Shown here piece after piece: positions 1 through 64,000 of a stretch of DNA of 64,000 nt (its first letter is position 1; the number at the start of each line of letters is the position of its first letter). Source of the stretch: Gammaproteobacteria bacterium (lineage in GTDB: Bacteria > Pseudomonadota > Gammaproteobacteria > Eutrophobiales > Eutrophobiaceae). The stretch is taken from NCBI GenBank assembly GCA_965248145.1, contig OZ252091.1:3425291-3489290 (forward strand), given 5' to 3'. The notes beneath the pieces are model-generated. The model was not told where the DNA came from. It saw only the letters and a list, made by a program, of their open reading frames with translations, and made no database searches. Both the position numbers and the translations under genes were made by a program.

Positions 1-20
1 TTGAAATCTGTCCCCGGCCG

Positions 21-101
21 ATATTTGGGGTCAGTGTAAAAACTTTGTGAGTTTTTACACTGACCCCAAATATGCAAAGTTTTTACACTGACCCCAAATA
101 T
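21..101. repeat. REP/REPIN-like palindromic element copy 1 (variant arms, three arms)
   Basis: ATATTTGGGGTCAGTGTAAAAAC ... GTTTTTACACTGACCCCAAATAT plus a second right arm at ~74-101. Confidence 0.9.
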
Positions 102-138
102 GGATTCCTGCTTACGCAAATGGCGATAAGAATGTCTC

Positions 139-576
139 TCAGGTGGTCTTACCCAGTGTAGCCCGCCCGGGTCCTCTGGACCCTTCCGGTTCGTCGGCAC
201 ACTGAAAATTCAGTTCAATGATGACACCATCGGGGTCATTTACAAACAGCTGCCAGATACCGAAATCCCGTATATCGTTTTCCTTGTAGCTGATCCCTGA
301 GATCTCAAATTTCTCGCGCATCGCATCAAAACCCTGCGCCTTAATCGCCAGATGGTCAACGGCACCACTTCCGCGGGAAATCTCACCATCCGGGCCAAGA
401 GCCGCGTAACCGGCCATCAAGTGAAACATGGTCTCCCCCATCTGTAACCAGGCACCGGGGAAATCAAAATCCGGCCGGCCCACTTTTTCCATGCCGAGCA
501 CTTCCGTGTAGAAATGTTCACTGGCTGTAAGATCCTTTGTTTTCAACGCAACATGATGCAAATCAGATAATGGCAT
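139..576 (-). CDS. VOC/glyoxalase family protein
   Basis: LHHVAL...FY..VLG, DHLA, and FVNDPDGVIIELN motifs. Confidence 0.85.
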   Translation of the reverse strand: MPLSDLHHVALKTKDLTASEHFYTEVLGMEKVGRPDFDFPGAWLQMGETMFHLMAGYAALGPDGEISRGSGAVDHLAIKAQGFDAMREKFEISGISYKENDIRDFGIWQLFVNDPDGVIIELNFQCADEPEGSRGPGRATLGKTT

Positions 577-599
577 GTGTCTCCTCCTATTTCAGGTTC

Positions 600-1949
600 T
601 CAATCCGTCAGCCCAACCTCTTCCCGGGTACGGGTACAGGAATCGATAACGGTATAGATCGCCTCCTTGATGGAGTTCTCCAAATCGGGTATGCAGGAAA
701 CACCCATGCCACCCAGACCTTCGGTAAACTCTGCCGGCATATCCTTCTCGCCCAGCCAGGTATAGCCGATACGCACCAGGGGAAAACCGGTCCGGTTAAT
801 GGTGGCGGCATCGGTTTGTCCCGCCATATGTGGGGCGCCTTCGTAGGGCTTGCCATGCACTTCTCTCCAGCCGCGCAAAGCGGACTGTACCACCCAGTGC
901 TCCGGGTCGGTTGCCGACGCGTCGCAGGTCACGATAGTCTCCCATTCCGCCTCCACGTCCTCGTGTCCGGCCTGGATGGCTTTCATAACCTGGTCGAATT
1001 CCCGCTCAACCTGGGCTGCCTTCTGCAAGGGACTGGTACGCACGTCAAGCCAGATTTCAGTTGCCGCGCCGGGAAACGCCGGTTTGTCCGGCCAGCCGCA
1101 GCGTAACGCGGAGATCCAGCCCTGCGGTTTCACCTGGTCGCTGGTATGTTTGTCCGGATACTCTATCAGCCATTCCTCCAGGTCCAGGATGACTTTAGCC
1201 GCGGGGATGATTGAACTGCGAAAGCCCGGCACCCCGCGGGGAATGCCGGCGTACCCCATGGTACCCCAGACGGTGACCTTGAACCAGACCATCCCCGGAT
1301 GCTCATAATAGATGTCATCCCAGGGCTTGCAGATCACGCCAAAATCCGCGGTTACGCCATGGGAAAGCAGGTGGTTCACGCCGTTGCTGATGCCCGCATG
1401 ATTGCGTTCAGGGACGATCCAGGGCATACCTCCGCCTGCCGTGGCGATGACCACGTCGCCTTTCAACTCCACCTCCGCTTCCACCACACAGGTCAATGCC
1501 TCGGTCAGCAGGGCAATCATGGACTTCGGGTTGGAGGCGCCCAGACCGATCACCAGGTCGCCGTCAATATAAGGCTCCGGCCGCATATCGGCCCGATGCA
1601 CCGGGCCGGCGTGAGGGATGTCTTTTTCCGGGTCCCCTTCCAGCAAGGTGTCAATAGGCGCATAAAGCATCAGTGTGGGGCCGTCACCTGACCCCTTTAC
1701 CCGACCGTAGCAGTTACCTGAAATATCAGTGACCGGTTGATAATGGGCCTTGATTCCGACGCTGTTCAGGTAGTCAGCCATGAATTCACAAGCCTCCCGC
1801 TCGGCGCCGGTAGGACTGTGTTTGGCGGTCAGGTCAAAGATCAGTTGCTTCAGACGGTCCGGGTCAATTTTATTGCAGGCCGCCTCATACCACTGCCTCT
1901 GCGCCTGGCTCAATGGAACGTCTTTGGTCGTTAATGGTGTCATCTCCAT
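600..1949 (-). CDS. M20/ArgE-like deacylase homolog with atypical metal ligands
   Basis: SPTGAE, G.GDGPTLML, GLGA..PK and LDVRT match M20 architecture; canonical HxD and EE are replaced. Confidence 0.75.
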   Translation of the reverse strand: MEMTPLTTKDVPLSQAQRQWYEAACNKIDPDRLKQLIFDLTAKHSPTGAEREACEFMADYLNSVGIKAHYQPVTDISGNCYGRVKGSGDGPTLMLYAPIDTLLEGDPEKDIPHAGPVHRADMRPEPYIDGDLVIGLGASNPKSMIALLTEALTCVVEAEVELKGDVVIATAGGGMPWIVPERNHAGISNGVNHLLSHGVTADFGVICKPWDDIYYEHPGMVWFKVTVWGTMGYAGIPRGVPGFRSSIIPAAKVILDLEEWLIEYPDKHTSDQVKPQGWISALRCGWPDKPAFPGAATEIWLDVRTSPLQKAAQVEREFDQVMKAIQAGHEDVEAEWETIVTCDASATDPEHWVVQSALRGWREVHGKPYEGAPHMAGQTDAATINRTGFPLVRIGYTWLGEKDMPAEFTEGLGGMGVSCIPDLENSIKEAIYTVIDSCTRTREEVGLTD

Positions 1950-1955
1950 TCTCCG

Positions 1956-3293
1956 TTATGGTAGTTCAATATCATAATCTGTTAAATTCTGCAGGTATGC
2001 GGAATATGCAAATAATTGTGTGTCTTCCCGTTTGTTGCAGGCCAGTTGTATGCCGATAGGTAATCCGCGCCTGCCTCTTGTCAGCGGCATATTCATACAG
2101 GGGGTCTGTAAAAAAGTCCATATCCGGTTAAACATGGGATCGCCTGTATTGGTTAAACCCGCCGGGGCTTCACCTGCCGCGCTGGGGGTAATAATCAGGT
2201 CGGCCCGGGCAAATACTTCGGTGAGAAACTGCTCACCTCTGGATATTGCGTCCGTTAACCTTGCATTGAATGATTCGTCCACCCGACGGCCTTCTTCAAC
2301 CAGGTTGCGGGTTTGCGGTTTGACTTTATCCGGATGGTTATCCACGACCGGCCCCAGGGTAGCGCTCGCGCCCCGGGCAAGATAGGCCTGTTGAACCTCC
2401 ATCAGGTCATACAGCAGACTCTCATCAGGTTCTATGACGTTAATGCCCGCTTCATTTAATTGCCGGGCGAAGTTGACTATGCCGTTTTGCGTTGACGCAT
2501 CGGCGCTATCCCAGGCCGGGGTGCGGACTAATGCAACCGAGTCAGGGCGCTTCGCCACCGGCGGCGGCATGTTCTTCCCCGATAACACGCCATGCAACAG
2601 GGCAATGTCCGCCGGAGAGCGGCTGAATGAACCCAGGGTATCGAGTTCCGACGCCAGGGGATGGACGCCATCGAGCGAATATGCGTTATAGGTCGGCTTG
2701 CAACCGAAGACACCGTTAAAACTCGCCGGGCGGATAATGGAGCCTGAGGTCTGTGTTCCCAGGGCTGCCGGCACATGAAAATCAGCCACTGCCGCGGCCG
2801 AGCCGCTGGACGACCCGCCCGGCGTATGTCCGAGAGCATGGGGATTGGCGGTTTTGCCCGGCGCATAAAAGGCAAATTCCGTGGTGACCGTCTTCCCCAT
2901 GATTACCGCCCCGGCCTGTTTCAGCAGACGGATACACTCCGCCTCCTCAGCGGGATAGTGATCCGTATAAACCTGTGATCCGTAACAGGTGGGCATATCC
3001 ACGGTATTAACGATGTCTTTAATACCGACGGGTATGCCGTGCAGCGGCGTTGCCGCCGTCCGGCTGTCACAGGCCTTTGCCTGCGCCAAAGCCTGTTCAG
3101 GCGTCAGGTAAGCCCAGGCCTTTACCTGATCATCTCTTGTATGAATGCGCTCCAGACAGGCGCTCACCAGGTCAACCGACGTGATCACACCGTCGGCAAT
3201 GCCTTTGGCGGCTTCAACGAGATTCAAATGATTTAAAGCTGATGTCATATCATTCCGGTTGGCTTCGGGAAAATTTCCTATTTCATCCACCAC
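1956..3293 (-). CDS. Amidase signature family protein
   Basis: PLHGIPVGIKD, TPGGSSSGSAAAVA, GTQTSGSIIRPAS; true start may be the internal Met near 3248. Confidence 0.92.
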   Translation of the reverse strand: MVDEIGNFPEANRNDMTSALNHLNLVEAAKGIADGVITSVDLVSACLERIHTRDDQVKAWAYLTPEQALAQAKACDSRTAATPLHGIPVGIKDIVNTVDMPTCYGSQVYTDHYPAEEAECIRLLKQAGAVIMGKTVTTEFAFYAPGKTANPHALGHTPGGSSSGSAAAVADFHVPAALGTQTSGSIIRPASFNGVFGCKPTYNAYSLDGVHPLASELDTLGSFSRSPADIALLHGVLSGKNMPPPVAKRPDSVALVRTPAWDSADASTQNGIVNFARQLNEAGINVIEPDESLLYDLMEVQQAYLARGASATLGPVVDNHPDKVKPQTRNLVEEGRRVDESFNARLTDAISRGEQFLTEVFARADLIITPSAAGEAPAGLTNTGDPMFNRIWTFLQTPCMNMPLTRGRRGLPIGIQLACNKREDTQLFAYSAYLQNLTDYDIELP

Positions 3294-3359
3294 ATTATTG
3301 GCCTATAATCCCGTGATCGGAATATCATCTTAAACTCATAAATTTCAAAGGAGCCTACC

Positions 3360-3848
3360 ATGAGAATATTCAGCATTATTTTATCAGCAGTAATAATATT
3401 GATTGTATCAGGTTGTACAAGCGAACAACCATCCTCACCACTCGAGGTCAGCAAATCCATGTCGATCAATGCCGATCTTGACAGTGTCTGGGGCTATGCG
3501 GGAGATTTTTGTGCTATCGCAACCTGGCATCCCGCTGTCGAAACCTGCGAAATAACTGAAGAGGACGGTACCACGTACCGGATTCTCACTCTGGGAGATG
3601 GTGCGCAACTGAAGGAAAGTCATAACGGCGATACGGCTAGCGGGTATTCCTATTCAATCATCGAAGGACCGCTGCCGGTCAAGGATTACAATTCGACTTT
3701 TCAAGCCGAAGGAGATGCTGAGAGTACAACGATTACCTGGACAGGGACATTCCTTGCCGAGGACGCAACAGATGATGAGGCCATGGAAGTCATCAACGGT
3801 ATCTACGACGGCGGCCTTGCCTCTATAGCAGATAATTTTAACCAGTAA
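3360..3848 (+). CDS. SRPBCC/MxaD-like lipoprotein
   Basis: Lipobox-like VSGC after a signal peptide; DF..IATWHPAV and YSYSIIEGPLPV..Y. Confidence 0.75.
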   Translation: MRIFSIILSAVIILIVSGCTSEQPSSPLEVSKSMSINADLDSVWGYAGDFCAIATWHPAVETCEITEEDGTTYRILTLGDGAQLKESHNGDTASGYSYSIIEGPLPVKDYNSTFQAEGDAESTTITWTGTFLAEDATDDEAMEVINGIYDGGLASIADNFNQ

Positions 3849-3944
3849 GGTTAGAAAATCCCGAAGCAATTCCCGGAATCGAGGGCGAATCGTCCTCGGT
3901 CCGGGGTATTACGGAAACCACCGAACCAGGTGCGGTTCCAGTCT

Positions 3945-4286
3945 TTAGCGATCGATTATTTCCCCATGGGCGGCCACAAAGCGGTGGGCGGCAAAACTGT
4001 TCGGGATTTTATTGCTGCAATCATACAATTCGTTGTGGGGCGCGGCTTCGGCAAAGGCCAGCGCCAGGTGATAAAGCGGTAATACAGACTCCGGCAGCTT
4101 ACCCGGTTTGAACTGGCCGAGGTAATCCAGTACTTCGTCCAATAATGGCAGCATAGCCTCATAAAATCGCCGGTAGTCATCCGGCCCGGCTGCCCAGCGT
4201 TGCCGCGAACGCTGCAATTCAGTGGGCAAGGCCCAGGTCTCGGCAAATGATTCTAAGTCAGAGAATTGTCCCGGTAACGCGGCCAT
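3945..4286 (-). CDS. Small hypothetical protein, Rieske-oxygenase-associated (paralog of 7292-7636)
   Basis: LP..F..LE..A..WALPT and FY.A.LP.L motifs shared with the paralog; directly downstream of a Rieske gene. Confidence 0.75.
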   Translation of the reverse strand: MAALPGQFSDLESFAETWALPTELQRSRQRWAAGPDDYRRFYEAMLPLLDEVLDYLGQFKPGKLPESVLPLYHLALAFAEAAPHNELYDCSNKIPNSFAAHRFVAAHGEIIDR

Positions 4287-4291
4287 AATAA

Positions 4292-5526
4292 TTAAACGCC
4301 CATATAATCATGCCAGTGTTTGTGGGTGTTCCTGATCATCAGTTCTTCATCCATCAGCACCATTTCTTCCAGTATGCCGGAAGACAAGGCATGGTAGGTG
4401 TCTTCCATGGTCGAGGTATCTTCCAGCCAGGCATTGCGATGCAGGGCATTGATATGGGCAATCGCAACCCGTTCACTGACAGTCTCCGGCGGCCTGAAAT
4501 AGTTCGTGCCCTCCCACAGGGTTTTATCAACCGCGATGGGCCAGAATTGGTGATGAAAATAAGCCATTCCCGGATAGCCGTTCCCGGCGCCCAGGTGGAG
4601 CAAAAAATTGGGGAAGAATACGGGAAATTCAAACTGGAAGTCTTCCCGTTTATCCTGGTTTATATGTTCCGGCAACACTTCCAGATGGGGCCGGTGCCGG
4701 CCTGACGTTATCAGCCGCCCCCCCAGGTTTGCCGTTACCGGAGTCGGTTCCAACCCGGGGACCGGGGGCACATATATACCGGACGTACTGTGGGGGCCGA
4801 AACACCTGAGCTCCGTATGTTCCAGCCTGGCCAGGCTGGGCAACGTGCCCGCGTGGATGGTCGGAACATGATAAGCCTCTGAAAAAGCATACAGGGCTAC
4901 CTTCCAGTTACAATTCAGTACGGTCGAGTAACGCAATCGATACGTCGCTTCGTGATAAGGATAACCGGCGAAATGCCCCGCCATGCCGTCAAGATAATCA
5001 ACCAGGCTCTGGCGCGGCTGTTCCGCAAGATTGATGAAGATGAACCCTTCCCACTCGTCGCAGTGTATCCGCTTCAGTCCCAGGCAGGATTTATCCAGGT
5101 CGGCAAAACTCTCCCGGCGGGCAACCCCGCGCAACGTACCATCGGTATTGAAGGTCCAGGCGTGAAAGCGGCAGGTGAATGAATGCGTATCCGCATGCCC
5201 CAGTGACTGCGCGTCCTGTTCCGGGATGAGTTTGTTGCCGCGATGGGTGCAGATATTGTGGAATGCATGCACCCGGCCGTTTTTGTCCCGGACGATTATC
5301 ACGGAGGTATTGGCCACGTCCAGACGGCGCAACTTGTAGTCACCGGGCTCCGCCAGCTCTTCGGCCCTGGCGACGCATAACCAGACCTGTTTGAAGATGC
5401 GTTCCCGCTCCAGCTCGAATAACTCCGGATCAATCAGCGGCCTGACATCGACCGGCCCGTACCCAGTTCAGGATACCGGGTGGTAAACGGCATCGCCTGT
5501 TTTACTTGATCAGCCACCGACGCCAT
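4292..5526 (-). pseudogene. Rieske ring-hydroxylating oxygenase alpha subunit with a single-base frameshift near codon 24 (real or sequencing error)
   Basis: CTHRGN...CRFH Rieske motif and EAYHVPTIH iron site; N-terminus MASVAD...ELGTG continues as PVDVRPLIDPE in another frame at ~5457. Confidence 0.8.
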
Positions 5527-5531
5527 GACGT

Positions 5532-6659
5532 TTATTCCGTAAAAATGTCCAGGGGCAGGAAGGCGGAGACGACAAAATTGGGAACGTCCACCATTTCGGA
5601 TATCCTTAAATCCACAGCGACACTGCAAATGGCATAAGCCTGTTGCTCGGTATAGCCCCGTTCACTGACCAGGTATTCAATCATATTCAGCAAGGCATTA
5701 CGCGCCGCCAGGGTGGTGTCCTCTGCTTCCGCCACCCCGTCTTTCCGGCAGGATTGGCCGGTTGTCGCAAAAAATCGCTGCGGGACGGCCATCTCCGGCG
5801 AGGTAAAGTAATCATCGCGATAGAACTGCATATCTGTTATGTTGCGTTTTGCCGCTTCTCCTTTCAACAGCGCAAACGAACCATAAAAAGTCGCGCTCAT
5901 TTCCACCGCGGTACCGCAGCTTTCATTGTCCCCCTGGGCGAAATGGGAGTCGCCCACTGAGAACAAGGCCCCCGGTGTATAAACGGGAAAGCGCACCGTG
6001 GTGCCCGCGGTCAATTGTTTGATATCCACGTTGCCGCCGGTTTCATGGGGGGCAATGGTACGCATTGCTTTGGCGGCGATACCCGGTTCCCGAGGAACGG
6101 CATCAGCCGTATCGGGCAGCAAGACCATACCCCCGCGGGCCTGCAATTCGGCTTCCCGCTTGTTGGTCTCCTCCAGCAACTCATGGGACGGCGACGTGCC
6201 CATTACACCCATGAAGGGGGCGCCCGGGATCTTCACGCCGGGCAAGTCCACAGAAACGGCGAAACCACCGGCGATATCCCAGTGGATGATATACGGTTCC
6301 GTAAACAGGTCGCGCAGGAAGCCAAACCCCGGTATCTGTACGGTAAAGCCAAACGGTTCCGGCGCCACTTCATGGATTTTGACTTCCAGAATATCACCGG
6401 GCTCCGCGCCGTTAACGTAAACTGGGCCGGTCAGGGGATGCACCAGGTTCAGGTTGGCGGCGGCCACCTCTTGCGCGGTGGTTGCGGGGTTTAATTGTCC
6501 GTCGAAGGCATCCCGCGTTTCCATGCCGATGATTTGACCCGGATCGACCTCTGCGGCCGGTTTGATATCCGGGTGCCAGCGATTGTGTCCCGTTTCGGGT
6601 TCATCACCCAGTTGTCGGGATCGATCAATACGGATGTATTCGTCAGCTTTAACGGCCAT
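5532..6659 (-). CDS. Acetamidase/formamidase family protein
   Basis: HNRWHPDI, HPLTGPVYV, GGNVD, GDSHFAQGD.E.CG. Confidence 0.92.
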   Translation of the reverse strand: MAVKADEYIRIDRSRQLGDEPETGHNRWHPDIKPAAEVDPGQIIGMETRDAFDGQLNPATTAQEVAAANLNLVHPLTGPVYVNGAEPGDILEVKIHEVAPEPFGFTVQIPGFGFLRDLFTEPYIIHWDIAGGFAVSVDLPGVKIPGAPFMGVMGTSPSHELLEETNKREAELQARGGMVLLPDTADAVPREPGIAAKAMRTIAPHETGGNVDIKQLTAGTTVRFPVYTPGALFSVGDSHFAQGDNESCGTAVEMSATFYGSFALLKGEAAKRNITDMQFYRDDYFTSPEMAVPQRFFATTGQSCRKDGVAEAEDTTLAARNALLNMIEYLVSERGYTEQQAYAICSVAVDLRISEMVDVPNFVVSAFLPLDIFTE

Positions 6660-6683
6660 GGGAGAACCTCCTTTAAAATTAGT

Positions 6684-7160
6684 TCAAGGTGCTATTTCGC
6701 TGGGTACGTCCTGATAAGGAACGACTTTTTTCACTTCCAGCACCAGGTGTTTGATCTTCCATCCGTCGGCGGCCCGGATGAAGTCGCATTCGTAGGTGGC
6801 GGCCAACCAGTTGCTTTCTTCCTTGTCCGCGTCCCCGCGCATGGTTGTCAACTCCCATAACCACCAGAAGGCATGGGCCGAGTTGAGGTCGTCCGCAATA
6901 TCGATAATGGGAGAAACCGGGAAGTGCAACGACCAGATGATCAGCTCCTGTCCGATTTTCGACAACTCTTCGGCAATGACGTCCCTGCCGGCAAATTTTC
7001 CAAATCCTTTTGCTTCCCAGATCGCGTCTTCCGCCAACAGTTGGCTCATTTGCCCGGGGTTGTTTTGATCATCTCCTGCCCTTGCGTACCTGGCTATGAC
7101 GCTTCTGATGTTTTCGGTCGCCGTCAGCCAGGCGACCTGTTTTTCAAGATCGGTAAGCAT
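6684..7160 (-). CDS. NTF2/SnoaL-like protein
   Basis: I..VIARYAR..D near the N-terminus and Y...F.R..DGWKI near the C-terminus. Confidence 0.8.
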   Translation of the reverse strand: MLTDLEKQVAWLTATENIRSVIARYARAGDDQNNPGQMSQLLAEDAIWEAKGFGKFAGRDVIAEELSKIGQELIIWSLHFPVSPIIDIADDLNSAHAFWWLWELTTMRGDADKEESNWLAATYECDFIRAADGWKIKHLVLEVKKVVPYQDVPSEIAP

Positions 7161-7291
7161 GTTTACAGTTGTCTCCCGGATTAATAGCCACAGCAGGCAG
7201 AATAAAGTCCCCTATGTCGATGTATACACAGACTGGCCCTGTACTGAAAAAACGCTCCGCATATCACCCTGTGTCATCTGTGTACGATCAA

Positions 7292-7636
7292 TTAATGCCT
7301 GTCATTGCCATGTGCGGCAATAAAACGTTTTTCCTCGAAACTGTGGGGCACGTCCGGGGCGCCGTCATACAATTCGACGTTAGGCGCAATCTCAGCGTGC
7401 ATGAGCGCCAGGTCAAACAGTCTTTCAGACCGTTCCGACAGTTCTCCCAGCGGATACTGGTCGACGTGGTCCAGGATGCGCTCCAGATGGGGCAAAACGG
7501 CATCGTAGAAGGCGATCAACTCCTCCCGGGTTGAAGCAAGCCGTTTATCCCAGCGGGTGTTCTGCGTCGGCAAGGCCCATCCGCTTGCCCAGGTTTCCAG
7601 TTCTGCAAAACCATCAGGTAAAAGTTGCATCATCAT
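7292..7636 (-). CDS. Small hypothetical protein, Rieske-oxygenase-associated (paralog of 3945-4286)
   Basis: LPDGFAELETWASGWALPT and FYDAVLP; ends RFIAAHG versus RFVAAHG in the paralog. Confidence 0.75.
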   Translation of the reverse strand: MMMQLLPDGFAELETWASGWALPTQNTRWDKRLASTREELIAFYDAVLPHLERILDHVDQYPLGELSERSERLFDLALMHAEIAPNVELYDGAPDVPHSFEEKRFIAAHGNDRH

Positions 7637-7642
7637 TACCCT

Positions 7643-8848
7643 TTAATCGCCATTCAAATATTTTTCCAGCACGTGATAACCGTGCCTGACGAGAATCTCT
7701 TCATCATGCAGGTTCATGTGTTTTTTGCTGCCGGAATTCAGTGAAAAGAAAGTCCCTTCCATGGTTGCCGTATCTTCCAGCCAGGCGTTGCGTTGCAGCA
7801 CCATGGCGTGTTCCAGCGCCCATTTCTCACTGTTGGTGGTCGGCTCCATGACGTTATACTTCCCTTCCCACAGACACCGATCATAGCCGATGGGCCAGAA
7901 CTGGTGGGTAAACCAGATGCCTTCCGATACGTGTAACAGCCAGTTTGGAAAGAACACGCTTAATTCAAAAGCATAATCCCCGCGTTTTTCATCGTTCAGG
8001 GTGGGCGGCAGAATCGTTTCCCTGACGTTGTTCACCAATGAACCCCGGGCCTTGGCCTGGGCCAATGAGGCCACCGGCGGGGCATCCTTCGGCGGATTGA
8101 AGCAGACTGCGGTGGTACGATGATCGCCCAGCAATTTGATCATCTGCAAACCGGTTGAAAACGTGCCGGGGAACGAGCCGGCATGGATAGTGTTCACGTG
8201 ATACGCCTCGGCAAAGGCATCCAGCCCCACCTTCCAGTTACAATTGAGGTAAGTGTAATAAGTAAAATTGTAGGTAATTTCGTTGTAGGGAAAACCGGAA
8301 AAATGATTCCCTATTTCCCCCAGGTATTCGTGCAGTCCTGCAGACGGATTCTCGTCCAGGTTGATAAAGATGAAACCTTCCCAGGTGTCGCAGTTGATCG
8401 GCGTCAGACCATTCTCCGATTTGCGAAAACAAGGCGACATACCGGTCTCCTCCTGGGCGCCTATCAGCTCACCTTTGTCGTTATAGGTCCAGGCATGAAA
8501 GCGACAACTGAAGGCCGCCTTCTGCCCGAAGTTGTCCCATTCACCCTCCGGCACGACGACCGTGTTTCCTCTATGGGAGCAGGTATTATGAAACGCGCGT
8601 ATCGCGCCATCCTTGCCGCGGATCAACAACACTGTGGTACTGGCAAAATCCAGCCGTTTGAGCTTGTAGCATCCGGGTTCCGGTAATTCCTCGACCCGGC
8701 CTACGTGCAGCCAGACTTTTTTGAATACTTTCACCACCTCCCGGCGATAGATATCTTCCGAGATACAGGGTTCGGTCGGAACGGGATCTTCACCCAGCCA
8801 GGGATAAGTCTTGGCCCAGCGACGCTCTTCAATTACGGCTGCACACAT
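7643..8848 (-). CDS. Rieske ring-hydroxylating oxygenase alpha subunit
   Basis: CSHRGN...CRFH Rieske motif, NWK and EAYHVNTIH iron site. Confidence 0.92.
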   Translation of the reverse strand: MCAAVIEERRWAKTYPWLGEDPVPTEPCISEDIYRREVVKVFKKVWLHVGRVEELPEPGCYKLKRLDFASTTVLLIRGKDGAIRAFHNTCSHRGNTVVVPEGEWDNFGQKAAFSCRFHAWTYNDKGELIGAQEETGMSPCFRKSENGLTPINCDTWEGFIFINLDENPSAGLHEYLGEIGNHFSGFPYNEITYNFTYYTYLNCNWKVGLDAFAEAYHVNTIHAGSFPGTFSTGLQMIKLLGDHRTTAVCFNPPKDAPPVASLAQAKARGSLVNNVRETILPPTLNDEKRGDYAFELSVFFPNWLLHVSEGIWFTHQFWPIGYDRCLWEGKYNVMEPTTNSEKWALEHAMVLQRNAWLEDTATMEGTFFSLNSGSKKHMNLHDEEILVRHGYHVLEKYLNGD

Positions 8849-8890
8849 ATCAACCTCCTCAACGCACGTTTTCGCCAGTATAGTATAATG

Positions 8891-8980
8891 GTTTTCAGTT
8901 TCTGGTTTTTAGTTTTTAGTGGTTGGTTTCTAACAACTAAATACTGACAACTAAAAACCGACAACTAATAACTAAAAACC
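8891..8980. repeat. Inverted heptamer tandem repeat (GTTTTTA-like then ACTAAAA-like units)
   Basis: Degenerate 7-mer run followed by its reverse complement, between divergent genes. Confidence 0.7.
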
Positions 8981-8983
8981 CTT

Positions 8984-10063
8984 ATGACTGAACCCTTACG
9001 TTTCGGCACTTACGTTGAATTTCAGTGCCCCCCCGGACATGACCACGCCGGATTGATCGAAGACGTCCTGGCCCTCGCCGTGCATTCGGACAAGACCGGT
9101 TTTCATGTATTTACCACACTGGAACACCCGTTCTATGAAAAATTTGCGATCAATCCCAATCCGTTGGCAGTATTCACCCACTTGGCGGAACGTACTGAAA
9201 ACCTGCGGTTTCGCGCCCTTTGCCATACCTTGCCGTTGCACAATCCCATGGTCCTGGCCGGTGAGATCGCGATAGTTGATATATTAACCAAGGGGCGCAT
9301 TGAGTGTGGTGTGGGGCGCGGTCATCCCTGGTTATGCAGCCCGGCTGACGTGCCCATGGAAGAAAGCATGGGGCGCTACATAGAGAGCCTGGAAATCCTG
9401 CAAAAGGCATGGACCGAGGATCCCTTCTCTTATGAAGGCAAGTATTACAACGTGAAAGATGTTTCAGTCGTTCCCAAGCCCGTACAGAAACCCCATCCGA
9501 AAATTTTCCAGGTAGGCACCAGCGCCAAATGGTTTACCCTGGCCGCGCAGAAGGAATGGGGCATCGTGGTCGGCGGTCCGGCGCCCAGCGCCGCTTTCAA
9601 GGACGCCGTAAACATTTACCGGGATGCCTGTATCGAGGCCGGTTCCACCCCCAGCGTGGGTTTCATCAAGGCGATCTACCTGCATGAAGACGAAGCCACC
9701 GCCCACGCGGAAGCCAGGGAGGCCGTAGTGAATTTTGTCCGTTTCAACGTCTCCCCGCAATTGACGATCATGCCGTCAAACGACGCCGAGCGCGAGCGCC
9801 TGATAAATGCCGGTTATAAGTTCTATACCATGGACTTCATGCCGAGCATCGGCAAAATGAGCTATGAGGAATTAATCGAAAATGACATCGTTTACGTAGG
9901 GACACCGGATTCCGTGGGAGCAAAGCTGGAGCAGTTATATGAAGAATTCGGGTTTGATGAGTTGATTATCATCAGTCATTACGGTGGCCTGAAACGGGAA
10001 CAGGCGATGCGGACACAACAGCTTTTCGCCGATCATTTAATGCCCAGATTACAAAAAAGGTAA
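8984..10063 (+). CDS. Luciferase-like (LLM) flavin-dependent oxidoreductase
   Basis: EH, LPLHNP..LAGE, D.LT.GR..CGVGRG, PKPVQKPHP, VGTPD. Confidence 0.9.
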   Translation: MTEPLRFGTYVEFQCPPGHDHAGLIEDVLALAVHSDKTGFHVFTTLEHPFYEKFAINPNPLAVFTHLAERTENLRFRALCHTLPLHNPMVLAGEIAIVDILTKGRIECGVGRGHPWLCSPADVPMEESMGRYIESLEILQKAWTEDPFSYEGKYYNVKDVSVVPKPVQKPHPKIFQVGTSAKWFTLAAQKEWGIVVGGPAPSAAFKDAVNIYRDACIEAGSTPSVGFIKAIYLHEDEATAHAEAREAVVNFVRFNVSPQLTIMPSNDAERERLINAGYKFYTMDFMPSIGKMSYEELIENDIVYVGTPDSVGAKLEQLYEEFGFDELIIISHYGGLKREQAMRTQQLFADHLMPRLQKR

Positions 10064-10068
10064 ATACC

Positions 10069-10608
10069 ATGAATGATTCAAACAAAATCGATCAGTTGTC
10101 AAAACGACTGGAAAGGTTGGAAGCCATGGAGGAAATCAGACATCTTAAGCAACGTTCCGCGGTCGCTGCCGACCCCCAGATGGATATCGACATGTTCGTC
10201 GACCTGTATACGGAAGACGGGGTAATGGAATTTACCAACTGGGACACGGTATTGCGGGGGCGCGATGAAATCCGCGCATTCCTGGAAATCAATCCGTTCA
10301 CCTGGATGTTTCACTGTCTGATACCCATAAGAATAGAGGTTGCCGATGATTGCCAATCGGCCACGGCGCGCTGGTACCTGTTCGAGGCCGCCACGGTGCA
10401 TAACTCAAGAACGAAAGAGTATGACCCGGTCTGGGTCGCCGGTTTCTACGATGACAAAATGATCAGGATCGATGGTGAATGGAAACTGACCCATACGGCG
10501 CTTACCCAACAGATCCTGTGCAACTATGAGGAAGGCTGGGGAAAGACGCGGGTCAGTATGGATGAAGACTGGCTGAAGCCGGTCGAGGATTTAAAACAAA
10601 ACCTGTAG
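10069..10608 (+). CDS. NTF2/SnoaL (BaiE-like) protein
   Basis: LEA.EEIR.LK, G.YDD...RIDGEWK. Confidence 0.8.
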   Translation: MNDSNKIDQLSKRLERLEAMEEIRHLKQRSAVAADPQMDIDMFVDLYTEDGVMEFTNWDTVLRGRDEIRAFLEINPFTWMFHCLIPIRIEVADDCQSATARWYLFEAATVHNSRTKEYDPVWVAGFYDDKMIRIDGEWKLTHTALTQQILCNYEEGWGKTRVSMDEDWLKPVEDLKQNL

Positions 10609-10620
10609 AACAACAGGTTA

Positions 10621-10926
10621 TTATGTTTCGGAACGCCTTGCTGGAACAAAATCTATTTTCAGCTTGTAACCCATTGCTTCAGCATAATCTGTAATGGTGG
10701 ATAGCTTTGGAGAAATATTAGAATTAACGCTCTCCAAACGAGAAATATTGCTTTTGCTGGTATGGAGTTTTTCTGCTATTTGTTCTTGCGTATAGCCGGC
10801 TTTTTGACGCAAGGCAATGAGTTTTTTGCGAACTTCATAAGCGGGAGCAAGTTCAGCATACGCTTCTTTTACTCCTTTTTTCTTAAACGCTTCTGTTTTG
10901 AATGATTTGAACGTTGGTCTTGCCAT
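10621..10926 (-). CDS. higA: XRE-HTH antitoxin (HigA type)
   Basis: TQEQIAEKLHTSKSNISRLES HTH; downstream of a RelE-type toxin. Confidence 0.85.
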   Translation of the reverse strand: MARPTFKSFKTEAFKKKGVKEAYAELAPAYEVRKKLIALRQKAGYTQEQIAEKLHTSKSNISRLESVNSNISPKLSTITDYAEAMGYKLKIDFVPARRSET

Positions 10927-10927
10927 T

Positions 10928-11245
10928 TTAAATTTCCTTCATACGTTTGCGGGCTATATCGATCTCTTTCTTAGGAGTCTTTTGCGTTTTCTTTATAAAG
11001 GAATTCAGGATAATTATTTCTTTACCTTTGACAGTACAAAACAGGGAGCGACCTATACCTTCTTTGCCTCTTGCCCTTATTTCGAAAAGACCATGACCCA
11101 TTGAAGCCGTATATGGTTTTCCTGCATTTGGACCAAATTCTTCAACAATTTCCAGGATGTGGAGAAAGTTGGACAATATCCCATCAGGGAAGTTTAATGT
11201 CTCCTCCTTAACCTTGAGATTGAAAAATGTGACCTTCCATGGCAT
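10928..11245 (-). CDS. higB: RelE/ParE-family toxin (HigB type)
   Basis: GLFEIRARGKEGIGR and FIKKTQKTP.KEI..AR.R. Confidence 0.88.
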   Translation of the reverse strand: MPWKVTFFNLKVKEETLNFPDGILSNFLHILEIVEEFGPNAGKPYTASMGHGLFEIRARGKEGIGRSLFCTVKGKEIIILNSFIKKTQKTPKKEIDIARKRMKEI

Positions 11246-11251
11246 TTGAGA

Positions 11252-11279
11252 AGATTATCATAAATGATAACTGTGTCAA
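11252..11279 (-). promoter_or_regulatory. sigma70 promoter with palindromic operator; likely leaderless higBA transcript
   Basis: TTGACA-16-TAATCT with extended TG; TTATCA-N4-TGATAA palindrome in the spacer; ATG 6 nt after the -10. Confidence 0.65.
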
Positions 11280-11389
11280 GAGATACTACGGCCAAAGCAG
11301 ATAAATAACCTTATCCATAGCGCAAAGTTTGTGCTGGCGAATGCCGATAATGCGGCGCGATCTTCGTATCTTTTTGTGAGACATACAGG

Positions 11390-12148
11390 TCATGGACTCC
11401 CGCCTCCGTCCAGTACCAGTCCGACGCCGTTGACGTAGGACGCGGCATCAGAAGCCAGCCATAGCACGGCCTCGGCGATGTCTTCCTGGCTGCATAGCCG
11501 GCCTACGGGTAACTGTTGGGCAAAACTATTTTTGATCTCCTCATTACCGCCTGTCATGCGGTCCAGGATGGGCGCATCTACCGCGCCGGGGCACACGGCG
11601 TTAATCCTGATACCGGCGCTGATGTATTCCATGGCTGCCGCCTTGGTCAAACCCATGACCCCGTGGGCCGCGGCACAGTACGCGGCGTAGGTAGGAAAAC
11701 CGATCAAACCCCAGTTGCCTGCCATATTGACAATCGACCCGCCACCGGTTTCAAGCATGGCGGGTATCTGGCATTTCATCCCGCGCCACACACCGTTCAA
11801 TTTGGTATTGATCATATCTGACCAATCCTCTTCAGATTCGTCAGCAGCCTTTTTCCCGGTGCCAGCCAAGCCCGCATTATTGAAGGCCACATTCAATCCG
11901 CCGAATTCTTCGACAGTCCTGTCTACCGCATTTTTCAAGGCACTCAGTTCAGTGACATCCGTTTTCACGAACAGACCGTTGCCATCCATTGCCTCAATGG
12001 AACGCACCACCTCGTTGCCGTTGTCCACATTGCGGCCACTGATTACCACGTTGGCGCCTTCCTGCGCAAACCGCAACGCCGTAGTCCTGCCGATACCGCT
12101 GGTAGCCCCCAGTATCAATACTGTCTTGCCTGGAAATCGTTTATACAT
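11390..12148 (-). CDS. Short-chain dehydrogenase/reductase
   Basis: GATSGIG, NNAG, NAVCPG; catalytic YxxxK appears as YCAAAH; start taken at MYKRF. Confidence 0.9.
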   Translation of the reverse strand: MYKRFPGKTVLILGATSGIGRTTALRFAQEGANVVISGRNVDNGNEVVRSIEAMDGNGLFVKTDVTELSALKNAVDRTVEEFGGLNVAFNNAGLAGTGKKAADESEEDWSDMINTKLNGVWRGMKCQIPAMLETGGGSIVNMAGNWGLIGFPTYAAYCAAAHGVMGLTKAAAMEYISAGIRINAVCPGAVDAPILDRMTGGNEEIKNSFAQQLPVGRLCSQEDIAEAVLWLASDAASYVNGVGLVLDGGGSP

Positions 12149-12277
12149 AGTATTTTCCTCCAAGAAACTTAGCTCCCCATCCGTCATTCCAGCAAATGCC
12201 GACAAAAAAGGGGGTCTGACCCTCTTTTTCGATAGTATACTGTGAAAATCAAAACTCAACTTTTTCGGGAAACAATC

Positions 12278-13285
12278 ATGATGAGAAACAACATCCGGCG
12301 TCTGGGTATATTTGCGATAAGTTGCTGTTGTCTTGCAGCAAACGTGTCTTACTCCGATGACAACTCAAGCAAAAAATGGTGGCCGTCGGAATGGGGGGCG
12401 GATGATCAACTGGGCACGCTGAATCGATTAACGCCGGCCAAGGTGCTGGCTGCGGCGAGCCTGATAAAGCAGGGGAAAATTTATGACATGGGTCGGGTGT
12501 TCGAGGAGGACATGCCTTTGTTCGACCTGACGCCGCAACATCGCAAATACTCGTTGACTGTCGCGGGCGCCCCTTCCTGGGGTCCTATGGGTGAAAACAG
12601 GCTGGTCTGGAGTGAAGATTATATCTCAGGACATATCACTCAGGACGGGACGCAATTTGACTCACTCAGCCACATGGCGACGGTCACAGGCAAACCGGGG
12701 GATTTGAACGAGGTACGTTATTACAACGGTCACAGCCATGCCGACATCGGCACCGGGCGCGGCTTCAGCAAACTCGGTGTAGAACACGTTGTACCCATAT
12801 TTACCCGCGGCGTATTAATCGACGTTGCCGGATTGAAGGGACGTATGCTGGAATGTACCGAAGAAGTCACGCTTACCGACCTGAAAGCGGCATTGAAAAA
12901 ACAGGGGCTGGACGAAGATTCCATCCAACCCGGCGACGCCCTGTTCTATTACACCGGCTGGGGAACCCTATGGAAAACCAACAATAAAAAGTTCAATCAT
13001 TGTGTGCCGGGACTGACGGACAAAGCTGGTGACTGGGTGGTAGAGAAAAAAGTTCTGCTGGTGGGGACCGACAACTGGGGAGTTGAATCCTTGCCCGGGC
13101 CTGACCCGGCGCAGTTTGCACGGAACCACCAGAAATTCCTGGTGGAAAATGGTATCTATATTATGGAAAATATCGATTTCAGCGCCTTGCTGCAAGACAA
13201 GGTCTACGAATTTGCCTTTGTATTCGGCGCTATCCGTTTCAAGGGCGCAACCGGTTCTCCGGCCCGTCCTTTTGCCATCAGATAA
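12278..13285 (+). CDS. Cyclase (kynurenine formamidase-like) family protein with signal peptide
   Basis: WGADDQLGTLN, GTQFDSLSH, GTDNWGVE, GATGSP. Confidence 0.85.
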   Translation: MMRNNIRRLGIFAISCCCLAANVSYSDDNSSKKWWPSEWGADDQLGTLNRLTPAKVLAAASLIKQGKIYDMGRVFEEDMPLFDLTPQHRKYSLTVAGAPSWGPMGENRLVWSEDYISGHITQDGTQFDSLSHMATVTGKPGDLNEVRYYNGHSHADIGTGRGFSKLGVEHVVPIFTRGVLIDVAGLKGRMLECTEEVTLTDLKAALKKQGLDEDSIQPGDALFYYTGWGTLWKTNNKKFNHCVPGLTDKAGDWVVEKKVLLVGTDNWGVESLPGPDPAQFARNHQKFLVENGIYIMENIDFSALLQDKVYEFAFVFGAIRFKGATGSPARPFAIR

Positions 13286-13356
13286 CTTCACTGATATCGG
13301 GAATACCAGACTCAATACAACCGGGGAGTTATTGCAAAGAATTTAACCTGACAAGG

Positions 13357-14253
13357 TCATTGGATGGTAACGGATACGGTGAATACCCTGTCCTCAAACC
13401 CGGAATATTCCGCCGTATAACGCCTGCCCTGTTCTGCTCTCACCGGTCCGCCGATGGCGCCCAGGCTGATCAGTTGTCCTGGTTTCAGTGTCTCTTTTCT
13501 CAGGGCTAATTCTTTCTGCAAATATAAGACGGAATTCAACGGATGACCCAGAATTTGACTGCCCCGACCCTCGCGGATGACCTCTCCTGTATCGGTTGAC
13601 ATCCGAAAAGTCATGGCCGGGAGATACTCGACCAGTTCTTGCGCATTAACCACACTTACGGGCGCGCCGGTCACACCCCACCTGGCCCCTACATTGCCGG
13701 CCAACAATAACGCGGCCGCGTTGTTGCTGTCACGCCGGAACAGTGCATCAGGTAATTCAATGAACGGAATGAGCGCATCGATATGCCTGGCAACATCTTC
13801 AATTGAGGTTGCCTGGTTGATTCCGGCAGATTTTACCCGTACCAGCAGGTCCAGCTCCACCAGCAACGAGGTGCCGGAATCCTGTGCGATAACCGCGCCG
13901 TCCGGCAATAACATTTCCCTGAACAACACACCGACCATGGGCTGGTCGATGGCAAACATTTCCTGTGCTTTCCTGTCTGTGAGTCCGACCTTATAACCGG
14001 CATGATGATAATGACCGGCCATGTGATCGGCCAGGCTCACCTGGGCGGCGCGTGCATCCTCCAGGTTGTCGATAAGCTGGTGGTAACACTGGTTGAGTAA
14101 TCCCCGGCTTTCGTAGACCTGCATATAATGTTCGACGAAACCATCAAGCGTACAACCCGGGCTTGCCAGGAGTGGATAATACGGAACCGACACCAAGGCA
14201 AGCAGAATGAATTTGACCATGTAATTTGTTACTTTCATAAACAGCCGTCTCAT
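13357..14253 (-). CDS. 2-keto-4-pentenoate hydratase/FAH family protein with signal-like N-terminus
   Basis: GYKVGLT, P.VG.L, ELPD, ILGHPLNSV, G.LISLG. Confidence 0.8.
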   Translation of the reverse strand: MRRLFMKVTNYMVKFILLALVSVPYYPLLASPGCTLDGFVEHYMQVYESRGLLNQCYHQLIDNLEDARAAQVSLADHMAGHYHHAGYKVGLTDRKAQEMFAIDQPMVGVLFREMLLPDGAVIAQDSGTSLLVELDLLVRVKSAGINQATSIEDVARHIDALIPFIELPDALFRRDSNNAAALLLAGNVGARWGVTGAPVSVVNAQELVEYLPAMTFRMSTDTGEVIREGRGSQILGHPLNSVLYLQKELALRKETLKPGQLISLGAIGGPVRAEQGRRYTAEYSGFEDRVFTVSVTIQ

Positions 14254-14331
14254 GAAACATGTTGAATCAATATGTCGGACGGAGAAACTCCGATTGGGAT
14301 ATAATAAGTCGAATTTTATATACTTGAAACA

Positions 14332-15186
14332 ATGAAGGCTGATTTAGTTTATACCTGCACTTTCCCCAGGGCGCTTCTTCGTTTTTTTGTCTTTACAATC
14401 ATTGCGCATGGCTTGATCTGGGCTCACCCTGCCCATGCCGGAGATATAGAACCACCAAAAATCAGTGGCGTATGGACAAACGCACTGCTTTCCCCTGAAG
14501 ATGAGCGCTGGCGAATAGTGGATATTGCCTGTGCCCGCGGCGGCTGTTCATTAACGGGTTTCACCTACCTGCAAGGCCTGTTGAACGATGAAAAAAATGC
14601 GGACCGTTCCGTAAAAGAACTCTATTTTGATATGGGGGATTATGAAAAAGAGCAAAACAAGAATTTGCTGACGCCCCTGGGTCAAAAAAAGCAGGCTGAA
14701 TATAAACCATCCGAAGGCGCCGCGCTGGATTGCACCCCGGAGGGAGATAGTTTACGACACCAGATGCTCGCCCCCCTGCCTATGGAAATTGAACAACTGG
14801 AAGACAGGGTGATTTTCCGTTATGAATACTGGAACGCGGTACGAACGGTATACCTGGATGGCCGCGCTTATCCGGAAGGGAACCCCGCTACACGCCTGGG
14901 ACATTCAGTCGGCCATTATGAAGGCCCAACGCTGGTAGTGAAAACGACCCACGTCATTCCGAACGTGACCAGCGTACCGGGCGGCGGCGCCTTTGCCCCC
15001 GCCCCGGATGCTATCTTTGAAGAACGCTATACCCATAATGCCGATAATAGCAGGTTGGATCTTGAGCTGACGATAATAGACCCGGTACATTTTCGAAAAC
15101 CCTACGGAAACCAGCGATCTTTTTTGCCCGCGCCGGACTGGGAACTGGACGAGTTTGTCTGTGAAGCGATTACCGGTGAATATTGA
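14332..15186 (+). CDS. Exported hypothetical protein (DUF6152-neighbour type)
   Basis: Signal peptide ending AHA; C.P.G, R.VYLDGR, LGHSVGHYEG.TLVV.T and E.F.CE motifs. Confidence 0.7.
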   Translation: MKADLVYTCTFPRALLRFFVFTIIAHGLIWAHPAHAGDIEPPKISGVWTNALLSPEDERWRIVDIACARGGCSLTGFTYLQGLLNDEKNADRSVKELYFDMGDYEKEQNKNLLTPLGQKKQAEYKPSEGAALDCTPEGDSLRHQMLAPLPMEIEQLEDRVIFRYEYWNAVRTVYLDGRAYPEGNPATRLGHSVGHYEGPTLVVKTTHVIPNVTSVPGGGAFAPAPDAIFEERYTHNADNSRLDLELTIIDPVHFRKPYGNQRSFLPAPDWELDEFVCEAITGEY

Positions 15187-15197
15187 GGATATAAACT

Positions 15198-15638
15198 ATG
15201 CTTAAACGACTGGCAACATTATTCATTGCAGGACTACTCTGCTCCCTGCCCTCCTACGCCCACCACAGCCCCGCGTCACATTATGATATGGACCTTATGG
15301 TCACCGTGAAGGGTGTGGTTACCCAATTCAGGTTGATCAACCCCCATGCACGTATCTATTTTGACGTTGCCGGCGACGATGGCGAGGTTCAAAAATGGCT
15401 GGCCGAAGGCAATGCTTCAGGCATTTTAAAACGGCACGGCTGGAAACGGGATTTCCTGAAACCGGGTGATGTGATCAACATATCCGGCAACCCGGCCAAA
15501 GACGGCAGTCATAAAATGGACTGGAAGCTGATCGTCCTCGAGGATGGGACTGAGCTTCGTGGCGGCAATACCCTCGCCGCCGAGCGTGAACGGCAACTGG
15601 ACGAACTGGAAACACGCCGCCGCAGACAAGAACAATAA
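15198..15638 (+). CDS. DUF6152-type exported protein
   Basis: Signal peptide followed by AHHS...YD; NPH, W..EG, GW....LKPGD. Confidence 0.8.
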   Translation: MLKRLATLFIAGLLCSLPSYAHHSPASHYDMDLMVTVKGVVTQFRLINPHARIYFDVAGDDGEVQKWLAEGNASGILKRHGWKRDFLKPGDVINISGNPAKDGSHKMDWKLIVLEDGTELRGGNTLAAERERQLDELETRRRRQEQ

Positions 15639-15703
15639 CCGGCTTACCTTTCAACCTGCCGCGTTTCTCCTGACGGCGGGTTGCAACACAGTAAATCACA
15701 GGA

Positions 15704-17074
15704 ATGAAAACCAAGTCAGTCATGCTGTTTGCAGCGCCCCTGTCAGCCGTTCTGCTGTTTTTCCTGCTGCGCTACTTTGATATTGAATACGTGATTGCCA
15801 TGACGGCGGCAATCACCTGGTTGACCGCATCCTGGTGGATTACGGAGGCCATACCGATACCGGCGGCATCGTTGATCCCGTTTTTTGCATTTCCATTGAC
15901 CAACGTCCTGTCACACAAGGAAGCGGCAGCGGGCCTGGGCAGCCCGGTGATTCTGTTGTTAATGGGTGGTTTCATGCTGGCGAAATCCCTGGAAAAATCG
16001 GGTGTACATAAACGGTTTGCCCTGGCGATCCTGAATATGGTCGGCGGCAGGGGAAAACGAATCGTATTTGCTTTCATGTTGACTGCGGCGCTGTTGTCCA
16101 TGTGGATCAGTAATACGGCCACAACGTTGATATTGATCCCCATTGCCCTGGCGGTGCTTAAACGCGTGGATGACAAGGAGCTGTCGGTGGCCGTCGTACT
16201 CGGGCTTGCCCACTCAGCTTCCTTAGGCGGCGTCGCAACCCTGATAGGGACGCCCCCCAATATCATATTTGCAGGGATCTACTCTGAGTTTACCGGCATG
16301 GACTACACCTTTGTAAACTGGATGAAAACGGGTCTGCCCGTGGTCATATTGGGCTTGCCTCTGATGGCTTTATGGTTGACCCGTAACGTCAAGTGGAAAG
16401 AAACCCTGAGTCTCCCCGCAGCCGAAGCATGGCGCGTGAATGAAGTGCGCGTGCTGGTGGTGTTTGGGATAACCGTACTACTATGGATAACGCGCGCAGA
16501 ACCTTTTGGCGGTTGGTCGGGACTGCTGGGGACACCGGACGTGGGGGATGCCACTGTGGCGCTGGCGGCCGTGGTAGCCATGTTCTTGTTTCCATCCGGT
16601 CAGGGTGACCGGTTGCTCGACTGGAAGACCGCGGTGGATATTCCCTGGGGCATGTTACTGCTCTTCGCCAGTGGCATTACCATTGCCAAAGCTTTTTCAT
16701 CCAGTGGTCTGGCTGAGTTGATCGCTCAACAATTAACGATACTGGCGACGTTTCCCGTCCCCCTGCTCATCCTGTGTATCTGTTTGGGTGTGACTTTTTT
16801 AACGGAGATTACCTCCAATACGGCAACGACCACGTTGCTGATGCCCATCTTCGCGGCAACGGCGATAGCCGTAGGCGTAAGCCCCGAGTTGATGATGATC
16901 CCGGCGGCCATGTCGGCATCCTGCGCTTTCATGCTCCCCGTTGCCACCGTACCCAATGCGATTGTATTCGGAACCGGCCATGTGACCATACAGGAAATGG
17001 TGAAGGGGGGAACAGTGCTGAATTTTATACTGGCGTTTGTTATTACTTTTGTTTGTTATCTAACACTAACCTGA
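15704..17074 (+). CDS. SLC13/DASS sodium:dicarboxylate or sulfate symporter
   Basis: SMWISNTAT, IGTPPN, TEITSNTAT, AFMLPVATVPNAI. Confidence 0.92.
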   Translation: MKTKSVMLFAAPLSAVLLFFLLRYFDIEYVIAMTAAITWLTASWWITEAIPIPAASLIPFFAFPLTNVLSHKEAAAGLGSPVILLLMGGFMLAKSLEKSGVHKRFALAILNMVGGRGKRIVFAFMLTAALLSMWISNTATTLILIPIALAVLKRVDDKELSVAVVLGLAHSASLGGVATLIGTPPNIIFAGIYSEFTGMDYTFVNWMKTGLPVVILGLPLMALWLTRNVKWKETLSLPAAEAWRVNEVRVLVVFGITVLLWITRAEPFGGWSGLLGTPDVGDATVALAAVVAMFLFPSGQGDRLLDWKTAVDIPWGMLLLFASGITIAKAFSSSGLAELIAQQLTILATFPVPLLILCICLGVTFLTEITSNTATTTLLMPIFAATAIAVGVSPELMMIPAAMSASCAFMLPVATVPNAIVFGTGHVTIQEMVKGGTVLNFILAFVITFVCYLTLT

Positions 17075-17113
17075 GTTTTTATCTGTGTTTATCTGCGTCA
17101 TCTGCGGATACTC

Positions 17114-17659
17114 TTACTCCAACAACATCCGTTTGAGTGTGTTGTCCCTGTTGATTAAATGATGTTTCAAGGCAGCGCCTGCATGTCCCGCAACCAGCAA
17201 CAGGGTGGCGTACGCCAGGTAATAATGGACGGCTATGGCAAGCTCCCTGAGCGCCTCATCCACGTCCACAACGGCGGGTATTGCAAACCAGTTGAACAAT
17301 TGGATGGGTTTCCCCGCGGAAGTGGAAATCAGGTAACCGGTGACGGGGATCAATAACATCATGCCCCATAGAACGTAGTGCATGAATTTTGCCCCGGCCT
17401 TTTCCCAGGTTTTCAAATCAGGTAATGGGTCCGGGGCGGGCGTATGGCACTGCCAGCCGATTTTCACCAACGCCAGCGCCAATACCAGGATGCCCAGCGA
17501 CTTATGGTAATGCAACGAGTCGTTATACCACTTGTCATAGTAGGTCAGGTCCACCATGTACCAACCCAGCCAGATCAGGCCGAGGATGAGGACGGCGATG
17601 GACCAGTGCAGTAATTTACTGAGCAGACCGAACCGATCCGGAGCGTTTTTGATCAACAT
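17114..17659 (-). CDS. Cytochrome b561 (YceJ-like)
   Basis: LHW, HKSLG, and H...ALKHH heme ligands; adjacent to yceI. Confidence 0.9.
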   Translation of the reverse strand: MLIKNAPDRFGLLSKLLHWSIAVLILGLIWLGWYMVDLTYYDKWYNDSLHYHKSLGILVLALALVKIGWQCHTPAPDPLPDLKTWEKAGAKFMHYVLWGMMLLIPVTGYLISTSAGKPIQLFNWFAIPAVVDVDEALRELAIAVHYYLAYATLLLVAGHAGAALKHHLINRDNTLKRMLLE

Positions 17660-17674
17660 GAATCAGCCCTGGTT

Positions 17675-17771
17675 CGTCATTCCAGCGAATGCTGGAATCC
17701 AGTCGAAGAAATGATCCCTTATAGTATAAGGCAGGTTTGTTAACTGGATTCCGGCATCCGCCGGAATGACG
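17675..17771. repeat. CGTCATTCC...GGAATCCAG-type palindromic intergenic repeat (related copies ~12182, ~31973, ~55347-55399)
   Basis: CGTCATTCCAGCGAATGCTGGAATCCAG ... CTGGATTCCGGCATCCGCCGGAATGACG. Confidence 0.75.
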
Positions 17772-17835
17772 TGGCACGGATTCAAAGGTATGCGATTCAC
17801 CTGTTCCGTCTTCTGTCTCAAGGTGCTCAGCGCTG

Positions 17836-18426
17836 CTAATTCCTGACACCTTCAATATACAGGTCCAAATCCATCGTCTCTGACCTGGGGCCGAGCTCGT
17901 AGGTCATGCCGAAATCCGCACGACGAATAGTCACACTACCCTCAAAACCGGCGCGATAACCACCCCACGGATCATCTCCTTCGCCAATGAACTTCATGGC
18001 TATCGTGATCGGCTTGCTGACGTCATGCAAGGTCAATATCCCTTCCAGTTCGCCGCCACTGGCATCACCGTTGTATTTCGTACTCTTGAACGTCGCCTCC
18101 GGGTATTTTTCCACGTCAAGAAAATCCGCTTCCCTGATGTGTTTGTCCCGTTCGGCATGATTCGAATCGATACTGGCTGTTTTAATCGTCACATTAACCG
18201 ATGAAGCCCCCGGGTTGTCTTTATCCCAGTTGAACGTACCACTGAAATCATTAAAGCGACCGGTTAACACGCTGTACCCCAGGTGGTTAATCCTGAATTG
18301 GATAGACGCGTGCATCCCCGTGATGTCGATATCGTACTCAGCCGCGGCAACGCTTCGAGGCACGGTGTTGACAACGGTTAACGTAGAAGAAAGCAAAGCG
18401 ATATACAGGATGCGTTTTAATGTCAT
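17836..18426 (-). CDS. yceI: YceI family periplasmic polyisoprenoid-binding protein
   Basis: HASIQF.INHLGYS, SIDSNHAERDKH, DPWGGYRAGF. Confidence 0.92.
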   Translation of the reverse strand: MTLKRILYIALLSSTLTVVNTVPRSVAAAEYDIDITGMHASIQFRINHLGYSVLTGRFNDFSGTFNWDKDNPGASSVNVTIKTASIDSNHAERDKHIREADFLDVEKYPEATFKSTKYNGDASGGELEGILTLHDVSKPITIAMKFIGEGDDPWGGYRAGFEGSVTIRRADFGMTYELGPRSETMDLDLYIEGVRN

Positions 18427-18516
18427 GAAGTGTCTCCTTAAAATACTGGGTCAATTACAGAACTGCTGATTATAAAACAACCGGGGAATAAATATATCCC
18501 AATTCAAAAATCAATG

Positions 18517-18599
18517 ATATTTGGGGTCAGAGTAAAAATACCCAGGAATACACCAGCAACGCCCGCCGGTGACTGTATTTTTACTCTGACCCCAAATAT
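18517..18599. repeat. REP/REPIN-like element copy 2 (right arm supplies the GMC stop codon)
   Basis: ATATTTGGGGTCAGAGTAAAAATAC-spacer-GTATTTTTACTCTGACCCCAAATAT. Confidence 0.9.
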
Positions 18600-20158
18600 T
18601 CGTCCCAGTGCTCAGCAATATGCCGGGCGGAACGCATGGCCAGCGCGTGGGCCATAAAGGTGGAGTTCACACTGGAGCTGGTGGGAAAGACGCTGGGGCC
18701 GCCGATGATCACGTTGGGGACATCGTGCAACTGCGCGTACTCATTGGTCACGGAGGCCGCCTTGCTCTCCCCCATGATCGTCCCGCCCATGATATGTTGT
18801 CCTCCAGGCGGACTATGCCACGCCTCGGTGGCGCCGGCGGCCTTGAAAATTTCCAGACCTTCATCAGCGGTTTGTTGCCAGAGATTCCGGCCATAGTCAT
18901 CCAGGTTAAAGGTAACCCGCGCCATGCGCATGCCGAACTTGTCCTTCTCGTCGGCAAGCTCGATACGGTTGGCCTTATGGGGCAGGCACTCACATACCCC
19001 CACCATGGCGCCGAAGTGACGGCTGCCCCGTTTAACGAACTCATGTAAATCGTCGCCAAACAGGTCGGCCCGGCTCATGGCAATACCCAACAGGTCATTC
19101 GGCTTGGTGCCCAGGCCGATCTCCCATTGCCGGCTGCCGAAGATATCCTTGCTTTTTTCCTTGGCAAACCCATCCTGGTTAAATAACTGGCCGCCGGACA
19201 CGCCCTGGTAGCAACGCGTCTCCTCCTTGAACATCCCGAAAACATTAACGGCCGGGTGGGACATCAGGTAGCGGCCAAGGACACCGCTTGAATTACCCAG
19301 GCCGCCGGCGTGTTGATCGGTAGCCGAGTTTAATAATATGCGGGAATTCTCCACGGTGAACGCAGCGATAACGACGGCGTCCGCCCTTTGTTCGTGACGT
19401 TCACCGTTCCCGTCAAAGTACTCGACCCCCGTGGCTTTAACGCCCTTCCGGTCCGTTAACACACGGGTAACGTAACTATCGGGCTGCATCACGGCCCCGG
19501 CCTTTGTCGCCCTGGGAAAATATTCAACCAGGGGATTGGCAAGCGCGCCGGTAGGACATCCCGCGTCACACCAACTGTCATAAATACAGGCTGGGCGTCC
19601 TTTGTAATCCCGGGATAATATGGCGACCGGAATTGGCGACGTGTGCATGTCCCGGGCGGTGAAGCCTCGCGCCAGGATATCGCCATGCTCGAATACGGGT
19701 AACGGTGGCAACGGATAAGGCGCTCCCGGCGGTCGCCAGATCTCCTTTTCCGCGTCGCCGGACATGCCCACGTCTTCCTGGACCTGGTCATACCAGGGAC
19801 GGATTTGCTCGTATTCCAGCGGCCAGTCCAGCCCCTTGCCGTAGAGCGTCTGCTCCCGCATGTCTTCGGGATGGTACCTGGGCCAGACGGCATAGTGGTG
19901 CAACGCGGCGCCACCATAGCCGTGCCCGGCGTTGAAGTTGTACCAGATACTGTCCCTGCCCTCTTCAAATACGTGGGGGGCGCCCCATTTCAAACGTCTT
20001 GCCCAGATTTGTGAGCTGTATAAATCGGTCAGTTTTCGGCCAGGACCCTTCTCAAGCACGAGAACACTTTTACCCGCCTCGGCAAACATTGCCGCATAGA
20101 CGCTGCCGGCGGCACCGCTGCCTACGATTACCACGTCCACTTTTTCGGATTTTTTCAT
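18581..20158 (-). CDS. GMC oxidoreductase flavoprotein (gluconate 2-dehydrogenase-like)
   Basis: GSGAAG FAD motif, C....C..GC cluster, H.MGG..MG; start at MKKSEK. Confidence 0.9.
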   Translation of the reverse strand: MKKSEKVDVVIVGSGAAGSVYAAMFAEAGKSVLVLEKGPGRKLTDLYSSQIWARRLKWGAPHVFEEGRDSIWYNFNAGHGYGGAALHHYAVWPRYHPEDMREQTLYGKGLDWPLEYEQIRPWYDQVQEDVGMSGDAEKEIWRPPGAPYPLPPLPVFEHGDILARGFTARDMHTSPIPVAILSRDYKGRPACIYDSWCDAGCPTGALANPLVEYFPRATKAGAVMQPDSYVTRVLTDRKGVKATGVEYFDGNGERHEQRADAVVIAAFTVENSRILLNSATDQHAGGLGNSSGVLGRYLMSHPAVNVFGMFKEETRCYQGVSGGQLFNQDGFAKEKSKDIFGSRQWEIGLGTKPNDLLGIAMSRADLFGDDLHEFVKRGSRHFGAMVGVCECLPHKANRIELADEKDKFGMRMARVTFNLDDYGRNLWQQTADEGLEIFKAAGATEAWHSPPGGQHIMGGTIMGESKAASVTNEYAQLHDVPNVIIGGPSVFPTSSSVNSTFMAHALAMRSARHIAEHWDEYLGSE

Positions 20159-20159
20159 G

Positions 20160-20714
20160 TCACCATGCCTGCGGCGGTTCAATATGCGCCAGGTAGGGGA
20201 TGCCCAGGTCTGCAAATCCTTCCATAGTGCCATAGACCACGTCCACCGCGTCATTGCGTAAGATGTGGTACACCAATGGCGGCGGCGGGCCGTTCCATTC
20301 GTTTACCTTCCCGTCCCGCAATGCCTCAATCAACTTCGCCGCGGCGGCCTGGTCGAGACCGGTAATGCTTTTGCCATAAGTGGCTTTACTCGATAAGTCG
20401 ATTCCCTTTAATGACGATTTGTAAAAATCCTGGTAGGGCGGCTGCACGTTAAAACATTTGATAAACAACATGCTGTCGTTGGGGTCAAGGGTAAGCTGCC
20501 GATCAACAAAATGAGCAACGCCGTTTTCTTTCGCGCCGGGCAGCAAATGCTCACAAATGGCCTCCAGGGTGGAGATTTCCGTCGGGCTCAAGACTGAAAA
20601 AGGAACGTCCCTGCCGTATGCCTCACGGGGAGTAAGCAACAAGGTCTTGCCCGCTACGGTAAAAGTCAGTGCAAGCCCCGACTGCCTGATAAAATTCCTG
20701 CGCGTTAATGGCAT
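20160..20714 (-). CDS. Gluconate 2-dehydrogenase subunit 3-like protein (Tat signal)
   Basis: TRRNFI twin-arginine motif, GVAHFVD.QL; directly upstream of the GMC gene. Confidence 0.8.
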   Translation of the reverse strand: MPLTRRNFIRQSGLALTFTVAGKTLLLTPREAYGRDVPFSVLSPTEISTLEAICEHLLPGAKENGVAHFVDRQLTLDPNDSMLFIKCFNVQPPYQDFYKSSLKGIDLSSKATYGKSITGLDQAAAAKLIEALRDGKVNEWNGPPPPLVYHILRNDAVDVVYGTMEGFADLGIPYLAHIEPPQAW

Positions 20715-20754
20715 GTTCAACAATTACCGGTTTATCCGTACTCGTCGTCAGTGA

Positions 20755-21885
20755 CTATTCATAATGAATTCTCTCAAATTCATGATGATTGGTTAACTCA
20801 ATTCCAAATCCAGTTGTGCTGTCCGGCAAGTCAGAGGTTTTCAGCTTACCATTCACGCCAAACATGATTGGTGGTTCACAGATGTCATTTTTCAACAACA
20901 GGGTACCAAATGCCCCTTCTTGTGCAATGACCAGGTCTTTTGCGTAATTTACCAACGTCAGCGCAGCCCTGGTAAGAAGGCTGGTTTCGCCGACTTGAGC
21001 GCCGACAATTATTTTCATTCCATAATCTCTTGCCTGGTCCGCTATCTCTTTTGATCTTAATATCCCACCCATCTTCGATATGCGCAGGTTAAGTATCCAC
21101 ATATCCGGGCGATCAAACAAATGCTTCATTTGATTTAATCGTAATAAACTTTCGTCAAGAATGATTCGCTTACCTGATTCCTGCGCTATTGTTGACAGGT
21201 CATCAAATTTACCTGGGTTGAGCGGTTCTTCAATCGCGAAATAATCAAGCACCAATACGGACAGGTAATCAATTGCCGATTTATAATCATCCCACAAATT
21301 GTTTGCATCAAATCGGAAACGGGCCGGAAATTCAACAACCTCTTCAATTATTTTACATTTCTCTTGATCCTTTGCTGAATCTCCCGAGAGTTTAATTTTG
21401 TAGTCATCGAAGCCCATGCGGTGGTACTTTTGCAGTATGTGATGAAAAAATTCCGGGCTGCCGTCTCCGATGACGGCTGTATATTTAAATTGGCCGGTTA
21501 ATTCAGGGAGGTTAATCAATCTTTCTATTGATACTCCTGAATCTTTTGCGAGAAGGTCCAGGAAAGCCAATTCGACAGCACACATAGCAGCCTGGTTGGC
21601 GTCTATATTCTCAGCATTTCTACTCATCCATTCAGCAAGACTCGATAAGCCGTTTACCCGGTTCTTAAATGAATCAATATTTTCACGCATAAAAGCGCTG
21701 ACGGAATCCAGGTCTTCCGAGGTCACATATTGCCTTGGGCATGACTCGCCATACCCCACAAACCCGCTATCTGACCTCATTTCGACAAGCACACTCTCTG
21801 TCCTGGAACGTTCGGCAGAAGCGTGTTTAAAAGTAATATTGAACGGAATATCTATTTTTTTTAAGATGACCTGACGAACTTGCAT
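20755..21885 (-). CDS. Enolase superfamily (mandelate racemase/dipeptide epimerase-like) enzyme
   Basis: GYGE, KIK, RFDAN, IEEP and LDES metal and catalytic motifs. Confidence 0.88.
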   Translation of the reverse strand: MQVRQVILKKIDIPFNITFKHASAERSRTESVLVEMRSDSGFVGYGESCPRQYVTSEDLDSVSAFMRENIDSFKNRVNGLSSLAEWMSRNAENIDANQAAMCAVELAFLDLLAKDSGVSIERLINLPELTGQFKYTAVIGDGSPEFFHHILQKYHRMGFDDYKIKLSGDSAKDQEKCKIIEEVVEFPARFRFDANNLWDDYKSAIDYLSVLVLDYFAIEEPLNPGKFDDLSTIAQESGKRIILDESLLRLNQMKHLFDRPDMWILNLRISKMGGILRSKEIADQARDYGMKIIVGAQVGETSLLTRAALTLVNYAKDLVIAQEGAFGTLLLKNDICEPPIMFGVNGKLKTSDLPDSTTGFGIELTNHHEFERIHYE

Positions 21886-24023
21886 TATTTTATCGAGCCG
21901 GCACTTTCAGATACGTATTCATAAAAGGAAAATTTCACGGCATCCTTGTATTGCAATATAATGACCTTGAACTGACTTTCCTTTTGCCCATCTTCCAGGC
22001 ATTTCTTTTTAAATGCCTCTCCGGTCCCTTTTTTAATACATTCCAGGGTTAACGCTTTTAACCTTCCGCTTGCCGATTTACTTGCATACTCAATATTTAA
22101 TTTACCTATCGCTGCTTCAATATATTCACGTATTGTCTCAAGTGGATGATTAAGTTCACCGGTTATTTCCAGAAATAATTCGTAATTGGCGCTTGTTGTA
22201 CTGGCAAGCATGATAAAGAACACACTGGTGAAATTAAATTCACGTTCGGCACTGTTTACCGCTTCGAGAACCTGGCATTCATATAATTTCTCTCCGGTAA
22301 TATTTGTGGCGCCTTTTCCTTTTTGTCTGAACCGGAGCGTTGGCGTTTGTTCTATTTTCCCGGTAACTTGAAGCACGTCATTGATGTGATATCGATAAAG
22401 ACCGGAACTGGTGGTGATGAATACATAATATTCTTTACCATTGGAGATCTGATCAATGGTTAAAAATTCTCTCTCATCGTTATCCCATTGCTCTCGTTCC
22501 ACAAACTCAAAGAAATTATCCTGGATGGTCGGCAGGCCAAGATTATTATTGATATCTATGGTTATAGTACCTCTCACTTCAGTCGCCATATATCCAAGTT
22601 CAACCACCTTCGTACCTTGAGGCAGCCCTTGTCGAACGGCATCCAGCGCAATGCCGCAGCTCCCGCCGGTCCAGGTAACGACTGTTTGCAGGAAAGGCCA
22701 GATATCTGCAAAGCAGATTGCGCGCTTTCGTGCATACAACTCACGCAATTCTTCTGCGCGCCACTGATTTGCTCTCAGCTTTGGCGCAATACTATTTTGT
22801 ACCTCAGCAGACAATTTGTCCTGTTCCCGGAAAATGCCCTGCTCCAGGTCATCAACAAATTCATCAAAATACCGGTTAATCTGGGAATGCAACATCAGAA
22901 AAGTGGAAGGATTAGCGGATACCAGGTAGGTAACGTCTTTATATGCAAGCGCGATCCTGAGAATCAGCTTGTATTTAAGTTCATAATCCTCCACGGAAAA
23001 TACTTCAACCGGCAACACGTATTTCGACTTCATAATTGAAGGGATATTTTTATACAACACCCCTGAAACCGAACCATAAGGAGTGCCAAGTTCGGTGTAG
23101 CCCTCAATTGCAGGACTGACAATACCGAGAATTTTTCCACTGAAAGTACTTGGGTTATCTCTATATTGACTATAGGTGAACAGTTTCTGGTGCTTTTTAT
23201 TGCACTTTATGGTTTCTTTCAGGATAGGAATATATTTCGAGGCGCCGGTTGTGCCGCTGGTAACCGCATACATTATGGGTTTTTCTGCGTTAATTATATT
23301 TTCTTTCGTTGCCTCTTGTTCTACAAAATAAGGTCGTAGTGAATCGTAGGTCTGGACAGGTACAAGTCGAGTAAATTTTTCATAAGAATCGATTTCATTA
23401 AACTTATGCTCCTTACCAAAACGCGTATCCCTGTTTTTACCAACAACGTCTTTTTCACTGATTCCCAGAAGAATGAAGGGCAAGGCATCGAATAAAAATT
23501 GAGCAGCTTTTTCAATGGGATGAAATCTTCCCGTATTAACCCAATACAGCTTGCCCGGAGAATGATGAACCGCATGGAATCTCCACAGAAAACCGTTTTT
23601 ATGGCAAGCAACGTGAAACCAATAACGCAAAAAATCAGCGCTGAGTACCATAACTATGCCCTGTATCCAGTAAGGCCAGTGATGGGGCCAGTAACTTGAA
23701 ATCGGCAGGCCGCTGTTTTGTGTATAACGCAGCAAAATTAACGCGCTGAGAAACGCCAGCGCTTTGGGCAAGAGCGCCTGAACGAACAACATATAAATAA
23801 CATCGTTTTTTACGTCATCAAATTCAGGACGCCATTGTTGTAAATTGGGAAAATAAATTTCAAATAAAGTGATCATCCCGACTGCCAGGAACACCGGGGT
23901 ATATGTGCTGATTTGCAGGTCAATTCCCCACGACTGCATAGAAACGTGCAGGTATATTGCCATTCCCACACCGAATGGATATATGACCCACGGAAATGTC
24001 CTGTGAAGAAAATTACCGTTCAT
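21885..24023 (-). CDS. Truncated sterol desaturase-like N-terminus fused in frame to a GH3-family acyl-amido synthetase
   Basis: YWFH..CH, WRFHAVHHS and RFHP (desaturase) followed by TSGTTG..KYIP, YMATE, GLYRY.I.D, GEK (GH3). Confidence 0.8.
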   Translation of the reverse strand: MNGNFLHRTFPWVIYPFGVGMAIYLHVSMQSWGIDLQISTYTPVFLAVGMITLFEIYFPNLQQWRPEFDDVKNDVIYMLFVQALLPKALAFLSALILLRYTQNSGLPISSYWPHHWPYWIQGIVMVLSADFLRYWFHVACHKNGFLWRFHAVHHSPGKLYWVNTGRFHPIEKAAQFLFDALPFILLGISEKDVVGKNRDTRFGKEHKFNEIDSYEKFTRLVPVQTYDSLRPYFVEQEATKENIINAEKPIMYAVTSGTTGASKYIPILKETIKCNKKHQKLFTYSQYRDNPSTFSGKILGIVSPAIEGYTELGTPYGSVSGVLYKNIPSIMKSKYVLPVEVFSVEDYELKYKLILRIALAYKDVTYLVSANPSTFLMLHSQINRYFDEFVDDLEQGIFREQDKLSAEVQNSIAPKLRANQWRAEELRELYARKRAICFADIWPFLQTVVTWTGGSCGIALDAVRQGLPQGTKVVELGYMATEVRGTITIDINNNLGLPTIQDNFFEFVEREQWDNDEREFLTIDQISNGKEYYVFITTSSGLYRYHINDVLQVTGKIEQTPTLRFRQKGKGATNITGEKLYECQVLEAVNSAEREFNFTSVFFIMLASTTSANYELFLEITGELNHPLETIREYIEAAIGKLNIEYASKSASGRLKALTLECIKKGTGEAFKKKCLEDGQKESQFKVIILQYKDAVKFSFYEYVSESAGSIK

Positions 24024-24467
24024 ATAAATGAAAATGTTTCAGGTGAAACAAACCAACTACTATCAAAAATAAAGCAAGAACGAAGTGGAAGAATATGGAT
24101 AAGTACGCATGAAACCACACTGATGAGCTGATGAACAGTCCAATCAATGCGCGTATTCCCATGGCGCTTGCATAGAATAATCCAGAATACAGAAATATTT
24201 TCCCGACTGTTCTTTTTGGAACTACTCTCTCAAGTGTGAATTGCACACAAATGTAACCATAAACAAATATAATCAAGACCTGCATCATGAGCAGGTAATG
24301 ATATTGCAACAACCACTATGCCAGGCCTCAAAAGCCGGTAAATACTGAAGGGAAAACTTCGACTGTATTAACTGGGCTGCAACACGAAACAAAAACAGCC
24401 CCAGAAGAATCCACAGAGCAACCCCATACCTTTTGGAGTTTACTTTTAAATCTATCGGTGTATTCAT
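24013..24467 (-). pseudogene. Hypothetical membrane protein split by a frameshift near 24310
   Basis: Two overlapping hydrophobic ORFs (24285-24467 and 24013-24312) join by a one-base shift after AWHSG. Confidence 0.55.
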
Positions 24468-24545
24468 AGAGATAAATACAACTTCATTTAAGTCCTGACG
24501 CCGACGAAACTCCTGTTACGGGTCGAATACTACACCGTTTTAAGA

Positions 24546-24622
24546 TGGCGCGCCCTGAGAGACTCGAACTCCCGACCACCTGGTTCGAAGCCAGGTACTC
24601 TATCCGGCTGAGCTAAGGGCGC
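24546..24622 (-). tRNA. tRNA-Arg, anticodon TCG
   Basis: GCGCCCTTAGCTCAG...CCTGG CT-TCG-AA CCAGG...GTTCGAGTC...GGGCGCGCCA; full 77-nt cloverleaf with encoded CCA. Confidence 0.95.
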
Positions 24623-24657
24623 GCGGTTTGACTTTGCGCCGTCTCTGCACTCATGCT

Positions 24658-25050
24658 TCATCGACACAAATCGATCCTCAAGTCCGTATAACGCGCAAGC
24701 TTGTCGTAGTCAATGTCATTATGAAGGATGGGAAGATCGGCGCGAATAGCGACGGCGCTTATAAGACAATCGATCAACTTGCGAACAGTCTCTCCCTCCC
24801 GGCGGCAGAGGCGATAAAGCGCAGCCGCATCGTCGTAGTCAGCCGGCCCCATGGGAATCACGACAGCCCGTGCAAGCAATCGCTGCAGGCTCCGAAGGTG
24901 TCGTTCATCGCGCGCGCCGGCAAACACTTCCATCCGAACCGCATCGCAGGTCGCAATCTCACTCTCGAGCAGCGCCTCAACACGATTGCAAGCCGCGGAC
25001 CCTGTATCCCGAAGAAATTCAACCCACGCGGACGTATCGATCAGAATCAC
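24658..25050 (-). CDS. vapC: VapC PIN-domain toxin
   Basis: ILIDTSAW, E...G, DCLI, HND.D acidic PIN residues. Confidence 0.92.
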
Positions 25051-25250
25051 GTCAAGTGGCTGGACCGCAACTCATCAAGGTCGCCCTCCCAACCCGACCC
25101 GCGCAGCCTACGCGCTTCATCGGCGTCCAGGGGCTCCGCCGCAAGGGCCCGCAACGCGAAGTTGACCGCCTCGCGCTTCGTCGTCAGACAGTAACGACGC
25201 ATAACCTGCGCGCACGCTTCATCATCAATATTTACGTTAGTGCGTGACAT
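25047..25250 (-). CDS. vapB: VapB antitoxin
   Basis: [10 protein letters not shown]...TKREAVN.AL...GWEGDLD; overlaps the vapC start. Confidence 0.9.
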
Positions 25251-25256
25251 ACACCT

Positions 25257-25285
25257 AGCATACACCATGAGCGGATAGTAGTCAA
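25257..25285 (-). promoter_or_regulatory. sigma70 promoter of vapBC, likely leaderless
   Basis: TTGACT-17-TATGCT with ATG 6 nt downstream; GGTGTATG occurs twice as a possible operator. Confidence 0.65.
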
Positions 25286-25390
25286 AGAAACATCTCACAA
25301 GTGGCGGATTCAAATCACAAGCGCAGCAAGTAATTGCGTTTTGATATTTTTCTGAACCAGTTCAGGCTCATAGCCTCCTGTCAAACTAAA

Positions 25391-26347
25391 CTATCTCCCC
25401 GCCAGTTCAATCAGGTTTTGCACAAAGAAGAACCCGTAAAACAAGGCGGTACAGGCGACCAGGCTGCGCGCCCACCAGGGGCTCTGAACGGCGCGGGGCA
25501 GAGCCTTGCGGTTGAGTAACAGGATATGAACAGCGCTTACGACCAGGATAAACCCGGCTACGTTGGAGGAGATGAGCACCAGCGCCCTGGGTTGAGCCAG
25601 GTTGATCGCAATACACCCCCACAGGACAAAGATACCCAGCAGGGAATAATACAGTCGCCGGATATCGTTGCCGGTGATGCGCCTGATACGCGCACTTATG
25701 CTCCAGATAAGATCAGTGTTGATACGCGCCATCAGGTCAATGGTGACCAGTTGGCTGCCGAACAGTATCCAGAAGCCGTTTACCAGGGTAACAAAGCCCA
25801 GCAAAGCGCCTCCCTCCCGGGCAAGATATTCGGCCTGGAAGGCGCCGATGGACAACCCGCTTATTTCCGTCCCTGCCGGAATAATATGCGCCGCCAGGAT
25901 ACAGTTCAGAAACATGCCGACGAAACAGCCCGCGGCCCAGGCCGGCCAACCGGTGTGAAACAACGATAACAGGATGTATATCCCTCCCCAGAATAGCGGA
26001 TGGGGGGCAAGCCGCATGAATCCGTTAATCACGGGTTCGCCCGTGTAGACCGTATAACGGACAAATTCCAGGTTGAGGACCAGCTGCAAAATAATGGCGA
26101 CGGTCACCACCCACAGCATGGTGAAACCGTATTGCGTCACAACCAGGGGACCCAGCACCCACTCCCCCAGACCGATAGACATGGACAGGACGATGGCGCC
26201 CGGCCCGATAATCCTGATGATGTTACGGAAATTGAAGTCCGGTGGAGCAGGCAGATCGGAAACGTTCCATGCTGGTCTTGTACCGGGTGACGCCGGTAAA
26301 AGGGCAGGATCTATATCAGACGAATTTTCCGGGGTGATATCAGACAT
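25391..26347 (-). CDS. NRAMP-like/APC membrane permease, apparently internally deleted
   Basis: IGPG......SIG.GE..LGP and RYT..TGEP; abrupt jump from GWPAWAAG to CFVGMFL. Confidence 0.65.
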   Translation of the reverse strand: MSDITPENSSDIDPALLPASPGTRPAWNVSDLPAPPDFNFRNIIRIIGPGAIVLSMSIGLGEWVLGPLVVTQYGFTMLWVVTVAIILQLVLNLEFVRYTVYTGEPVINGFMRLAPHPLFWGGIYILLSLFHTGWPAWAAGCFVGMFLNCILAAHIIPAGTEISGLSIGAFQAEYLAREGGALLGFVTLVNGFWILFGSQLVTIDLMARINTDLIWSISARIRRITGNDIRRLYYSLLGIFVLWGCIAINLAQPRALVLISSNVAGFILVVSAVHILLLNRKALPRAVQSPWWARSLVACTALFYGFFFVQNLIELAGR

Positions 26348-26766
26348 TATCGTAGCTCTGGATGACGACAGTTCATGGAGCAGGGCTATCATTCACGTCC
26401 TTGTGACTGGATGCCGGACATTCCCTGTCCGGTACGACGATGCCCTGCCAACTTTGGAATGATCCTGGGTTCTGGAGATTTCCCCGGTCTGTATTTTACA
26501 GACAATGATACAATATTTGTGGATAAGCAACCTGAATAACCTGTTCCCCGACCGGGAATAGTCACGTTTATATTTAAGTAACGCCAGGGGCGCATTTATT
26601 CTGAAAGTCTATAACGTTCACAAGTACCCGGTAATTCCCTCGATATCATTTACGGCGCCCGGAGGACGACCGGGAATCTTGCGATAATTTTTGCATAAGA
26701 CTATGTAGTGGTTTATTCTCTTGATAGTACTTCCATATTGATGTTTTGGAGCTTTCTATGAGGCAG

Positions 26767-28662
26767 ATGAGCAATAGAAAACTCAAGAGACGAGTGCAAG
26801 ACTCGTCTCTTGATCCTTTTGAAATCGAAAATGTCATTATTCGGTTTGCCGGAGATTCCGGTGATGGCATCCAGACGACAGGCGCCCTGTTCAGTCATGA
26901 TTCGGCGATTGCCGGCCATGATATCAGTACCTTACCCGATTTCCCTGCTGAAATTCGCGCGCCGGCCGGCACCCTGGCAGGGGTGAGCAACTTTCAATTA
27001 AATTTCTCCTCTTATGATATCCACACACCGGGAGACAGGCCCGACGTGCTGGTGGCACTCAATCCTGCTGCCCTGCAAATTAACCTGAAAGAAGTAAAAC
27101 CGGGCGGCGTCCTGATGTTGAATCATGACGCATTTGGTGAACAGGGCCTAAAAAAAGCCGGTTACACGAGTGACCCCAGGAAAGATGGCGCCTTATCAGG
27201 CTACCAGGTATACGATTTACCCATTACCTCCTTGACTGTTGCGGCCGTAGAGTCATCCTGGCTGTCACGCAAGCAGGCGACCCTGAGCAAGAACATGTTC
27301 ACCCTGGGCATTATCTCATGGATGTATGATCGCTCTATCGAAGACATTATTGATCGCGTGGATCGGCTTTTCTCCAGGAAGAAACCGGAGCTTGCCGAAG
27401 CCAACAAGCTGGCCCTGCAGGCAGGATACAACTACGCCGATACGGTTGAAGTCTTTACCGCCCGCTTCAGGGTCAGTAAAGCCACTTTACCACCCGGTGA
27501 CTACCGGCGTATCACCGGCAATGAAGCGACCGCGTTAGGCTTTCTCGCTGCATCAGAGTTGTCCGGCAGATCATTGTTTTATGCCTCCTATCCGATCACA
27601 CCAGCCAGTGACATCCTGCACGAATTATCCAAATTACGTCACTTCGGTGTAAAAACCTTCCAGGCAGAAGATGAAATTGCCGCTATCGGCATGGCCATCG
27701 GCGCCGCCTACGGCGGGGCACTGGGCTTAACCGGCACCAGCGGGCCCGGCGTAGCCCTCAAGTCTGAGGCGATTGGCCTGGCAGTGATGACCGAATTACC
27801 GGTTGTCATTGCCAATATTCAACGGGCAGGCCCATCCACCGGTATGCCGACCAAGACCGAACAAGCGGACCTGCTACAAGCCTTATACGGACGAAACGGT
27901 GAATGTCCCGTGCCGGTTATTGCGCCGACAACACCAAGTGAATGTTTCAACATGGCCATTGAGGCGTTTCGCATTGCGGTGAAATACATGACGCCTGTAT
28001 TCTTTTTATCAGATGGCTACCTGGCTAATGGATCCGAACCCTGGCGCATCCCCGAACCCGCTGACCTGCCTGAATTTGAAGTGAATTATTGCACTGTCCC
28101 GGCAAAGTTCGCTCCTTATGCACGGGACGAGGCAACCCTGGCTCGATCCTGGGTAGTGCCGGGCACGCCGGGACTGGAACATCGCATCGGCGGCCTGGAA
28201 AAAGAAGACATTACCGGCCATGTCAGTTACGACTCTGAAAACCATGAGCGCATGGTGCAACTGCGCGCCGCGAAAATACAATCCATCGCTGACGACATTC
28301 CCGACCTGGTCGTCCATGGCCCACAAAAAGGAGACCTGTTAGTCCTGGGCTGGGGCAGCACCAGGGGCGCTTGCCGCCACGCCGTCGAATATGCCCAGGC
28401 AAACGGCTTATCCGTAGCCGGCGCACATGTCCGTTACCTTAATCCTTTCCCGAAAAACATGGCCGCCGTATTAAATAACTTTAAATATGTGCTGGTTCCT
28501 GAACTGAACCTTGGTCAATTACGCATGATACTGCGAGCGGAATTTCTCATTGACGTCATTGGGCTGAATAAAGTTCAGGGGCAACCTCTGAGCACAATGG
28601 AAATTGAAGAAAAGATTTATGAGGTCCTTGGGGCAAATCTTCCAACCGCCGTATATGGTTGA
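26767..28662 (+). CDS. korA: 2-oxoacid:ferredoxin oxidoreductase alpha subunit
   Basis: RFAGDSGDG, YPITPAS, QAEDEIAA, TSGPG, QRAGPSTGMPTK. Confidence 0.93.
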   Translation: MSNRKLKRRVQDSSLDPFEIENVIIRFAGDSGDGIQTTGALFSHDSAIAGHDISTLPDFPAEIRAPAGTLAGVSNFQLNFSSYDIHTPGDRPDVLVALNPAALQINLKEVKPGGVLMLNHDAFGEQGLKKAGYTSDPRKDGALSGYQVYDLPITSLTVAAVESSWLSRKQATLSKNMFTLGIISWMYDRSIEDIIDRVDRLFSRKKPELAEANKLALQAGYNYADTVEVFTARFRVSKATLPPGDYRRITGNEATALGFLAASELSGRSLFYASYPITPASDILHELSKLRHFGVKTFQAEDEIAAIGMAIGAAYGGALGLTGTSGPGVALKSEAIGLAVMTELPVVIANIQRAGPSTGMPTKTEQADLLQALYGRNGECPVPVIAPTTPSECFNMAIEAFRIAVKYMTPVFFLSDGYLANGSEPWRIPEPADLPEFEVNYCTVPAKFAPYARDEATLARSWVVPGTPGLEHRIGGLEKEDITGHVSYDSENHERMVQLRAAKIQSIADDIPDLVVHGPQKGDLLVLGWGSTRGACRHAVEYAQANGLSVAGAHVRYLNPFPKNMAAVLNNFKYVLVPELNLGQLRMILRAEFLIDVIGLNKVQGQPLSTMEIEEKIYEVLGANLPTAVYG

Positions 28663-28691
28663 TCTATAACAAAGACACAACGAGAACGTGA

Positions 28692-29774
28692 ATGAGTGAA
28701 ATAATCGATATCCAACCGGAAACCGGCCTCAAGGCTGCCACATCTTATAACCGTAAAGATTTTACCTCTGACCAAAGCATACGCTGGTGCCCCGGCTGTG
28801 GTGATTATTCAATCCTGGCCCAGATGCAACGGACAATGCCGGAAATTTGTAAAGAAATGAATTTGCCTAAAGAAAACGTGGTGTTTATTTCCGGTATCGG
28901 GTGCTCCAGCCGTTTTCCCTATTACATGAACAACTATGGTTTTCATACCATACATGGCCGGGCGCCGACTATTGCCAGTGGCTTGCGGATTACCCGTCCC
29001 GATCTACAGGTCTGGGTAATCACCGGCGACGGCGATGGCCTGAGTATCGGCGGCAACCACCTGATGCACTGCCTGCGCCGGAATATCGACATTAAAATCA
29101 TACTTTTTAACAACGAGATTTACGGCTTAACCAAAGGGCAATACTCACCCACTTCGAAGATGGGCAAAAAGACGAAATCCAGCCCTTTCGGCACCGTTGA
29201 AAAACCCATTAACCCCCTGTCTATAGCCATTGCGTCAAAAGCAAGTTTCGTTGCCCGGGCAATTGATACCGATAGCAATCATTTAAGGAAAATACTGCTG
29301 CGTATGGCCCGCCACAGGGGTTCGGCCTTCCTGGAAGTATTACAAAATTGTAATGTGTTTAATGACGGCGCCTTTAAGGATTTTACCCATAAGGATGTAA
29401 AAAGTGATCGCACGGTTTACCTGCGCCACGGTGAACCCATTATTTTCGGAAAGCATAACGATAAAGCTATTTCGCTACGCGGCGGCGCAAGCGGTTTACT
29501 GGAACCGGAAGTCATTAACGCGGGCGAAGTTGATAAGACGGAAATTCTTGTCCATGATGAAACATCTTCCGGCACGGCCGGTACGGCGCTTGCGTTCTTG
29601 CTGGCGCAACTGGAACTCCCCGAATATCCGGTGCCACTGGGTGTGTTTCGATCTATTGGAAAACCACTTTACGGCGAGCTGTTGGAGGATCAAATAGAGC
29701 AGGCACAAAATAAATTAGGTAAAGGGGATTTTTTCAAACATCTCCATGACGGTGATATCTGGAAGGTGAATTAA
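28692..29774 (+). CDS. korB: 2-oxoacid:ferredoxin oxidoreductase beta subunit
   Basis: WCPGCGD, SGIGCSSR, GDGDGLSIGGNH, YGLTKGQ.SPT. Confidence 0.93.
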   Translation: MSEIIDIQPETGLKAATSYNRKDFTSDQSIRWCPGCGDYSILAQMQRTMPEICKEMNLPKENVVFISGIGCSSRFPYYMNNYGFHTIHGRAPTIASGLRITRPDLQVWVITGDGDGLSIGGNHLMHCLRRNIDIKIILFNNEIYGLTKGQYSPTSKMGKKTKSSPFGTVEKPINPLSIAIASKASFVARAIDTDSNHLRKILLRMARHRGSAFLEVLQNCNVFNDGAFKDFTHKDVKSDRTVYLRHGEPIIFGKHNDKAISLRGGASGLLEPEVINAGEVDKTEILVHDETSSGTAGTALAFLLAQLELPEYPVPLGVFRSIGKPLYGELLEDQIEQAQNKLGKGDFFKHLHDGDIWKVN

Positions 29775-29892
29775 GACATTTGGGGTCAGAGTAAAAATAC
29801 GCATCAATGAACCTGCACCATCTGCAAACCTGACAGTATTTTTACTCTGACCCCAAATGTCCATGCGTATTTTTACTCTGACCCCAAATGTC
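29775..29892. repeat. REP/REPIN-like element copy 3 (three arms; outer arm supplies the phnW stop codon)
   Basis: GACATTTGGGGTCAGAGTAAAAATAC ... GTATTTTTACTCTGACCCCAAATGTC present twice. Confidence 0.9.
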
Positions 29893-31042
29893 CCAAATGT
29901 CCGACGCCCATCTCCTGCAACACCCGTTCAACTGCCGCTACTGCTGCGCCCATGTCCACCGGGTTGAGGTGGCCGATACAACCGATCCTGAAACTGTCGG
30001 CATGGGCTAATTTACCCGGATAAATCACGTAACCCAAAGCACTTAAACGCCGATAAAACTCCGGGAAGCTGAACGTCCCGGCGCCCGGCATAAGAAAAGT
30101 CACTATGACGGGCGCCTGCAATTCATCGGGCAACAAGGTTTGAAAACCAAGTGCGCGCATTCCTTCCACCAGTATCCTGCAATTTTCTTCATAGCGTCTG
30201 CGACGTCCCGTAACGCCCCCCTCTTCTTCAAGTTCCCGCAAGGCCTGGTCCAGCGCCAGCAGGCAATGGGTGGGCGGGGTGAACCGCCACTGCCCGTTGG
30301 CCTCCATGTATTGCCATTGGGCATGGAGGTCAAGGCTCAATGAGTGGGCATTACCCTCGGTACGGGGAAACGAGTCCTTTGCCGCTATGACAAACCCCAT
30401 GCCCGGAACGCCCTCGAGACACTTGTTGGCGGACGCGGCAACGGCATCAAACGGGATCTCAGCCGCGCTTAACGGCAGCGCGCCAAACGCGCTGATGGCG
30501 TCAATCAACAAACTGCGCCCGCGCCCGGCAACCACTTCGGCTATATCCGCAATTGGATTCAGGATGCCCGAGGTGGTTTCGCAGTAGACCGATGAGACAT
30601 GTGTAATCCCCGGATCATCCGCCAGGACCTGGTCCAGGCCGGCTGCATCTACGGGCTGGTCTTCCTCCGTTTGAACGACACTGACCTGCCTCCCGAGATA
30701 GCGACAGATTTCAGTCACTCGATTGCCGTAAGCGCCGTTAACCAGGTTGAGCAGCTTTCCTTCTCTGGGTAATTGATTTGCAATCATGGCCTCCACCGCA
30801 AAAGAGCCGCTACCCTGCAAAGGGATGCACAGGTGAGTCTGCCGGGCGTCACATAGAGACAGCAGCTTCTGACAAACCCGCCGGTTCAATTCGATAAAAT
30901 AATCATCTCGCGACCCGTAATCGTGCAACATCGCCTGTTTCACGGTAATGGAGGTCGTTAACGGTCCGGGGGTCAGCAACAGCGGATCATTACCCGTCGA
31001 AGACCCTGTTCTTTTCGATTTCTTGTGTTTATCTACGGTCAT
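29873..31042 (-). CDS. phnW: 2-aminoethylphosphonate--pyruvate transaminase
   Basis: LLLTPGPLTT, QGSGSF.VE, CETTSG, SANKCLEGVPG, QWRFTPPTH, YPGKL; start at MTVDK. Confidence 0.9.
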   Translation of the reverse strand: MTVDKHKKSKRTGSSTGNDPLLLTPGPLTTSITVKQAMLHDYGSRDDYFIELNRRVCQKLLSLCDARQTHLCIPLQGSGSFAVEAMIANQLPREGKLLNLVNGAYGNRVTEICRYLGRQVSVVQTEEDQPVDAAGLDQVLADDPGITHVSSVYCETTSGILNPIADIAEVVAGRGRSLLIDAISAFGALPLSAAEIPFDAVAASANKCLEGVPGMGFVIAAKDSFPRTEGNAHSLSLDLHAQWQYMEANGQWRFTPPTHCLLALDQALRELEEEGGVTGRRRRYEENCRILVEGMRALGFQTLLPDELQAPVIVTFLMPGAGTFSFPEFYRRLSALGYVIYPGKLAHADSFRIGCIGHLNPVDMGAAVAAVERVLQEMGVGHLGHLGSE

Positions 31043-31112
31043 ATTGCCTGATGCTATGGACTCATTGACAACTTCGTGAATAATAAGAAAGCTTGGAGCA
31101 GGAGATTTTAAC

Positions 31113-31889
31113 ATGACTGATACCGTTTTATATGACACCGAGGGCGCCGTTGCCATAATTACGCTCAATCGCCCTGATTCACTTAATTCATTCGACAAAG
31201 AAATGCGGTCGGACCTGGTTGACGCGACCTCGCAGGCCCGTGCTGATGAAGCGATACGCGCTGTTATACTCACAGGCGCCGGGCGCAGCTTCAGCGCCGG
31301 AGCGGATTTGAAAGCAGGCTTTAAAACCGGCGCCGAGGTTGAGCATATCCTGAATGAAGAGTACAGGCCCAGCCTGATCAACATCACGGAAATGGAAAAA
31401 CCCGTCATTAGCGCCATCAACGGTTTTGCGGCCGGTATCGGCCTGTCGTACGCCCTGGCCTGCGATTTATCGGTAATGGGGGAAAACGCCTTCCTGCTCT
31501 CACCGTTCAGCACCATCGGCCTGATTCCGGACGGCGGCTCCACCTGGCTGTTGACCCGCGCCATGGGATACAAGAACGCCTATGAAATGGCCGTTGAAAA
31601 CGACCGTTTGTCAGCCGGGCGCAGCAAGGAGTTGGGCTTGGTAAACAAGGTCGTCGCGGATGATGCCCTGCTGACGACGGCCCGGGAGTGGGCGGTCAAA
31701 CTCACAACCAAAGCGCCGTTGGCATTGGCAAGGACCAAAAAAATAATGCGAAAGACCCTCACACTCGATTATGCAGACACCATCACCACTGAAGCCGCGC
31801 TGCAACGCCTGTGTATCGACAGCGCCGACTGTAAAGAAGGCATTACGGCATTCCTGGAAAAAAGACAACCCGAGTTCACCGGGAATTGA
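31113..31889 (+). CDS. Enoyl-CoA hydratase/isomerase
   Basis: LNRP..LNS, FSAGADL, AINGFAAG.G, IGLIPDGG. Confidence 0.92.
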   Translation: MTDTVLYDTEGAVAIITLNRPDSLNSFDKEMRSDLVDATSQARADEAIRAVILTGAGRSFSAGADLKAGFKTGAEVEHILNEEYRPSLINITEMEKPVISAINGFAAGIGLSYALACDLSVMGENAFLLSPFSTIGLIPDGGSTWLLTRAMGYKNAYEMAVENDRLSAGRSKELGLVNKVVADDALLTTAREWAVKLTTKAPLALARTKKIMRKTLTLDYADTITTEAALQRLCIDSADCKEGITAFLEKRQPEFTGN

Positions 31890-32066
31890 ATGTATCTACG
31901 CGAAAATCATGGTGAAAGCAGGAGAGTAAGCAATATGCAACACAAAGTCAGTCCTGTTATGTTTGCGCTTCCCGTCATTCCGGCGCCTCCCCTGCCATTC
32001 CCGCGGAAGCGGGAATCCAGTTAAACCAACCTTACTTGTTATAGAGAAGGGAACAAAGGAGGCTAA

Positions 32067-33137
32067 GTGACTACATTTAATCATTCCGACTCCTTTTCAG
32101 TTCAGCCAATCCGTTGGCAGGATGGTGAATTATACCTGCTTGACCAGACCCGGTTACCCGGCGAGATCGTTGAAGAACGGCAAGACTCCGTAGCCCAGGT
32201 GCGGGCTGCTATCGAACAACTCAAGGTGCGCGGCGCCCCGGCCATCGGTATCGCCGGGGCGTACGGCCTGGTGATCGCGTTGCGGGACAAGCTGCACCTG
32301 GGCCGGGATGCTTTTATCGCAGAAATGCACAAGCAGACGGATTACCTGGAAAGCGCCCGTCCCACCGGCGTTAATTTACGATGGGCATTACGCCGGATGT
32401 TAAAACACGGCCTGGAGTTGGCCGATGCAACCCCGGCACAAGTCCACGCAGAACTGCTTGCGGAAGCAATCCGTATTCATGACGAAGACCGCCGACTCTG
32501 TCGCAGTATCGGTGAGGCGGGAAAACCGTTGATCAAGGAAGGCATGGGAATACTCACCCATTGCAATGCCGGGTTACTGGCTACTTCCGAATTAGGAACA
32601 GCCACGGCGCCCATGTACCTGGCCCACCGGGACGGCGTTGACTTCCGGGTATTTGTGGACGAAACCCGCCCTTTGCTGCAAGGGGCGCGGTTAACCTCCT
32701 GGGAACTGCTGCAGGCCGGTATCGACGTTACCCTGATCTGTGACAACATGGCGGCTACCATGATGGCCCAGGACAGGATTGACCTTGTCATTACCGGCGC
32801 CGACCGGGTTGCCGCAAACGGCGATGCCGCCAATAAGATCGGCACTCTGGGACTTGCCGTCCTGGCCCGACACTTCGGCATCCCGTTCTACGTCGCTCTC
32901 CCTTATTCGACCATTGACCAGGATACCGCAACCGGCGAGGGCATTCCCATCGAAGAACGCCACCCGGATGAGATCACCCGATGGGGCGGGCATCAAACGG
33001 CGCCTGACGGCGTAAAAGTAAGCAGTCCCGCCTTCGACATTACGCCAAACAACCTGATCACGGGTATCATTACGGAACAAGGTATTTTGCGCAGCCCGTA
33101 CAGTCAGTCGATTAAAGCACACTACCCATGCAACTGA
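32067..33137 (+). CDS. mtnA: S-methyl-5-thioribose-1-phosphate isomerase
   Basis: VRGAPAIG, LTHCNAG.LA, DETRPLLQGARLT, NKIGT. Confidence 0.93.
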   Translation: MTTFNHSDSFSVQPIRWQDGELYLLDQTRLPGEIVEERQDSVAQVRAAIEQLKVRGAPAIGIAGAYGLVIALRDKLHLGRDAFIAEMHKQTDYLESARPTGVNLRWALRRMLKHGLELADATPAQVHAELLAEAIRIHDEDRRLCRSIGEAGKPLIKEGMGILTHCNAGLLATSELGTATAPMYLAHRDGVDFRVFVDETRPLLQGARLTSWELLQAGIDVTLICDNMAATMMAQDRIDLVITGADRVAANGDAANKIGTLGLAVLARHFGIPFYVALPYSTIDQDTATGEGIPIEERHPDEITRWGGHQTAPDGVKVSSPAFDITPNNLITGIITEQGILRSPYSQSIKAHYPCN

Positions 33138-34186
33138 AATACCACTTCTACAGTGATAACACTGCCGGGATAACCCCTGAGGCCTGGGCTGCCCTGACCA
33201 ATGCGAACCAGGGGTTTGCCGCCTCTTACGGCGAGGATGAATGGACTGCAAAAGCCTCTGACCTCATCCGTGAGCTGTTCGAGACAGACTGTGACGTGTA
33301 TTTCGTCTTCACCGGCACCGCGGCCAACTCACTGGCCCTGGCTGGCATTTGCCGGCCGCAGCACAAGATTATCTGCCACAAACACTCCCATGTCGTTACC
33401 GCCGAGTGCGGCGGGCCGGCGTTTTTCTCCGGTGGAGCCGGAATGGAATTACTGGATGGCGACGCGAGCAAGATTCATCCCCGGGACATTGAGCGGGTAT
33501 TGCAACAACCCTTCGATTTTCATTACCAGATACATAAAGCCGTGTCCATCACACAATCGACGGAAATGGGCGCCGTTTACACGGTGGATGAAATAAAGGC
33601 AATCGGGAAGGTGGCGGATGACAACAATCTCCACTTCCATATAGATGGCGCCAGGTTTGCCAATGCCGTCGCCGCCCTGGGCATAACGGCAAAAGAGATC
33701 ACCTGGCAGGCGGGGGTGGACGTCCTCTCATTCGGGGCGACAAAGCTGGCCCTGCCGGTCGGGGAAGCTATCGTCTTCTTTAACAAATCCCTGGCTGCCG
33801 AGTTCGGGCATCGCTGTAAGCAAGCCGGCCACGTGGCATCAAAGATGCGCTTTCTTACCGCGCCCTGGGTGGGCCTGCTTGAAAACAAAGCCTGGCTGAA
33901 ACACGCACGACACGCAAACCAATGCGCCACCACCCTGGCCGCCGGGCTGCAACGATTTGATAAAGCCGAATTGCTGGCGCCGGTTGAAAGCAATGCCGTG
34001 TTTGTCAGCTTCCCTCAATCCGTCCACCGGTTTATGCGAGAAAAAGGCTGGGCCTATCACATTGTCATTGGCGAAGGGGGGGCGCGTTTAATGTGTTCCT
34101 GGAATACGACTGAGGAGCTAATCGATCAATTCATCGCAGACCTGGAGAGCGCTTTTTCAACCCCTGCCCTTTCCGGCAGTCTATAA
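33128..34186 (+). CDS. ltaE: Low-specificity L-threonine aldolase
   Basis: SDN, YG.D, TGTAAN, HIDGARFANA, SFGATK, SKMRF. Confidence 0.9.
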   Translation: MQLKYHFYSDNTAGITPEAWAALTNANQGFAASYGEDEWTAKASDLIRELFETDCDVYFVFTGTAANSLALAGICRPQHKIICHKHSHVVTAECGGPAFFSGGAGMELLDGDASKIHPRDIERVLQQPFDFHYQIHKAVSITQSTEMGAVYTVDEIKAIGKVADDNNLHFHIDGARFANAVAALGITAKEITWQAGVDVLSFGATKLALPVGEAIVFFNKSLAAEFGHRCKQAGHVASKMRFLTAPWVGLLENKAWLKHARHANQCATTLAAGLQRFDKAELLAPVESNAVFVSFPQSVHRFMREKGWAYHIVIGEGGARLMCSWNTTEELIDQFIADLESAFSTPALSGSL

Positions 34187-34480
34187 ATGCGAATGTGAGT
34201 TGATTTGTTGTAGGTTGCTGGCTATGCGTTGTTCAAAACCATCCAGGCGTTCTTCAACAGCGCCCAAACGGTGTTCCACACTTGTCAAACGCTCCATAAT
34301 CTTAATTTGTCCTGCTTGTAGAGCGTTCACCTGTTGTGCAAAGAAACTGAAAAAGGCGAAATTCGCAGTAATGGCGATAGCGGCTACCCACTTGAGAATC
34401 CGGACTTCAGCGGAGAGTATCCCGAGTTTGTACGCTACTGCGCTGTCTTGATGAGTAATGTCAGTGGTTTCCTGGTTCAT
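34181..34480 (-). CDS. Small coiled-coil membrane protein
   Basis: One hydrophobic segment followed by heptad repeats; GGAGAGG RBS upstream. Confidence 0.55.
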   Translation of the reverse strand: MNQETTDITHQDSAVAYKLGILSAEVRILKWVAAIAITANFAFFSFFAQQVNALQAGQIKIMERLTSVEHRLGAVEERLDGFEQRIASNLQQINSHSHL

Positions 34481-34570
34481 ATCCCTCTCCTGTTATGTAT
34501 CCGTGCTATTGACTATCAGCGAAGTATAGGACTCCAATTTACCATCGTCAATATCAGTGTTGACACCAGG

Positions 34571-35575
34571 TCAGACCCCGTTTTCTTCGATTGACAGGAT
34601 GAGTCGCCCCTGTGCGGTCCGGTCTCGTACATGGATAAGCGCTGACTGGTAATCATCCAGTGAAAACCGGGTGATCGGGGCCGGTTTGATCTTACCCGCC
34701 TCATAGAGTGTGAATATCTCCGTAAAACATTCATGCATGATGTCCGGGGTTTGCTTGCGATAATCGCTTACCTGTAAACCGCTCACCTCAATATTTTTCA
34801 GGAGCAGGTAATTGGCCTTGACAGTTGGTATCCGGCCGGCGGCAAAACCGATGACCACCAGCCTGCCCCGCCAGGCTAGCGCCCGTATTGCCGCGTCAAA
34901 AATATCACCACCCAACGGGTCCAGGATAACGTCGGCGCCCCGACCCCGGTTTGCCTCATACACCTGTTGGCGCAGGTTTTCATGCAGATCATCTACGCCG
35001 AGATCGATGACCGCTTCGGCACCGGCATTTAATACAAATTCGGTCTTTTCCCGCCTGGCAACCCCCGCAAGCACCCTGGCGCCCAAGGCGTTTGCCAGTT
35101 GTACGGCCGCGTAACCTACCCCGCCGGAAGCGCCAAGGATAAGCGCGACCTCGCCCTCCCGGATACGCGCCCGCTCCCGCAATGCCACCCAGGCCGTATC
35201 GTATACCAGCGCCATTGCGGCGGCATCGGCGCAAGACATGGAATCGGGAAGACGATAACACTGGTCTGCGGGAACCGTTACCTGTTCCGCATAACCGCCC
35301 TGCTCCGCCATAGCCAGGACTCGATCACCGACTTTGAGTTGATCCACTTCCTCACCCACTGCCTCAACCACCCCGGCGGGACCTTTACCAGGCACAAAAG
35401 GACACTCCGGGCGAAACTGATATTTCCCCGCTATCACCAACAGGTCCACGTAATTGACCGCAACGGCCTTTATGTTGACGAGCACCTCACCAGGCCCCGG
35501 TAACGGTTGCGGCAACTCGCCGAGTCCGGTCGCTTCAAGGTCTCCAAATTCATTAACAATGACGGCTCGCATCAC
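34571..35575 (-). CDS. NADPH:quinone oxidoreductase (MDR family)
   Basis: VN..D....G.YQ, GASGGVG, GRLVVIGFAAG.IP. Confidence 0.9.
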   Translation of the reverse strand: MMRAVIVNEFGDLEATGLGELPQPLPGPGEVLVNIKAVAVNYVDLLVIAGKYQFRPECPFVPGKGPAGVVEAVGEEVDQLKVGDRVLAMAEQGGYAEQVTVPADQCYRLPDSMSCADAAAMALVYDTAWVALRERARIREGEVALILGASGGVGYAAVQLANALGARVLAGVARREKTEFVLNAGAEAVIDLGVDDLHENLRQQVYEANRGRGADVILDPLGGDIFDAAIRALAWRGRLVVIGFAAGRIPTVKANYLLLKNIEVSGLQVSDYRKQTPDIMHECFTEIFTLYEAGKIKPAPITRFSLDDYQSALIHVRDRTAQGRLILSIEENGV

Positions 35576-35578
35576 GCT

Positions 35579-37225
35579 TTACCTCCTAACCCGGCCTGTA
35601 TTGATTAAGGCCAGTATATCGCGTTTGATTACCTTGCCGCCGGGGGTCAGCGGCATATCATCTATCTCAACAAGGTACTCGGGCAGGTCGTATCTTGACA
35701 GTCCTTCTGCCTCGAGATGTCTGAGAATTTGCTCCGGGCCGGGACGGGCGCCGGCGGCCGGCATAATCACCAGGCAGACTTTTTCACCCAGACGATCGTC
35801 GGGCAACGGTATGGCCGCAGCTTTATCGACGGCAGGGTGGCGGACGGCAAGCTGCTCTATCCGGGCCGGGTAAATATTGTGGCCGCCGCGGATGATCACG
35901 TCCTTGATGCGGCCTGTGATATGCAGGTAGCCGTCTTTATCCAGGCTGCCGATGTCACCGGTCATAAACCAGCCGTCCGAATTGAACGAACTCGCGGTTG
36001 CCGCTTCATCATCAAAATACCCCAGCATCAGGCTGGCCCCTTTTCCTCCGATCAGACCAATCTCACCGGCGGCCATTTCAAGGTCTGCATTATCCATGGA
36101 CCAGATTTTTATCTCGTAGCCGGGACAGGCGCATCCCGCCGTCCCGATGATACGTTGCGGCTTATCGTCCGGCAATGTGTAGTTATGGGAATGGGCCTCC
36201 GTCATACCGTACCCCGTCTGCGGCATGATACCGTACTCCATCAACTCTGCCGCGACGTGGCCGGGTACTTGCGCGCCGGAAATTCGAAAACCCGTAATCT
36301 TTTCGGGAATTCCGGCCTCGGCTTTTCTTAATTCCTTTAACAGGTCAACGGCATGGGCCGGCACGCCATAGATGAAGGTCGCCTCCGTCCTGAGCAGGTC
36401 GTCCACGAGAGACTCACCGGGGGCAAGATGACTTAACACGATTTCAGCGCCGGCGTAAAGCGCGGTGACCATGGCGCCGAAACCCAGGTTGTGGCTCAAC
36501 GGGCTCAAGGTATAAATAACCGAGGTGTCGTTAAAATGCCAGTCCGCGGCAATGGCGCGGGCATTGGCCAGCAGGGTATTGTCGCTGTGCATCACGCCTT
36601 TGGGTTCGCCGGTGGTGCCGGACGTAAGCGCAAGGTAGACAAGAGTATCGGGGTCCGGGGCAGCCGGCCCTGTGGTATCCGCATCGGGGCGCGCCGCAAG
36701 GAGATGCCCGAACAGGGGGCCTTCGGCGTTGTCTCCGCCTGATGGTTGCAGGCCATAGTGTCCGGGGGCCGGCGTCAACCGCGCCAGTTCAGCTTCGATA
36801 TCACATTGATGCGCCCCCGTACCATAGCCTTTTTCGGTAATCACCGCGGCGGCTTGAAAACGATCCAGTAATTTCATGACTTCTGCAACCGTGTGATTAC
36901 GATGTAACGACGGACAACAGGTATAGCGATTTCTTGAGCAGGCCAGCAGTGTAATCACGGTTTCCAGCCGGTTCGGCAACCAGGCTGCCACCAGTTGACC
37001 CGGCTCGACCCCGTTTTCGGACAGGTCCGTTGCCAGGCATTCCGCCGCTTCAACGAGCTGCCGACAGGTTAACCGGCGATACCGATCGCGGGCGGCAAAA
37101 CGGTCCGGCGCGCGTTCGACATGACCCTGGACAATTTGAAAAATGGTCGTATCCTGCCAGAAACCCGAGGCCCGGTATTGACGCTGCTGCGCCGCGCTAT
37201 GCGTTGTGATTTTTGCGTTATTCAT
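35579..37225 (-). CDS. AMP-dependent acyl-CoA synthetase
   Basis: TSGTTGEPKG, YGMTE, GWFMTGD.G, GR.KDVIIRGG. Confidence 0.92.
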   Translation of the reverse strand: MNNAKITTHSAAQQRQYRASGFWQDTTIFQIVQGHVERAPDRFAARDRYRRLTCRQLVEAAECLATDLSENGVEPGQLVAAWLPNRLETVITLLACSRNRYTCCPSLHRNHTVAEVMKLLDRFQAAAVITEKGYGTGAHQCDIEAELARLTPAPGHYGLQPSGGDNAEGPLFGHLLAARPDADTTGPAAPDPDTLVYLALTSGTTGEPKGVMHSDNTLLANARAIAADWHFNDTSVIYTLSPLSHNLGFGAMVTALYAGAEIVLSHLAPGESLVDDLLRTEATFIYGVPAHAVDLLKELRKAEAGIPEKITGFRISGAQVPGHVAAELMEYGIMPQTGYGMTEAHSHNYTLPDDKPQRIIGTAGCACPGYEIKIWSMDNADLEMAAGEIGLIGGKGASLMLGYFDDEAATASSFNSDGWFMTGDIGSLDKDGYLHITGRIKDVIIRGGHNIYPARIEQLAVRHPAVDKAAAIPLPDDRLGEKVCLVIMPAAGARPGPEQILRHLEAEGLSRYDLPEYLVEIDDMPLTPGGKVIKRDILALINTGRVRR

Positions 37226-37271
37226 TTTCAAACTGTTATTCTGTAGTTCAAAATGTTACGGATCAAGCGGC

Positions 37272-38165
37272 TTGGAACTGAAAACTCATAACCGGTACAC
37301 CTACTCCCCCATTATCGAACGGCCGGATTACGACTGGCCGGACGGGAAACGGCTGGCGGTCTATATTGCCCTGAATATCGAACATTTCAGTTTCGGTGAA
37401 GGCCTGGGACATACCCCTACTAATCCGGGCACGCCGCCGGACGTGCGTAATTATGCCTGGCGTGACTACGGCCTGCGGGTCGGCATCTGGCGTATTTTCG
37501 ACCTGTTCGAGGAATTGGAATTACCGGCCTGTCACCTGATGAATACCACTGTTTACGACTATGCGCCCCAGGTCCCCGCCCGGATCCGTGCGCGCAAGGA
37601 TGAGTTCATCGGCCATGGCCGCACCAATTCCGAAGAACAGGCGGCCTGTTCAGAGAACGAAGAGCGTCGCCTTATCGAACAAACAACCGAGGCATTTCGC
37701 CGGCACGAGGGCAAGACCCCCGGCGGCTGGATGGGCCCCTGGATCTCCGAGAGCCTGCGTACGCCCGACCTGCTGAAGGAAGCCGGTTATCGCTATCTCC
37801 TGGACTGGTGCGCGGATGACCAACCCTTCTGGATGACCACCCGGACCGGTCCTGTACTTTCAATCCCCTACCACATTGAAATCAACGATTCCCCGGCGCA
37901 ACTGACGCGCCGCCATACGGCTGACGACTTCACTCGCATGGTCACCGCACATTTCGATGAACAACTGCGCCAGAGCAGCAAGCAGCCCCTGGTATTCAGC
38001 CTGGCTTTGCACACTTTCGTCAGCGGTCAGCCTTACCGCCTCGCCGGCTTGCGCGATATCCTGTCACACATCGTCAACCACCCCGACGCCGACCAGGTCT
38101 GGTTTACCCGCCCCGGCGCAATTTACGATCATATAGTTTCCCTGCCGGAAAGAGTCGTGCCGTAA
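37272..38165 (+). CDS. Polysaccharide deacetylase family (PuuE/allantoinase-like) protein
   Basis: WPDGKRLAV, WRDYG.RVG, GHG, DDQP, LH..VSGQP.R; TTG start assumed. Confidence 0.85.
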   Translation: MELKTHNRYTYSPIIERPDYDWPDGKRLAVYIALNIEHFSFGEGLGHTPTNPGTPPDVRNYAWRDYGLRVGIWRIFDLFEELELPACHLMNTTVYDYAPQVPARIRARKDEFIGHGRTNSEEQAACSENEERRLIEQTTEAFRRHEGKTPGGWMGPWISESLRTPDLLKEAGYRYLLDWCADDQPFWMTTRTGPVLSIPYHIEINDSPAQLTRRHTADDFTRMVTAHFDEQLRQSSKQPLVFSLALHTFVSGQPYRLAGLRDILSHIVNHPDADQVWFTRPGAIYDHIVSLPERVVP

Positions 38166-38271
38166 AGACGCGACCCACAGTCTGAAGGGGACGGAATATT
38201 TGGGGTCAGAGTAAAAAAACCGTTAGCCACAGGGGACGGAATTTAATTCCGTCCCCGGATTCATCCGCTAG

Positions 38272-40344
38272 CCCAAGTTTAACACCCATATTTATAAGTT
38301 CTTATTATTCAATCAGTTAGAATTGATAAATTCGGCGTCTGGCACTACAAAGTGCCTTTTATCCGTCGTTTAACCTATTACACGACCGTCTTCTGCGTGC
38401 CGCCGGGGTTCTCGTCCAGGCCCAACGCCGCATAGAGGGCCTGCTGTTGCGCCTCCGGGCGCGTGGCTTTACGGATATGCAGGGTACGTTGGTCGGCACA
38501 ACGGAAGGTAGCGGTCACCCGCTGCTGTCCCCCCAGGATACGGCGCAACGTCGTCCAGCTGGCCGTCTCCCCGTGCGCCCGCAGACGGCGACGGATGAAC
38601 TGCACGGCCTGATAGGCCAGTACGGTGATAAACAGGTGCCCCTCGGCGCGCGTCGGTGTCTGGTGAAACACCGGACGCAGCCCCAACTCCGATTTGAGTG
38701 CGCGGAACACGGCCTCCAGATCGGTCAGCAGGGTATAGGTGCGCCAGAGCTTTTCCGCATCCCAGTCGGTGAGATTACTGCGCAGGCAATACACGCCCGG
38801 ATGCGTCAGCAGGGAGCCGCTATGGGGCCGGCATTGCCAGCTGAGGGACGCGGCCTGCTTGCCGCTGGCATCCGCGGTGACGTCAACAACATAATGTTGG
38901 GCAATACCGCGGCTTTGTTCGCGCAGCCGACCGATGCGTTGGTGGATACTGTTCAAACTCTTGCGCGTGCGGGGCCGCGACAAGCCGTCGGCCAGGCGTT
39001 GCAGCCCGGTCTCGAAACGCTGTTGCAGGCGTGCCGCGATGCCTTTCTCTTTCTCGGCCCGGGCCGCCGAATAACAGTACAGGCGGGCCTCGCCCTCGCC
39101 CTGCTCCAGGTGCAGTTGCACCGGCTGCCCGGAGGCGGTGTCTATCGTTATGGCCTGCTCCAGGTCGAACTGTCGGTGTCGGGCACGGCTCACCACCAGG
39201 TAACGGTAGCCCTGTTCACGCAGCCAGGCGATGTTGGCCTCGGTCGCTATCCCCCGGTCCAGCACCACCAGCGCCGCCGCCGGCGCGCCCAGCGCCGTCA
39301 GCATGTCTGCCAATGTGCTGTCTTCCCGCACATTGCCGGCAAACACCTGCGAACGGCGCACAAAGCCGCTGCCGTCCAGTACCAGACCCAACGTCAGCAA
39401 CGGACAGTCACTGCGTTTCTCCTTCGAGTGTCCCCGGCGCGCCTTCGGTTGTACCCCGGCCTCACCCTCAAAATAGGTGTTGGTCAGGTCGTACAGCGTC
39501 ACGGTGGGGGACAGGTCGAATAAATCACTCACCTGCCGGAACAGGTGGTGTTCGAGGTCGTCCCGGTGCGCCAGCAAGACATCCGAGGCGCGATACAGTT
39601 GCATGGCGCTCAGCGCTTCAAAGTCCACCCCCAGCAACTCGCCCAGGGCGCTGCGTTGACCCAGCCAGGCATGGGCAGCCCGTTCCGACCCCGGCGCCGC
39701 CAGGCGCCCGATAATCGATCCCAGCGCCGCCGCCTGTTGCGGTCCGGTCAACCCCAGCCGTGCCAGTAACACCGGCACGCCCAGTTGTTGCAGTGCCCAC
39801 AGGCCCACCGCTTCCACCCCCACCGCGCGCGGCCGCAGCAGCGCCAGCGAAGCGGCGACCACACTGTGTACGTCCTCGGCCGGGGAGGCCGCCGCGGCCG
39901 GCGCCGGGGCGCGGGCCAGCAGTTGCGCGGCGATGCGTTGCGCTTCGGTTTCCAGCGCCGCCGGACAATCCGGATCAAGCAGCTCGGTCTGGCCGGACAG
40001 CAAGTGTTCGATGCGGGCACATAACGTCGGCCACTGCGTCCGCTCGATGGCGTAGTGGCTGCCGAGGTTGAGCAGGGTGCGTTGGCGGACTTTCTCCCCC
40101 ACGCGTTCGGCGCGCACCAGGCGGTAGGTGAAATAATCCTGACCGGTGTCGGTGCGACGGGTACGGGTGCGACGGATAAACATGGGGGACAGGATAGCGT
40201 GTCGGAAGGGGGCTGTCAAGAAGAAATATCACTTTATGGCACTACATTCATAAAATCCCTCATCCAACTATGAAAAATCAATTACTTAGAGGTGACTACA
40301 AGCGAAAATCAGCCAAAATTCGGGGTTCGAGTGTTAAACTTGGG
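38272..40344 (-). mobile_element. Complete IS1634-family insertion sequence
   Basis: 14-bp terminal IRs CCCAAGTTTAACAC/GTGTTAAACTTGGG; CTAG on both flanks; high-GC transposase. Confidence 0.9.
38378..40183 (-). CDS. IS1634-family DDE transposase
   Basis: YDLTNTYFEG, GHSKEKRSD, DRG, E..FR.LKSELGLRP.FH. Confidence 0.92.
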   Translation of the reverse strand: MFIRRTRTRRTDTGQDYFTYRLVRAERVGEKVRQRTLLNLGSHYAIERTQWPTLCARIEHLLSGQTELLDPDCPAALETEAQRIAAQLLARAPAPAAAASPAEDVHSVVAASLALLRPRAVGVEAVGLWALQQLGVPVLLARLGLTGPQQAAALGSIIGRLAAPGSERAAHAWLGQRSALGELLGVDFEALSAMQLYRASDVLLAHRDDLEHHLFRQVSDLFDLSPTVTLYDLTNTYFEGEAGVQPKARRGHSKEKRSDCPLLTLGLVLDGSGFVRRSQVFAGNVREDSTLADMLTALGAPAAALVVLDRGIATEANIAWLREQGYRYLVVSRARHRQFDLEQAITIDTASGQPVQLHLEQGEGEARLYCYSAARAEKEKGIAARLQQRFETGLQRLADGLSRPRTRKSLNSIHQRIGRLREQSRGIAQHYVVDVTADASGKQAASLSWQCRPHSGSLLTHPGVYCLRSNLTDWDAEKLWRTYTLLTDLEAVFRALKSELGLRPVFHQTPTRAEGHLFITVLAYQAVQFIRRRLRAHGETASWTTLRRILGGQQRVTATFRCADQRTLHIRKATRPEAQQQALYAALGLDENPGGTQKTVV

Positions 40345-40532
40345 CTAGCGTTGGTTTTCTACCAGGTATTTTTACTCTGACCCCAAATATTTTCGAATAT
40401 CGTGGTTATCATAAGCAAAAGTAATCAATATTCATATTAAGAGGAAAAAATAATTGAAATTCATGTATTATATGCAATTTTCATGATATGATGTCAGTTG
40501 AAATCAAAATTCACGGACAATAACCATTTTTC

Positions 40533-42080
40533 ATGAGTAGTAAGCCACAGAAACCATTTTCAGGGCCAGTTATCATTTTTCAGGAGCGGCGCTTGCCTGA
40601 GAAGGCGAAGCCTGTCGGTTATGCCGCTATGATCGATGCCTACGATCTTGCTGTCCCTGTTCCCATTACGTTGAGTGCAATCGGCGCTCATCACCGCGTA
40701 TTGAAGAAAGGTGGCTGGCGTCTTCTCACTCCCCGTCACGAGCCACAGCCTACTCTTGAAGGTCATTTGGTCTTCGCCCTGAAATATGAGGGACTTGACC
40801 TTGCCGTTCTGAAGCAGCTTTTCCTCGCAGTCGGTCCGACGGCGATTGAGGCTATTATCAAGGCAAGCCCGACAGGAAGCTACACCCGGCGCATCTGGTT
40901 TTTGTATGAATGGCTGCTGGCTGAGGAACTGTCACTATCCGATGCCAATAGAGGCAGTTATGTGCCCGTAATCGATCCGAAGCTGCAATGGGCGACTGAA
41001 GGTACGACGGTATCCCGACAACGTGTCCGGGATAATATGCCCGGGACCCCGGAATTCTGTCCCCTGGTCTTCAAGACAGAGACACTCTGTGAATTTGTCG
41101 ACATGGACTTGAAGGGGCGCGCTCAGGACGTGGTAGCGGCTTTACCAAGGGACATTCTGGCGCGAACAGCGGCCTTCCTGCTGCTAAAAGACTCCAGGTC
41201 CAGTTATGTTATCGAAGGGGAAAACCCGCCTGAGGACCGTATCCAACGGTGGGGACGCGCCATTGGCGAGGCGGGTCGTCGGCCTGTTGACCTGGATGAG
41301 CTGTTTCGTTTGCAGAATATTGTCATTGGCGATAAGCGCTTCATTAACATGGGCCTGAGAAACGAAGGAGGTTTCATAGGTTCGCACGATCGGACAACGC
41401 GGATGCCGTTGCCTGTCCACATCAGTGCGAGACATGACGACCTTGCTTCCCTGATCGACGGACTCATTCGCTTTGACGAGGGGGCCGCCGGAACGCTTGA
41501 TCCGGTGATCGCCGCGTCGATCCTTGCTTTTGGGTTTGTGTATATCCATCCTTTTGAAGACGGGAATGGTCGTATTCATCGCTACCTGATCCACCATGTG
41601 CTGGATCAACGCGGGTTTAATCCCCCCGGTGTTATATTTCCGCTCTCGTCCGCCATTCTTGATGAAATCGACCAATACCGCACTGTTCTGGAAAGCTACT
41701 CGGAACGACTTTTGCCGTTAATTAAGTGGCAGTCAACATCCTCCGGCAATGTTGAGGTTCTAAACGATACGGCTGACTTCTATCGCTATTTCGATGCGAC
41801 CCCTCATGCCGAATTTCTGTTTGAATGCGTCAAGCGGACAATAGAAGAAGACTTGCCCCGGGAAGCCGATTATCTGAAGCGATTTGATGCCGCGCTGGCA
41901 GCCGTGATAAACCGGGTCGAGATGCCGGACCGACTGGCGCAAAACCTGATTATGTTTATCCGTCAAAATGAGGGCGAGCTATCAAAAAGGCGCCGAGACA
42001 GAGAATTTAAAGCACTGACAGATGATGAGGTCACGGACCTGGAGGCGCTCATCAATGAGGCCTTTCATGGTCTCGCGTGA
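40533..42080 (+). CDS. Fic family protein (long)
   Basis: HPFEDGNGRIHR Fic motif. Confidence 0.9.
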   Translation: MSSKPQKPFSGPVIIFQERRLPEKAKPVGYAAMIDAYDLAVPVPITLSAIGAHHRVLKKGGWRLLTPRHEPQPTLEGHLVFALKYEGLDLAVLKQLFLAVGPTAIEAIIKASPTGSYTRRIWFLYEWLLAEELSLSDANRGSYVPVIDPKLQWATEGTTVSRQRVRDNMPGTPEFCPLVFKTETLCEFVDMDLKGRAQDVVAALPRDILARTAAFLLLKDSRSSYVIEGENPPEDRIQRWGRAIGEAGRRPVDLDELFRLQNIVIGDKRFINMGLRNEGGFIGSHDRTTRMPLPVHISARHDDLASLIDGLIRFDEGAAGTLDPVIAASILAFGFVYIHPFEDGNGRIHRYLIHHVLDQRGFNPPGVIFPLSSAILDEIDQYRTVLESYSERLLPLIKWQSTSSGNVEVLNDTADFYRYFDATPHAEFLFECVKRTIEEDLPREADYLKRFDAALAAVINRVEMPDRLAQNLIMFIRQNEGELSKRRRDREFKALTDDEVTDLEALINEAFHGLA

Positions 42081-42159
42081 CGAGCATTCGGCAATGGATT
42101 CGAACCGGAACCCACACCCTCCAAGAGAGTAACAACTGACTATCTGGCCGTTCACGTTT

Positions 42160-43692
42160 TCATGCGACCTGCTTCAGTGACCACTGCACTCGCTCTGCGA
42201 TAAACCGCGCGAAAGGTTTGATGTCTGTATCAACGCTCGCCGATTCCAGGGCCGCCATATAGACGTCGCGGTCTTCAACCCGAATTACGGTCCAGGGATA
42301 GCCGCCTGAAGCAAGCATCGCGTTCATGAGAAAGCGGGCCATGCGGCCGTTACCGTCCGGGTAAGGATGGATATAACCGAAAAGCCAGTGCCCGAGAACA
42401 GCACGAACGGAAGGTTCCGGCTCCTTTTCAAGCAAGCCGAATAAGGCCGGCATGGCGTCACGTACGGCCTCTCTCCTGGGCGGCACATGTCGCGAACCCC
42501 GCAGGTAAACCGCATCATCACGGTAACCGGCCAGTGCCGAGACGGGAATCAAGCCGGCGGCAGCACAAGGCTGAAACAATTCCCGGTACCAATCACGGTG
42601 CGCGGCGCGAACGAGGGTTCCAGGCTCATCGCCACCGATGGCCTTGGCGACCGTTTCTTTCACAAGCTGGAAGGCTTGCCAGTAACCCCGAGCAGCGAGA
42701 GCATCGCGGTTATCGCGATCATCATGATCGGAGTCCCATTCACCGGCCTTCACCCGCTCAATGAGTTCAGGGGTGACACGGTAACCCTCGATTGACAATG
42801 AGTGATAGGCATCGCTCTTGTAAATTTCGTCAACGAGGAGGAGATAGGCGTTGCGATTACGGGGTAGCCCCGGCGCGTACGGAAATATTTCCAGGACGGG
42901 CGAACGGAAAACCTCCCACAGCGCCTGTAACCGCCCAACAATAGGAGCGGTGGTCGAGGCAGCAGCGCCGAAGGTATGTTGCGGCGTAAACGGGTCTGAT
43001 TCACGGACATCATAGCCGGCTGCTTTCATTGTGGAGAAAATTTCATCGGCCACGTCGGCCCGGTCGATGTGACGAAATGCGCCAACAAGTCGACCGGCAA
43101 CCGCCGAGTGACCACCACCAAGAAGTGGCCGTAGAATATCGGAAGCATCGAGAACACCGGCCAGAGCAACCTGCGCCTCGATCGGGCAGTAGGTAAAAAA
43201 CGCCTCAGGCACCTTAATCAACGCTGCTTCCAGGGCAAACAGCCGCAAACCGTTGGAAACAACCAGATCAGACCTGGAAGGCATTTGCTTCTGTTTGAGG
43301 TCATAGAGGGAGGTACCGAAAAGTAACTTCACGGTGTTGTTCGTCCCTTTTGGCGTATTAATAATGACTTGTTGCGGAATCACTGTGTTCTCCGCATATA
43401 CCAAGAGTGACTGTTCCGCTGACAGGTACCAGTCAGCGCCAAACCGGTCTTCACAATAATCGGCGCAAAACTCCCAAAATGAGGCATACCAGGGTGTGGT
43501 GTCACCGGGGTCAGTACCGGGACTGGAAGAGATTAGCCATCCTCTGATAACATTCTTGAGAAACCCCAGCCGAATCAGACGCTCACGATGAACACGCGTA
43601 AGATCATGGGAGTGGAAGACCCGTTTCCCGTTTTTTTGAAGTTTGTATAACTCGGCCAGCGATTTCGCCAGTTTTTCGTTTGGTGTCGCCAT
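42160..43692 (-). CDS. Fic family protein (long, with N-terminal extension)
   Basis: HPYPDGNGRMAR Fic motif; start at MATPNEK behind a GGAGAG RBS. Confidence 0.9.
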   Translation of the reverse strand: MATPNEKLAKSLAELYKLQKNGKRVFHSHDLTRVHRERLIRLGFLKNVIRGWLISSSPGTDPGDTTPWYASFWEFCADYCEDRFGADWYLSAEQSLLVYAENTVIPQQVIINTPKGTNNTVKLLFGTSLYDLKQKQMPSRSDLVVSNGLRLFALEAALIKVPEAFFTYCPIEAQVALAGVLDASDILRPLLGGGHSAVAGRLVGAFRHIDRADVADEIFSTMKAAGYDVRESDPFTPQHTFGAAASTTAPIVGRLQALWEVFRSPVLEIFPYAPGLPRNRNAYLLLVDEIYKSDAYHSLSIEGYRVTPELIERVKAGEWDSDHDDRDNRDALAARGYWQAFQLVKETVAKAIGGDEPGTLVRAAHRDWYRELFQPCAAAGLIPVSALAGYRDDAVYLRGSRHVPPRREAVRDAMPALFGLLEKEPEPSVRAVLGHWLFGYIHPYPDGNGRMARFLMNAMLASGGYPWTVIRVEDRDVYMAALESASVDTDIKPFARFIAERVQWSLKQVA

Positions 43693-43718
43693 TTCATCTC
43701 TCTCCACATCGTAAAGAT

Positions 43719-43820
43719 ACAAGTTTTAAATGTTGCGCAAATACAAGTATATAATGTTATTCAATGACAAGTCAATAACGCCGTGTGAGAACAAGTTTTT
43801 AGTGATGTTTTATGACAAGT
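43719..43820 (-). promoter_or_regulatory. Five ACAAGT boxes at exact 24-bp spacing, overlapping a predicted promoter
   Basis: Boxes at 43719, 43743, 43767, 43791, 43815; TTGACT-18-TATACT on the minus strand at 43775-43746. Confidence 0.7.
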
Positions 43821-44047
43821 CCGAGGCCGGCATACAAGAAAAATGTGCGAGGAATCGAAGAGGAAAGCCCCGGCGAAAAAAGTGCCAGGGAATTTGGAAC
43901 GGCTATCGTTCGGTTTCATGGTAAATTCCTGTAAAATACATTTATGGATGTCCTATTAACTTCAGTCCCGTTAACTTTCATGGATGTCTTATTGACTCTT
44001 GCCATGACCTTTTATCTTCCCGGCGCCGGAGACCCCGGGTATGAACG

Positions 44048-45541
44048 ATGACTTCCTCGCCTGACTGTGACGTGCTGGTTATCGGCGCCGGCAACGCTGC
44101 TTTTGCCGCGGCCCATGCGGCCCGGGAGCATGGCGCAAAAGTGGTGATGCTGGAGTGCTCGACGGAGGACGAAGCCGGGGGCAACAGCCGGTTTACCGCC
44201 GGCGCTATTCGTGTCGTCTATGACGGTGTGGAAGACCTCAAGAACTTTATGCCCGATCTCAGTGAAGAAGAGTTGGCAAATACGGATTTTGGTAGTTATA
44301 CCGAAGACCAGTTCTTTGATGACATGGGCCGGATGACCGATTACCGGACTGAGCCTGACCTGTGTGAGTTGCTGGTGCGTAACAGCCGCACCACGTTGTT
44401 ATGGATGCGCGCCAAGGGCATCCGCTTCACACCGATTTACGGTCGCCAGGCCTTCAAGGTTAATGGAAAATTCAAATTTTGGGGCGGTCTCACCGTAGAA
44501 GCCTGGGGCGGCGGCCCCGGTCTCATAGAGGCTTGGACAACGTCCGCAAACAAAGCAGGGATTGACATCCGCTATAACACGCGAGCCATGGAATTATTAC
44601 ACAAAGACGGACAGGTACACGGCGCACTTATACGCCACAATGGTCAGACAAACACAATTACAGCTCGCAGCATTGTTCTTGCCAGCGGCGGGTTCGAGGC
44701 CAATAGCGAATGGCGCACACGTTATCTGGGCCCCGGTTGGGACCTGGCCAAGGTCAGTGGCAGTCGTTACAACATGGGTGACGGCATACGCATGGCCCTG
44801 GATATCGGCGCCTCCCCGGCGGGCAACTGGTCCGGTTGCCACGCGGTGGGCTGGGACCGGAACGCGCCGGAATTCGGCGACCTCGCGGTAGGTGACGGCT
44901 TCCAGAAACACAGCTATCCGTTTGGCATCATGATCAATGCCAGGGGGGAGCGTTTCGTCGATGAAGGCGCGGATTTCCGTAACTACACTTATGCAAAATA
45001 CGGCCGCGTCATCCTGGAGCAGCCGGGTAATTTCGCCTACCAGGTATTTGACGGCAAAGTCCTGCACCTGTTGCGGGACGAATATCGGATTAAACAGGTT
45101 ACCAAGGCCGTTGCCGACACGCTGGAGGATCTGGTCGAACAGCTCGATGGTGTGGATGCCGGCCGCGCCCTGGCCCATATCAGGGGCTATAACGAGGCGG
45201 TGCAAACCGGGGTCACCTTTAACCCCAACATCAAGGACGGCCGGGGGACGGACGGCCTTGATGTCCCGAAGGCCAACTGGGCCAACACCATTGATACTCC
45301 GCCATTCCATGCTTACGGCGTTACCTGCGGCGTGACCTTTACCTTCGGCGGTCTGCGTATCGATACCGGCGCCAGGGTGCTGAATACGGATTATCAACCC
45401 ATACCGGGACTGTACGCGGCCGGTGAACTGGTTGGCGGACTGTTTTATTTCAATTATCCCGGCGGAACGGGGCTGATGTCCGGGGCAGTATTCGGTAAAA
45501 TCGCCGGTGATTGTGCTGCCCGCCAATCACTGGAAAGCTAA
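44048..45541 (+). CDS. tcuA: FAD-dependent tricarballylate dehydrogenase-like protein
   Basis: GAGNAA, AGGNSRFT, GGFEAN, TFTFGGL, NYPGGTGL. Confidence 0.8.
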   Translation: MTSSPDCDVLVIGAGNAAFAAAHAAREHGAKVVMLECSTEDEAGGNSRFTAGAIRVVYDGVEDLKNFMPDLSEEELANTDFGSYTEDQFFDDMGRMTDYRTEPDLCELLVRNSRTTLLWMRAKGIRFTPIYGRQAFKVNGKFKFWGGLTVEAWGGGPGLIEAWTTSANKAGIDIRYNTRAMELLHKDGQVHGALIRHNGQTNTITARSIVLASGGFEANSEWRTRYLGPGWDLAKVSGSRYNMGDGIRMALDIGASPAGNWSGCHAVGWDRNAPEFGDLAVGDGFQKHSYPFGIMINARGERFVDEGADFRNYTYAKYGRVILEQPGNFAYQVFDGKVLHLLRDEYRIKQVTKAVADTLEDLVEQLDGVDAGRALAHIRGYNEAVQTGVTFNPNIKDGRGTDGLDVPKANWANTIDTPPFHAYGVTCGVTFTFGGLRIDTGARVLNTDYQPIPGLYAAGELVGGLFYFNYPGGTGLMSGAVFGKIAGDCAARQSLES

Positions 45542-45544
45542 ATC

Positions 45545-45631
45545 GATATTTGGGGTCAGAGTAAAAATACTCGGCAATAAATCAGCGCCACCTACCAAAA
45601 TGACAGTATTTTTACTCTGACCCCAAATATC
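45545..45631. repeat. REP/REPIN-like element copy 5
   Basis: Perfect 26-bp arms, 3 bp after the tcuA stop. Confidence 0.9.
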
Positions 45632-45653
45632 TGAACCGATACTGGAGAGTTAA

Positions 45654-46280
45654 ATGAGTAATCATCTGGAACAGACAGTGTATGAGCGCCAGGGCTTCGG
45701 CCAGGGGCTTGAATTATTGCCGCCCGCCGGCCTGTTGATAGTGGATTTCATTAACGGTTTCGCCGACCCGGCGGTATTCGGTGGAGGGAATATCCGGCCC
45801 GCCATTGAGAAGACCCGGAAATTGCTGGCGCTGGCCCGCGAGCGGGGCTGGCTGGTCAGCTATACCCGTGTCGTCTACTCGAACGACAGTTCCGATGCGA
45901 ACGTGTTTACCGACAAGGTGCCGGGTTGCCTGGAATTTACTGAAACGTCGGACCTGAGTCAGGTAGTCCCGGAGCTGCCCCCTGCCTCCGGTGACCTGAT
46001 CATACGCAAGCAATTCCCTTCCGCGTTTTTCGGGACGCACCTGGCTTCATCCCTGGCAATGAATGGTATCAAGACCTTATTTATCACCGGCGCTACCACC
46101 AGCGGTTGTGTGCGCGCCTCGGCTGTTGATGCCATGTGTCACGGTTTCAAACCCGTCATCGTGGAAGATTGCGTGGGAGACCGTTCCGTTACGCAACACG
46201 AAGCCAACCTGTTTGACCTGAAAATGAAATACGCAGAGGTCATGCAGTTGCACGAAGTTGAAGCGTTGACCACACTTTAA
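45654..46280 (+). CDS. Isochorismatase family amidohydrolase (maleamate amidohydrolase-like)
   Basis: Y.RQGFG, VD, K..PSAFFGT, GATTSGCVRAS. Confidence 0.85.
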   Translation: MSNHLEQTVYERQGFGQGLELLPPAGLLIVDFINGFADPAVFGGGNIRPAIEKTRKLLALARERGWLVSYTRVVYSNDSSDANVFTDKVPGCLEFTETSDLSQVVPELPPASGDLIIRKQFPSAFFGTHLASSLAMNGIKTLFITGATTSGCVRASAVDAMCHGFKPVIVEDCVGDRSVTQHEANLFDLKMKYAEVMQLHEVEALTTL

Positions 46281-46293
46281 AATGTAAACGCGA

Positions 46294-48699
46294 ATGATTC
46301 ACAACAATGTCCTGGGCACCTCAGTTCGCCGGCTTGAGGACCGCGGGCTGTTAACGGGCAGCGCCCGGTTCATTGACGACCTGCAACTGTCCGGAACCCT
46401 GTCCGCCGCCTTTGTACGCAGTCCTTACGCTCATGCGCTGGTCAATGGAATCGATACGGAAGCAGCCTCACAGGCGCCGGAGGTAGTAGCCGTGTTTACC
46501 TTGTCCGACCTGGCGCCCTGGCTTACCGACACGAGACTGGCTGCGGGTCTGCCCAGCGGGAGTTTTCGTCTCAAGGTCAATCCCGCAGTATTGGCCGGAG
46601 ATGAAGTGGTTTACGTGGGCGAACCCGTCGCGGTGGTGATTGCCGCTTCCCGTTACGCTGCCGAAGATGCGGCCGACCTGGTGGAAGTGGACTACGAACC
46701 CCTGGACGCGGTGGCCGATTGCCGCCTCGCCTTAAACGCCGGCAGCCCTGTCGTCCACGAGAAACTCTCCCACAACCTGGTGGCCCAGTTCGATTTTGAT
46801 TACGGTAACGTGGACGAGGCGTTCAAGTGCGCAGACCTCGTTATCGAGGAATCATTCCGGCTGCATCGGGGCGGTGCGCACTCCATTGAAGGCCGGGGTG
46901 TCGTCGCTCGCTACGACCCGGTGGCAGACCACCTGACCCTGTGGACCTCGACGCAACGCCCCCACGGGGTAAAACGTGTACTCTGCGACCTGCTTGGACG
47001 CAATGATGAGACCGTGCGCGTGGTCGCGCCCCAGGTCGGTGGCGGTTTCGGACCAAAGCTGGTGTGCTACCCGGAGGAGGTGGTGATCGCCTTGTCCGCG
47101 ACACGCCTGCAACAACCGGTGAAATGGATACAGGATCGTTACGAGTATTTTCTCAGCACCACTCAGGAACGGGACCAGTACTGGGATGTCGAAATTGCGG
47201 TGGATAACGATGCCGCAATCAAAGCCGTGCGCGGCGCGCTGTTGCATGATCATGGCGCCTATACGGCCCGGGGCCTGAATGTCCCTTATGCCTCGGGGAT
47301 CGCGCTGCCCCTGGCCTACAATATCCCGGCCTATCACCTCGATGTATATGCGGTGCTGACAAACAAGGTCCCCGTCACGCCGGTGCGGGGCGCCGGTCAG
47401 CCCCAGGGGGTATTCGTCATGGAACGGCTGCTGGATCGCGTGGCCGCCGGCTTGTCAATGGACCGGGCCGAGGTGCGCCGTCGCAATCTCGTCAGGCAGG
47501 AACAGATGCCCTGCCGGAAATTCATCAGGTTACGGGGTGATACTGAAGTTATCCTGGACAGTGGCGATTATCCGGCAACCCAGGCACTCGCGCTGAAACA
47601 CGCCGACTGGGATTCATTCGGGCAACGACAGCAATCGGCCCGGGAACAGGGCCGGAATATCGGCATCGGCCTGGCGAATTTTGTCGAGGGAACCGGTCGC
47701 GGACCTTATGAAACGGTTACGGTACGCATTAATCCTTCCGGAAATGTTCTCGTGGCAACCGGAGCAACGGCCATGGGCCAGAGCACACAAACCATGCTGG
47801 CGCAGGTGGTTGCCGAACGACTTGGCGGCGACCCGTCATTGATTTCCGTCACCTGCGGCGATACGGACGCCACGGCCCTGGGCTTCGGCGGTTTCAACAG
47901 CCGCCAGACCGTCATCGCCGGCGCCTCGGCTCATGCCGCCGCCGGGGCCGTAAGAAACAAGGTGCTCAGGCTGGCGAGCCGTCTCCTGGAAGCGGCGGAA
48001 CGAGACCTGGAAATCAACGGTCAAAACGTGTTTGTAAAGGATACGCGGGACCGGAAACTGACGTTTTCGGAACTGGCGCGGGCCGCGTCCGGCCTGCCGG
48101 GCTTCAAGTTGCCCGTGGCTGATACGGAACCGGGCCTGGAAGCCACGGAGAGCGTGATTATTGATGACATGGTTTATTCAAACGGGTCGGCCGTGGCGGA
48201 GGTGGAGGTTGATATCGACACCGGGCAGGTGACTATCCTGCGCTTTTTAATCGCTCACGATTGCGGTCGCAGGATCAATCCCATGCTGGTTGATGGGCAG
48301 ATCACCGGCGCTATTGCTCACGGCATAGGCAATGCGTTGTTTGAATGGATGGGTTTTGACGAAAACGCGCAGCCCGTTACCACCACCTTTGCCGACTATC
48401 TTCTGGTATCGGCCGATAAAATGCCCAAAACCCGGTTGTTCCATCTTGAATCGAACTCCCCGTTTAATGAACTGGGCGTCAAGGGAGTGGGAGAGGCCGG
48501 TTGCATCCCGACTCCTGCCGCCATTGTTGCCGCGATCGAGGATGCGCTCACGCCCTTTGGCATGAAGATCAACCAGGTCCCGCTGACCCCGGCCGTACTC
48601 TGGGGCCTGATTCAATCCGCGTCGAAGAACACGGCGCCCGAACACTGGCGTTCAGCAGACATCGATAAAAACGCGTATAAACGGGAAGAATTGCAGTAA
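46294..48699 (+). CDS. Xanthine dehydrogenase-family molybdopterin subunit (CoxL-like)
   Basis: VGGGFGPK, PVRGAGQP, GQ, KGVGE. Confidence 0.9.
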   Translation: MIHNNVLGTSVRRLEDRGLLTGSARFIDDLQLSGTLSAAFVRSPYAHALVNGIDTEAASQAPEVVAVFTLSDLAPWLTDTRLAAGLPSGSFRLKVNPAVLAGDEVVYVGEPVAVVIAASRYAAEDAADLVEVDYEPLDAVADCRLALNAGSPVVHEKLSHNLVAQFDFDYGNVDEAFKCADLVIEESFRLHRGGAHSIEGRGVVARYDPVADHLTLWTSTQRPHGVKRVLCDLLGRNDETVRVVAPQVGGGFGPKLVCYPEEVVIALSATRLQQPVKWIQDRYEYFLSTTQERDQYWDVEIAVDNDAAIKAVRGALLHDHGAYTARGLNVPYASGIALPLAYNIPAYHLDVYAVLTNKVPVTPVRGAGQPQGVFVMERLLDRVAAGLSMDRAEVRRRNLVRQEQMPCRKFIRLRGDTEVILDSGDYPATQALALKHADWDSFGQRQQSAREQGRNIGIGLANFVEGTGRGPYETVTVRINPSGNVLVATGATAMGQSTQTMLAQVVAERLGGDPSLISVTCGDTDATALGFGGFNSRQTVIAGASAHAAAGAVRNKVLRLASRLLEAAERDLEINGQNVFVKDTRDRKLTFSELARAASGLPGFKLPVADTEPGLEATESVIIDDMVYSNGSAVAEVEVDIDTGQVTILRFLIAHDCGRRINPMLVDGQITGAIAHGIGNALFEWMGFDENAQPVTTTFADYLLVSADKMPKTRLFHLESNSPFNELGVKGVGEAGCIPTPAAIVAAIEDALTPFGMKINQVPLTPAVLWGLIQSASKNTAPEHWRSADIDKNAYKREELQ

Positions 48700-48708
48700 G
48701 CATAAGCC

Positions 48709-49581
48709 ATGAAACCAGCCCCATTCACCTATCATCGCCCCGTTACTCTGGAAGAGGCCCTGACTATTCTCTCGCAGGTCGCCGGGGAAGACGGCCGCAT
48801 CATCGCCGGGGGGCAAAGCCTGGTTCCCATGATGGCATTGCGACTCGCCCTGCCCGCCCACCTGGTGGACATCAATGAGATTGCCTCCCTGCAAGGGGTC
48901 GGGATAGATCAAGAGACCCTGGTGATTCACGCCCTGGCCAGACATGCCGATTTTCACCAACCCGCAGACTCCGGGCCACTCGGGCGACTGCTGGCGACAG
49001 TGGCAAATAACATTGCTCACTATCCGATACGCCAACGGGGTACCTTCTGCGGCAGTCTTGCCCACGCCGACCCTGCGTCCGAGTGGTGCCTGACAGCCAT
49101 CACCCTGGGCGGAACCGTCATAGCCCAAAGTCGGGACGGTGTCCGGGAAATTCCGGCGGACAATTTCATCGAAGGCGCCATGACAACAACGCTTGAGCCT
49201 GAGGAAATGATTACCGCCGTGCACCTGCCCGCATCTGAACGCGCCGGACGCTTCGGGTTTTATGAATTCAACCGTCGCGCGGGCGACTTTGCCCTGGCGA
49301 TGTGCCTGGTTACGTTTACATTGGAAGAAGGAAGGATGGCGGAAGTCCGCCTGGGTCTTGGCGGCGCAGAGGACACGCCACGGCGGCTGACGGAGGTAGA
49401 GGAAGTACTCCATAATAACCGGCTGACGGAGGAGAGCATAAAGGCGGCGTCTGAACTTGCCGCCGCCATGGTCACGCCGCTTGAAGATGCGCAGACACCG
49501 GCGGATTATCGACGCCATATCGTTAAAACCGTCGTGAGACGCGCGCTTGAAGCAGCACGGGATTCAGATAATGAACGCTAA
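48709..49581 (+). CDS. Mo-hydroxylase FAD subunit (CoxM-like)
   Basis: MKPAPF.Y, AGGQSLVP, IAH..IR..GT..GS..HADP. Confidence 0.9.
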   Translation: MKPAPFTYHRPVTLEEALTILSQVAGEDGRIIAGGQSLVPMMALRLALPAHLVDINEIASLQGVGIDQETLVIHALARHADFHQPADSGPLGRLLATVANNIAHYPIRQRGTFCGSLAHADPASEWCLTAITLGGTVIAQSRDGVREIPADNFIEGAMTTTLEPEEMITAVHLPASERAGRFGFYEFNRRAGDFALAMCLVTFTLEEGRMAEVRLGLGGAEDTPRRLTEVEEVLHNNRLTEESIKAASELAAAMVTPLEDAQTPADYRRHIVKTVVRRALEAARDSDNER

Positions 49582-50047
49582 ACTCCCTGTCAGGCTGAAT
49601 GTCAATTCAAGGGATTACCATGTTAACGTGGAGCCGCGGCAGACGCTGGCAGATGTAATCCGCGAGGAGTGCGGCCTGACCGGTACTCACGTCGGCTGTG
49701 AACACGGGGTATGCGGCAGCTGCACCATCATCGTTGACCATGTGCCGGTAAGGGCCTGCCTGATGTTCGCCGTGCAGGCAGAAGGGAAGAAAATCAGGAC
49801 CATCGAAGACCTGGCTGACGGCGACACACTGCACCCGATCCAGCATGCCTTCAGCGACAACCACGCCCTGCAATGCGGTTTTTGCACTCCCGGGTTCATC
49901 ATGCTGATTGCCGCAACGCTGGAACATAATCCCACACCGACCGATGAGGAGATCACCGGGATGCTCTCGGCCAACCTGTGCCGGTGTACCGGATATCAAA
50001 ATATTTTCAACGCGGTAAAACAAATCGTGAGAGAATCAAACCGGTGA
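49571..50047 (+). CDS. Mo-hydroxylase 2Fe-2S subunit (CoxS-like)
   Basis: GCEHGVCGSCT, QCGFCTPG, NLCRCTGY. Confidence 0.92.
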   Translation: MNAKLPVRLNVNSRDYHVNVEPRQTLADVIREECGLTGTHVGCEHGVCGSCTIIVDHVPVRACLMFAVQAEGKKIRTIEDLADGDTLHPIQHAFSDNHALQCGFCTPGFIMLIAATLEHNPTPTDEEITGMLSANLCRCTGYQNIFNAVKQIVRESNR

Positions 50048-50152
50048 TCCCGGCCACAGAGTTAAAGAACCGATTTCTCTGTGTCCCCTGTGGCAAAAAC
50101 AAACGGCTGAGGATCCGAAAATACGCAGAATAATGAGGAAGAATACACATCA

Positions 50153-50986
50153 ATGACCGATATTACAGAAACTTCCACCAGTCGATTTGTCCCAGTGGGG
50201 GGAGTGAACATTCATTACAATGACGTCGGTGAAGGTGAGCCGATACTTTGTCTCCACGGCGGCGGTCCCGGCGCAACGGCCTGGAGCAACTTCAAGCAGA
50301 ACATTCCGGCTATTACCGGCGCCGACCGGCGTATGCTTATGATGGACATGCCGGGCTACGGCAAATCTGAATTCCCCGACGGTTCAATGGAGGACTTTTT
50401 TGATTTCATGGGCAAAATCATTGACGGTTTCCTGGCCGCGATGGGTATAGAGGACCCCGTGGACATCATCGGCAATTCCCTGGGGGGCCAGGCCGCCCTG
50501 GGGCTGGAACTGCATGACCCGGAGAGGATCAGACACCTGGTACTTATCGGCAGCCAACCTACTTCAGCAGGTATCGTGATTCAGCCGCAGCCCCAGGAAG
50601 CACTGAGCAACATCATCAAGTACTATGGCGGCGAGGGACCGAGCCTGGACAAGATGCGACGCCTGGTGGAAAGCCTGTTGTACGACTCCTCCCGGGTCAC
50701 CGATGAAACCCTGCAGGAACGCTTCGAGGCAAGCCGGGACCCCGGACAGATGCGCTTGCTGGGCCTGCCGCATCGGGATCTCTACCCTGAACTGGCGCAA
50801 ATCGCCTGCCCCACTTTGCTGATCTGGGGACAGGAAGACAAAGGCGGAGCCCTGGAAGTGGGCTTGCAGTTGCTGAAGAAGCTGCAAAACGCACGTATGC
50901 ACATCTTCCAACGCTGCGGCCATTGGGCCCAGGTGGAACATCAGCAGGAGTTTGAACGAGTCGTACTGAACTTTTTCGGTTCTTGA
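50153..50986 (+). CDS. Meta-cleavage product (BphD/HsaD-like) alpha/beta hydrolase
   Basis: LHGGGPGA..WSNF, GNSLGG, CGHWAQ.E. Confidence 0.88.
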   Translation: MTDITETSTSRFVPVGGVNIHYNDVGEGEPILCLHGGGPGATAWSNFKQNIPAITGADRRMLMMDMPGYGKSEFPDGSMEDFFDFMGKIIDGFLAAMGIEDPVDIIGNSLGGQAALGLELHDPERIRHLVLIGSQPTSAGIVIQPQPQEALSNIIKYYGGEGPSLDKMRRLVESLLYDSSRVTDETLQERFEASRDPGQMRLLGLPHRDLYPELAQIACPTLLIWGQEDKGGALEVGLQLLKKLQNARMHIFQRCGHWAQVEHQQEFERVVLNFFGS

Positions 50987-50992
50987 TCGTAG

Positions 50993-51078
50993 GACATATG
51001 GGGTCAGAGTAAAAATACTCAATAACGAACCAGCACCACCTGTCAACCCGACTGTATTTTTACTCTGACCCCAAATAT
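50993..51078. repeat. REP/REPIN-like element copy 6
   Basis: GGGGTCAGAGTAAAAATAC ... GTATTTTTACTCTGACCCC just after the hydrolase stop. Confidence 0.9.
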
Positions 51079-51227
51079 TCACGGCGCCACCGAGTACATT
51101 CGGCAAAGTGTACCTGCCGACACCTGAGTGTAGCCAGTTTGAAAGTCTTATCTGTTTCTAAACCCCGGCATGATTGTGATAGCATATTTGAAGTCAGCAT
51201 AAAAACACAAAGGAATAAGACCAATAC

Positions 51228-52070
51228 ATGAAATATATTGAACCCGCCAGCTTATCTGAAGCGCTCGAGATTCTCTCGGGAGACGATGAGGCTCGTTGTC
51301 TTGCCGGTGGCGCTACCCTGGTGGCAATGATGAATGCGGATCTGATCGAACCCTCGACGTTGATTGGATTGCGCCGTATCGATGAGCTTGCCGGGATTAC
51401 TTTAACGGACGATCACATACGCATCGGCGCCATGACGACCCACGCGCAAATCGCCGGAGATGACCGGCTGGCCGGAAACGCGGCGGTCGTCAGGGATGCG
51501 GCCCGGCAGATTGCCCACCCGGCTATTCGTAACATGGGTACTATCGGTGGAGCCGTTTGCCACGCCGATCCTAATGCCGACTTTCCCGGTGCCCTGGTCG
51601 CGGCGAATGCCGTGCTGGAAGCGGCCGGTTCTTCGGGAATAAGACAGATCCCGGCTGATGAGTTTTTCCTGGATTACCTGGAAACTTCCCTGGAAGAAGA
51701 CGAGATTCTCAGCGCGGTGATAGTGCCCGTGGCGCCTGCCGACAGTATGGGCAGGCACCTCAAATTCAGCCGGACCCACGGTGATTACGCCACTGTCTCC
51801 ATCTCTCTGGTGTTAGTCATGAATGGTGACGCCTGTACTTACGCCAGGGTAGCCGTCGGTTCGGTGGGACCGACACCCATCCGCCTGGGTGAAGCCGATG
51901 CAATATTGACCGGCTCGACCCTGACTGATGAGATTATCAGACAAGCAGGTGACAGTCTGATGGAGGCCGCCGACCCCGTCGATGACGTGCGCGGCAGCGC
52001 AGGGTACCGGCGCATGATTATCCCGGGACTGTTGCAGCGAACCGTTGACGAGTTGCGGGCACTCTCATGA
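51228..52070 (+). CDS. Mo-hydroxylase FAD subunit (CoxM-like)
   Basis: LAGGATL, IRN.GTIGG...HADP. Confidence 0.9.
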   Translation: MKYIEPASLSEALEILSGDDEARCLAGGATLVAMMNADLIEPSTLIGLRRIDELAGITLTDDHIRIGAMTTHAQIAGDDRLAGNAAVVRDAARQIAHPAIRNMGTIGGAVCHADPNADFPGALVAANAVLEAAGSSGIRQIPADEFFLDYLETSLEEDEILSAVIVPVAPADSMGRHLKFSRTHGDYATVSISLVLVMNGDACTYARVAVGSVGPTPIRLGEADAILTGSTLTDEIIRQAGDSLMEAADPVDDVRGSAGYRRMIIPGLLQRTVDELRALS

Positions 52071-52237
52071 TGGTCGTGGTGAGAAATGTGGACTAACAGC
52101 CGGCGGCAGTTTTTAAAACAGGCCGGCGGCGGAGCTGAGGACTGATCCAAGCTTGGTCGTTTACACCCGACCGGGTGCGGGAAGTATTGAACAGCTGATA
52201 TTGACAACATGATCCACTATTAAACTACGGAGTATTT

Positions 52238-52726
52238 ATGACTGATAAACAAGCCGTCACGCTGTCGATAAATGGCGACCCGTATGACGTGCTGGCAGAC
52301 CCGCGGCATACCTTGCTTCAGGTGCTGCGCGAACAACTGTTCCTGACCGGTACCAAATGCGGTTGCAATAACGGGGTGTGCGGCAGTTGTACGATATTGA
52401 TAGACGACCTGCCCATGCGCGCCTGCCTGACGCTGGCAGTGGCGGCTACGGACCGGGAGATCACGACCATAGAAGGGCTGGAGACGGATGGCGAACTGCA
52501 TCCCGTACAACGAGCCTTCATCGAACACCAGGGTATGCAATGCGGATTTTGTACCCCCGGCATGATCATCGCCGCAAAAGCATTACTCGATAGAAACCCG
52601 GACCCGACGCTGGATGAAATCCGCGACGAGTTAAGCGGCAACCTGTGCCGCTGTACCGGTTATGTAAAGATTGCCGATGCGGTCCTGGCGCTGGTGGAAG
52701 GGAGACAAAGCCCCTCCGCCTCATGA
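52238..52726 (+). CDS. Mo-hydroxylase 2Fe-2S subunit (CoxS-like)
   Basis: GCNNGVCGSCT, QCGFCTPG, NLCRCTGY. Confidence 0.92.
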   Translation: MTDKQAVTLSINGDPYDVLADPRHTLLQVLREQLFLTGTKCGCNNGVCGSCTILIDDLPMRACLTLAVAATDREITTIEGLETDGELHPVQRAFIEHQGMQCGFCTPGMIIAAKALLDRNPDPTLDEIRDELSGNLCRCTGYVKIADAVLALVEGRQSPSAS

Positions 52727-52842
52727 AGGTGAAGGTATATTGTTTATCAACGTGGATAGACAGGATTTATGGGATTACGGCGCCTTCCATCCCGTGAAGG
52801 TGAAGAGTTGATTGTATTGGCGTTAATAAAAGAGGAACAGGC

Positions 52843-55197
52843 ATGAGCATGCACATAGCAGAGAACGAGCAAGTTGATCACATTATCGGGGCCTCCGTCC
52901 CGCGCATTGAAGGGCCGGAAAAAGCGACGGGACGGGCCATATACTCCGACGACATCACCCGTCCGGGCATGTTGCACGCCGCGTTACTCGGCAGTCATTA
53001 CGCCCATGCCAGGATCCTGTCCGTTGACACTTCCCAGGCCAAAGCGTTGCCCGGTGTCAAGGCCGTTTTGGTAGGTACGGACCTGCCCCATAACTACATC
53101 GGCATGTTTGTCAAAGACCAGCTTGCACTGGCGCGGGATAAAGTCCGCTACTGTGGCGATCCTGTTGCGGCCGTCGCGGCAACAGACCTGAAGACGGCGC
53201 GGCAGGCCCTGCGGCTTATCGAGATCGAATACGAAGAACTCGAACCCGTGCTGGATATAGAAGAGGCATTGAAACCCGGCGCGCCGGTTATCCATGAAAA
53301 ACGCGCCGAGTATCCCACCATGTATGAATTGCCCGAGGAACCGAACGGCATCTGCTTCACCGAATTTATGGAAGGCGACCCCAACACGGCCTGGGACGAA
53401 TGTGACGTTATCGTAGAAGACGAATACCTGGTGCCCGCCCAGTACCATGCGTACATGGAGCCCAGTTCGACGGTGGCTGAAGTGGACGGCAACGGCAAGG
53501 TCACGCTGTGGTCATCAACCCAGGGCGTTGCCCGCGTGCAGATGTACACTGCCCTGGCGCTGGGATTGCCCATGTCAAAGGTGCGGGTCATCGCCCCGCG
53601 CATAGGTGGCGGTTTCGGCGGCAAATGTGAATTTACCAACCAGCCGATTACCGCGCTGCTGGCACAGGCAACGGGCCGGCCGGTCAAGCTGACCTTTTCC
53701 CGGGAAGACGACATGACCATGATGAAGCGCCGTCATGGTGGCAAAATTTACATGAAGACCGGCGCCAAAAAAGACGGCTCCCTGGTGGCCCGTGACTGCC
53801 GGATTATTCTTGACGGCGGCGCTTATGCCGATGAAAGCCCGGAAGTCTCACCGGTGGCGGCTTTTTTCAGCCAGGGTCCTTACCGGATCCCGCACATGCG
53901 GGTGGAAGCCTGGTCGGTATATACCAACCTTTCCCGCGCCAGCGCCTTTCGTGGATTCGGCAACCCTCAGGCCACTTTTGCCAGCGAATCACAGCTTGAT
54001 GACCTGGCGGACAAACTGGCTATGGACCCACTCGAACTGCGCCTCAACAACGCGCTCGAACAGGACGACAAGTTTTTCTGCGGCAAAACCATTGAGAAGG
54101 CCACCATGCGGGCCTGCCTGGAAAAAGTGCGGGACGCCTCAGGCTGGGCTGGTAAGCGGCTAAGCGACAAACCAGCCAAACCCGGTAAGAAACGCGGCAT
54201 CGGCATGGCCGGTATGAGCCATATCTGCGGTTTGGCCGGAGCCGGGGCCAATGTGTTGCTGAACGAAGACGGCACTGTCACATTGAACTGCGGCGCCGTC
54301 GATATCGGCCAGGGTTCGGACACTATTTTCACCCAGATCGTGGCCGGCGCCCTGGCACTGAATATGGAGCAGGTCAATTTTGCCGCGCCGGATACGGATT
54401 CATCACCCTATCAGTTCCAGACGTCCGCGAGCCGCAATACCTACGTCATCGGCAACGCGGTGAAAAAAGCCAGTGAAGACGTCCGGGAGCAGGTTTACCG
54501 TCATGCCGGGGAAATTCTGGAGTGCGACACAGCGGACCTGGAACTCAGGCAGGGTGGAATAGTCGGGGTAAAAGGAGTGCCGGACGCGGCGTTGCCGTTT
54601 ATCGCGATCGCCGGCAGGGCGCTGTGGCAAAAGGGCGGGCCGATCATGGGTACCCATAACTGGCTTTACACACCCCAAGACCGCATGGATCCCAAGCGGA
54701 TGCTACTCAGGGGGTTTGCCCTGATGCCCGACGGTATCGGCATTTTTACCTTTGGGGCGCAGGTTGCCGAGGTGGAAGTGGATGAGGTGACGGGACAGGT
54801 GGAAGTGCTTGAGTACTGGGCCGCCCATGACGTGGGTCGCGCTATTAACACCGCTTCGGTGGAAGGCCAGATACAGGGCGGGATCGTGCAGATGCTGGGT
54901 TATGCCCTGACCGAAGAGATGTTATGGGACAACGGCCGCCTGGTCAACCCGACCATGATGGATTACAAGATACCCGGCATGGCGGACGCGCCTTATAAAA
55001 TTCATCCGTTACTGATTGAGACGCCGGAGGAATCAGCGCCTTTCGGCGCCAAGGGCGTCGCCGAGATTTGCGCGGTCGGGCCGGCGCCTGCCATCACCAA
55101 CGCAATCAAAAACGCAGTCGGCGCGCGGGTGAACCAGATACCAGCCACACCGGAACGGGTGCTGAGGGCTATGCAATCCGCAGATGACGCAGATTAA
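52843..55197 (+). CDS. Xanthine dehydrogenase-family molybdopterin subunit
   Basis: IGGGFGGK, AFRGFGNPQ, IGQG, KGVAE. Confidence 0.9.
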   Translation: MSMHIAENEQVDHIIGASVPRIEGPEKATGRAIYSDDITRPGMLHAALLGSHYAHARILSVDTSQAKALPGVKAVLVGTDLPHNYIGMFVKDQLALARDKVRYCGDPVAAVAATDLKTARQALRLIEIEYEELEPVLDIEEALKPGAPVIHEKRAEYPTMYELPEEPNGICFTEFMEGDPNTAWDECDVIVEDEYLVPAQYHAYMEPSSTVAEVDGNGKVTLWSSTQGVARVQMYTALALGLPMSKVRVIAPRIGGGFGGKCEFTNQPITALLAQATGRPVKLTFSREDDMTMMKRRHGGKIYMKTGAKKDGSLVARDCRIILDGGAYADESPEVSPVAAFFSQGPYRIPHMRVEAWSVYTNLSRASAFRGFGNPQATFASESQLDDLADKLAMDPLELRLNNALEQDDKFFCGKTIEKATMRACLEKVRDASGWAGKRLSDKPAKPGKKRGIGMAGMSHICGLAGAGANVLLNEDGTVTLNCGAVDIGQGSDTIFTQIVAGALALNMEQVNFAAPDTDSSPYQFQTSASRNTYVIGNAVKKASEDVREQVYRHAGEILECDTADLELRQGGIVGVKGVPDAALPFIAIAGRALWQKGGPIMGTHNWLYTPQDRMDPKRMLLRGFALMPDGIGIFTFGAQVAEVEVDEVTGQVEVLEYWAAHDVGRAINTASVEGQIQGGIVQMLGYALTEEMLWDNGRLVNPTMMDYKIPGMADAPYKIHPLLIETPEESAPFGAKGVAEICAVGPAPAITNAIKNAVGARVNQIPATPERVLRAMQSADDAD

Positions 55198-55476
55198 CGC
55201 AGATAATAAAACATAAAAAGCCACAGAGAACACAGAGTTTTAATATACAATCTTCAACAGGTCTGCATGGGCTTTTGCTGTGCGCCTTCCACTGGATTCC
55301 AACATTCCAGGGCCTGCCCTGGAAATGTTATTGATCCAGGGTCAGGCTTATACAATAAGGAAAGTTGTATACTGGATTCTGGCATTCGCCAGAATGACGA
55401 CCGGCAGGCCTGTTTTTCTCTGTGTACTCTGTGCTCTCTGTGGCATAACAAAATAAATCTGCGGTAATCTGCGGAT
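55176..55476. repeat. Nested composite of three palindromic repeat types
   Basis: ATCCGCAGAT/ATCTGCGGAT outer pair, GCCACAGAG/CTCTGTGGC middle pair, CTGGATTC...GAATGACG core. Confidence 0.7.
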
Positions 55477-55484
55477 AACAATTT

Positions 55485-55937
55485 ATGAAAGTTGAAAAGA
55501 CATTTACTGTGCAGGCGTCCCCGCAAACTGTATGGGATTTTGCAAAAGACCCGGAAAAGATGGCGCCGTGTATCCCCGGCTGCAAAGAGATCAGCGCGGT
55601 CGATGCAAGCCACTACAAAGCCCGCGTGGCCGTCAAGGTAGGCCCGATCTCGGCAAAATTCAACCTGGACCTGGAAATTATCGAAGAAACGCCTCCCGTG
55701 GAGATCATTTCCAAGACCCGTGGAGAGGAAGGCACCCGGGCCAGCATGTTGACAGCGGACAATGTCGTGCGGTTGACCGCCAATGACGACGGTTCCACCG
55801 AGGTCTATTGCAGTTCGGAATCATCCATCACCGGACGCCTCGGCAAATACGGGGCGGGCATGATGATGAAGAAAGCCGATGCAATCTGGGAAAAGCTGGC
55901 CGAAAACGTCCGCGATAAAATAGAGGGAATGGATTAA
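55485..55937 (+). CDS. CoxG/SRPBCC accessory protein
   Basis: VW....DP....CIPGC and VKVGPI.AKF; follows the Mo-hydroxylase genes. Confidence 0.85.
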   Translation: MKVEKTFTVQASPQTVWDFAKDPEKMAPCIPGCKEISAVDASHYKARVAVKVGPISAKFNLDLEIIEETPPVEIISKTRGEEGTRASMLTADNVVRLTANDDGSTEVYCSSESSITGRLGKYGAGMMMKKADAIWEKLAENVRDKIEGMD

Positions 55938-55993
55938 GGGAAATCTGACTTAATCAGAGGTTCCCTTATTCAAAACACCTGTTGAGGTACGGT

Positions 55994-57160
55994 ATGGCAA
56001 CCAATTCACTTTCACCGGAATTACGTCAGGAGTCGGACTCCACACAGCTACTGGTCGCCCTGATTATAACCGGCGTACTCGGGGTAGCTTCGTTCCTGGT
56101 GCTGCCTTCCATTGTTCTCGGGCTTGTCTCCGACCTGGGTTTCTCTGAACGCCAATTGGGGAGGATATCAACGTTCCAGTTGTTTGGGCTTGGCCTTGGT
56201 TCCGTGGCCAGCGTTATATTGCTGAAATACCTGGACTGGAGGAACCTGGCGCGTTTGGGACTGGCGCTGCTTTTAGCCAGTGATTTTGCCTGCACGTTTA
56301 CGGAGGATTTTGTCCTCCTGTCAGTATTGCGGTTCAGTTCGGGATTTGCCGGCGGCGTGTGCGTGTCCTTCGCTGCTTACGGCCTGGGGCAGACCCTTGA
56401 TATGGACAGGAATTTCGCCCGTTTCATCACCACACAAGTGGGCTTTGCCATCATCGCCGGATTTGCTTTCCCATCCGTACTCGACTTGGCCGGTCTGGAT
56501 GGAATTTTTATTATTCTTTGTATATTGGAACTGGCGGCCCTGGTTCTCGTCTCCCGCTTCATTCCTCCGATACGCTGGGAAAGCGCCGCGCCGGGTAAGG
56601 GTAATGATAAATTTCACTGGGGGATGTGTATCCTGGTATTGGTGGGGATCATCTTTTTTTTCACGGCCATAGGAGGCTTCTGGACCTATATTGCGCCAAT
56701 CGGCATAGATGCGGGGCTAACCAAGCAGCAAACCGGCAACGCGGTGAGTACGGGTCTTTTTGGCGGTCTGATTGGCGCTTATTGTGCCGCGGCGTTGAAC
56801 GTAAAAATCGGCCGGGTCGTGCCGCTGACGGTGTCACTGGGTATGCAGTTGGTTGCATTGTTAATTCTTTACCAGGAATTTAACTATCCTGTCTTTATTG
56901 TCGCGAGCCTGCTGTTTTGTTTTGGCTGGTATATGTATGTTCCCTATCAATTTGCCTTGCTGGCGGCGTTTGACAAAGACGGCAGGCCCATGCTGCTGCT
57001 TAATGCCGTTGCCGGTCTGGGGTCGGGATTAGGGCCGGCTATTGCCGCGAGCCTTCTCGTCAGTGGTTTCTCCCGGGTATATATTGTTTGTGCCGTGTTC
57101 CTGTCCTTGTCATTGATGGGAAACCTGGCGGCAATCGGCCTGGGGAAAGGGCATTTGTGA
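55994..57160 (+). CDS. MFS transporter
   Basis: About 12 hydrophobic segments; LRF..G..GG motif. Confidence 0.75.
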   Translation: MATNSLSPELRQESDSTQLLVALIITGVLGVASFLVLPSIVLGLVSDLGFSERQLGRISTFQLFGLGLGSVASVILLKYLDWRNLARLGLALLLASDFACTFTEDFVLLSVLRFSSGFAGGVCVSFAAYGLGQTLDMDRNFARFITTQVGFAIIAGFAFPSVLDLAGLDGIFIILCILELAALVLVSRFIPPIRWESAAPGKGNDKFHWGMCILVLVGIIFFFTAIGGFWTYIAPIGIDAGLTKQQTGNAVSTGLFGGLIGAYCAAALNVKIGRVVPLTVSLGMQLVALLILYQEFNYPVFIVASLLFCFGWYMYVPYQFALLAAFDKDGRPMLLLNAVAGLGSGLGPAIAASLLVSGFSRVYIVCAVFLSLSLMGNLAAIGLGKGHL

Positions 57161-57256
57161 ACAGGCATTCCCGGTTACAACCACCCCGTGGAGGGCTGGA
57201 CGCGGGATAGATTTCTGCATTGAAATAGCGTTTAGTTAAAACAGAGGCTGAAAATC

Positions 57257-58549
57257 ATGGCTGACACACCTGATCTATCAATCAAAGAGATGGAAGATAA
57301 TATAGACGGCTCAAACAAGCGCCTGGAGCCGTATCCCGATTACCTGAAGGCGGAACTGGGCCTGCGTAACCATTGGTATGCCGCTTTGTTCGGCCAGGAA
57401 CTGGAAGAAGGGAAATGTCAGGGTGAAATGGTGATGGGCGAACGCATCCTGTTTAAACGGGTTGACGGCAATGTGTACGCCATCGCCGACCGCTGCCCTC
57501 ACCGCGGCGCGGCGTTTTCCGCTCGGCCTGAATGTTACACAAAAAACACGGTGACCTGCTGGTTCCACGGCTTCACCATCGACGTGCGTGACGGAACGCT
57601 GGTGCAGGTCATTACCGACCCGGACAGTAAGCTGATCGGCAAACTCAAACACAAGACTTATCCGGTCAGGGAGATCAACGGGGTTATCTTTGTCTTTATA
57701 GGCGATATGGACCCTCCGCCCCCCATAGAGCAGGACCTGCAACCGAAATTTTTACGGCCCAAACTTGCTTTCCACCCGGTTGCCCGCAATAAATTCCGGG
57801 CGAACTGGCGCATTGCCGCGGAAAACGGTTTTGACGCCGCCCACTTGTACGCCCATCGTAACGCCGGTGTCTTCGATTTTACCGACGCCAGCATGCCTCT
57901 TTCCAGTTTTCCAAAGACACCGGATTCACTGGAGATCATCGATAACGACCAAGGCCCCTGGGGTATTGTCAAGCTGGACGACCACACAATATGGACAACG
58001 GAAATTGAAGGTACAACAGTCAACGCGGTGAACCTGGACCCGGACAATATTCCTTCAGCGGATATTCCCCAGGAAACAATCGTGGGCATGTTTCTCCCCT
58101 GCGGCCTGGAAGTAGATTGGTGGCCGGCCCCTGGGGTGCTGCACTTTGAATGGTTTACGCCCATTGATGAGGATCATCACAGCTATATGATCTGCCATGC
58201 CACCGAGGTAAACTCAGTGGAGGAAGAAGAGGCCTTCTACAAGACTTGCCGGGAAGAATACATCCCCGTCACCTGGAAGGCGGCAACGGATCAGGTAGCG
58301 CCCATGGGGGACAGTATTGAATGGGGCTTTAACAATTTCGATGCCTTCGGACGGGAACAGATCCACCACGTCTATCAATATGAAGACTTCTGGCACCAGG
58401 AAAAACTGATACGTCCCGACATTACCGTGTCGAAATGGCGCTTGCTCGCCAACAAGCGCATGCGCGGCATACAACGACGCCAGGGCTGGGCCGGGACACG
58501 GGGTTGGTCGCCGGACGGCAACAACTACGACCCGAAGAAAACCTGGTGA
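57257..58549 (+). CDS. Rieske oxygenase of the CarAa/OxoO (carbazole dioxygenase/2-oxoquinoline 8-monooxygenase) type
   Basis: LG.RNHWY.ALF, CPHRG...CWFHG, ENGFD.AH...H, GFNNFD. Confidence 0.8.
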   Translation: MADTPDLSIKEMEDNIDGSNKRLEPYPDYLKAELGLRNHWYAALFGQELEEGKCQGEMVMGERILFKRVDGNVYAIADRCPHRGAAFSARPECYTKNTVTCWFHGFTIDVRDGTLVQVITDPDSKLIGKLKHKTYPVREINGVIFVFIGDMDPPPPIEQDLQPKFLRPKLAFHPVARNKFRANWRIAAENGFDAAHLYAHRNAGVFDFTDASMPLSSFPKTPDSLEIIDNDQGPWGIVKLDDHTIWTTEIEGTTVNAVNLDPDNIPSADIPQETIVGMFLPCGLEVDWWPAPGVLHFEWFTPIDEDHHSYMICHATEVNSVEEEEAFYKTCREEYIPVTWKAATDQVAPMGDSIEWGFNNFDAFGREQIHHVYQYEDFWHQEKLIRPDITVSKWRLLANKRMRGIQRRQGWAGTRGWSPDGNNYDPKKTW

Positions 58550-58576
58550 ATCTATAACAATGAGAAGAGATTGGTT

Positions 58577-59206
58577 ATGACTGATAAAACCGAATTGTCG
58601 GTAAAAGACCTGTTCGGCCTGCAATACTGGCCGGCCTTGCCTGCTTTCCTGATTTCCACGGCAGATGCTGAAGGCAAGCCACACCTGGCGCCCTACAGCC
58701 TGGTGTTCTTTCCATCCTATACCAACGTTGCCGAAGACGATGACACGCCCAAGATCATTTCACTGGTCATCGGCGATTACGATACCTTTGCCGGCGCCAA
58801 AGAATCACGGACCTATCAAAACATCACGAATACACACCAGTTCGTCGTGAACGTGCCTTCCGCGAAAATAGTCAACCAGTTGAACACCACCGTGTTCCCG
58901 GCGCCGGATAAATTTGCGGCTTCAGGACTGACACCCGAGCCTTCGACAAAAATAACCGCGCCGGCCGTGGCCGAATGTCCGGTTAACTACGAATGTGAAC
59001 TACTCCGGGTAGAAGAACACCGCTGGTTGGGTGAAGTGATACACGGGAAAGTCGTCGCAGTACGGGTCGATACGGGCCTGCACAACATACCCGCCAAGGA
59101 ACGCATGACCTCCCTGGCGCCCGTTTTCCATTACGCTTACGACCACTACAACGGCACCTACTACGGCCTGGGAGACGTGTTGCTGGAAGAGATAGACGAC
59201 GAATAA
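58577..59206 (+). CDS. Flavin reductase-like (DIM6/NTAB) protein
   Basis: N/H.APYS, T..NI....FVVN, AP.V.ECPV.YEC. Confidence 0.8.
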   Translation: MTDKTELSVKDLFGLQYWPALPAFLISTADAEGKPHLAPYSLVFFPSYTNVAEDDDTPKIISLVIGDYDTFAGAKESRTYQNITNTHQFVVNVPSAKIVNQLNTTVFPAPDKFAASGLTPEPSTKITAPAVAECPVNYECELLRVEEHRWLGEVIHGKVVAVRVDTGLHNIPAKERMTSLAPVFHYAYDHYNGTYYGLGDVLLEEIDDE

Positions 59207-59293
59207 GATATTTGGGGTCAGAGTAAAAATACGGCTGCTTTGCCAGATAGCGCTGACTGATTGTCGGGTATTTTTACTCTGACCCCAAATATC
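59207..59293. repeat. REP/REPIN-like element copy 7 (core in opposite orientation)
   Basis: Perfect arms directly after the stop at 59206. Confidence 0.9.
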
Positions 59294-59398
59294 ATTGTAC
59301 TGCTTGAAGTCTTTGAGAAGAAAACTGGTAGAACTCCAAAACAAATAATTGATGTGTGCATAAAACGAATGAAGGCGTATGACGATGAAACCAGGTAA
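59291..59398 (+). pseudogene. C-terminal remnant of a RelE/HigB-type toxin
   Basis: Reads IIVLLEVFEKKTGRTPKQIIDVCIKRMKAYDDETR*, with no start codon; overlaps the antitoxin start. Confidence 0.75.
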
Positions 59399-59702
59399 AC
59401 AGAAAAAACTTGAAAAAGCGGGTTGGAGGATTGGTTCAGCTGATGAATTTCTGTCCCTTTCCCCTGCGGAATCAGCCTATATTGAAATGAAACTGGCATT
59501 ATGTGATTCAGTCAAATTGAGACGAATGAAAAAGCGCCTTAGCCAAAATGAATTTGCAAAGTTAATTTCGTCCAGTCAATCACGCGTAGCCAAGCTTGAA
59601 GCAGGCGATCCATCTGTATCCTTCGACCTGATAATGAAATCTCTATTAAGTCTTGGCGCTTCCAAAAAAGATGTGGCTAAACTGATTGCAGCCAGCGAAT
59701 AA
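59385..59702 (+). CDS. XRE-HTH antitoxin (HigA type)
   Basis: GW.IGSA.EFL and SQ..FAKLI.SSQSRVAKLE.GDPSVS. Confidence 0.85.
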   Translation: MKPGKQKKLEKAGWRIGSADEFLSLSPAESAYIEMKLALCDSVKLRRMKKRLSQNEFAKLISSSQSRVAKLEAGDPSVSFDLIMKSLLSLGASKKDVAKLIAASE

Positions 59703-59744
59703 TATGGCTCAACCAATATCGCACTACGCCAACCGGTACTCAGA

Positions 59745-60692
59745 ATGATTATTGAAAACCAGGAACAAATCACTCAGGTCGTACTAAACGAACTGCAACG
59801 TATCGAGGAGCCTCGTCTTAAGGAACTTCTATCTGCCGTAGTACGGCATTTGCATGAGCTCGCCCGTGAAGTACAACTGACGGAGGCAGAATTTCGTCAG
59901 GCCTGCGCTGTTATCGCGAAAGCAGGGCAGTTGACTGACGTAAGCCATAATGAAGTGGTACTACTGGCCGGTACTTTGGGTATATCGTCATTGGTGTGTC
60001 TCCTGAACAACGGATGTGGGCAGACTGAAACGACGGCCAATTTGTTAGGCCCATTCTGGCGTGAACACTCGCCACTGACAGAGAACGGTGGGTCAATCGT
60101 ACGTTCGCCCACAATCGGAACGCCGCTCTTTGTGACTGCGACGGTCAAAGATAGCGCTGGAAACCCGATCATCGATGCAGAAATTGATGTCTGGAATACG
60201 TCAGCAGAAGGCTTATACGAGAATCAGGACCCCACTCAGGCTGATATGAATTTACGCGGCAGATTGCACACGGATGAAAACGGCCAAATCAATTTTCGCA
60301 CCGTGAAACCCGCGGCTTATCCGGTTCCCGTGAATGGCCCGGTCGGTGACCTGCTCAAAGTGCAGGGTCGCGCCAATATGAGGCCGGCGCACATGCATTT
60401 CCTTATTCACAAACCAGGTTATAAAACACATATTTCACAGGTGTATGTCAATGGTGACCCCTACCTGGAAACCGATGCGCAGTTCGGCGTCACCCGGGCG
60501 CTGATCGGTGATTATGTTTATCACGAAAACGAAACGGCGCCGGACCCTGAAGTCACCGGACCCTGGTTCTCCCTGGATTTCACTTTTACTATAGAGCCGG
60601 GCGATGATGCAATGCCGAAAGCGCCGATTTCAGGAAGAGTAGAAGGCAACCAAAGGCCGCAGCAGGAAGTTTGGGAACGATTGTTGCGTTAA
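59745..60692 (+). CDS. Intradiol ring-cleavage dioxygenase (hydroxyquinol/catechol 1,2-dioxygenase family)
   Basis: LGPF, G.YENQD, YPVP, RPAHMHF iron ligands. Confidence 0.9.
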   Translation: MIIENQEQITQVVLNELQRIEEPRLKELLSAVVRHLHELAREVQLTEAEFRQACAVIAKAGQLTDVSHNEVVLLAGTLGISSLVCLLNNGCGQTETTANLLGPFWREHSPLTENGGSIVRSPTIGTPLFVTATVKDSAGNPIIDAEIDVWNTSAEGLYENQDPTQADMNLRGRLHTDENGQINFRTVKPAAYPVPVNGPVGDLLKVQGRANMRPAHMHFLIHKPGYKTHISQVYVNGDPYLETDAQFGVTRALIGDYVYHENETAPDPEVTGPWFSLDFTFTIEPGDDAMPKAPISGRVEGNQRPQQEVWERLLR

Positions 60693-61073
60693 ACAACTTA
60701 ACCTATCTATGACATCAGCAGGCTGTCTGGTGATTAACGCTACTTGTAAGGAAGATAACGATTTTGAAATTGTCGGCATACTCAAACAGGAGGTCTATTG
60801 GAATTTACGGAGCAAATAATAACATCAACCTATTTTTGTTATATTTCAAGATGGGGTATTTTTGTAACTTATTGTTTTTACTTACCTTAAGGAAGAAATC
60901 ATATTTTCTTGTCTCGTTTTCCATGCTTGCGGCAGTTGGACAATGATATAAAATCTGATATAAATCAACTAGCTATATATATCCCTATATATTTGATAGT
61001 TCGACCGATTTTCCCTATAATTGAATATCCAGTGAGTTTACATTAACTTACTGAACCTCGGGAGAAAAATACC

Positions 61074-61259
61074 ATGATTGCAAAGAGAGGCTCCAAAACG
61101 GCAGAGCTTGCTACTATTCGTGAATTTCAAGAGATAGACATCAGCAAAATTTCCAGTCCCGTGCTTGTCGAACTGATCGAGGAAGTACGTAATGAAGAAG
61201 TGACAATGGCAACACAGCTATACAATAGGACGCATAATCGGCATAACCGCGGCCGCTAG
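61074..61259 (+). CDS. yhhA: Cyclophane-containing RiPP precursor (YhhA-type triceptide)
   Basis: 61 aa; leader SPVL.ELIEEVR; core YNRTHNRHNRGR; GGGAG RBS; upstream of a radical SAM gene. Confidence 0.85.
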   Translation: MIAKRGSKTAELATIREFQEIDISKISSPVLVELIEEVRNEEVTMATQLYNRTHNRHNRGR

Positions 61260-61338
61260 CCGGTATATCTCACAGAGGACATTATAATCGTGCCAGATTA
61301 TTGGCGCTCGCCAGCACAGGCTTTAATATGGACGGGGC

Positions 61339-62511
61339 GTGGCGACCAAAAGCACAGGCATTAGAAAAATCTCGGGTGGGCCGCCAGCAGTGATAGAAAT
61401 AGATACGGTTCTCATTAAAGCCGTGAGCCGTTGCAACATCAATTGCAGCTACTGTTACGTCTACAATATGGGAGATACGAACTGGGCGAATATACCCAAG
61501 TACATGTCTCGAAAGACGATCGAAGCGACAGTACTGGCTGTCAGTGAATTAGCACGCACGCAACAACGTCGTTTTGCTGTGGTGCTCCATGGTGGTGAGC
61601 CTCTATTGCTAGGTCAGGAAAAACTTGCTTTTCTACTTTCAAGACTGCGTTCTGTTCTGCCAGTTGAATATCCATTGAGCATCCAGACTAATGGTATGTT
61701 GATCACCGAAGAAATGCTTGATGTATGTTCCACCTACCATGCAAACCTAGGTATCAGCATTGATGGACCGAAATACCTTCACAACCGTCACCGCGTTGGT
61801 CATCAGGGTGAGGGTACGTTCGACAGAGTTTTGGCAGGTATTGAATGTTTGCGAATACATCGGGCCGCGGAACAGCTTTATGCAGGGTTGTTAGCTGTCA
61901 TTGACCCGACTTCCAGTCCTAGTGAGGTATACCATTTCTTCAAAGCTATTGGAGCGCCAAGCATCGACTTTCTTTATCGCGACGGAAATCATTCTCAGTT
62001 GCCTTATGGCAAAACGTCGTTTCAATCTACGGAGTATGGCCTGTGGCTTGCCGAGTTGCTGGACGTCTATCTCGCAGATCCGACACCCATCCGCATACGT
62101 CTACTTGACGATATGATAAAACTCATCCTAGGTGGCCGAGGAACAAAGGAAGGGATGGGAAACGCTGAGTTTGGTATTGTCATCATCGATACAGATGGTT
62201 CGATAAGAAAAAACGACACCCTCAAGAGTAACTTTAATGGCGCTGATCATTTTGAACAGCGATGGTCAGTACATAAGCATCACTTCACCGATTTGACAGG
62301 CACAGTTGAGTTTGAAACATACCATTCCCTCCAACGCCCAACCGCTTCTGCGTGTCTTTCCTGTCCTGAATTGCACGTGTGCGGAGGCGGTATGCCTGTA
62401 ACCCGCTGGCAGAACAGCAATGGTTACGATAACCCTTCTGTATATTGTGCTGACCAACTCTTGCTGATCGGCCACATTCGCAACCGGCTCACTGCTCTTA
62501 TGGCTGCATAA
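61339..62511 (+). CDS. yhhB: Cyclophane-forming radical SAM/SPASM peptide maturase
   Basis: CNINCSYC, HGGEPLL, QTNG, SIDGP, C..C....CGGG...NPSVYC. Confidence 0.88.
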   Translation: MATKSTGIRKISGGPPAVIEIDTVLIKAVSRCNINCSYCYVYNMGDTNWANIPKYMSRKTIEATVLAVSELARTQQRRFAVVLHGGEPLLLGQEKLAFLLSRLRSVLPVEYPLSIQTNGMLITEEMLDVCSTYHANLGISIDGPKYLHNRHRVGHQGEGTFDRVLAGIECLRIHRAAEQLYAGLLAVIDPTSSPSEVYHFFKAIGAPSIDFLYRDGNHSQLPYGKTSFQSTEYGLWLAELLDVYLADPTPIRIRLLDDMIKLILGGRGTKEGMGNAEFGIVIIDTDGSIRKNDTLKSNFNGADHFEQRWSVHKHHFTDLTGTVEFETYHSLQRPTASACLSCPELHVCGGGMPVTRWQNSNGYDNPSVYCADQLLLIGHIRNRLTALMAA

Positions 62512-62516
62512 GTTGC

Positions 62517-63110
62517 ATGAATATACCATTACGGTTATCAACCGTTAACGTATTTTCTGAACCATTTCGCTACTTGGTCTCTCCAGAAGCCCTCTGCCCT
62601 GACGTGAGTCACAGTGTACTGGAATGGCTTGAAGCCCATGAACTCTGGACACTGGTAGAAACTGACTTTTACGAACAATTTGAATTCAGTCTATGGGACG
62701 TTAAACTCCCATCGGAGCTTTCATTCTTGCGCGCGCCTGGTTTTTTAGCTGCAATTAAAATAAAGATTGAAAAGCTGTTTGAAATATCTCTGAGTGATCG
62801 ACTCGATATTACGGCGCACAAACTAATTCCGGGTCAACGGATCCGCCTCCATAACGATTTTATTCCCGGTGCTGAGACACATCGGTTATTTGTCCAATTC
62901 AACCGTGAATGGCATGATAATAATGGCGGGCTACTTGTGTTGTTCAACAGCTCTGACCCGACTGATATTCATAAGGTTTTCCAACCATTACACAACAGCG
63001 CATTTGGCTTTGCTATATCACACACCTCAAATCATGCCGTATCCACACTCCATGTGGGTGTACGCTTTACACTTGTCTTTTCGTTTTATGCGCAGAAAAA
63101 AATTGTATAG
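62517..63110 (+). CDS. yhhC: 2OG-Fe(II) oxygenase, RiPP tailoring
   Basis: HND...H facial triad (LHND, SNHAV), R.TLV; FYEQFEF motif. Confidence 0.82.
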   Translation: MNIPLRLSTVNVFSEPFRYLVSPEALCPDVSHSVLEWLEAHELWTLVETDFYEQFEFSLWDVKLPSELSFLRAPGFLAAIKIKIEKLFEISLSDRLDITAHKLIPGQRIRLHNDFIPGAETHRLFVQFNREWHDNNGGLLVLFNSSDPTDIHKVFQPLHNSAFGFAISHTSNHAVSTLHVGVRFTLVFSFYAQKKIV

Positions 63111-63993
63111 CGTTCCTGATAGGATCAAGGCTTCTCTAACAAACCTACAATCAGTTCCTTGGTTGCCGCAACTGACGCCTACGCTCGTAGAAAACGCCGA
63201 GGAAACTTTACATTCTCGCACAGGCATTTCGGCTCCAGGCTACGGAACGGGGCGCGTGTTAGCTGGTCAATCTGATACACCACGCTATATCACAGCATAT
63301 CTGCCAATATGTCCGAATATAAAGAACACACCAGCCATGTTGATAGAAATTCTAACGCTAGAAGACAGACATCGATACAACGATATAGGTCTCGATTTCT
63401 ATACTGCGGATGAAACAAAGCATCCTGCTGTATTCAACTGCTTGCAAGAAGCTGTCAATCTCTTGCGTTATGAGCCGACGTTACAAACAACGATTACGGC
63501 CCTGGTAAGGGTTTGTCACGTTCTGAAACCCGGAAACGATGATTACGATGTGAGCCACAGCGACCCTGAAATACCGTTTTCCATATTCGTATCCATTCCC
63601 CAGGAGCGCAGATCAAACGATGTTTTACGCGTTGCCGAATCCATCGTACATGAAGCGATGCATTTACAATTAACGCTTATAGAGTTCGACTTACCTCTTG
63701 TTGATATGTTTTCCTCTACCCATTTTTCTCCTTGGAAAGATATGTTCCGTCCCTCTCAAGGAGTGCTGCATGCATTGTACGTTTTTCGGGTCATCGATAG
63801 ATTTTACGAACGATTGCAGACCCTTTCCATGCTTTCTGTCTCTGAAGTGAGTTATATAAACAACCGGCGTGAAGAAATCTCTCGGCAGATTAGTGAGATC
63901 GGAAAGTTCAAGGAATGTCCGGCACTCTCGACATCAGGCTCTGAATTTGTGCGGAGACTCATGACCTCAGAAAATCCTGGGTCATCGAACTGA
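63088..63993 (+). CDS. HExxH-motif (aKG-HExxH type) RiPP-associated protein
   Basis: SHSDP..PF..F, ESIVHEAMHLQL, SPWK...RP..G.LHA.YVF; start uncertain (63088 ATG or 63103 TTG). Confidence 0.82.
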   Translation: MRRKKLYSVPDRIKASLTNLQSVPWLPQLTPTLVENAEETLHSRTGISAPGYGTGRVLAGQSDTPRYITAYLPICPNIKNTPAMLIEILTLEDRHRYNDIGLDFYTADETKHPAVFNCLQEAVNLLRYEPTLQTTITALVRVCHVLKPGNDDYDVSHSDPEIPFSIFVSIPQERRSNDVLRVAESIVHEAMHLQLTLIEFDLPLVDMFSSTHFSPWKDMFRPSQGVLHALYVFRVIDRFYERLQTLSMLSVSEVSYINNRREEISRQISEIGKFKECPALSTSGSEFVRRLMTSENPGSSN

Positions 63994-64000
63994 ATTGGGC

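Follow-up and report, generated by a model that had tools for sequence, protein, structure and literature searches.

The segment from 61074 to 63993 of the window (the whole 64,000-nucleotide stretch of gammaproteobacterial DNA that was analyzed) can be assigned with high confidence as a yhhA-yhhB-yhhC-HExxH operon of the YhhABC triceptide family which would follow the maturation course proposed below and which accounts for half of a 5.3-kb mobile block. The present analysis establishes the identities of the genes, their catalytic motifs and the constant four-gene set, and taken alone the operon is an ordinary further member of a characterized RiPP family. Three observations are new: the other half of the block is a convergent ptuB-ptuA Septu pair, this yhh clade has the HExxH gene as a constant fourth gene, and across related loci one gene is packed tightly against the HExxH stop, nearly always in convergent orientation. 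This near-constant end-to-end placement with anti-phage genes suggests a possible role in virus defense. The features are listed below; window-equivalent coordinates, used beyond the window end, are the L002 coordinate plus 60709.

60681..60843, no strand: left border zone of the inserted block, from the intradiol dioxygenase stop (60692) to the onset of second-copy homology
60993..61021, plus strand: putative promoter-like site TTGATA-17-TATAAT (consensus scan, 11/12 matches)
61074..61259, plus strand: yhhA, precursor peptide, 61 aa (NF041705, 51.1 bits against a cut-off of 36)
61339..62511, plus strand: yhhB, radical SAM/SPASM three-residue cyclophane synthase, 390 aa from a GTG start (NF041707, 500.5 bits against 445)
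62517..63110, plus strand: yhhC, Fe(II)/2-oxoglutarate peptide hydroxylase, 197 aa (NF041706, 244 bits against 150)
63088..63993, plus strand: stand-alone aKG-HExxH (ChlH-like) oxygenase, 301 aa (TIGR04267, 76.3 bits against 40)
63959..64000 and on to window-equivalent 64711, minus strand: 3′ end of ptuB, HNH nuclease, 250 aa (PADLOC PDLC00339, 280.6 bits)
64708-66102 (window-equivalent, beyond the window), second gene of the Septu pair convergent to the operon: ptuA, ATPase, 464 aa (PADLOC PDLC00304, 497.6 bits)
66192-66268 (window-equivalent, beyond the window end): tRNA-Arg(ACG), found in the downstream sequence

Genes of the operon and the constant HExxH member

Family calls were made with the curated NCBIfam cut-offs, which all four operon proteins exceed; for YhhA, YhhB and YhhC these are the equivalog cut-offs of the YhhABC families, whereas YhhB falls below the cut-off of the broader FxsB model (298.5 bits, cut-off 370). 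The scores bear out the first-pass annotation, which had assigned the cluster to the triceptide type and the YhhABC family and had recognized a 2OG-Fe(II) oxygenase. The four ORFs all lie on the plus strand at the positions given there, and confirm the described order in which the precursor core YNR-T-HNR-HNR-GR is followed by the radical SAM/SPASM, 2OG and HExxH genes. The putative promoter, known from its consensus match, is situated ~53 nt 5′ of the yhhA ATG, and the sequence GGGAGA directly precedes this codon.

The YhhA C-terminus reads ...TQLYNRTHNRHNRGR, with a core (Y-N-R-T-H-N-R-H-N-R-G-R) of three aromatic-x-Arg motifs preceded by a leader of ~47 aa that carries a conserved SPVLxxLIEEVRNEE stretch. 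The core pattern Y-[N/D/S]-R-x-H-N-R-H-N-R is kept across the loci, and Y50, R52, H54-N55-R56 and H57-N58-R59 are invariant in 16 alignment rows. The residues after the last HNR vary (GR, SR, S, GQ or none), and many precursors end in ...HNRHNR. The short ORF proved to be conserved upstream of maturase homologs, as the earlier annotation demanded: a YhhA-type ORF lies 5′ of the maturase in all 78 related loci with room, 76 found by phmmer and 2 by motif, after 4 of 82 loci with <100 nt of upstream sequence were set aside. In YhhB, conservation of the radical SAM cysteines C32/C36/C39 and the SPASM cysteines C339/C342/C348/C370 reaches at least 95% over 82 rows, and the same holds for the iron triad (H112-x-D114 and H173) and the 2OG-binding R183 of YhhC over 62 rows. 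Among 81 related loci (L013 and the best 80 of 491 metagenome relatives), yhhC was found in 59 of the 59 with room and the HExxH gene in 49 of 49.

The open frame of the HExxH gene extends from 62869 to 63993, and the true start is likely the ATG at 63088, which yields the 301-aa protein and a 23-nt overlap with the yhhC stop. The HEAMH motif comprises residues 188-192, and H188/E189/H192, S214-P215-W216, R221 and H228 are conserved in the alignment. A PDB sequence search matched the protein to ChlH (8s5f, E 1.3e-15). The AF2 model (pLDDT 92.4) likewise gave as top Foldseek matches 8s5f (E 1e-10, TM 0.59) and SjiH (22ob), the next and unrelated match having an E-value of 0.16. Together with the TIGR04267 score, the sequence and predicted fold support the earlier placement of the protein in the aKG-dependent hydroxylase family. 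The protein shares with ChlB-ChlH, in which the two parts are fused, and with SjiH the HExxH, SPW..R and LHA motifs, the predicted fold and a cyclophane pathway; unlike ChlB-ChlH, it is encoded by a stand-alone gene beside a second, classical 2OG hydroxylase.

The operon resembles the YhhABC triceptides (NF041705/NF041707/NF041706) in its Y-x-R, H-x-R, H-x-R core, radical SAM/SPASM maturase and 2OG-Fe hydroxylase; the YhhB of that system is WP_013448981.1 (cited in PMC11002830). A Vibrio plasmid carries yhhABC without the HExxH gene, whereas the clade described here has the latter as a separate and constant member. Thus, the fourth gene is a feature of the clade and is not family-wide. The clade also differs from loci on alphaproteobacterial plasmids in which HExxH is fused to YhhB, yhhC is lacking, and GNAT and glycosyltransferase genes are added.

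Cyclophane chemistry and a proposed maturation course

The first-pass annotation knew of no characterized final product or function. This stands for the native product and its function, but not for the scaffold, the chemistry of which is already known because modified YhhA has been analyzed in published work. In the passages available, YhhA modified by YhhB and YhhC was produced and found to contain Tyr-C3 to Arg-Cβ and His-C2 to Arg-Cβ links (PMC11002830), HNR cyclophanes are reported for the YhhABC system (PMC11499958), and an erythro-β-hydroxy-Asp standard was obtained from a YhhB/C product (PMC12186529).

By this chemistry, translation of yhhA would give the 61-aa precursor, the conserved leader of which would be bound by YhhB for closure of three three-residue cyclophanes in the core, with a Tyr-C3 to Arg-Cβ bond in YNR and a His-C2 to Arg-Cβ bond in each HNR. 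YhhC would then β-hydroxylate ring Asn/Asp. The ChlH-like HExxH enzyme may oxidize the already cyclized peptide further, most likely by adding a β-hydroxyl to His or another ring residue; ChlH is described, in the part of the source seen, as hydroxylating Asp and His solely on a pre-installed cyclophane (PMC12636437). As noted in the first-pass annotation, the window encodes no protease or transporter, and neither was found in the block or just beyond it, nor any conserved with the operon. As the unit includes no protease or exporter, the product is probably intracellular and perhaps retains its leader.

It is improbable that the HExxH protein is instead an oxidative backbone cutter that removes the C-terminal Gly-Arg to leave an amide or that replaces the missing leader protease: precedent exists in the aKG-HExxH enzymes PflC/PosC, which hydroxylate Gln and also cut the backbone at a small residue, with PflC also proteolytic without a leader according to sections of the same source (PMC12636437), and the block encodes no protease, but the closest sequence and structural match is the hydroxylase ChlH, and the gene is constant in loci whose YhhA tail is variable or absent. 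As a conserved enzyme needs a conserved target and this tail is not conserved, the Gly-Arg is an unlikely substrate and its oxidative removal was considered weak.

The mobile block and its Septu half

The block spans window-equivalent 60843-66101, which shows 77% identity over 5274 nt to a colinear stretch in another species of the same genus, and the flanks of this second copy (G020/L013) are unrelated to those here. Homology with the second copy begins at 60843, and homology with empty sites stops at 60679-60684. In four relatives (G020, G013, G002 and G007) the site is empty, with the dioxygenase gene adjoining the tRNA-Arg/ADH region. The block is therefore an insertion beside the 3′ end of tRNA-Arg(ACG), between the dioxygenase gene and the tRNA. 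The suspicion that the AT-richer block runs past the window was justified: GC is 0.40-0.49 over 60500-64000 versus 0.50-0.60 over 52000-58500, falls to 0.40 at the left border zone, and the AT-richer region extends ~2.2 kb beyond the window end. Island end repeats and a duplicated tRNA 3′ end were sought at the block and not found, and the block has no integrase gene. A scan of viral contigs with the YhhB alignment gave a single match of 23% identity and thus no phage-borne copy.

Inspection of the downstream sequence, proposed in the first-pass annotation, revealed the other half of the block as the ptuB-ptuA Septu pair, and the pairing of operon and Septu is conserved. The ptuB gene is convergent to the HExxH gene, their 3′ ends overlapping by 35 nt, and ptuB and ptuA overlap by 4 nt. 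The nearest solved relatives of PtuA are the Septu PtuA 8ee4 and the retron Ec78/Ec83 PtuA; in 19 rows, conservation is at least 90% at G46, G49, G51, K52 and T54 and complete at D314 and E315. The locus is assigned to Septu by its neighboring genes for a PtuA ATPase and a PtuB HNH nuclease, and protection against phages by the pair is putative. Septu and retron type I-A (retron-Septu, Ec78/Ec83) also possess the ATPase and HNH nuclease genes, and retron-Septu likewise couples PtuAB to a second module whose product is non-protein or modified. Here, unlike in retron-Septu, the joined module is a RiPP operon rather than a reverse transcriptase with an ncRNA, the layout is convergent in most loci, and a regulatory link is putative. 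Complex prediction for PtuA and the YhhA precursor, using the analysis's own alignments, scored 0.01 against a mark of 0.32, a value that speaks neither for nor against binding.

The gene at the HExxH stop: a possible defense role or hitch-hiking

Neighbors were surveyed in the 40 loci whose sequence continues for at least 1000 nt past HExxH, taken from the best 80 of 491 metagenome relatives plus L013. PtuBA followed convergently in 21 loci, with a gap of -43 to +108 nt in 18 of the 21, and was the neighbor in 20 of 32 clusters after collapse at 90% YhhB identity. The same position was occupied by Sel1-DUF2971, a candidate defense family, in six loci, by an AAA_15/21 ATPase (NsnB/PDC-M55A-like) with a small partner in three, by an RdrB-like deaminase with a methyltransferase in two that are near-identical to each other, and by SIR2-TPR in one. 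Defense-type neighbors therefore total 33 of 40, with a strong PADLOC match in 27; the remaining loci, with a HEAT-repeat protein (5) or other genes (2), had no defense neighbor. As an internal control, the two nearest upstream ORFs (81 in total) gave single-member PADLOC matches only and no recurrent family. In a rough control to which the short flanks (~1.5 kb) lend little weight, 17 loci with other FxsB-like matches or with weaker radical SAM matches contained one Sel1 match and none of PtuA, PtuB, YhhC or HExxH. The five plasmid loci examined all adjoin defense genes: Septu; short pAgo; CBASS and SIR2; a PD-T4-6-like kinase and DUF2971; and Fic and ParDE. The pairing of the operon with a defense cassette is thus conserved. 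Co-variation of the HExxH C-terminus with the type of partner was also considered and dropped as unconvincing: residuals were 0.027 when the partners were the same and -0.015 when they differed, and identity between Sel1-Sel1 pairs was only 34-47%.

That the operon and its neighbors simply travel together is close to an even prospect. The peptide would then have an unrelated role, for example in metal binding, signaling or competition, and would either share a small mobile island with the defense genes or anchor recombination for cassette swaps. Such swaps are evident at single chromosomal sites. L036 and L078 are ~89% identical in flanks and yhh genes, and 2.5 kb of PtuBA in one is exchanged for an AAA15 cassette, the breakpoint lying within the 3′-terminal part of the HExxH gene; between L091 (Ptu) and L087/L094 (HEAT-repeat) the break falls 22 nt 5′ of the HExxH stop. 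Elsewhere, Septu systems of this subfamily function as two-gene units, and the upstream flanks are not rich in defense genes. The cluster is also rare and patchy in the manner of mobile cargo, with over-cut-off matches in two genomes among 41 relatives, in one among 400 from the class and in two among 301 from another family. Against hitch-hiking, the defense-type genes are confined to a single junction instead of being spread over the surroundings of the cluster. Moreover, the linkage outlasts divergence to ~50% YhhB and ~30% PtuA identity, hosts of 32-57% GC and inversion of the Septu pair, and genes that simply traveled together would be expected to have parted over such divergence.

The alternative, that the peptide operon and its neighbor form one functional anti-phage unit, is a substantial possibility that falls somewhat short of even. 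The peptide would be an intracellular agent, or would control the effector in the way that retron msDNA controls PtuAB in retron-Septu. The tight defense-type junction in most loci with room, its persistence after collapse of similar sequences, the plasmid neighborhoods and the lack of a recurrent upstream family speak for this unit, as does the presence of a retron-regulated PtuA among the nearest solved relatives. No major YhhB clade is without Ptu-linked loci, the trees of PtuA and YhhB mirror each other, and pairwise identities of YhhB and PtuA correlate over 20 loci (r 0.71; none of 2000 permutations as high), although any two co-traveling genes would also show correlated divergence. In the Bacteroidota-side genome G1018 all six genes are co-directional, with ~107 nt from HExxH to ptuA, an array which favors one unit; a PDB sequence search with the 1105-aa ORF upstream of this array gave no match. 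On a Rhizobium etli plasmid, a distant yhhB::HExxH fusion lies 4.2 kb from PtuA/PtuB genes that belong to other PADLOC subfamilies.

Several points weigh against the single unit. The Septu subfamily also stands alone: PDLC00304 matches of ~470-495 bits occur in 4 of 401 phylum-sample genomes, 3 of which are without YhhB. The cluster in turn occurs without a defense neighbor in the HEAT-repeat and other loci noted above, and in most loci the convergent layout implies that operon and neighbor have separate promoters. A nearly invariant core combined with structurally unrelated partners fits poorly with a partner-specific regulator, and the survey rests on the best 80 of 491 metagenome relatives.

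Precedent for a single anti-phage unit comes from the lanthiphages, class I lanthipeptide clusters of Actinobacteria which, in the portion of the preprint available, lie in defense islands and protect against phages; most have no exporter, and an action inside the cell is proposed for them (bioRxiv 10.1101/2024.06.26.600839). The yhh loci resemble them as exporter-less RiPP clusters co-localized with defense systems, with an anti-phage activity that is putative and predicted from the genes alone. They differ in that the RiPP is of the cyclophane/radical SAM type, the clade belongs to Pseudomonadota and the Bacteroidota side, and the neighbor sits at one fixed junction. The share of defense neighbors given above exceeds the 26.6% stated for lanthiphages in the same part of that preprint (bioRxiv 10.1101/2024.06.26.600839), a comparison of raw shares in which enrichment next to defense systems is putative. 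In the literature searched, the YhhABC-Septu pairing was not found in any paper and nothing joined Septu/PtuA with radical SAM; among the triceptide and phage matches listed, none was about defense by title, and the cyclophane and Septu search returned chemistry papers only, through word-start matching.

The YhhA cyclophane peptide is tentatively proposed as a component of intracellular anti-phage immunity that is kept together with swappable effectors (Septu, SIR2-TPR, AAA15 ATPase pairs and Sel1/HEAT-repeat proteins). The peptide may itself be the chemical defense or, by analogy with msDNA, may be a ligand that holds or triggers the adjoining effector. The residue targeted by HExxH, the siting of the product inside the cell and a part in phage defense are all inferred.

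The interest of the operon lies in its company, a nearly invariant tricyclic peptide encoded end to end with Septu or other defense cassettes. If the link is functional, RiPP-based or chemical phage defense would extend past actinobacterial lanthipeptides to Gram-negative bacteria, the PtuAB effector would gain a second kind of partner after retrons, and the triceptide class would acquire its first biological role.

The yhhABC-HExxH operon and its predicted product

The cluster that the first-pass annotation had placed at 61074-63993 comprises four co-directional ORFs with exactly these coordinates, preceded by a promoter-like sequence.

60993-61021: TTGATA-17-TATAAT, promoter-like by sequence resemblance, 5′ of yhhA
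61074-61259: yhhA, 61 aa, C-terminal end LYNRTHNRHNRGR
61339-62511: yhhB, 390 aa
62517-63110: yhhC, 197 aa
62869-63993: open frame of the HExxH gene, likely start ATG 63088, 301 aa

The sequence GGGAGA precedes the yhhA ATG, yhhB and yhhC are separated by 5 nt, and the HExxH gene read from ATG 63088 shares 23 nt with the 3′ end of yhhC. Membership of the YhhABC triceptide family with an HExxH partner, previously proposed from sequence alone, was borne out by NCBIfam models with curated cut-offs: YhhA (NF041705, 51.1 bits vs. 36), YhhB (NF041707, 500.5 vs. 445), YhhC (NF041706, 244 vs. 150) and the αKG-HExxH hydroxylase (TIGR04267, 76.3 vs. 40) all scored above threshold. Pfam matches were confined to generic Radical_SAM and 2OG-FeII_Oxy domains, with zero domain matches for the HExxH protein. 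Conserved residues are consistent with catalysis in YhhB (C32/C36/C39 and four SPASM cysteines), YhhC (H112-x-D114, H173, R183) and the HExxH protein (H188, E189, H192, S214-P215-W216, R221, H228). The last matches the solved ChlH domain 8s5f in sequence (E 1.3e-15), and its AlphaFold model (pLDDT 92.4) retrieved 8s5f (E 1e-10, TM 0.59) and SjiH 22ob (E 2.8e-8) as PDB folds, the remaining chains scoring E 0.16 or worse.

According to published work, YhhB (WP_013448981.1) links Tyr C3 and His C2 to Arg Cβ (PMC11002830) and the HNR cyclophane is a YhhB product (PMC11499958); an erythro-β-hydroxy-Asp standard was obtained from YhhB/C-modified YhhA, and YhhC is counted among Asp/Asn hydroxylases (PMC12186529). 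Likewise, ChlH is described as hydroxylating Asp and His solely when the cyclophane is pre-installed, and the HExxH enzymes PflC/PosC as performing Gln hydroxylation and oxidative backbone cleavage (PMC12636437). As far as sequence goes, the predicted product is secure: YhhB, YhhC and a ChlH-like enzyme would yield a hydroxylated peptide that is tricyclic and rich in Arg.

YhhB scores above the cut-off are rare, being found in two of 41 relatives, one of 400 class genomes scored and two of 301 genomes in the family of genome G805. Scanning metagenomes with an alignment of three YhhB sequences yielded 491 relatives, and the best 80 (56-75% identity) were taken; their stop-to-stop ORFs, with those of loci L013 and L014, were queried with the six proteins encoded by the operon and the adjoining ptuB and ptuA genes. 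All 78 loci with sufficient room had a YhhA ORF, so that the short ORF is indeed kept upstream of maturase homologs. YhhC was found in 59/59 loci with ≥600 nt after yhhB, and HExxH in 49/49 with ≥1500 nt, making it the fixed fourth gene of this clade. It is not family-wide: a Vibrio plasmid carries yhhABC alone, and on three alphaproteobacterial plasmids yhhC is missing, yhhB and HExxH are one gene (yhhB::HExxH), and genes for GNAT and a glycosyltransferase come next (R. etli fusion: NF041707 476 bits, TIGR04267 132 bits). On a fourth such plasmid, from Rhizobium (locus L127, 7986-12760), an IS21 element (istA/istB) lies between yhhB and the HExxH gene; as these form one fused gene in sister plasmids, the arrangement looks like a split fusion. 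The YhhA leader retains SPvLARLIEEVRNEE and the core reads Y-[N/D/S]-R-x-H-N-R-H-N-R; the tail beyond it is GR, SR, S or absent, and longer in one locus. We infer that HExxH targets ring residues rather than this variable tail, since a conserved enzyme requires a conserved residue.

Other peptide systems were encountered in this survey. The His-Xaa-Ser radical SAM genes hxsB/C/A lie 0.5-1.5 kb beyond the glycosyltransferase gene that closes the yhh-type cluster in Rhizobium plasmid loci L125 (13598-16960) and L127 (15898-17029), placing two radical-SAM peptide systems side by side, and the L127 region is defence-rich. Genome G916 (C2:424571-430965; L162, L164, L165) encodes three FxsB-like cyclophane maturases in 6.4 kb (NF041707 340-355 bits, below cut-off).

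A mobile block of the yhh operon and a Septu pair

The AT-richer character reported earlier is evident: GC content is 0.40-0.49 between position 60500 and the end of the window vs. 0.50-0.60 upstream, and the low-GC stretch does run past the window, stopping only after ptuA. Directly after the HExxH gene and convergent to it, with 3′ ends overlapping by 35 nt, is a gene for a 250-aa HNH protein followed by one for a 464-aa ATPase, the two overlapping by 4 nt. PADLOC identified these as the Septu pair PtuB (PDLC00339, 280.6 bits) and PtuA (PDLC00304, 497.6 bits). Beyond ptuA are tRNA-Arg(ACG), whose 3′ end points to the block, and genes for alcohol dehydrogenase, fhs, alaS, recX and recA. The absence of a protease or transporter noted for the window extends to this sequence, from ptuBA through recA. 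As exporter and protease are absent from every conserved position, the simplest supposition is that the product stays inside the cell.

The same six genes occur in G020, a second species of the genus (L013, OZ244846.1), as a single colinear match that covers 5274 nt with 77% identity and spans window-equivalent 60843-66101 (window-equivalent coordinates are those of the downstream sequence, L002, plus 60709; the window is G000:C1:3425291-3489290). In G020 the flanks are unrelated to those of the window, and directly next to the block is a transposase ORF. The insertion site of the window is empty in four relatives (G020, G013, G002, G007), in which a dioxygenase gene lies ~135 nt from the tRNA-Arg/ADH region without the block. 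The yhh-Septu block is, on these comparisons, a mobile unit; end repeats and an integrase were looked for in the block and none was found.

Just upstream, 57257-60692 encodes an aromatic-catabolism set: a Rieske ring-hydroxylating oxygenase (Aromatic_hydrox and Rieske), a flavin reductase and an intradiol dioxygenase, the last being a conserved gene that flanks the insertion site on the left. At 59261-59702 (GC 0.45-0.47), a 107-aa HTH_3/HTH_37 (XRE-type) protein gene, overlapped at its start by a small ORF, may be a toxin-antitoxin remnant. Two tRNA-Arg genes, at window 24546-24622 (TCG) and L002 5483-5559 (ACG), are ~91% alike over 81 nt, and the ACG copy forms the right-hand border of the block.

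Exchange of cassettes at the HExxH stop

The neighbor of HExxH was recorded in 40 loci with ≥1000 nt of following sequence. A convergent PtuB was next in 21/40, at −43 to +108 nt in 18 and ~900-970 nt in three; both PtuB and PtuA were present in 19/36 loci with ≥2500 nt of room. After collapse at 90% YhhB identity, PtuBA remained in 20 of 32 clusters. In the other 19 loci the neighbor likewise abuts the HExxH stop, and is convergent except in L054.

Neighbors of HExxH in the 19 remaining loci
AAA_15/21-DUF3696 ATPase (PADLOC NsnB/PDC-M55A-like) with ~180-aa partner: 3 loci
SIR2_2-TPR protein: 1 locus
RdrB-like adenosine-deaminase protein with methyltransferase: 2 loci, near-identical
Sel1-repeat/DUF2971 protein, ~740 aa: 6 loci
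HEAT-repeat protein with N-terminal hydrophobic stretch: 5 loci
Other genes: 2 loci

The upstream side of the cluster served as an internal control and held no recurrent protein family: in the 81 ORFs closest on that side, PADLOC families (SspD, PD-T4-6-type kinase, DarG, HEC-06, others) were each hit by a single member. Loci L036 (Ptu) and L078 (AAA15), ~89% identical in the flanks and yhh genes, display cassette replacement at one site with a breakpoint within the HExxH 3′ end, and L091 (Ptu) departs from L087/L094 (HEAT-repeat) 22 nt before the HExxH stop. These breaks mark the junction as a swapping point for cassettes. Locus L083 encodes, ~0.7 kb past HExxH (3988-5331), a replication protein of inovirus type (Phage_CRI/G2P), which suggests an adjoining filamentous prophage.

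Age and possible role of the pairing

Ptu-linked loci, with GC contents of 32-57%, occurred in all major clades of a quick maximum-likelihood tree of 83 YhhB rows, the deepest included, and YhhB groupings recurred in the PtuA tree. Pairwise identities of YhhB correlated with those of PtuA (r 0.71; 20 loci; 0/2000 permutations as high) and PtuB (r 0.76), compared with 0.85 for YhhB-YhhC, 0.87 for YhhB-HExxH and 0.91 for PtuA-PtuB. In G1018, from the family of a Mucilaginibacter MAG, yhhA-B-C-HExxH is followed after ~107 nt by ptuA-ptuB, all six on one strand; directly 5′ of this array (L166, 190-6979) are five co-directional ORFs (228, 1105, 317, 218 and 349 aa), and a PDB sequence search with the 1105-aa product returned zero relatives. 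The R. etli plasmid YhhB is 30% identical to that of the window, and PtuA/PtuB of other PADLOC subfamilies (PDLC00288, PDLC00328) are located 4.2 kb upstream. At least six plasmid records were annotated yhhB (among the 30 listed of 40), and each of the five examined has defence genes as neighbors: Septu; short pAgo; CBASS and SIR2; PD-T4-6-like kinase, OLD-like ATPase and DUF2971; and Fic and ParDE.

The link is not obligate. PDLC00304 scores in a 401-genome phylum sample were bimodal, with four genomes at ~470-495 bits and the others at ≤176. Three of the four are without YhhB at E 1e-50; their PtuA proteins form one clade nested among yhh-linked PtuA, and one of the three has a plain PtuA-PtuB clearly without yhh genes nearby. 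The best match to the window PtuA in 400 class genomes was 99.7 bits. A second, distant PtuA-like ATPase is encoded in the same genome as the window (G000:C1:3184968-3186188, L154; 154 bits to PDLC00304). The YhhB-less genomes and the cassette-swapped loci indicate that neither partner is obliged to pair: Septu can stand alone, and the yhh operon can do without a defence partner.

In the set of papers searched, neither Septu nor phage defence was found connected with triceptides or with YhhABC. That the peptide acts in phage defence or controls the adjoining cassette is a tentative proposal, to which we give somewhat under an even chance. Septu of the same subfamily found alone, clusters lacking a defence partner, the convergent gene layout and a peptide that is invariant although its partners are unrelated weigh against such a role. 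In its favor are a junction with defence cassettes that stays in one place, co-divergence with PtuAB that goes deep, and the array of six genes in G1018. A defence function would also have precedent in lanthiphages, described as RiPP clusters in defence islands without exporters. Control of the neighbor would parallel retron-Septu, in which PtuAB is coupled to a second module, much as the yhh block joins PtuAB to a RiPP operon.
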